IMG/VR virus record: IMGVR_UViG_2541047875_000009
Span: 1-19,987 of that record
Strand: one strand, 5' to 3'
DNA length: 19,987 nucleotides
DNA from: a virus
Taxonomy: Duplodnaviria; Heunggongvirae; Uroviricota; Caudoviricetes
Part shown: positions 1 to 19,987 of the stretch, one piece after another
Numbering within the stretch: position 1 is the stretch's first letter
Layout: each line of letters opens with the position of its first letter
The notes under the pieces: generated by a model
Told to the model about the DNA's origin: nothing
Database searches by the model: none
What the model saw: the letters and a program-made list of their open reading frames with translations, nothing else
Position numbers and translations under genes: made by a program

Positions 1-1269
1 ATGCCAAAACTCACAGATATGCAGATCCGCGCATGGATAAAGGCGGGAGACAGATTTGATGGCAAGGCAGACGGCAACGGCCTTTATATTTGCTACCCCA
101 AAAACTACACAGTCCCGTTCTGGCGATTCCGATATAAGCTCGCAGGAAAACAGCGGGCTATGGTTATCGGCTCTTACTCCGAACTGTCACTATCAAAAGC
201 CAGAGAAACAGCAAAAGAGCTGTCAGCCAGAGTTGCTCTTGGCTATGACGTAGCAGCAGAAAAACAGGAACGAAAAGCTGAAGCACTGGCAAAAATGGAG
301 GCTGAGAAAAACGCCATGCGCGTTTCAGATCTGGCCGCCGAATACTTCGAGCGACAGATACTTCCGAGATGGAAACATCCCGATATCCTTCGCCGGAGAA
401 TTGATAAGGATATTAACCCCTGCATTGGGCATATGAAGGTAGAGGACGTTAAGCCACGCCACATTGACGACATGTTGAAAGGTATCGTTGACCGAGGAGC
501 ACCAACGATAGCAACAGATGTATTACGCTGGACACGCCGTATCTTTGACTATGGGATAAAACGCCACGCTCTGGAGATAAACCCTTGTTCAGCGTTTGAA
601 GTATCTGATGCTGGTGGTAAAGAGGTTTCCCGCGACCGTTGGCTAACTCGCGATGAGCTTATCAGGCTATTCGAGGCTATGCGCACCGCAAAAGGATTCA
701 GCCGCCAGAACGAACTGACATTTAAGCTATTGCTGGCACTATGCGTTCGTAAGATGGAGTTATGCGCCGCACGATGGGAAGAGTTTGATTTAGATGGTGC
801 GGTATGGCATTTGCCGGAAGAACGCAGCAAAAACGGAGACCCTATTGATATACCTCTACCTTCTCCTGCCGTTGAATGGTTGAGAGAGCTACACACCTTT
901 TCATGTAATAGCGCATGGGTGCTTCCAGCTAGGAAGATGCAAAACAGAATGATCCCACATATTCAGGAAAGCACTTTACCCGTAGCACTGGCTAAGGTTC
1001 GCGCCGAAATGCCGGATGTGCCTAATTTCACGATTCACGACTTCCGGCGTACCGCACGTACTCATTTAGCAGCATTGGGTGTTGATCCTGTCGTAGCGGA
1101 ACGATGCCTCAATCATCGCATTAAGGGTGTGGAGGGGATTTATAACCGCCATCAGTATTTTGATGAGCGTAAAGCTGCGCTGGCACAGTGGGCTGATCTG
1201 CTGGTGGCACTGGAAAGCGGGAAAGACTACAACGTAACGCCATTCGATAAAGCCCGGAGGCAAATGTGA
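1..1269 (+). CDS. int: P4-type tyrosine integrase (site-specific recombinase)
   Basis: 422-aa ORF starting at the first base of the window. C-terminal region has the R...HDFRRT...LNHR...Y pattern typical of phage-type tyrosine recombinases; overall layout resembles P4/CP4-type integrases. Assignment from translated sequence only. Confidence 0.9.
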   Translation: MPKLTDMQIRAWIKAGDRFDGKADGNGLYICYPKNYTVPFWRFRYKLAGKQRAMVIGSYSELSLSKARETAKELSARVALGYDVAAEKQERKAEALAKMEAEKNAMRVSDLAAEYFERQILPRWKHPDILRRRIDKDINPCIGHMKVEDVKPRHIDDMLKGIVDRGAPTIATDVLRWTRRIFDYGIKRHALEINPCSAFEVSDAGGKEVSRDRWLTRDELIRLFEAMRTAKGFSRQNELTFKLLLALCVRKMELCAARWEEFDLDGAVWHLPEERSKNGDPIDIPLPSPAVEWLRELHTFSCNSAWVLPARKMQNRMIPHIQESTLPVALAKVRAEMPDVPNFTIHDFRRTARTHLAALGVDPVVAERCLNHRIKGVEGIYNRHQYFDERKAALAQWADLLVALESGKDYNVTPFDKARRQM

Positions 1270-1916
1270 ACAACATCTTGAGAAAATCGCCAATCGAACG
1301 GCTTTGTTCATCTGTATCGATTACCCCTCATGAAATGGCTGTGGCCTTGGCTGGCCTAAACCCATCTATGCGCATTAGCGATGTGCCTGAGGAAAATTTC
1401 GAATATGTCGATTTTGTCAGAACTCATCTTGCCAGAGCTATCAAGGTGTACAGAGGTGAAAAAACTAGTAAAGACGAGCCTTGCCATGCCCTTGATATTT
1501 TCTTAGCTTCTTACCCATTTATTGACACAAATACACCAGAAATAATTGTTCAGAAAATATCAGAAGCGATTGATGATTTGCGTGGCACCAAGGGCTGGGA
1601 AGAAAAAGCCCGAAACCTTGGAGGACTCCAGTTAGTAAACTACATCAAAGAAACCAACCGCAGCGGACGTGGGCAGCATAGAAAGCAGGATGAGGAAAAC
1701 GGGACAATGAAAATGATGGGGTTGATAGTACATCTGCTGATAAAAAAATCAGGCTCATCTTCCTACATCCAAAATGGGAAACCTAATCGCACAGCTATAT
1801 ACCGTGACATAGAAACCTTAATCAAGGATGAAGGGATATCCCATAAAGGAATAGCAAAAGCCACATTCCTAGAAAAAATCTCACGGGCTTTATTAGCTGT
1901 CCACGATCTCGACTAA
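1266..1916 (+). CDS. hypothetical protein, AT-rich accessory ORF translationally coupled to the integrase
   Basis: 216-aa ORF with a GTG start at 1266 overlapping the int stop (ATGTGA) and GGAGG at 1256-1260. An alternative ATG start lies at 1335. Noticeably more AT-rich than int. No motif I recognise. Confidence 0.55.
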   Translation: MNNILRKSPIERLCSSVSITPHEMAVALAGLNPSMRISDVPEENFEYVDFVRTHLARAIKVYRGEKTSKDEPCHALDIFLASYPFIDTNTPEIIVQKISEAIDDLRGTKGWEEKARNLGGLQLVNYIKETNRSGRGQHRKQDEENGTMKMMGLIVHLLIKKSGSSSYIQNGKPNRTAIYRDIETLIKDEGISHKGIAKATFLEKISRALLAVHDLD

Positions 1917-2387
1917 TCACTTTTCACGCCCCTCCAAAGCAATGGCGGGGTATTACCTGTTTACCCATCTCCACCAGCATAGATAATTCTATGCCTAGCC
2001 ATTGCTATATCTGTTCGGCTTAGTTCATCTGTAATCACCCCATCTCTAAAAGATACGCCAGCTATCATTAGCCATTTTAAGCCATCATGAGCCATTATAA
2101 ACCGACTCAACCAATTGAATAATAAAAGATAAAAGGAAATGTAAAAACATGATGAATGACGATGAAAGATATAACTCTTTGATAAAACAATGATTTTTTA
2201 AACTGGTAACTAATTGAAAATAAAGAAAATAATTATCCCACCTGCATTTGCAATCTTTCAGTGGATCAGTATTTTTTCAATAGATTTATAATTTCTTTCA
2301 ATAGATTCTAGTCTTAATAGAAATACTGTATGGGCAACCACTAAACTTTAAGTAACTTCATGAGCTATCAGAGAGGTTACTAGAGAT

Positions 2388-2606
2388 ATGACAGCACACA
2401 AGCCAGCATCATCAGCTATCCCAACAACTGGATACATCCGTCGCTTTCGCATGCCGGAATTGCTAGGTGTTTCACTGCCTACTATTGATAGATGGGTTAA
2501 AAATGGCACTCTTCCACGCCCAGTGAAGCTGACAGATAACGTGACTGCGTTTGATGCGGTGGAAATTAATAACTGGCTGGCAGAACGCCGAAACACATCA
2601 GCCTGA
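2388..2606 (+). CDS. alpA: AlpA-family phage transcriptional regulator (HTH, excisionase-like)
   Basis: 72-aa ORF; the segment RRFRMPELLGVSLPTIDRWVKNGTLPRPVKL matches the AlpA/prophage CP4-57 regulatory protein helix-turn-helix pattern. GAGAGG-type RBS upstream. Preceded by about 470 bp of AT-rich non-coding DNA. Confidence 0.8.
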   Translation: MTAHKPASSAIPTTGYIRRFRMPELLGVSLPTIDRWVKNGTLPRPVKLTDNVTAFDAVEINNWLAERRNTSA

Positions 2607-2680
2607 TTAAATGACTACGGGGGATGACGTTCAACCCCACCAGCAAACAAAAGTAACTTAATTTAATAGCAGGTGTTTTT

Positions 2681-3505
2681 ATGAAACTGCGAAAAACGCC
2701 CGTACAGGGGCAGGGCTTCGTTCGGCCTGAAAACCAGAATCTGCAAAATTTCGGCGAAATTATCCCGGTTATTTCCGGCGTTATTGGCGGGCGTGAAGCC
2801 GCTGTTGTTAGCGCAAAAGCGTTACACAAAGCGTTGGGCGTGGGAAAAGACTTCTCTACATGGATCACTGATCGTATCTCTGAATATGACTTCACCATTG
2901 GGTACGATTACTCAGTCCATAAAACAATTTCCCCAAATTTGGGGAAAAGCCCGAATGGCGAGGCTTACAGCAAGATTAAGCACTCTGGCAGACCCGGTAA
3001 AGACTATCTGTTAAGTGTCGGAATGGCGAAAGAACTGGCAATGATCGAACGCACCGAACAGGGCCGCGCCGTTCGTCAGTACTTCATCAAATGCGAGGAG
3101 GAGCTACACAAGGTAGCGCCTGTACGTTCCGCAGCGTTACGCCGGGAACTGAAAGCCCGTATCACCGTAGCCAGCTACTTTAAGCCGATGTGTGCCGCGC
3201 TGGAGGCGTACCGCGCTGAACTGGGTAAAAACACGCTCCAGCACCACTACACCACGGAAGCCAATATGCTGGCGCGTATCGTGCTGGGTGGCATGACTGC
3301 AAAACAGTGGGCGCAGGCGAACGGCATCACAGGCGAACCACGCGACCACATGAGCACGCTGCAGCTTGAGCACCTTTCTTACCTTGAGCAGAGCAATATC
3401 ACGCTGATTGAGTTAGGCCAGGACTACCACCAGCGGAAAGCTGAATTAATTCGTCTTTCGCAACGCTGGTTAGCCCGCCGCATGGAGGTGAGCAGCCATG
3501 CGTAA
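2681..3505 (+). CDS. phage antirepressor, AntA/AntB-like N-terminal domain with a KilA-C-like C-terminal part
   Basis: 274-aa ORF. N-terminal region (AKALHKALGVGKDFSTWITDRI ... GKDYLLSVGMAKELAMIERTEQGRAVRQYFI) resembles the AntA/AntB antirepressor domain. Domain call is from recollection of the family pattern. Confidence 0.7.
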   Translation: MKLRKTPVQGQGFVRPENQNLQNFGEIIPVISGVIGGREAAVVSAKALHKALGVGKDFSTWITDRISEYDFTIGYDYSVHKTISPNLGKSPNGEAYSKIKHSGRPGKDYLLSVGMAKELAMIERTEQGRAVRQYFIKCEEELHKVAPVRSAALRRELKARITVASYFKPMCAALEAYRAELGKNTLQHHYTTEANMLARIVLGGMTAKQWAQANGITGEPRDHMSTLQLEHLSYLEQSNITLIELGQDYHQRKAELIRLSQRWLARRMEVSSHA

Positions 3506-3914
3506 ACCTGTCTTTTATGCCGGGCGCACTGAAATCTCTGTCATTAAATTCGATGACATTCAGGTGCGCATAGTGAGTATCAACGGCGAGCCGTGGTTTG
3601 TTGGCGCTGATGTGTGTGCTGCGCTGGAAATCAGCAATGTTACTGATGCTGTTTCAGTTCTGGATAACGACGAGGTAATGACCCTAGCTTTAACCGAGGG
3701 GCATTCCGGTAAGCGTGGTGGTGCCAGAAGCTGGAATGTTGTCTCTGAATCAGGTTTCTACAAACTGATCGCCCGCAGCCGTAAAGCTTCCACACCTGGC
3801 ACATTTGCGCACCGTTTCAGTAACTGGGTATTCCGCGAGGTTATTCCTTCAATCCGCAAAACGGGGAGTTATGGTGTTCCGTTTGCCATGCTGAATGATT
3901 TCAGTAAACGCTAG
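3498..3914 (+). CDS. Bro-N domain protein (phage antirepressor-type DNA-binding domain)
   Basis: 138-aa ORF overlapping the upstream gene by 8 nt with GGAGG at 3484-3488. The IKFDDIQVRIVSINGEPWFVGADVCAALE segment matches the Bro-N hallmark. Confidence 0.7.
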   Translation: MRKPVFYAGRTEISVIKFDDIQVRIVSINGEPWFVGADVCAALEISNVTDAVSVLDNDEVMTLALTEGHSGKRGGARSWNVVSESGFYKLIARSRKASTPGTFAHRFSNWVFREVIPSIRKTGSYGVPFAMLNDFSKR

Positions 3915-4113
3915 GCTGCATATCAACAGGAAGCCAGCAAACGCGGTTACAGGTTACAGCAATGCAAAGAGGCAAAAGATGCACTGGAACGAGAAGAGCG
4001 GGCGCTATGGCGTAAATATCAGCCTGATTTTCTGGAGGGTGAAAGCAATGTGTAACGATCCGAACGTTACAGAAAGAAAAAGCGCCCCGTTGCTAGATAA
4101 CAGGCAAAACAAA

Positions 4114-4134
4114 GGCGACCGGGATAGGTCGCCA
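4114..4134 (-). terminator. putative rho-independent terminator for the minus-strand regulator transcript
   Basis: Perfect 7-bp inverted repeat GGCGACC ... GGTCGCC (4114-4134); on the minus strand it is followed by TTTGTTTTG. Confidence 0.4.
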
Positions 4135-4199
4135 GTGGGAACAAAGGAAATCAAACGCATCGCCAACAATGCCAGATTTGCGGCTGGTGGGCAATGTGA

Positions 4200-4379
4200 T
4201 CAGTCAGATTTGGTTCGTTCCAGGGTTTGCAACGAGAGCTTTTTCCTGTGCTCTTTAAGGAATTTCTCAAGAGCAAACGAACAAGGTGCGAATCTTTCTG
4301 ATTCATGTTCATGCGCTATATTTTTGCGTCGTCTCTTACGAGTTGGTGATGGTGTTTTTGTTGATTCTGTGTCGCTCAT
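4200..4379 (-). CDS. small basic protein (59 aa), not in the supplied ORF track because it is under 60 aa
   Basis: Hand translation of the minus strand from ATG at 4379-4377 to TGA at 4202-4200 gives MSDTESTKTPSPTRKRRRKNIAHEHESERFAPCSFALEKFLKEHRKKLSLQTLERTKSD. Sits between the RHH gene and the terminator hairpin. Weak RBS. Confidence 0.3.
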   Translation of the reverse strand: MSDTESTKTPSPTRKRRRKNIAHEHESERFAPCSFALEKFLKEHRKKLSLQTLERTKSD

Positions 4380-4436
4380 GGTGCTGCCCTGTAAAGCAAT
4401 GCGCCTGCGTTCCTCAAACTATGGCGCTGATAGTGG

Positions 4437-4616
4437 CTATTCCTGCTCTTTGGCCTTGCGCCGCTGGCGGCGTTTGATCTCGCCTTCAAGTGCTGAAACG
4501 ATAAATTGTCCCGTGCTTTCGCCAGCTTCCTTTAAGTTTTCTACAGCGTCGGCTATTGCGTGGGGAACTCGTGCTTCAAGTTTCTTCGATTTTGCATTAA
4601 CGGCCTTCGTTGCCAT
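4437..4616 (-). CDS. ribbon-helix-helix (CopG/Arc-like) small DNA-binding regulator, putative repressor
   Basis: The listed 98-aa minus ORF is best started at its internal ATG (4616-4614), giving 59 aa MATKAVNAKSKKLEARVPHAIADAVENLKEAGESTGQFIVSALEGEIKRRQRRKAKEQE, with an AGAGGA RBS 8 nt upstream. Divergent from the replication operon. Confidence 0.55.
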   Translation of the reverse strand: MATKAVNAKSKKLEARVPHAIADAVENLKEAGESTGQFIVSALEGEIKRRQRRKAKEQE

Positions 4617-4636
4617 ATCTGGATTCCTCTTTATTA

Positions 4637-4718
4637 GGTGGCTGACAGTATACACACAAGAAATCGAAAAAACACTATTGACGTGGCTGACACCTGTTAC
4701 TAATATGGTGGCTGACAC
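4637..4718 (+). promoter_or_regulatory. divergent promoter/operator region: sigma70-like promoter overlapped by three direct repeats
   Basis: TTGACG (4678-4683), 17-bp spacer, TAATAT (4701-4706). Direct repeats GGTGGCTGACA at 4637-4647, CGTGGCTGACA at 4682-4692 and GGTGGCTGACA at 4707-4717 overlap the -35 and lie just downstream of the -10. Confidence 0.5.
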
Positions 4719-4816
4719 TTTTAGTTGTTGCAAGCAACAAAACGACGAAACCCCGCACTGTTGGAGCAGTAACGGGGCCTCTAACCACCAACGATAGCGA
4801 AAGTATCGAGGTAGCT

Positions 4817-5020
4817 ATGTTAAATCATACCACACACCCGCAAGGGCGGGATTCGCACAACCTGAATAAATACATCTGGCGTTTTATCGCCCTGAGCACG
4901 GCACAACCGCGCGTGATTACCATCGAGGCCACCAGCGAACAGAAAGCCCGTCAGCAATCCCCGGCTGGCTGCGTGATGGTATTTACTGCTCGCATCCGTC
5001 AGGGGGAATACTATGCGTGA
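4817..5020 (+). CDS. small protein, possibly Icd-like/Ash-family (P4-type islands)
   Basis: 67-aa ORF with GAGGT RBS; first gene downstream of the promoter. Family call is from memory of similar small proteins in P4-like prophages and is uncertain. Confidence 0.45.
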   Translation: MLNHTTHPQGRDSHNLNKYIWRFIALSTAQPRVITIEATSEQKARQQSPAGCVMVFTARIRQGEYYA

Positions 5021-5270
5021 TGAACGATTTATTCTTCTGGAGCAAAAATTCAGTGAAGCGCCAAAAAATGAAATTGATGCTCTTTTGCATATCGCGAATA
5101 TGCTAAAAGTAGCAACGTTCCTTATAGTTTCGAATCTGGAGCATGAAACGGCGTTAGATATACTGAACAGTGCTGTCGATTATTCTGAATATATTGCCGA
5201 GGATAAATACAGGCAATTACCAGATTTGTTAGCCCATAAATATAAAGAAGAACCTCACACCGGGAAATAA
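5013..5270 (+). CDS. hypothetical protein
   Basis: 85-aa ORF whose ATG overlaps the upstream stop (ATGCGTGA), indicating translational coupling. AT-rich. Confidence 0.5.
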   Translation: MRDERFILLEQKFSEAPKNEIDALLHIANMLKVATFLIVSNLEHETALDILNSAVDYSEYIAEDKYRQLPDLLAHKYKEEPHTGK

Positions 5271-5272
5271 AC

Positions 5273-5575
5273 ATGAAGAAGATTAAATTTACTGGCTTAA
5301 ATGCCAGCGGACAGACTCATCCGAAAATCAGGATCGGGGATATTTTCCGGGATAAATATGGTGACAGCGTGGTTATTAATTCCGTGTATGAACGGCACAT
5401 TACATACCGCCGCGCAGGGTATGACTATGACTGTGTGATGCCCGTTCATCAGTTCCGGCGTGATTTTTCACTGGTATGTGCAGCACCACGCAGTAAGCCC
5501 ACCAGTAAAGAGAAAGCACGGGCAAATATTCAGGTAATAAAGAACATGATTAACGCATTCAGGGGCAAGAAATGA
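5273..5575 (+). CDS. hypothetical protein
   Basis: 100-aa ORF immediately after the previous gene; its stop overlaps the start of the replication gene (ATGA). Confidence 0.5.
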   Translation: MKKIKFTGLNASGQTHPKIRIGDIFRDKYGDSVVINSVYERHITYRRAGYDYDCVMPVHQFRRDFSLVCAAPRSKPTSKEKARANIQVIKNMINAFRGKK

Positions 5576-7698
5576 AACGCGCACCGAATTTAAAGCACCA
5601 GCCGAAAGACAAAATGACGGAGGTGATTATCTTTGCGGGTAGTGATGCCTGGGCACATGCGAAAGAGTGGAGCGAATGGGCCGGAAAGCATATTGCGGCA
5701 GATGATACACATCCAGTTATTCTTGGACCGGAACAACTGGCGAGTCTGGCAGACACGCAAATCATCGACAAAGGGCGCTATTACGTGCGCGTTTATCGTG
5801 CTGGTGAAATATCAGAGCAGCACCTTACACAGATAGCGACACTGCTTGCAGTGGCGGGTGTGAAGGAGGCGCGTTGCTACCGCAGCTTTGTTGATCAGCA
5901 GCCGGAGGACTGGACACCGCGCATGACTGGACTGAAGGATGATGCGGAACGCGGTAACAGTCTGGTGATCAACCTTCCGGCGAAGACAAATTTCACCGGA
6001 AATTATGATGACGAATTAAAGCCTCGTGTTGAAAGTCGCGTCGATGGTGTTTTCTGGGTAACGCCCAAAGTGGACAAGCAGTCAGGCGAAATTATCCGGC
6101 CTGAGACGTGGTTATGTTCTCCGCTTGAACTACTGGGAACAGGAACAATCGGCAAAGAGCATTACCGCGTGATGCGCTGGAAAAAACCAGCAAACCATGA
6201 GGTCATTACAATGGCGGTCCCGTGCGGAGGCATTGGTGACCGTGACGGCTGGCGGTTGCTGAAAGACCACGGCCTTAACGTGACGACCAACGGCAAATAC
6301 AGGGCTATCCTGGCTGACTGGATGCAGTTAAGCGGAAACCATGAGGAATGGCAGTTAAGCACAACAACGGGGTGGCATTTTGGTGCGTACATCATGCCGG
6401 ATGGTTCGATCATCGGTGAATCAGAGAAACCCATCCTGTTTACCGGAAAAACTGCCGCTGTTAATGGCTATTCCGTGGCGGGAACAGCGGAGGGCTGGCG
6501 CGATACCGTGGCACGGCTGGCTGGTGGTAATCCGTCCATGATGCTGGGTGTGGCGGTATCGCTATCTGCACCATTAATCGGGCTGGTGGGTGCTGACGGC
6601 TTCGGGGTTCATCTTTTTGAGCAATCATCAGCAGGTAAAACCACCACACAGAACATTGCCTCAAGTTTATGGGGAGAGCCGGACGCGCAACGGCTGACCT
6701 GGTACGGAACGGCGTTAGGTATCGCCAACGAGGCCGAAGCACATAATGACGGGCTGTTACCCCTGGATGAAATAGGCCAGGCCGGAAACGCACGGGAGGT
6801 GTCCACGTCAGCCTATACGCTGTTTAACGGTTCCGGGAAATTACAGGGGGCGAAGGACGGCGGCAACAGGGAGATAAAACACTGGCGTACGGTGGCAATC
6901 AGCACCGGAGAAATGGACGTTGAAACATTCCTCAAAACGGAAGGGATAAAAATTAAAGCGGGGCAGCTTGTCCGTCTGCTTAACGTACCGATGGAAAAGG
7001 CCTCGCAGTTTCACGAATACAGCACCGGAAAGGCGCACGCAGACGCGTTAAAAAATGCCTGGACAGAAAATCACGGGGCGGCAGGTCGTGAGTGGGTTAA
7101 ATGGCTGGCAGGTCACCAGCAGGAGGCAAAGGACGCGGTAAAGGCATGTCGCGAGCGGTGGCGCAACCTGATACCGGAGAGCTACGGCGAGCAGGTTCAC
7201 CGTGTGGGGGAAAGATTCGCCGTACTGGAGGCCGCGCTTGTGCTTTCCGGTCATGTTACAGGCTGGGATGTTCAGGCGTGCCGTGATGCAGTTCAGCATA
7301 ACTTTAATGCCTGGGTGAAGGAATTCGGCACGGGCAACAGGGAATTTAAACAGATGGTTGAACAGGCTGAGGCGTTTTTGTCGTCGTTCGGGTTCAGTCG
7401 ATACCTTCCCTATCCAAACAGCGACGAGCGTGATTTACCGATTAAAGACCTTGCCGGATACAGAAAGGGGAGCATCAGAAACGAAGATGAGGAGTTCCGT
7501 TTTTACACGTTCCCGCATGTGTTTGAGGGTGAGATAGCACAGGGATTTAATCCGTCTCACTTTGCCCGCGCGTTGAGTGCTGCCGGAATGCTGGAAGCGG
7601 GAGGCGACCGCCGTTACAAGAAAAAGGCGCTCGGCAGGATTGGCGGGAAGCAGCATATTTTTTACGTGCTGATGTTCCAGCCTGAAGCAGAATATTAA
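5572..7698 (+). CDS. putative replication initiator / primase-helicase-like P-loop NTPase (satellite pri-rep type, possibly DUF927-like)
   Basis: 708-aa ORF. Walker A-like EQSSAGKTT (coding 6631-6645) and Walker B-like LLPLDEIG (about 6757-6780). Followed directly by an iteron cluster. Family name is from recollection. Confidence 0.75.
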   Translation: MKRAPNLKHQPKDKMTEVIIFAGSDAWAHAKEWSEWAGKHIAADDTHPVILGPEQLASLADTQIIDKGRYYVRVYRAGEISEQHLTQIATLLAVAGVKEARCYRSFVDQQPEDWTPRMTGLKDDAERGNSLVINLPAKTNFTGNYDDELKPRVESRVDGVFWVTPKVDKQSGEIIRPETWLCSPLELLGTGTIGKEHYRVMRWKKPANHEVITMAVPCGGIGDRDGWRLLKDHGLNVTTNGKYRAILADWMQLSGNHEEWQLSTTTGWHFGAYIMPDGSIIGESEKPILFTGKTAAVNGYSVAGTAEGWRDTVARLAGGNPSMMLGVAVSLSAPLIGLVGADGFGVHLFEQSSAGKTTTQNIASSLWGEPDAQRLTWYGTALGIANEAEAHNDGLLPLDEIGQAGNAREVSTSAYTLFNGSGKLQGAKDGGNREIKHWRTVAISTGEMDVETFLKTEGIKIKAGQLVRLLNVPMEKASQFHEYSTGKAHADALKNAWTENHGAAGREWVKWLAGHQQEAKDAVKACRERWRNLIPESYGEQVHRVGERFAVLEAALVLSGHVTGWDVQACRDAVQHNFNAWVKEFGTGNREFKQMVEQAEAFLSSFGFSRYLPYPNSDERDLPIKDLAGYRKGSIRNEDEEFRFYTFPHVFEGEIAQGFNPSHFARALSAAGMLEAGGDRRYKKKALGRIGGKQHIFYVLMFQPEAEY

Positions 7699-7720
7699 CT
7701 TCCCTGTGTGAGGTAAAAAG

Positions 7721-7846
7721 TTGCGGGTTATGCGGGTTATCCTGTGTATAAGTTAATTAAATGCATGATTAAAAAGGAAATCAATAACCCGCACGTAACC
7801 CGCAAAACGGCAGTTATAACCCGCAAATGTGCGATTGTAACCCGCA
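7721..7846. repeat. iteron cluster, putative replication origin
   Basis: Tandem direct TGCGGGTTA x2 (7722-7740), an AT-rich spacer (7751-7780), then inverted copies TAACCCGCA at 7785, 7796, 7817 and 7838 (spacings 11, 21, 21 bp). Starts 23 bp after the replication gene stop. Confidence 0.6.
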
Positions 7847-7908
7847 AAATTTCACTGTAAGAGTGTAAACAAGCGTAACTATCACGTTAAAACCGGAGAA
7901 CAAACAGC

Positions 7909-8334
7909 ATGACGGCGCAAATATCAGCTTACGGGCGGCTGGTGGCTGACCCGCAGTTAAAGACCACCAGCAAGGGCACACAAATGGCGATGGCGAGTAT
8001 GGCGGTCCCCCTTCCATGCAATCAGGCAGATGACGGAACGGCGACGATGTGGTTATCCGTCCTGGCGTTTGGCAGACAGGCTGACGCACTGGCAAAACAC
8101 CACAAAGGCGAACTGGTGAGCGTGGCCGGTAACATGCAGGTGAGCCGGTGGACGGGCCAGAACGGCGAAACGAGGCAGGGATGGCAGGTTATCGCAGACA
8201 GCGTAATCAGTGCGCGAACGGCGCGACCGGGCGGCAAAAAAGGCCAGCAGGGGCAGGCTACTGATGCACTGAACAGGGCAAAGCAACAGACAGGCCAGCA
8301 CGATGATCCGTACGGGGACGGGATACCGTTTTAA
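7909..8334 (+). CDS. single-stranded DNA-binding protein-like (OB-fold SSB family)
   Basis: 141-aa ORF. N-terminal GRLVADPQLKTT and the WLSVLAFGRQAD ... GELVSVAGNMQVSRWTGQNGETRQGWQV pattern resemble the SSB OB-fold; C-terminus ends in GIPF like the SSB acidic tip (DDDIPF). Confidence 0.65.
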   Translation: MTAQISAYGRLVADPQLKTTSKGTQMAMASMAVPLPCNQADDGTATMWLSVLAFGRQADALAKHHKGELVSVAGNMQVSRWTGQNGETRQGWQVIADSVISARTARPGGKKGQQGQATDALNRAKQQTGQHDDPYGDGIPF

Positions 8335-8370
8335 TTCACAACAGCGAACAGAGTAATTACAGGGGAAGGC

Positions 8371-19987: not shown

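Follow-up and report, generated by a model that had tools for sequence, protein, structure and literature searches.

The master repressor of Gram-positive PICIs is the Stl protein of SaPIs, which is encoded beside int at the island’s left end, lies upstream of the region that controls excision and replication, and is highly divergent between related islands. In phage lambda, a single activator, CII, drives the expression of both cI and int. For Gram-negative PICIs, the published master activator is AlpA, which the helper phage switches on and which activates its own expression, and the PICI papers on AlpA name no repressor. Accessory genes of PICIs have been published between int and the regulator, with immune systems at the 5′ end, and the published hotspot of P4 is the psu-int interval rather than the int-alpA interval.

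Here, we analyzed a stretch of 19,987 nucleotides (the whole of which is called the window below) with a focus on ORF216, the 216-residue open reading frame that directly follows the integrase gene. Like Stl of the SaPIs, ORF216 borders int at a satellite’s left end and is upstream of the regulatory region, and its divergence is Stl-like, with 35% identity between two loci whose Int and AlpA proteins are 87% and 83% identical, respectively. Unlike Stl, to which no sequence or fold similarity was found, ORF216 is coupled to int and runs in the same direction as int and alpA instead of being divergently transcribed. ORF216 also occupies the same interval as the reported accessory and immune genes of PICIs; in contrast to the defence cargo of satellite hotspots, however, it flanks the variable segment as a constant gene and matches no defence model, and the P4 hotspot is on the other side of int.

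The satellite carrying ORF216

The window is 100% identical to E. coli MS 196-1, where the island, with a length of ~18.9 kb, sits between yicC and dinD. All genes of the element are on one strand, in the order int, ORF216, alpA, antA, a Bro-N pseudogene, an Icd-like gene, DUF4222, a DUF927 replication protein, SSB, ProQ/FinO, and PerC, followed 3′ of PerC by four large unannotated ORFs. No phage structural or lysis genes were found among the element’s genes in the window. A 25-bp direct repeat (CGTGTACATAGAGGTGTACATAAT, with two mismatches) was located 57–81 bp before int (window -81..-57) and again at window positions 18839–18863. With int, alpA, and a primase/replicase on the same strand and with flanking att repeats, the gene content is that of Gram-negative PICIs and P4-like elements, and the element, as predicted from its sequence, is an AlpA-type phage satellite (PICI/P4-like) of E. 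coli that matches published descriptions. A homologue of ORF216 is found at the same position in a 16.5-kb capsid-forming satellite recorded as ‘Escherichia phage vB_KppS-Ant’, and a sister satellite with an identical ORF216 is represented by a 12,152-bp circular copy that was assembled as a plasmid.

The left end of the element contains the following genes and signals:
1..1269, plus strand: tyrosine integrase of 422 aa, with the domains Arm-DNA-bind_3, Phage_int_M, and Phage_integrase
1256..1260, plus strand: GGAGG ribosome-binding site within the 3′ end of int, with 5 nt between it and the GTG of ORF216
1266..1916, plus strand: ORF216, 216 aa, with a GTG start overlapping the int stop; PHROG 30524; predicted all-alpha; C-terminal part basic, HTH-like motif in residues 193–208
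2388..2606, plus strand: alpA-family HTH regulator/excisionase of 72 aa

Rfam detected no RNA family over the window, and thus no P4-type CI/C4 immunity RNA was detected. The iterons of the replication protein have the sequence TGCGGGTTA and occur at 7722–7849 and 18300–18456, and the att-proximal repeats have the sequence GTGTACAT. An exact 13-mer is common to the yicC-int spacer and the alpA leader, possibly by chance.

Start, composition, and selection of ORF216

The reading frame of int ends ...AGG CAA ATG TGA, with its stop codon at 1267–1269, and ORF216 starts with the GTG at 1266–1268, giving a 4-nt overlap of GTGA. An earlier sequence-only reading of this DNA had described an ORF overlapping the int stop behind a GGAGG and translationally coupled to int, and this was borne out by the GTGA overlap and the GGAGG at 1256–1260. 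That reading gave the overlap as ATGTGA, which holds for the overlapped int stop but not for the start, because the ATG is the last Met codon of int and the ORF starts at GTG 1266. The start codon is supported by homologues, which align from residue 1–3 onward. In most loci the homologue overlaps int or lies at a distance of no more than 10 nt: starts overlap the int stop as ATGA in L006 and L008 and as TAATG in L003 and L015, gaps of 1–8 nt occur in L009, L012, L016, and L144, and L147 (~29 nt) and L014 (98 nt) have larger gaps.

ORF216 has a GC content of 42.5% (GC3 41.5%) compared to 49.3% (GC3 47.0%) for int, consistent with the earlier statement that the ORF is the more AT-rich of the two, and the 471-nt spacer from ORF216 to alpA has a GC content of 33.8%. 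GC contents of 37 to 60% occur among the other genes of the island; the composition of ORF216 therefore marks a mosaic island and is no proof of separate acquisition. The gene is annotated as intact, at an identity of at least 99%, in 114 complete E. coli genomes, and an allele of ~69% identity is carried by 91 further E. coli genomes, O157:H7 among them. The dN/dS ratio between two ORF216 copies with a dS of 0.10 was 0.019, which indicates strong purifying selection among close copies. ORF216 is a real gene under selection.

Protein family and predicted fold

The only family membership of ORF216 is in PHROG 30524 (E 3e-34, 119.5 bits, residues 11–209 of 216 aligned to profile positions 14–213 of 220), which carries no functional annotation. 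No match was found in Pfam or NCBIfam, no family among the PADLOC-DB v2 defence models was matched at E <= 10, and no PDB entry was matched by sequence, with either the single sequence or a profile. The searches of Pfam, NCBIfam, and PADLOC thus agree with the sequence-only reading, in which no motif could be recognized. The structure prediction called for there returned a confident AlphaFold model (pLDDT 90) that is all-alpha, and this model has no match among PDB and BFVD structures. The family is small: a search of 1.84 billion representatives yielded no more than 28 clusters at 50% identity. A profile search with the family retrieved 44 proteins, all of which are unannotated, and a degenerate motif scan of genome contigs yielded mostly chance matches and four true loci. 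Of three scans of viral contigs, two came back empty. No paper mentioning the accessions of ORF216-family proteins was found in the available literature, which also seems to contain no description of the family, of its fold, or of the fixed way in which it is coupled to int.

Several features of the C-terminal part hint at nucleic-acid binding. The last 85 residues are basic (pI 9–9.8) in 22 of 24 family members, and the most conserved blocks of the family are residues 133–144 (SGRGxHRKxDE) and 193–204 (KGxxKSTFYxK). In a profile–profile comparison, residues 193–208 were matched to AlpA at its turn and recognition helix (hhalign E 0.005, with a probability of only 7%). When all 24 family members were scanned, Pfam gave only scattered sub-threshold matches, none of them for ORF216 itself, and the weak matches of family members were all to HTH models (HTH_Tnp_Mu_2, Phage_AlpA, SpoIIID, and the PADLOC ‘DNA binding HTH’ model, the last for one ORF216 homologue at 0.055). 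The best homologue matched Phage_AlpA (PF05930) with E 0.024–0.071, which is under the Pfam cutoff, and ORF216 has no Pfam match above the gathering threshold that would place it in the AlpA/excisionase families (PF05930, HTH_17). Compared to the excisionase-type HTH proteins AlpA, Vis, and Xis, ORF216 shows a short local similarity at residues 193–208 and is encoded in the same module, but it has 216 aa instead of about 70, is mostly unrelated to them, and scores far below the family thresholds. Overall, these data suggest that the C-terminal region of ORF216 may carry an HTH.

Position relative to int and to hotspot cargo

A gene of the ORF216 family lies directly 3′ of a tyrosine integrase gene, on the same strand, in 15 of 15 locus types, which are all those with upstream sequence available. 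The integrases that precede these genes have pairwise identities down to 25–28%, the insertion sites number four or more (including yicC, ssrA, lptG/yjgB, and der), and the hosts comprise Escherichia, Klebsiella, Buttiauxella, Chimaeribacter, and others.

Three loci, L016, L144, and L145, have ORFs that are 91–96% identical and AlpA proteins that are 94–97% identical, and they contain three unrelated cargo sets between the ORF216 homologue and alpA, namely Abi_alpha plus an Mrr-type nuclease (L016), three other genes, and one 1490-aa protein. Such unrelated cargo between a near-identical ORF and a near-identical AlpA indicates a variable cargo site downstream of the ORF216 gene, and since the cargo, where present, is downstream and before alpA, the ORF216 gene is the flank of this hotspot and not its content. 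The cargo swap leaves the alpA upstream region conserved. L145 retains only the last ~120 codons of a decayed int, next to an intact ORF216 homologue. The earlier reading, which had asked for a comparison of the int-alpA interval across islands, was correct that this interval is variable, but the comparison places the cargo between ORF216 and alpA, with ORF216 as a constant flank. The related claim of a variable site between int and alpA is supported by the unrelated genes found in this slot and by the PICI reports, whereas for P4 the site published is a different one (psu-int).

Hotspot cargo can be expected to differ between near-identical islands, and a gene of another family was indeed found behind int genes of 98–99% identity (see below). 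Cargo should also appear in other contexts, whereas the ORF216 family was seen only directly after int (15/15). This exclusive position, together with the lack of a PADLOC match, the location of cargo downstream, and the movement of ORF216 with the alpA region, speaks against the separately acquired cargo or defence gene that had been suggested from the sequence. As judged from gene order, ORF216 is instead probably a constant, fast-evolving partner of the integrase and not swapped-in defence cargo.

Hypervariability and exchange with the alpA upstream region

The identity of ORF216 family proteins is weakly correlated with that of the adjacent integrases (Pearson 0.47), as illustrated by four pairs of loci:
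Window versus L008: Int 88%, ORF 35–36%, AlpA 58%
L008 versus L054: Int 87%, ORF 35%, AlpA 83%
L012 versus L147: Int 88%, ORF 35%, AlpA 57%
Window versus L148: Int 64%, ORF 72%, AlpA 82%

At the DNA level, similarity between L008 and L054 is lost at int nt ~1242 and regained ~12 codons into alpA, which indicates that the ORF and the entire region upstream of alpA are exchanged as one unit. The same int breakpoint (1241–1245) was found in E. coli islands with 98–99%-identical int, and past this breakpoint the islands at the yicC site have a protein of 281, 316, or 307 aa in place of ORF216. These three slot proteins have no homology to ORF216 and no family in Pfam; among themselves they are remote relatives, only 22–28% identical between flanks that are 90–99% identical. 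Their alpA genes are almost identical, and directly before alpA each allele has a repeat or palindrome of its own. Their shared N-terminus, judged by eye, resembles an excisionase/HTH_17 motif. In EcCIMP1, an experimentally mobilized PICI, the slot between int and alpA is without a gene, and YfjH of CP4-57 has no homology to ORF216. By these comparisons, the slot is occupied by one of at least two fast-evolving families, or by nothing.

Because ORF216 is exchanged together with the alpA upstream region, it behaves more like a regulatory cassette than like cargo. In this respect it is similar to the cI/cro-operator cassettes of lambdoid phages, in which a regulator and the adjacent cis-region are exchanged as a unit between conserved flanks, although ORF216 has no homology to cI/Cro or HTH_3, has no divergent promoter pair, and would have an activator gene, alpA, as its target. 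By location, divergence, and presumed function, Stl of the SaPIs and these lambdoid cassettes are the nearest counterparts of ORF216, which differs from both in sequence, fold, and gene orientation.

Repeats and hairpins between ORF216 and alpA

The interval from the ORF216 stop to alpA contains the following elements:
1928..1951, plus strand: G+C-rich hairpin directly 3′ of the ORF216 stop, possibly a terminator of the int-ORF216 unit but a weak candidate
2060..2099, plus strand: four 10-bp units in tandem (AGCCATNNTN), with no other occurrence in the window
2100..2253, unstranded: very AT-rich spacer (about 29–33% GC) between the array and the boxes
2254..2324, plus strand: three to four direct boxes TTTCANTRGAW with 20–21-bp spacing, 70–135 bp before the alpA start
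2346..2385, plus strand: hairpin in the alpA leader that covers the alpA ribosome-binding site (z -3.3)

Hairpins occupy the same place after the ORF in homologous loci. Tandem arrays phased at 10 bp, with differing units, are found at the same position in every spacer of the main clade; related ORF216 alleles have related array units, and the copy number of the array is 2 versus 4 between near-identical elements. The 10-bp array was considered as a set of integrase arm sites and rejected, as the att-proximal repeats differ from it and it lies ~2 kb away, and it was likewise rejected as primase iterons, which have a different motif.

The TTTCANTRGAW boxes are present in 12 of 14 loci of the ORF216 family, even where Int and AlpA are <30% identical to those of the window. 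They are absent from the islands with an alternative slot gene, whose AlpA proteins are 67–69% identical to that of the window and thus closer to it than the AlpA of the box-bearing loci L006, L008, and L010. In the P0046/47/49 clade, three TCCGGAC boxes adjoin alpA in place of TTTCANTRGAW.

Proposed role of ORF216 and alternatives

We tentatively propose, with somewhat less than even confidence, that ORF216 is a DNA-binding regulator that is made with Int and controls the alpA switch. Since ORF216 is translated with Int from the int transcript, it would accompany Int wherever the integrase is produced, in the integrated state as well as upon entry into a new cell. The protein would bind repeated DNA elements in the AT-rich region that extends from its own stop codon to alpA, where it could target the tandem array of allele-specific 10-bp units, the boxes spaced at 21 bp, or both. 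Binding would set the state of the alpA promoter, and most likely alpA would be held off until a helper phage intervenes. The establishment logic would then be similar to that of lambdoid phages, with a repressor made together with Int, and the divergence of ORF216 and its cassette exchange with the alpA upstream region would lead to island-specific regulation of an immunity-like or helper-specific kind. The regulator reading draws on the strict linkage to int, the exclusivity to satellites, the exchange with the alpA control region, the repeat arrays that change with the allele, the basic HTH-like tail, and the extreme divergence between allele lineages, combined with strong purifying selection inside a lineage. 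On this evidence, a satellite-intrinsic and probably DNA-binding regulator fits better than a cargo gene. Physical linkage alone could explain the co-variation of ORF216 with the alpA region, and the TTTCANTRGAW boxes may belong to AlpA instead.

We also considered that ORF216 might be a single-gene anti-phage or superinfection-exclusion ‘moron’, co-expressed with int in the integrated state and diversified by an arms race with phages. This explanation is doubtful but serious: the slot varies among islands with 98–99%-identical int, in PICIs, the 5′ end has been reported to hold immune systems and the int-regulator interval accessory genes, and the same interval in L016 holds defence-like cargo (Abi_alpha, Mrr_cat). 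ORF216 itself is hypervariable beside conserved flanks, as is typical of arms-race genes, and is AT-richer than int, and many defence genes lack annotation. Against a defence role stands the lack of a PADLOC match. Defence genes are, moreover, usually found in other contexts too, whereas the ORF216 family occurs only directly after an integrase (15/15, in a family of only 28 clusters); true cargo is inserted downstream while ORF216 stays constant, and ORF216 is exchanged with the alpA regulatory region, which cargo swaps leave untouched.

A role as an accessory factor of the integrase (architectural, or acting on directionality, Int stability, or target choice), kept at a fixed ratio with Int by the coupling, would account for a coupling that is strictly conserved across integrases down to 25–28% identity and for a basic, possibly DNA-binding protein. 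We regard it as quite improbable, since Int pairs of 85–90% identity are accompanied by ORFs of ~32–36% identity (with the Pearson coefficient of 0.47 overall), nearly identical int genes work with a non-homologous partner or with none, and L145 retains an intact ORF beside the last ~120 codons of int. Moreover, the candidate sites are ~2 kb from the att repeat at window -81..-57, and the role of excisionase is already filled by AlpA. Very improbable, in our view, is that ORF216 binds the 10-bp array as a centromere-like or origin-like site and so aids the upkeep or replication of the excised circular satellite. A direct-repeat array of 10-bp units with variable copy number next to a very AT-rich stretch does resemble an iteron or centromere layout, and the sister satellite with an identical ORF216 was assembled as a 12,152-bp circle, but no partition NTPase is encoded nearby, the replication protein has its own, different iterons (7722–7849 and 18300–18456), and the cargo-bearing clade has no array after the ORF216 gene.

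Implications for satellite biology

The result sharpens the map of satellite hotspots. Because cargo in the ORF216-bearing lineage is inserted between ORF216 and alpA, ORF216 can be used as a left anchor for cargo mining. If ORF216 were a defence gene after all, it would represent a new single-gene system with a new fold. As a probable regulator of a mobile element, ORF216 is of an ordinary kind of gene.

The switching of alpA by helper phages in Gram-negative PICIs is left unexplained in the available papers, and ORF216, with its hypervariability, its coupling to int, and its joint exchange with the region upstream of alpA, readily suggests itself as a candidate for the determinant of specificity or immunity that is missing. 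A wider proposal, which we hold to be unlikely, is that AlpA-type Gram-negative satellites have their missing master regulators in the ORF216 family and, in parallel, the 281–316-aa family, as functional analogues of Stl that would be made with Int, bind island-specific operators upstream of alpA, and silence the island, with each allele released by a different helper-phage protein. If true, the Stl-analogue reading would explain why the slot genes between the conserved int and alpA are the most variable.

Boundaries and origin-like layout of the satellite

The AlpA-type phage satellite lying between yicC and dinD carries a 25-bp direct repeat, CGTGTACATA(GA/AG)GGTGTACATAAT, at both ends, which gives an island size of about 18.9 kb. 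Additional copies of GTGTACAT are located 5' of int, and together the end repeats and these copies probably represent the core and arm sites of att. Within the island, a 9-bp iteron (TGCGGGTTA / TAACCCGCA), of which 21-bp units were also seen, forms two clusters, one directly 3' of the DUF927 replication gene and the other close to the right end, a layout that looks like the P4 arrangement of ori plus crr.

Repeats of the satellite (L001 is the window locus with its flanks)
L001 19919-19943 (window -81 to -57): 25-bp direct repeat, first element end
L001 38839-38863 (window 18839-18863): 25-bp direct repeat, second element end
Window 7722-7849: 9-bp iteron cluster
Window 18300-18456: second cluster of the same iteron

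Sister elements and decay

A sister satellite was found as a complete circular 'plasmid' of 12,152 bp (L146; NZ_CP148430.1, 1-12152) that encodes int, an identical ORF216 (the 216-aa gene between int and alpA), alpA, antA, ash, TOPRIM-DUF927, and PerC. Chromosomal satellite copies are present in the same host strain as well, and the circle probably represents the satellite after excision or during replication. At another locus (L145 6686-7684), the ORF216-family gene is intact (227 aa as called) and followed by a 1490-aa unannotated protein and then alpA, with the integrase down to its last ~120 codons. The copy in the window may itself be partly decayed: in the RefSeq annotation of the identical genome, the Bro-N gene (window 3498-4055) is interrupted by an internal stop codon and the PerC gene (window 9274-9499) is frameshifted.

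Large open reading frames of the right half

The right half of the satellite is occupied by four large ORFs with overlapping boundaries.

Window 9935-17596, + strand: ORFs of 843, 686, 918, and 104 aa

None of the four was matched in Pfam and PADLOC searches. The corresponding region of the related EcCIMP1, an experimentally mobilised PICI, encodes P22-like DNA-ejection proteins. The four ORFs could represent cargo that has escaped recognition, such as genes resembling those for ejection proteins or a defence system.

The alpA leader and the int-alpA slot

Upstream of alpA, a stable predicted hairpin spans the ribosome-binding site and could exert translational control of alpA; a GUAAC/GUUAC-cored hairpin occupies the equivalent leader position in islands that carry a second gene family in the int-alpA slot.

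Window 2346-2385: alpA leader hairpin (-14.6 kcal/mol, z -3.3)
L004 5356-6201: second-family slot gene, 281 aa
L005 5273-6223: second-family slot gene, 316 aa
L007 5376-6299: second-family slot gene, 307 aa

The exact 13-mer TCATGAGCTATCA lies in the hairpin loop (window 2358-2370) and recurs between yicC and int at a position not covered by the att repeat (L001 19880-19892). Related copies were found within alpA and the 10-bp array preceding it, and this recurrence may be due to chance.

The second slot family is hypervariable, its three members sharing 22-28% mutual identity against 90-99% for the flanking Int and AlpA. No family was reported for them in a Pfam search; they have a common N-terminal motif that appears by eye to be excisionase/HTH_17 HTH-like, and each gene is followed, ahead of alpA, by its own repeat or palindrome. 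In the near-identical pair L140 (2150-2205) and L148 (5790-5830), one element has four copies of the 10-bp unit CCGTGCCAGT and the other has two, indicating that the spacer arrays expand and contract.

Follow-up and report, generated by a model that had tools for sequence, protein, structure and literature searches.

The stretch of viral DNA analysed here (19,987 nucleotides; the window) is, as judged from its gene content, the carrier of an integrated phage satellite of the Gram-negative PICI type in E. coli, and its positions 4100–4830 probably form the immunity and induction control region of that island, in which a YlcI repressor with its operators would be combined with an antisense RNA and with a route by which both can be overridden. 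The observations that carry this reading are the exact repeats, the conservation of the promoters, the co-variation of protein and sites, the strand-specific RNA structure and the avoidance of stop codons. A preliminary description of the sequence had already pointed to an immunity or induction switch, a view that fits the satellite context.

The element comprises int, alpA, a Bro zone, the icd-like gene, the primase gene and an origin (ori), and displays the gene set and order of a PICI, with integrase domains, Phage_AlpA, a DUF927 primase-helicase and iterons 3' of the primase. The origin-like iterons consist of six copies of TAACCCGCA at 7722–7846, downstream of the primase gene. Capsid, terminase and redirecting genes were not recognised in the window, and its three large downstream ORFs gave no PADLOC or Pfam match. 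A copy with 100% identity to the window lies beside yicC in E. coli MS 196-1, where int, alpA, AntA/BRO-N, ylcI, icd-like, DUF4222, DUF927, SSB and ProQ/FinO genes are annotated. The same module (ylcI / icd-like / DUF4222 / primase) is present in the CFT073 island located between roxA and phoQ, which additionally contains int, alpA, a P4-family primase and capsid genes and which we take to be the PICI EcCICFT073 of the literature. In both the kind of element and this module, the window resembles the published Gram-negative PICIs (EcCICFT073 and cf-PICIs).

AlpA, whose gene lies upstream of the switch and is oriented toward it, is the known activator of Gram-negative PICIs, the global repressor of which has been called 'unclear' (PMC6092414); the founding PICI paper regarded the contrast with Gram-positive islands, which have the Stl repressor, as a mystery (PMC6092414). 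Published work has found AlpA to be necessary for EcCICFT073 induction and, when over-expressed, to be sufficient. While the published model contains the activator AlpA alone (PMC6092414), a candidate repressor and a predicted antisense RNA are described here. The four-zone description of PICIs is silent on a divergent gene and an antisense RNA (PMC10111431), and YlcI/YnfO appears merely as an accessory gene in a gene list (PMC13612085). No functional description was found in the literature on YlcI/YnfO, on PICIs and ribbon-helix-helix (RHH) proteins, on PICIs and antisense, or on Icd-like proteins. The features of the region, in window coordinates, are as follows.

2388..2606, plus strand: alpA (Pfam Phage_AlpA, 26.4 bits against a cut-off of 21)
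3895..4797, plus strand: long open frame of 300 codons, antisense to the small ORF and ylcI and extending over the operators
4104..4133, minus strand: intrinsic terminator of the leftward ylcI (and small ORF) transcript
4200..4379, minus strand: small basic ORF of 59 aa, core ERFAPCSFALEKFLKEH in the window and consensus ERFAPCAFALEKFLKEH, Escherichia only
4401..4427, minus strand: conserved GCGCC...GGCGC hairpin separating ylcI from the small ORF, with compensatory inner-stem changes among 16 aligned E. coli loci
4437..4616, minus strand: ylcI, encoding a 59-aa YlcI/YnfO-family protein, a predicted ribbon-helix-helix repressor; AAGAGGA ribosome-binding site
4638..4648, plus-strand reading: putative operator O1, GTGGCTGACAG, sharing 2 nt with the end of the ylcI -10 and spanning the predicted ylcI start
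4647..4652, minus strand: ylcI promoter -10, TATACT, as read from the sequence
4678..4706, plus strand: rightward promoter of the icd-like/primase operon, TTGACG (4678–4683), 17 nt, TAATAT (4701–4706)
4683..4693, plus-strand reading: putative operator O2, GTGGCTGACAC, occupying the rightward promoter from the last base of its -35 hexamer through the initial portion of its spacer
4708..4718, plus-strand reading: putative operator O3, GTGGCTGACAC, beginning 2 nt past the -10 and spanning the predicted rightward start (~4713)
4736..4817, minus strand: predicted antisense RNA of ~80 nt, from covariation and a covariance model
4747–4781, minus strand: antisense RNA helix 3, the terminator stem, followed by a U-rich tail
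4783–4789 paired with 4810–4816, minus strand: antisense RNA helix 1
~4792–4808, minus strand: antisense RNA helix 2, a hairpin complementary to the hairpin beside the icd-like Shine-Dalgarno
4817..5020, plus strand: icd-like gene, first gene of the rightward operon (NCBIfam phage_ICD_like, 65 bits)
4824..4832, minus strand: predicted antisense RNA promoter, extended -10 TGGTATGAT, inside codons 3–6 of the icd-like gene

The rightward operon is ordered icd-like, DUF4222, DUF927 primase-helicase and SSB. Its promoter had been singled out as well formed, and TTGACG-17-TAATAT is indeed the sole sigma-70-like match within 3800–5100, with TTGAnn-16..18-TAnnnT kept in 44 of 48 distinct intergenic regions of relatives. 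The phage_ICD_like model also recognises the P4 eta ORF (73 bits), which assigns the icd-like product and the P4 Eta/Kil C-terminus to one family; a tblastn search of phage records with the Icd-like protein did not reach P4, although the family model does.

A conserved antisense RNA, missed by the first reading, is predicted over the ribosome-binding site of the icd-like gene, with a -10 element and a terminator of its own, a prediction supported by several features. The promoter has no -35, but its -10 (TAnnnT) lies 42–45 nt from a conserved GGTTAGAGG in all 37 distinct sequences, which include three N-terminal types of the first gene. In the structure alignment 93% of the cells are paired and 14 of the 25 pairs show compensatory change, values that were reached by none of 500 shuffles. 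The fold of the window RNA has a z of -4.7, and the covariance model, which scores 86.5 bits in the window, also matches loci outside its building set; it gave no match to P4. Rfam yielded no match for the whole window at the gathering score or for two sub-regions at E values up to 10, and C4, IsrK and CI-like RNA were not found. The plus-strand leader scored 12 bits against the R1162 plasmid antisense RNA family (threshold 55 bits), a similarity that was treated as chance. To our knowledge, nobody appears to have looked for an antisense RNA of these islands.

The stem-loop at 4747–4781 and its flanks might instead function within the leader of the plus-strand mRNA, where they could, for instance, stabilise it, provide a site for processing or bind a protein, without a separate antisense RNA. 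The element does sit in the 5' leader of the operon, where a ProQ/FinO protein encoded by the island could bind a leader structure, and helix 2 pairs equally well on either strand. This alternative is nevertheless unlikely, as the other two helices are markedly strand-specific: counts of G.U cells are 110 (minus) versus 7 (plus) overall and 110 versus 5 in helices 1 and 3, and the minus-strand pairing of helices 1 and 3, at 91% and 94%, respectively, exceeds the 65% and 82% of the plus strand. The minus-strand fold is also the more stable in 22 of 23 loci (mean -21.9 versus -17.0 kcal/mol), a U-rich tract follows the stem on the minus strand alone, and the fixed distance of the -10 described above further argues for a separate minus-strand RNA.

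To the left of this putative RNA, at lower coordinates, lie the repeats that had prompted the original interpretation. Their three copies are exact as claimed, GTGGCTGACA occurring at 4638–4647, 4683–4692 and 4708–4717, always on the plus strand; with one mismatch allowed the window contains five matches where 1.27 are expected, and none of 200 shuffles reached five. A repeat search returned an 11-nt family, (G/C)GTGGCTGACA, whose members are 45 and 25 bp apart, and on comparison with relatives the unit appears better read as an 11-bp GTG-N5-CAC. The copies had been assigned to the -35 and -10 of the rightward promoter, a placement that was confirmed and can be extended to the -10 of the divergent ylcI promoter. 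The latter has a poor -35 (GTGTTT, 4670–4675), and of 48 distinct regions 45 have its -10 (TAnnnT) at -36 relative to the ylcI ATG. The arrangement of three sites persists in ~48 related islands from many Enterobacterales, and the positions of the sites relative to both divergent promoters are kept in 44–45 of the 48 distinct intergenic regions. In ~40 loci from Escherichia, Xenorhabdus, Pectobacterium, Yersinia, Serratia, Kosakonia, Proteus, Edwardsiella, Klebsiella and others, the sites lie at approximately -101, -77 and -32 from the ylcI ATG. An O1-type site with 1–3 mismatches to the O2 of the same locus occurs at ~-32 in nearly all related loci, and O2 always directly adjoins the conserved TTGAC element.

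The protein encoded divergently from these sites meets the NCBIfam model NF041551 (YlcI/YnfO) with 59 bits against a cut-off of 30 over residues 9–50, and its RefSeq name is identical. The earlier suggestion that it is RHH-like finds support in its predicted model, which resembles ribbon-helix-helix proteins, and in an hhalign alignment in register with Arc, in which KKLEARVPH of YlcI is set on QFNLRWPRE of Arc, the probability being just 10%; that to CopG was 3.6%. In agreement with this register, the residues corresponding to the RHH turn and cap (Pro18, Gly32, Glu33, Ser34 and Thr35) are invariant or nearly so among 31 homologues. Pfam gave no match for the window YlcI, which could not be placed in an RHH family by sequence, and its homologues have sub-threshold matches alone to the RHH-type families CB_ParB_C, PSK_trans_fac and DUF7557; a PDB sequence search with the YlcI profile returned chance matches only, and Foldseek found no match in the PDB. 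A candidate function is thereby given to the uncharacterised YlcI/YnfO family.

Among related islands, the sequence of the sites changes together with the predicted DNA-reading strand of YlcI. At least 15 different site sequences are each paired with a different strand sequence, K12/E14 going with GTGTCAGCCAC, R12/D14 with GTGTCGGACAC and T12/A14 with GTGTTGAACAC; Arg16 of YlcI and the outer GTG/CAC of the sites are constant across types. The YlcI position most informative for operator class is 14 (z of 9.8), followed by 5, 13, 4 and 12. Part of this co-variation is likely to be simple linkage, since operator and gene are adjacent; linkage alone, although possible, is argued against by the peaking of the information at the strand positions. 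That strand positions 12–14 predict the operator best provides indirect support for a dimer sheet that would read bases in the major groove. Taken with the conserved positions of the sites, which had been termed operator-like, the co-variation constitutes strong comparative evidence for a repressor–operator pair. The YlcI–operator sets number at least eight in E. coli and at least 15 across Enterobacterales, and they may, tentatively, be regarded as specificity or incompatibility types.

The same data bear on whether the three repeats might be bound by another protein, with YlcI merely adjacent: AlpA, acting as an activator or in antiterminator loading, or the DUF927 primase-helicase, with the repeats as iterons. 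AlpA is the sole island regulator with experimental support and activates downstream island genes (PMC6092414), a Pseudomonas AlpA is reported to recognise an element inside a promoter (PMC9371919), and direct repeats beside replication genes are often iterons. We consider such binding improbable, as the site sequence follows the strand residues of YlcI, with position 14 foremost. Moreover, in the related locus L068 YlcI gives way to a different Arc-like RHH protein and, within an otherwise conserved region, other inverted repeats stand in place of the GTG-N5-CAC triplet. The repeats were rejected as replication iterons, the origin-like iterons beside the primase gene, downstream of it, being of a different sequence.

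The leftward transcript was said to end in a hairpin terminator, and this terminator is real: the hairpin GGCGACC-TATCCC-GGTCGCC is followed by TTTGTTTTG (minus strand, 4133–4114), and its stem shows compensatory changes in relatives. The hairpin at 4401–4427, which also precedes the small ORF in the loci L068 and L069, may be an attenuator. The small basic ORF that the preliminary description had added to the unit does exist as an open frame, but its distribution is limited to Escherichia and it does not belong to the switch as a general component. Its pN/pS is 0.33 in the minus frame versus 0.49 in the plus frame, with which it has third codon positions in common, and changes synonymous in one frame only are distributed 8 to 5; a divergent pair gives 0.59 versus 0.58 and the codon-position pattern slightly favours the plus frame. 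An AF2 model of the product has two helices (pLDDT 70). The notion that ylcI and this ORF form an addiction or toxin–antitoxin-like cassette, in which YlcI would be an autoregulating RHH antitoxin and the overlap with the rightward promoter secondary, is very unlikely, as ylcI stands alone and directly before a terminator in all non-Escherichia loci examined, tblastn and profile searches of 50 loci of other genera did not find the small ORF, no constant pairing of an RHH protein with a downstream toxin of the type II kind was seen, only one of the sites is on the ylcI promoter whereas the other two are on the rightward one, and the ORF product has no match in Pfam or to any family and codon statistics that are inseparable from those of the opposite-strand frame.

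A further feature missed by the first reading is the long plus-strand frame, which recalls P4 eta/kil. In the window it is out of frame with icd (4817) and stops at 4797, whereas most relatives have it running on into icd in the same frame. The icd frame is stop-free in 23 of 37 intergenic regions, compared with 0 and 3 of the 37 in the two remaining frames, and the nested long/short arrangement in one frame is found in 11 of 16 E. coli loci and in ~12 of 16 loci of other genera. This avoidance of stop codons in relatives shows that selection acts on the open frame as such. ORF 3895–4797 was rejected as an ordinary protein-coding gene; its product is of an antisense type, rich in Cys, Ser and Arg, and has no family match.

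From these elements we infer the following switch. YlcI, produced from a weak leftward promoter, would bind the three 11-bp GTG-N5-CAC sites; when bound to O2 and O3, on the spacer and start site of the rightward promoter, it would hold replication off, and through O1, which spans the ylcI start site, it would limit its own synthesis. A constitutive antisense RNA of ~80 nt, extending from the icd-like start codon to its own terminator just before O3, would be fully complementary to the icd-like leader, Shine-Dalgarno and start codon, and would block the translation of transcripts escaping the repressor, and probably downstream expression as well. By analogy with P4, induction would come from upstream: a helper phage would switch on alpA, transcripts from the alpA side would traverse the region on the plus strand, and ribosomes arriving through the frame that is stop-free into icd in most relatives would override the antisense block. 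Since AlpA is necessary and, when over-expressed, sufficient in EcCICFT073, the YlcI block must be bypassed or relieved downstream of AlpA. The override, if real, would not work in the same way in the window, because the long frame is interrupted there.

The proposed arrangement is reminiscent of three known systems. In the immI region of P22, the RHH repressors Mnt and Arc are combined with the divergent promoters Pmnt and Pant and the sar antisense RNA. Shared with it are a small RHH repressor encoded divergently from the promoter that it represses, an operator overlapping that promoter and autoregulation, as well as a short cis-antisense RNA covering the site at which ribosomes bind on one gene of the repressed operon, all of which are predictions in the present case. 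Unlike in immI, there are three 11-bp sites rather than one operator, and the repressed operon encodes satellite replication functions, with the antisense RNA targeting its first gene, instead of the antirepressor of P22; sequence homology is also undetectable, as reflected in the hhalign probability for Arc, although the strands align sensibly. Plasmid pMV158 controls its copy number through the RHH repressor CopG and the antisense RNA II, copG being the first gene of the operon that it represses. There, as predicted here, two controls act on the replication genes, an RHH repressor of transcription and a short antisense RNA that covers the point where translation of the replication operon begins. 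In contrast to copG, ylcI is divergent and has no sequence relationship by hhalign, and the element is an integrated satellite that needs outside induction.

The third system is the immunity and early region of P4, with vis, nested eta/kil, the promoter PLE, the CI RNA and the alpha primase. Both regions have an alpA/vis homologue followed by a long ORF with an early promoter, ending in an Icd-like domain, and then the primase operon; the Icd-like family is common to both and the icd-like gene heads the primase operon in the window, most relatives have the nested long/short arrangement in one frame, and the rightward promoter occupies the same position as PLE. In the nested eta/kil logic of P4, translation from upstream overrides immunity (PMC10111431). 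In P4, by contrast, this region contains neither a protein repressor nor a divergent gene, and its immunity factor is the sense-strand CI RNA. RNA of this type (CI/C4, with seqA/seqC targets) was not found by Rfam in the whole window at the gathering score or in two sub-regions at E values up to 10; the window in turn lacks the nested frame, its long frame being out of phase with icd.

The homology of the Icd-like genes ties the control regions of PICIs to the P4 eta/kil immunity region. For islands whose published control consists of AlpA alone, a candidate repressor with clearly defined operators is now available, together with natural specificity swaps such as K12/E14 versus R12/D14, and matched repressor–operator sets would supply synthetic circuits with small orthogonal repressors. 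Both Gram-negative PICIs and cf-PICIs are widespread and carry genes for defence and virulence, and work is under way to engineer them as vehicles for delivery. A wider proposal, which we advance only tentatively, is that Gram-negative PICIs possess an undescribed immunity region of three layers, namely a hypervariable YlcI with matched operator triplets, a cis-antisense RNA silencing the kil/icd-type first gene and the replication operon, and a stop-free frame that lets AlpA-driven transcripts override both. If this holds true, YlcI would be the 'missing' master repressor of these islands, and its diversity would reflect immunity between satellites or between satellite and helper.

The preliminary description had proposed a divergent switch at the head of the replication operon, and its observation of three repeats, a promoter, a hairpin and two ORFs is accurate. 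The decamer GTGGCTGACA occurs in exactly three copies, at 4638, 4683 and 4708 and in a single orientation, and a repeat search recovers this family as well, the copies being spaced 45 and 25 bp apart. With one mismatch allowed there are five copies in the window against 1.27 expected, a number reached in 0 of 200 shuffles. The rightward promoter is the sole sigma-70-like site in 3800-5100.

Features of the control region
3895-4797, plus strand: ORF of 300 codons, antisense to both the small ORF and ylcI and crossing the proposed operators
4133-4114, minus strand: terminator-type hairpin and T-run
4200-4379, minus strand: second ORF, 59 aa, basic
4437-4616, minus strand: ylcI, 59 aa, ribosome-binding site AAGAGGA
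4638-4648: proposed operator O1, running into the ylcI -10 (4647-4652) and over the predicted ylcI start
4678-4683 and 4701-4706, plus strand: rightward promoter, TTGACG, 17 nt, TAATAT
4683-4693: O2, its first base being the last base of the rightward -35
4708-4718: O3, starting 2 nt past the -10 and covering the predicted rightward start
4829-4824, minus strand: predicted antisense -10, TATGAT, preceded by TGG

The region matches the E. coli MS 196-1 chromosome with 100% identity, and 1023 of 5426 complete E. coli genomes contain parts of it. Beside yicC, the MS 196-1 annotation and family scans give the order integrase, hypothetical, alpA (Pfam Phage_AlpA, 26.4 bits, cut-off 21), AntA, BRO-N pseudogene, ylcI (opposite strand), Icd-like, hypothetical, DUF4222, DUF927 primase-helicase, SSB, ProQ/FinO, PerC (frameshifted) and three large unknown ORFs. 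The ylcI/icd-like/DUF4222/primase module also lies between roxA and phoQ in an E. coli CFT073 island, which additionally carries int, alpA and capsid genes and which we take to be the published phage-inducible chromosomal island (PICI) EcCICFT073. The late/cargo zone of PICIs usually holds capsid or defence genes; the three large consecutive ORFs placed there in the window (9935-17282; 843, 686 and 925 aa, annotated as hypothetical) gave no match in Pfam or PADLOC and may represent an undescribed cargo system. An ORF running past the window end (19151-19987) is matched by PADLOC models for the specificity subunits of type I restriction-modification systems (Specificity_I, 391 bits), and the BRO-N gene (3498-4055), broken by a stop codon at 3912-3914, has an intact counterpart in E. 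coli STEC388. The layout agrees with the four zones, integration, Bro, replication and late, of Gram-negative PICIs (PMC10111431). Six copies of a different repeat, TAACCCGCA, lie directly 3' of the DUF927 gene (7722-7846), two inverted at 7722-7739 and four direct with 11/21-bp spacing at 7784-7846. PICI origins have been reported just downstream of the primase gene (PMC10111431), and this array is probably the island's origin of replication; since it occupies the reported position, the three GTGGCTGACA repeats were ruled out as origin iterons.

The 59-aa YlcI product matches NCBIfam YlcI_YnfO_N with 59 bits (cut-off 30) and nothing in Pfam. Its model resembles ribbon-helix-helix (RHH) proteins, those listed being ParD2, the PutA RHH domain, CopA_SO, CdbA, Arc, VapB12, Rv0298, MazE9-N, NikR and omega. 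In hhalign, YlcI KSKKLEARVPHAIADAVENLKEA is placed on Arc KMPQFNLRWPREVLDLVRKVAEE, a register in which Lys12, Glu14 and Arg16 fall on Gln9, Asn11 and Arg13, the DNA-reading positions of Arc. Pro18 and the turn Gly32-Glu33-Ser34-Thr35 are invariant or nearly so among homologues. YlcI is filed as RHH-like by predicted fold and motif, belonging to no curated RHH sequence family.

A pattern scan of one genome per species gave 50 loci with a YlcI homologue, to which 15 E. coli loci and three reached via the small ORF were added. Nearly all carry three related sites, centred on the region before ylcI at roughly -101, -77 and -32 relative to its ATG, whose unit is an 11-bp GTG-N5-CAC, in many cases a near-palindrome. 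A conserved TTGAC always abuts the middle site, the distal site comes after a TAnnnT hexamer and the proximal site after another, mostly TATACT; TTGAnn-16..18-TAnnnT is found in 44, and the ylcI -10 in 45, of 48 distinct intergenic regions. The central bases of the sites vary between loci together with the predicted YlcI strand, and more types exist besides the eight tabulated.

Predicted YlcI strand, accompanying site and, where listed, occurrence
KKLEARV: GTGTCAGCCAC; window, Xenorhabdus, one Pectobacterium
KRFDVRV, KRIDARV: GTGTC(G/C)GACAC; Pectobacterium, Yersinia, Leclercia, E. coli
QT(I/L/V)AARV: GTGTTGAACAC; E. coli, Kosakonia, Pectobacterium, Edwardsiella
QQLNARF: GTGAATCGCAC
QKMSARV: CTGGCACCCA
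QK(L/V)Q(A/T)RA: GTGGACTCCAC
QALKARV: GTGTGGCCCAC
QSVTARI: GTGTCTTACAC

Arg16 of YlcI and the outer GTG/CAC of the sites are constant throughout. Among the variable positions, information on operator class is highest at 14 (z 9.8 vs shuffles), followed by 5, 13, 4 and 12. Some association is expected from linkage alone, since ylcI and the sites are adjacent; a peak at the strand and N-terminal arm is the pattern expected from direct base reading. At one E. coli locus (L068, contig DAEAOE010000114.1), an unrelated Arc-like RHH protein (…PFQFRLDPDLREKMEKAQQQDGDDSLAAWIKRIIRKEL…, 2136-2315) stands at the ylcI position and other inverted repeats upstream take the place of the GTG-N5-CAC triplet, while the flanks, the antisense-RNA element described below and the small-ORF cassette are preserved. 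Here the predicted repressor has given way to a non-orthologous one. Other E. coli loci (L061, L063, L066 and L069/L070) encode a YlcI of 100-101 aa with a C-terminal extension (…GENPLVSSLDALAKVEQIGIKAAEEIGQLVTVAREELQRRK…), which may be an added oligomerisation or sensor domain; in L061/L063/L066 the operator type (A/G)TGAAACACAC goes with it.

The 100 nt from O3 to the icd-like ATG are strongly conserved across genera. The stem-loop at 4747-4781 folds more stably on the minus strand in 22 of 23 loci (mean -21.9 vs -17.0 kcal/mol), and GCUGUUUUU-type tails follow it on that strand only. When 30 distinct sequences were aligned in minus-strand orientation to a three-helix model, 93% of cells were paired and 14 of 25 pairs had changes on both sides, values reached in 0 of 500 shuffles (slid controls, 35-48% pairing). 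In helices 1 and 3, G.U cells number 110 on the minus strand vs 5 on the plus strand, and paired cells amount to 91% and 94% vs 65% and 82%; these figures assign the conserved structure to a minus-strand RNA. All 37 distinct sequences have a TAnnnT hexamer 42-45 nt upstream of a conserved GGTTAGAGG, a distance kept despite three N-terminal types of the first gene and a shift of the start codon relative to the hexamer; the key A of this putative -10 seemingly faces a T at an icd-like third codon position in the sequences viewed (by eye, uncounted). The predicted RNA, from about 4817 to 4736, folds with -34.8 kcal/mol (z = -4.7), and we infer that it is expressed. It would be complementary to the icd-like start codon, Shine-Dalgarno hairpin and leader, and in the commonest type the helix 2 loop CUCC faces the mRNA loop GGAG. 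A covariance model scores 86.5 bits at 4735-4828 (minus strand) and also detects the element in loci outside its training set, L068 included; a search of P4 with it found nothing, and Rfam gave no family match. The sole RNA family to come up, Plasmid_R1162 antisense RNA (4773-4818, plus strand, centred on CUAACCACCAA; 12.4 bits, E 5.8), lies far below its 55-bit threshold and was treated as chance. In L069/L070 one island has two such elements (2860-2954 and 2074-2167), accompanied by a truncated icd-like start and another copy of the small ORF, as if two control regions had been placed in tandem or recombined. The island also encodes a ProQ/FinO-family protein (8371-8868, Pfam 84.8 bits); since antisense RNAs are bound at their terminator hairpins by FinO-type proteins, the predicted RNA could be a target of it.

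The ORF at 3895-4797 was at first read as a mere shadow frame, because it shares its third codon positions with both minus-strand ORFs, a reading set aside once relatives showed the frame kept open. Among them an open plus-strand frame is usual, 700-1300 nt long, and it reaches the icd-like stop codon in frame at 11 of the 16 E. coli loci and at about 12 of 16 from other genera. In the ~195 nt that separate the start codons of ylcI and icd, the frame of icd is stop-free in 23 of 37 distinct sequences (47 stops in total), against 0 (202) and 3 (157) for the second and third frames, which indicates that the open frame across the promoter-operator region is under selection. The long frame and icd are in different phases in the window and four of the 15 other E. 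coli loci, so that read-through, whatever its role, is altered in the window. The P4 eta ORF (214 codons) begins at the end of vis and ends in the Icd-like domain that the window also encodes (73 bits in P4, 65 bits here). The early promoter of P4 is located within eta, Kil is a short nested product, and eta translation from upstream late transcripts prevents immunity-specific termination (PMC10111431). The PICI region is thus related to eta/kil of P4, with a protein repressor and an antisense RNA, both predicted, instead of the CI RNA.

The small basic ORF exists, but the role in the switch proposed for it did not hold as a core one: none of the 50 loci of other genera has it, and there a terminator lies directly 3' of ylcI. 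All 16 E. coli sequences (the window and 15 loci chosen by DNA similarity) have it intact, with a conserved ATG and every internal indel a multiple of three, and just 10 cluster representatives make up its family in a set of 1.84 billion proteins. AF2 gives two helices (pLDDT 70). Hairpin, ORF, conserved 15-mer and terminator also occur together as a cassette after other RHH genes. The 15-mer, GGCTGGTGGGCAATG (minus strand CATTGCCCACCAGCC; 4182-4196), just past the stop, is conserved in all E. coli loci, even with diverged flanks. The small ORF may be a genuine accessory gene, or mostly a side effect of the plus frame being open. Its pN/pS is 0.33, against 0.49 for the overlapping plus frame and 0.85-1.2 for the others; changes synonymous in one frame only number 8 vs 5, and a divergent pair gives 0.59 vs 0.58. 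This codon evidence does not settle the coding strand, and the chance that the ORF is translated is about even.

The types of part are well known: RHH repressors at divergent promoters, cis-antisense RNAs over ribosome-binding sites and nested eta/kil genes. A global repressor of Gram-negative PICIs has been called unclear (PMC6092414). Within the literature searched, YlcI/YnfO function, the many matched repressor-operator types, the antisense RNA and the relation between PICI control regions and P4 eta/kil are undescribed; earlier description is possible, because subscription-only papers lay outside that search.

In the quiescent island, YlcI on O1-O3 would close the rightward promoter, which resembles the P4 early promoter, and keep its own level steady; at O2 and O3 it would keep RNA polymerase off the rightward promoter, and at O1 it would restrain ylcI. 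A constitutive antisense RNA would pair with any escaping leader and block icd-like initiation, and the loss of translation would probably silence the downstream primase genes too. Helper phages switch on alpA, and AlpA is required, and sufficient when over-expressed, for induction (PMC6092414). alpA and the Bro-zone genes are oriented towards the switch. AlpA-dependent transcripts would come in from the left and hamper ylcI through convergent transcription; where the long frame is intact, translation would run through into icd and make the antisense block irrelevant. Inactivation of YlcI by a Bro-zone or helper protein would be an alternative route to induction.

Follow-up and report, generated by a model that had tools for sequence, protein, structure and literature searches.

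The replication origins of SaPIs lie immediately downstream of rep (Ubeda et al. 2007, as cited in PMC9371898 and PMC7581432), and PMC9371898 describes a SaPI origin as an A+T-rich centre flanked on either side by two or more iterons, in opposite orientations. The C-terminal domain of SaPI-type Rep is described as a winged helix in PMC9371898, and Cch, a DUF927 helicase, is given as a relative of SaPIbov1 Rep in PMC7581432. The yicC-dinD interval is among those at which Gram-negative PICIs are listed as integrating (Fillol-Salom et al. 2018, PMC6092414, Table S1), and a pri-rep-ori segment of EcCICFT073 drives plasmid replication (PMC6092414). In the annotated P4 record, crr immediately follows alpha, and ori, which has the same repeats, is 4.7 kb away; two 120-bp units make up crr, and each contains a tandem pair of type-1 repeats at 9-bp pitch together with inverted copies. 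A sequence-only reading of the DNA described below had cited P4 as an example of a rep-then-ori layout, which the P4 record contradicts, the site directly after alpha being crr and not ori.

In this paper we analyse a stretch of DNA of 19,987 nucleotides (the window) and compare an iteron cluster within it to the origins of related satellites. Judging from sequence comparisons, the cluster at 7722-7846 very probably serves a PICI-type satellite, inserted between yicC and dinD, as its rep-proximal origin module. A second, mirror-image module beside cos is a new observation made here.

The chromosome of E. coli MS 196-1 matches the window with 100% identity, and the window represents an integrated island of 18.9 kb between yicC and dinD which is built like a Gram-negative PICI. 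The two copies of a direct repeat of 24 nt, CGTGTACATAGAGGTGTACATAAT and a single variant of it, are 18,920 bp apart (L001), just upstream of the integrase and at 18840-18863, and island-free genomes match the window from 18833 onwards. A GTGTACA-type doublet flanks EcCIRM13514 too, a published PICI at the same yicC-dinD site. The published att core of EcCIRM13514, GAGCAGATTCAA, has one imperfect copy here and was set aside, as the GTGTACATA doublet fits better. From left to right, the island genes encode the integrase, a 216-aa hypothetical protein, an AlpA-like HTH protein, AntA, BRO-N, YlcI/YnfO, Icd-like and DUF4222 proteins, followed by the DUF927 protein (Rep), SSB, ProQ/FinO, PerC, three large ORFs and a few small ones, and all but one of the annotated genes are on the plus strand. 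The AlpA-like HTH gene (2388-2606) matches phrog_66, 'excisionase and transcriptional regulator', and its counterparts in related loci L086 and L090-L092 carry Pfam Phage_AlpA. Because two genes are pseudogenes according to RefSeq, BRO-N (3498-4055, internal stop) and PerC (approximately 9274-9499, frameshift), this copy of the island may be partly decayed. The coordinates of the main features are given in Table 1.

Table 1. Features of the integrated island, in positions of the window.
Feature	Position	Strand	Description
Tyrosine integrase	1-1269	+	Pfam Arm-DNA-bind_3, Phage_int_M, Phage_integrase; RefSeq annotation
rep	5572-7698	+	708-aa DUF927 helicase-initiator (predicted); Pfam DUF927 1.1e-46
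Module 1, left arm	7722-7739	+	2 contiguous TGCGGGTTA iterons, 7722-7730 and 7731-7739, 9-bp pitch
Module 1, A+T-rich spacer	7740-7784		74-81% A+T
Module 1, right arm	7785-7846	-	4 inverted iterons, top strand TAACCCGCA, starts 7785, 7796, 7817, 7838
Island SSB	7909-8334	+	First gene after module 1; Pfam SSB 2.4e-16
Module 2, array arm	18303-18353	+	3 TTTGCGGGTTAT iterons at 18303, 18324, 18345, 21-bp pitch
Module 2, A+T-rich spacer	18354-18429		75 bp, 69% A+T
Module 2, tandem arm	18430-18456	-	Degenerate ATAACCCGG, then TAACCCGCA twice, 8-9-bp pitch; mirrors module 1 left arm
phiP27-type cos site	18492-18571	+	85.5% identity to annotated cos-site of phage phiP27
attR core	18840-18863	+	CGTGTACATAAGGGTGTACATAAT; direct-repeat partner attL 57-80 nt upstream of window position 1

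Between the two modules, the cargo region at 9935-17282 holds three large ORFs of 843, 686 and 925 aa, which match families of phage virion proteins, namely phrog_992 'head protein', phrog_1145 and phrog_684 'virion structural protein'. The first of these (phrog_992) contains a transglycosylase-like segment, and its E. coli homologues are annotated 'virion core protein, T7 gp14 family'. The island is a satellite with ejection/internal-virion-type proteins and without capsid or terminase genes. Searches of the island for rpp, capsid and terminase genes found none, PADLOC gave no match to the cargo ORFs, and there are close relatives of 8-11 kb which lack the virion-type ORFs.

The 8-mer TAACCCGC has 13 exact matches in the whole window against 0.50 expected, the maximum in 200 shuffles being 3 copies; six copies are in 7723-7845 and another five in 18304-18455, while the remaining two stand alone. 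The six iterons of the first cluster, two in tandem and four inverted at 11, 21 and 21 bp, had been pointed out from the letters alone and are borne out by this count, and the coordinates agree equally with the A+T-rich spacer and with a first repeat 23 bp past the stop of the rep ORF. The right-arm spacings approximate whole helical turns, with the inverted array phased at 11, 32 and 53 bp, or about 1, 3 and 5 turns, and they are seen again in relatives with other motifs. The spacer between the arms (7741-7783, 43 bp) is 74% A+T, or 81% over 7748-7783, against a window average of 52%, and is presumed to be the unwinding region. The left arm is unchanged across four E. coli elements that share the Rep C-terminus. 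The sole DnaA-box consensus (TTATACACA) in the window lies at 7743-7751 on the minus strand, within the spacer, and is kept within the TGCGGGTTA group; elsewhere there is a near-match in L063, and the box was rejected as a family-wide feature since it is restricted to these cases. Rfam gave no match anywhere in the window, and a literature search with the iteron string returned primers only.

It could be argued that the repeats bind Rep mainly for regulation or copy control, by autoregulation, an effect on the ssb operon or handcuffing, and that initiation takes place elsewhere, for example at the distal module. In P4 it is crr that directly follows alpha, with ori 4.7 kb off; here one motif is common to both modules, and ssb starts 62 nt past the last iteron. 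In the plus strand of 7550-8000, however, no convincing sigma-70 promoter or terminator was found, and module 1 alone has the full layout of the validated SaPI and PICI origins (PMC6092414; PMC9371898). We regard a purely regulatory role as improbable, and it overlaps the origin reading rather than opposing it.

The PDB matches of Rep include 8tch_A, 'Pathogenicity island protein' (1.1e-14, residues 214-603), and 5dgk_A, 'Active helicase' (7.5e-4), and by homology Rep is a relative of the SaPI Rep and Cch helicases of staphylococci. An alignment of 20 Rep homologues has a conserved core and mosaic ends, some homologues being near-identical to the window Rep up to approximately residue 600 and then continuing into an unrelated C-terminus. 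The last 100 residues or so of Rep are a swappable module which tracks the iteron sequence. At the other end, the first 160 residues or so share 41% identity with the N-terminus of EcCICFT073 Pri-Rep (window 5572-6050 against 5242-5730 of L082), yet the helicase cores of the two proteins belong to different families despite this shared N-terminal module. AlphaFold models had a mean pLDDT of 48.7 for full-length Rep and 38.5 for the last 135 residues, too poor for fold searches; sequence and profile searches of the PDB with the C-terminus gave no meaningful match, and BLASTP of the C-terminus against the origin-binding region of P4 alpha gave no alignment.

Loci encoding Rep relatives were sampled at one per species from Enterobacterales, giving 80 loci. 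The same repeat layout follows the rep stop in 74 of the 80 related loci with enough sequence, across many Enterobacterales genera. Within 170 bp of the stop, these relatives have two or three contiguous copies at approximately 9-bp pitch, starting 20-30 bp past the stop, then an A+T-rich spacer of 50-65 bp and finally three or four inverted copies at 11, 21 and 21 bp. The layout is shared by loci whose motifs are TGCGGGTTA, GTGGGTTAT, ACGGGTTA, (C/G)TTGTCCCA, TGTTGGTTCA, GTTGTCTCA, GTCGGTTCA, GTCGGGTA, GTTGTACCA, AGTGTGTCA and others. Approximately 30 distinct motif strings, of about a dozen types, track the Rep C-terminal sequence: motif similarity is correlated with identity in the last 70 or so Rep residues (Spearman 0.75, with none of 999 Mantel permutations as high), and the partial correlation is 0.72 for the C-terminus given the helicase core and -0.21 for the core given the C-terminus. 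In 22 related loci, an SSB gene is found downstream of rep and the origin. When a motif-blind detector of the architecture was run on approximately 1.6 Mb of fetched DNA, no further such modules were found.

Individual E. coli islands illustrate the same pairing. In L086, an island at yejM, Rep is approximately 97% identical to that of the window in the helicase core and has a different C-terminus, and both of its modules use TTGTCCCA in an unchanged layout, a natural swap of the C-terminal domain. Conversely, the Reps of L090-L092 are 82-89% identical overall, have the window-type C-terminus, and all use TGCGGGTTA. Purifying selection on the iterons is indicated as well, their columns being much better conserved than the intervening spacers: among type-matched elements 47 of 48 iteron columns of module 1 are invariant versus 83 of 113 others (p = 1e-4), and in module 2 the values are 38 of 40 versus 63 of 133 (p = 1e-8).

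Two other DNA-binding proteins of the island, the integrase and the AlpA-like regulator, might be supposed to recognise the repeats, as arm-type sites (integrases use repeated arm sites) or as operators. The motif, however, follows neither protein. Loci L013, L018, L024, L026 and L031, in which the integrase is 85-91% and AlpA 73-90% identical, carry quite different motifs, ACGGGTTA or TTGGTTCA. The clusters, moreover, are separated from attL by 7.8 kb and from attR by 0.4 kb, and the neighbourhood of attL is free of copies. Recognition by the integrase or AlpA is hardly credible. Because the layout recurs, the motif covaries with the Rep C-terminus, natural swaps occur and the iterons are conserved, binding of the cluster by the C-terminal module of Rep, and with it origin function of the SaPI/PICI type, is clearly the best reading. 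The rep-then-iteron-origin arrangement that the sequence-only reading had proposed is upheld by this architecture in relatives, by the covariation and conservation, by the homology of Rep and by the PICI gene order.

That reading described the origin incompletely, however: its account of module 1 holds, and a mirror-image module at 18303-18456 was overlooked. Module 2 is the reverse-complement image of module 1, with a three-copy array, an A+T-rich spacer and three tandem copies; five of its copies are perfect and one is degenerate. The gap between the modules is 10,456 bp, and the interval contains ssb, proQ/finO, perC and the three large ORFs. Of only two exact IHF consensus matches in the window, one is at 18386-18398 (minus strand), inside the spacer of module 2, and a TTGATA in this spacer is kept in 6 of 6 aligned module-2 copies.

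The distance between the modules varies among the related loci. In 43 of them module 2 is adjacent, within approximately 300 bp, and the two form a large imperfect palindrome in the order tandem copies, A+T, array / array, A+T, tandem copies. In at least 10 loci module 2 is 0.5-10.7 kb downstream, and in 21 no second module was found under the criteria used; the window is the extreme split case among the surveyed loci. The second module carries the motif of its own locus and is, for instance, of the TTGTCCCA type in L002 and L086. Islands with a window-type Rep occur in both forms, adjacent in L090 and L091 and split in the window and L092, with module sequences that are nearly identical. L092 (3589-21077), in which the modules are 7.6 kb apart, is a capsid-forming PICI within a prophage, embedded in its helper between the small terminase and portal genes.

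In the window, a phiP27-type cos starts 35 bp from module 2, and the equivalent of the phiP27 cleavage site is at approximately 18533-18541. The same cos sequence follows module 2 in L002, L086, L083 and L084, and a conserved TTTTGTATATATATACGAAAAATTGCATTC... abuts module 2 in the window, L002, L086 and L092 and leads into the phiP27-cos-like stretch. In the E. coli/E. albertii lineage, the position of the distal module is fixed, at 35-80 bp from cos. No split or cos-adjacent second module was found described in the PICI papers searched. The phiP27-type cos is of the HNH-dependent kind, which points to HNH/TerS/TerL cos phages as helpers. A further element, CACTGTTTTGTATATATATACGAAAAATTG (window 18457-18490; approximately 12475-12500 in L090), always comes after the module 2 tandem arm, whether cos (in the split form) or an 80-aa ORF and ssb (in the adjacent form) comes next, and may be a promoter or a part of module 2.

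Since module 2 is positioned beside cos, one might take the repeats for packaging signals, to which a small terminase or a redirecting protein would bind as at a cosB; the geometry of module 2, in which inverted sites surround a bendable A+T spacer that contains an IHF consensus, does resemble lambda cosB (PMC9026076). Phage phiP27, however, has no such repeats beside its cos, and module 2 is therefore not a phage-type cosB. Module 1 is 10.7 kb from cos; in most relatives the two modules follow rep immediately, a long way from any cos; the motif varies together with Rep; and no terminase is encoded by the island. A packaging role is, on this evidence, very hard to credit.

Two E. coli islands, L083 (a capsid-forming PICI) and L084 (at cspD-clpS), have P4-alpha-like Reps and rep-proximal origins that use TGTTCACC and TGTCTACC, respectively, and each has an intact, non-cognate TGCGGGTTA module beside the same cos (14009-14161 in each). 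Hence a module need not have a cognate Rep in cis in order to persist. L092 has the same capsid-forming backbone as L083 but pairs it with a cognate DUF927 Rep, and for this reason a recent replacement of the rep module is the simplest explanation for L083 and L084; alternatively, their non-cognate module may be used in trans. Such lingering modules, together with the BRO-N and PerC pseudogenes of the window, could suggest that the repeats are the decayed remnant of an origin in a non-replicating island. We consider this highly improbable: rep is intact, with 99-100% identity in clusters that comprise hundreds of sequences, all eleven full iterons of the two modules are perfect, and the island is nearly identical in 45 complete E. 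coli genomes.

With an origin of the SaPI/PICI type as the preferred reading, we infer Rep binding, melting and the choice of the module that fires from sequence alone, as follows. Rep would be a DUF927 AAA+ helicase-initiator of the SaPIbov1-Rep/Cch lineage, in which the exchangeable C-terminal 100 residues or so would recognise the 9-bp TGCGGGTTA. The contiguous pair and the array on one face of the helix, which are oppositely oriented, flank the A+T-rich stretch, and Rep oligomers assembled on both sets of iterons would melt this stretch, so that Rep could load itself as the replicative helicase. The island SSB and host enzymes would then complete theta-type replication of the excised 18.9-kb circle, and the distal module would either cooperate with the proximal one or be a second origin. 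Because module 1 has a cognate mirror-image partner at 18303-18456, the cis-acting system would be two-part, like crr and ori of P4. That this large family of satellites in enterobacteria has an obligatorily two-part origin, in which the mirror modules act jointly in cis by looping or paired helicase loading and tolerate a separation of 0.5-10.7 kb, is a more tentative proposal which we think possible rather than probable. If it is true, accessory and packaging cargo would sit between the two halves and the initiation of replication would be physically coupled to the packaging site.

These comparisons assign an origin, an initiator and boundaries to an 18.9-kb mobile island for which RefSeq labels give only hypothetical, DUF927 and similar. 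They also provide a testable recognition code, in which about a dozen Rep C-terminal types are paired with 8-10-bp iterons across Enterobacterales, natural swaps included, and which could help in engineering orthogonal satellite replicons. The split layout suggests a closer likeness of PICI origins to P4 than has been described, with two cooperating sites, and also that the two halves of the origin can accept accessory cargo between them.

The layout had at first been likened to those of P4-like satellites, PICIs and iteron plasmids alike; the PICI part of that comparison stands. The island, as far as its gene content and Rep family indicate, is not P4-like, and its Rep is not an iteron-plasmid initiator. 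Iteron theta plasmids (pSC101, R6K, RK2, P1) resemble the window in having sites phased at approximately two helical turns next to an A+T-rich region, and DnaA-box and IHF consensus sequences occur in the spacers of the window. Their initiators, however, are winged-helix proteins (RepA, Pi, TrfA) which recruit DnaB, whereas Rep is predicted to be a self-loading helicase; their iterons are direct and 17-22 bp long, in contrast to the inverted sets of 9-bp iterons here, and the DnaA box is not conserved across the Rep family of the window.

P4 is similar in that two cis sites share one iteron and one of them follows the replication gene, with a separation of 4.7 kb in P4 and 10.5 kb in the window, a resemblance that is one of layout only. 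Each crr unit, too, combines a tandem pair at 9-bp pitch with inverted copies. The window Rep and alpha come from different helicase families, and BLASTP detected no similarity between the C-terminus of Rep and the origin-binding region of alpha; the crr units are direct repeats whereas the modules of the window are mirror images; and the cos of the window is of the phiP27 type and not of the P2 type. Only the Icd-like gene is shared, and sid, psu, delta and epsilon were not found in the island by Pfam scans, PHROG scans or RefSeq annotation. P4-like features do occur among E. coli PICIs: EcCIRM13514 Rep and P4 alpha have C-terminal regions with 49% identity, and L083 (5440-5680) and L089 (8560-8800), with Reps of the 'DNA primase family', have the P4 type-1 iteron TGTTCACC.

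Among Gram-negative PICIs, EcCICFT073 has the order int, alpA-like HTH, YlcI, Icd-like, DUF4222, rep, ori, ssb and PerC, as in the window, and its origin is likewise directly 3' of rep, with iteron sets on either side of an A+T-rich region. EcCIRM13514 shares the yicC-dinD site, the kind of att doublet and the overall gene order. The window differs from both in that its helicase core is DUF927 rather than the P4/D5 'DNA primase family' and its iteron is TGCGGGTTA rather than TGTCTACC or TGTTCACC. Its mirror modules are 10.5 kb apart and not within approximately 300 bp, its island is 18.9 kb long as compared with 8-15 kb for published PICIs (PMC6092414), and it has virion-type cargo where published ones have capsid or Rpp genes.

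The Rep-ori systems of SaPIs and the Cch system of SCCmec have a homologous DUF927 helicase, an origin 3' of rep and opposed iterons around an A+T-rich centre, as the window does. The SaPI literature also places specificity in the C-terminal domain of Rep, which is suggested here by covariation, and gives iterons of 5-6 bp as against 9 bp in the window. Unlike SaPIs, the system described here has a strictly conserved asymmetric pitch (9-bp tandem copies against an 11/21/21 array), a second, mirror-image module and a Gram-negative host, and no separate primase gene was recognised in the island of the window. The kind of origin is thus already known, the PICI/SaPI type directly 3' of rep, and the DUF927 Rep with its TGCGGGTTA iteron is an added member.
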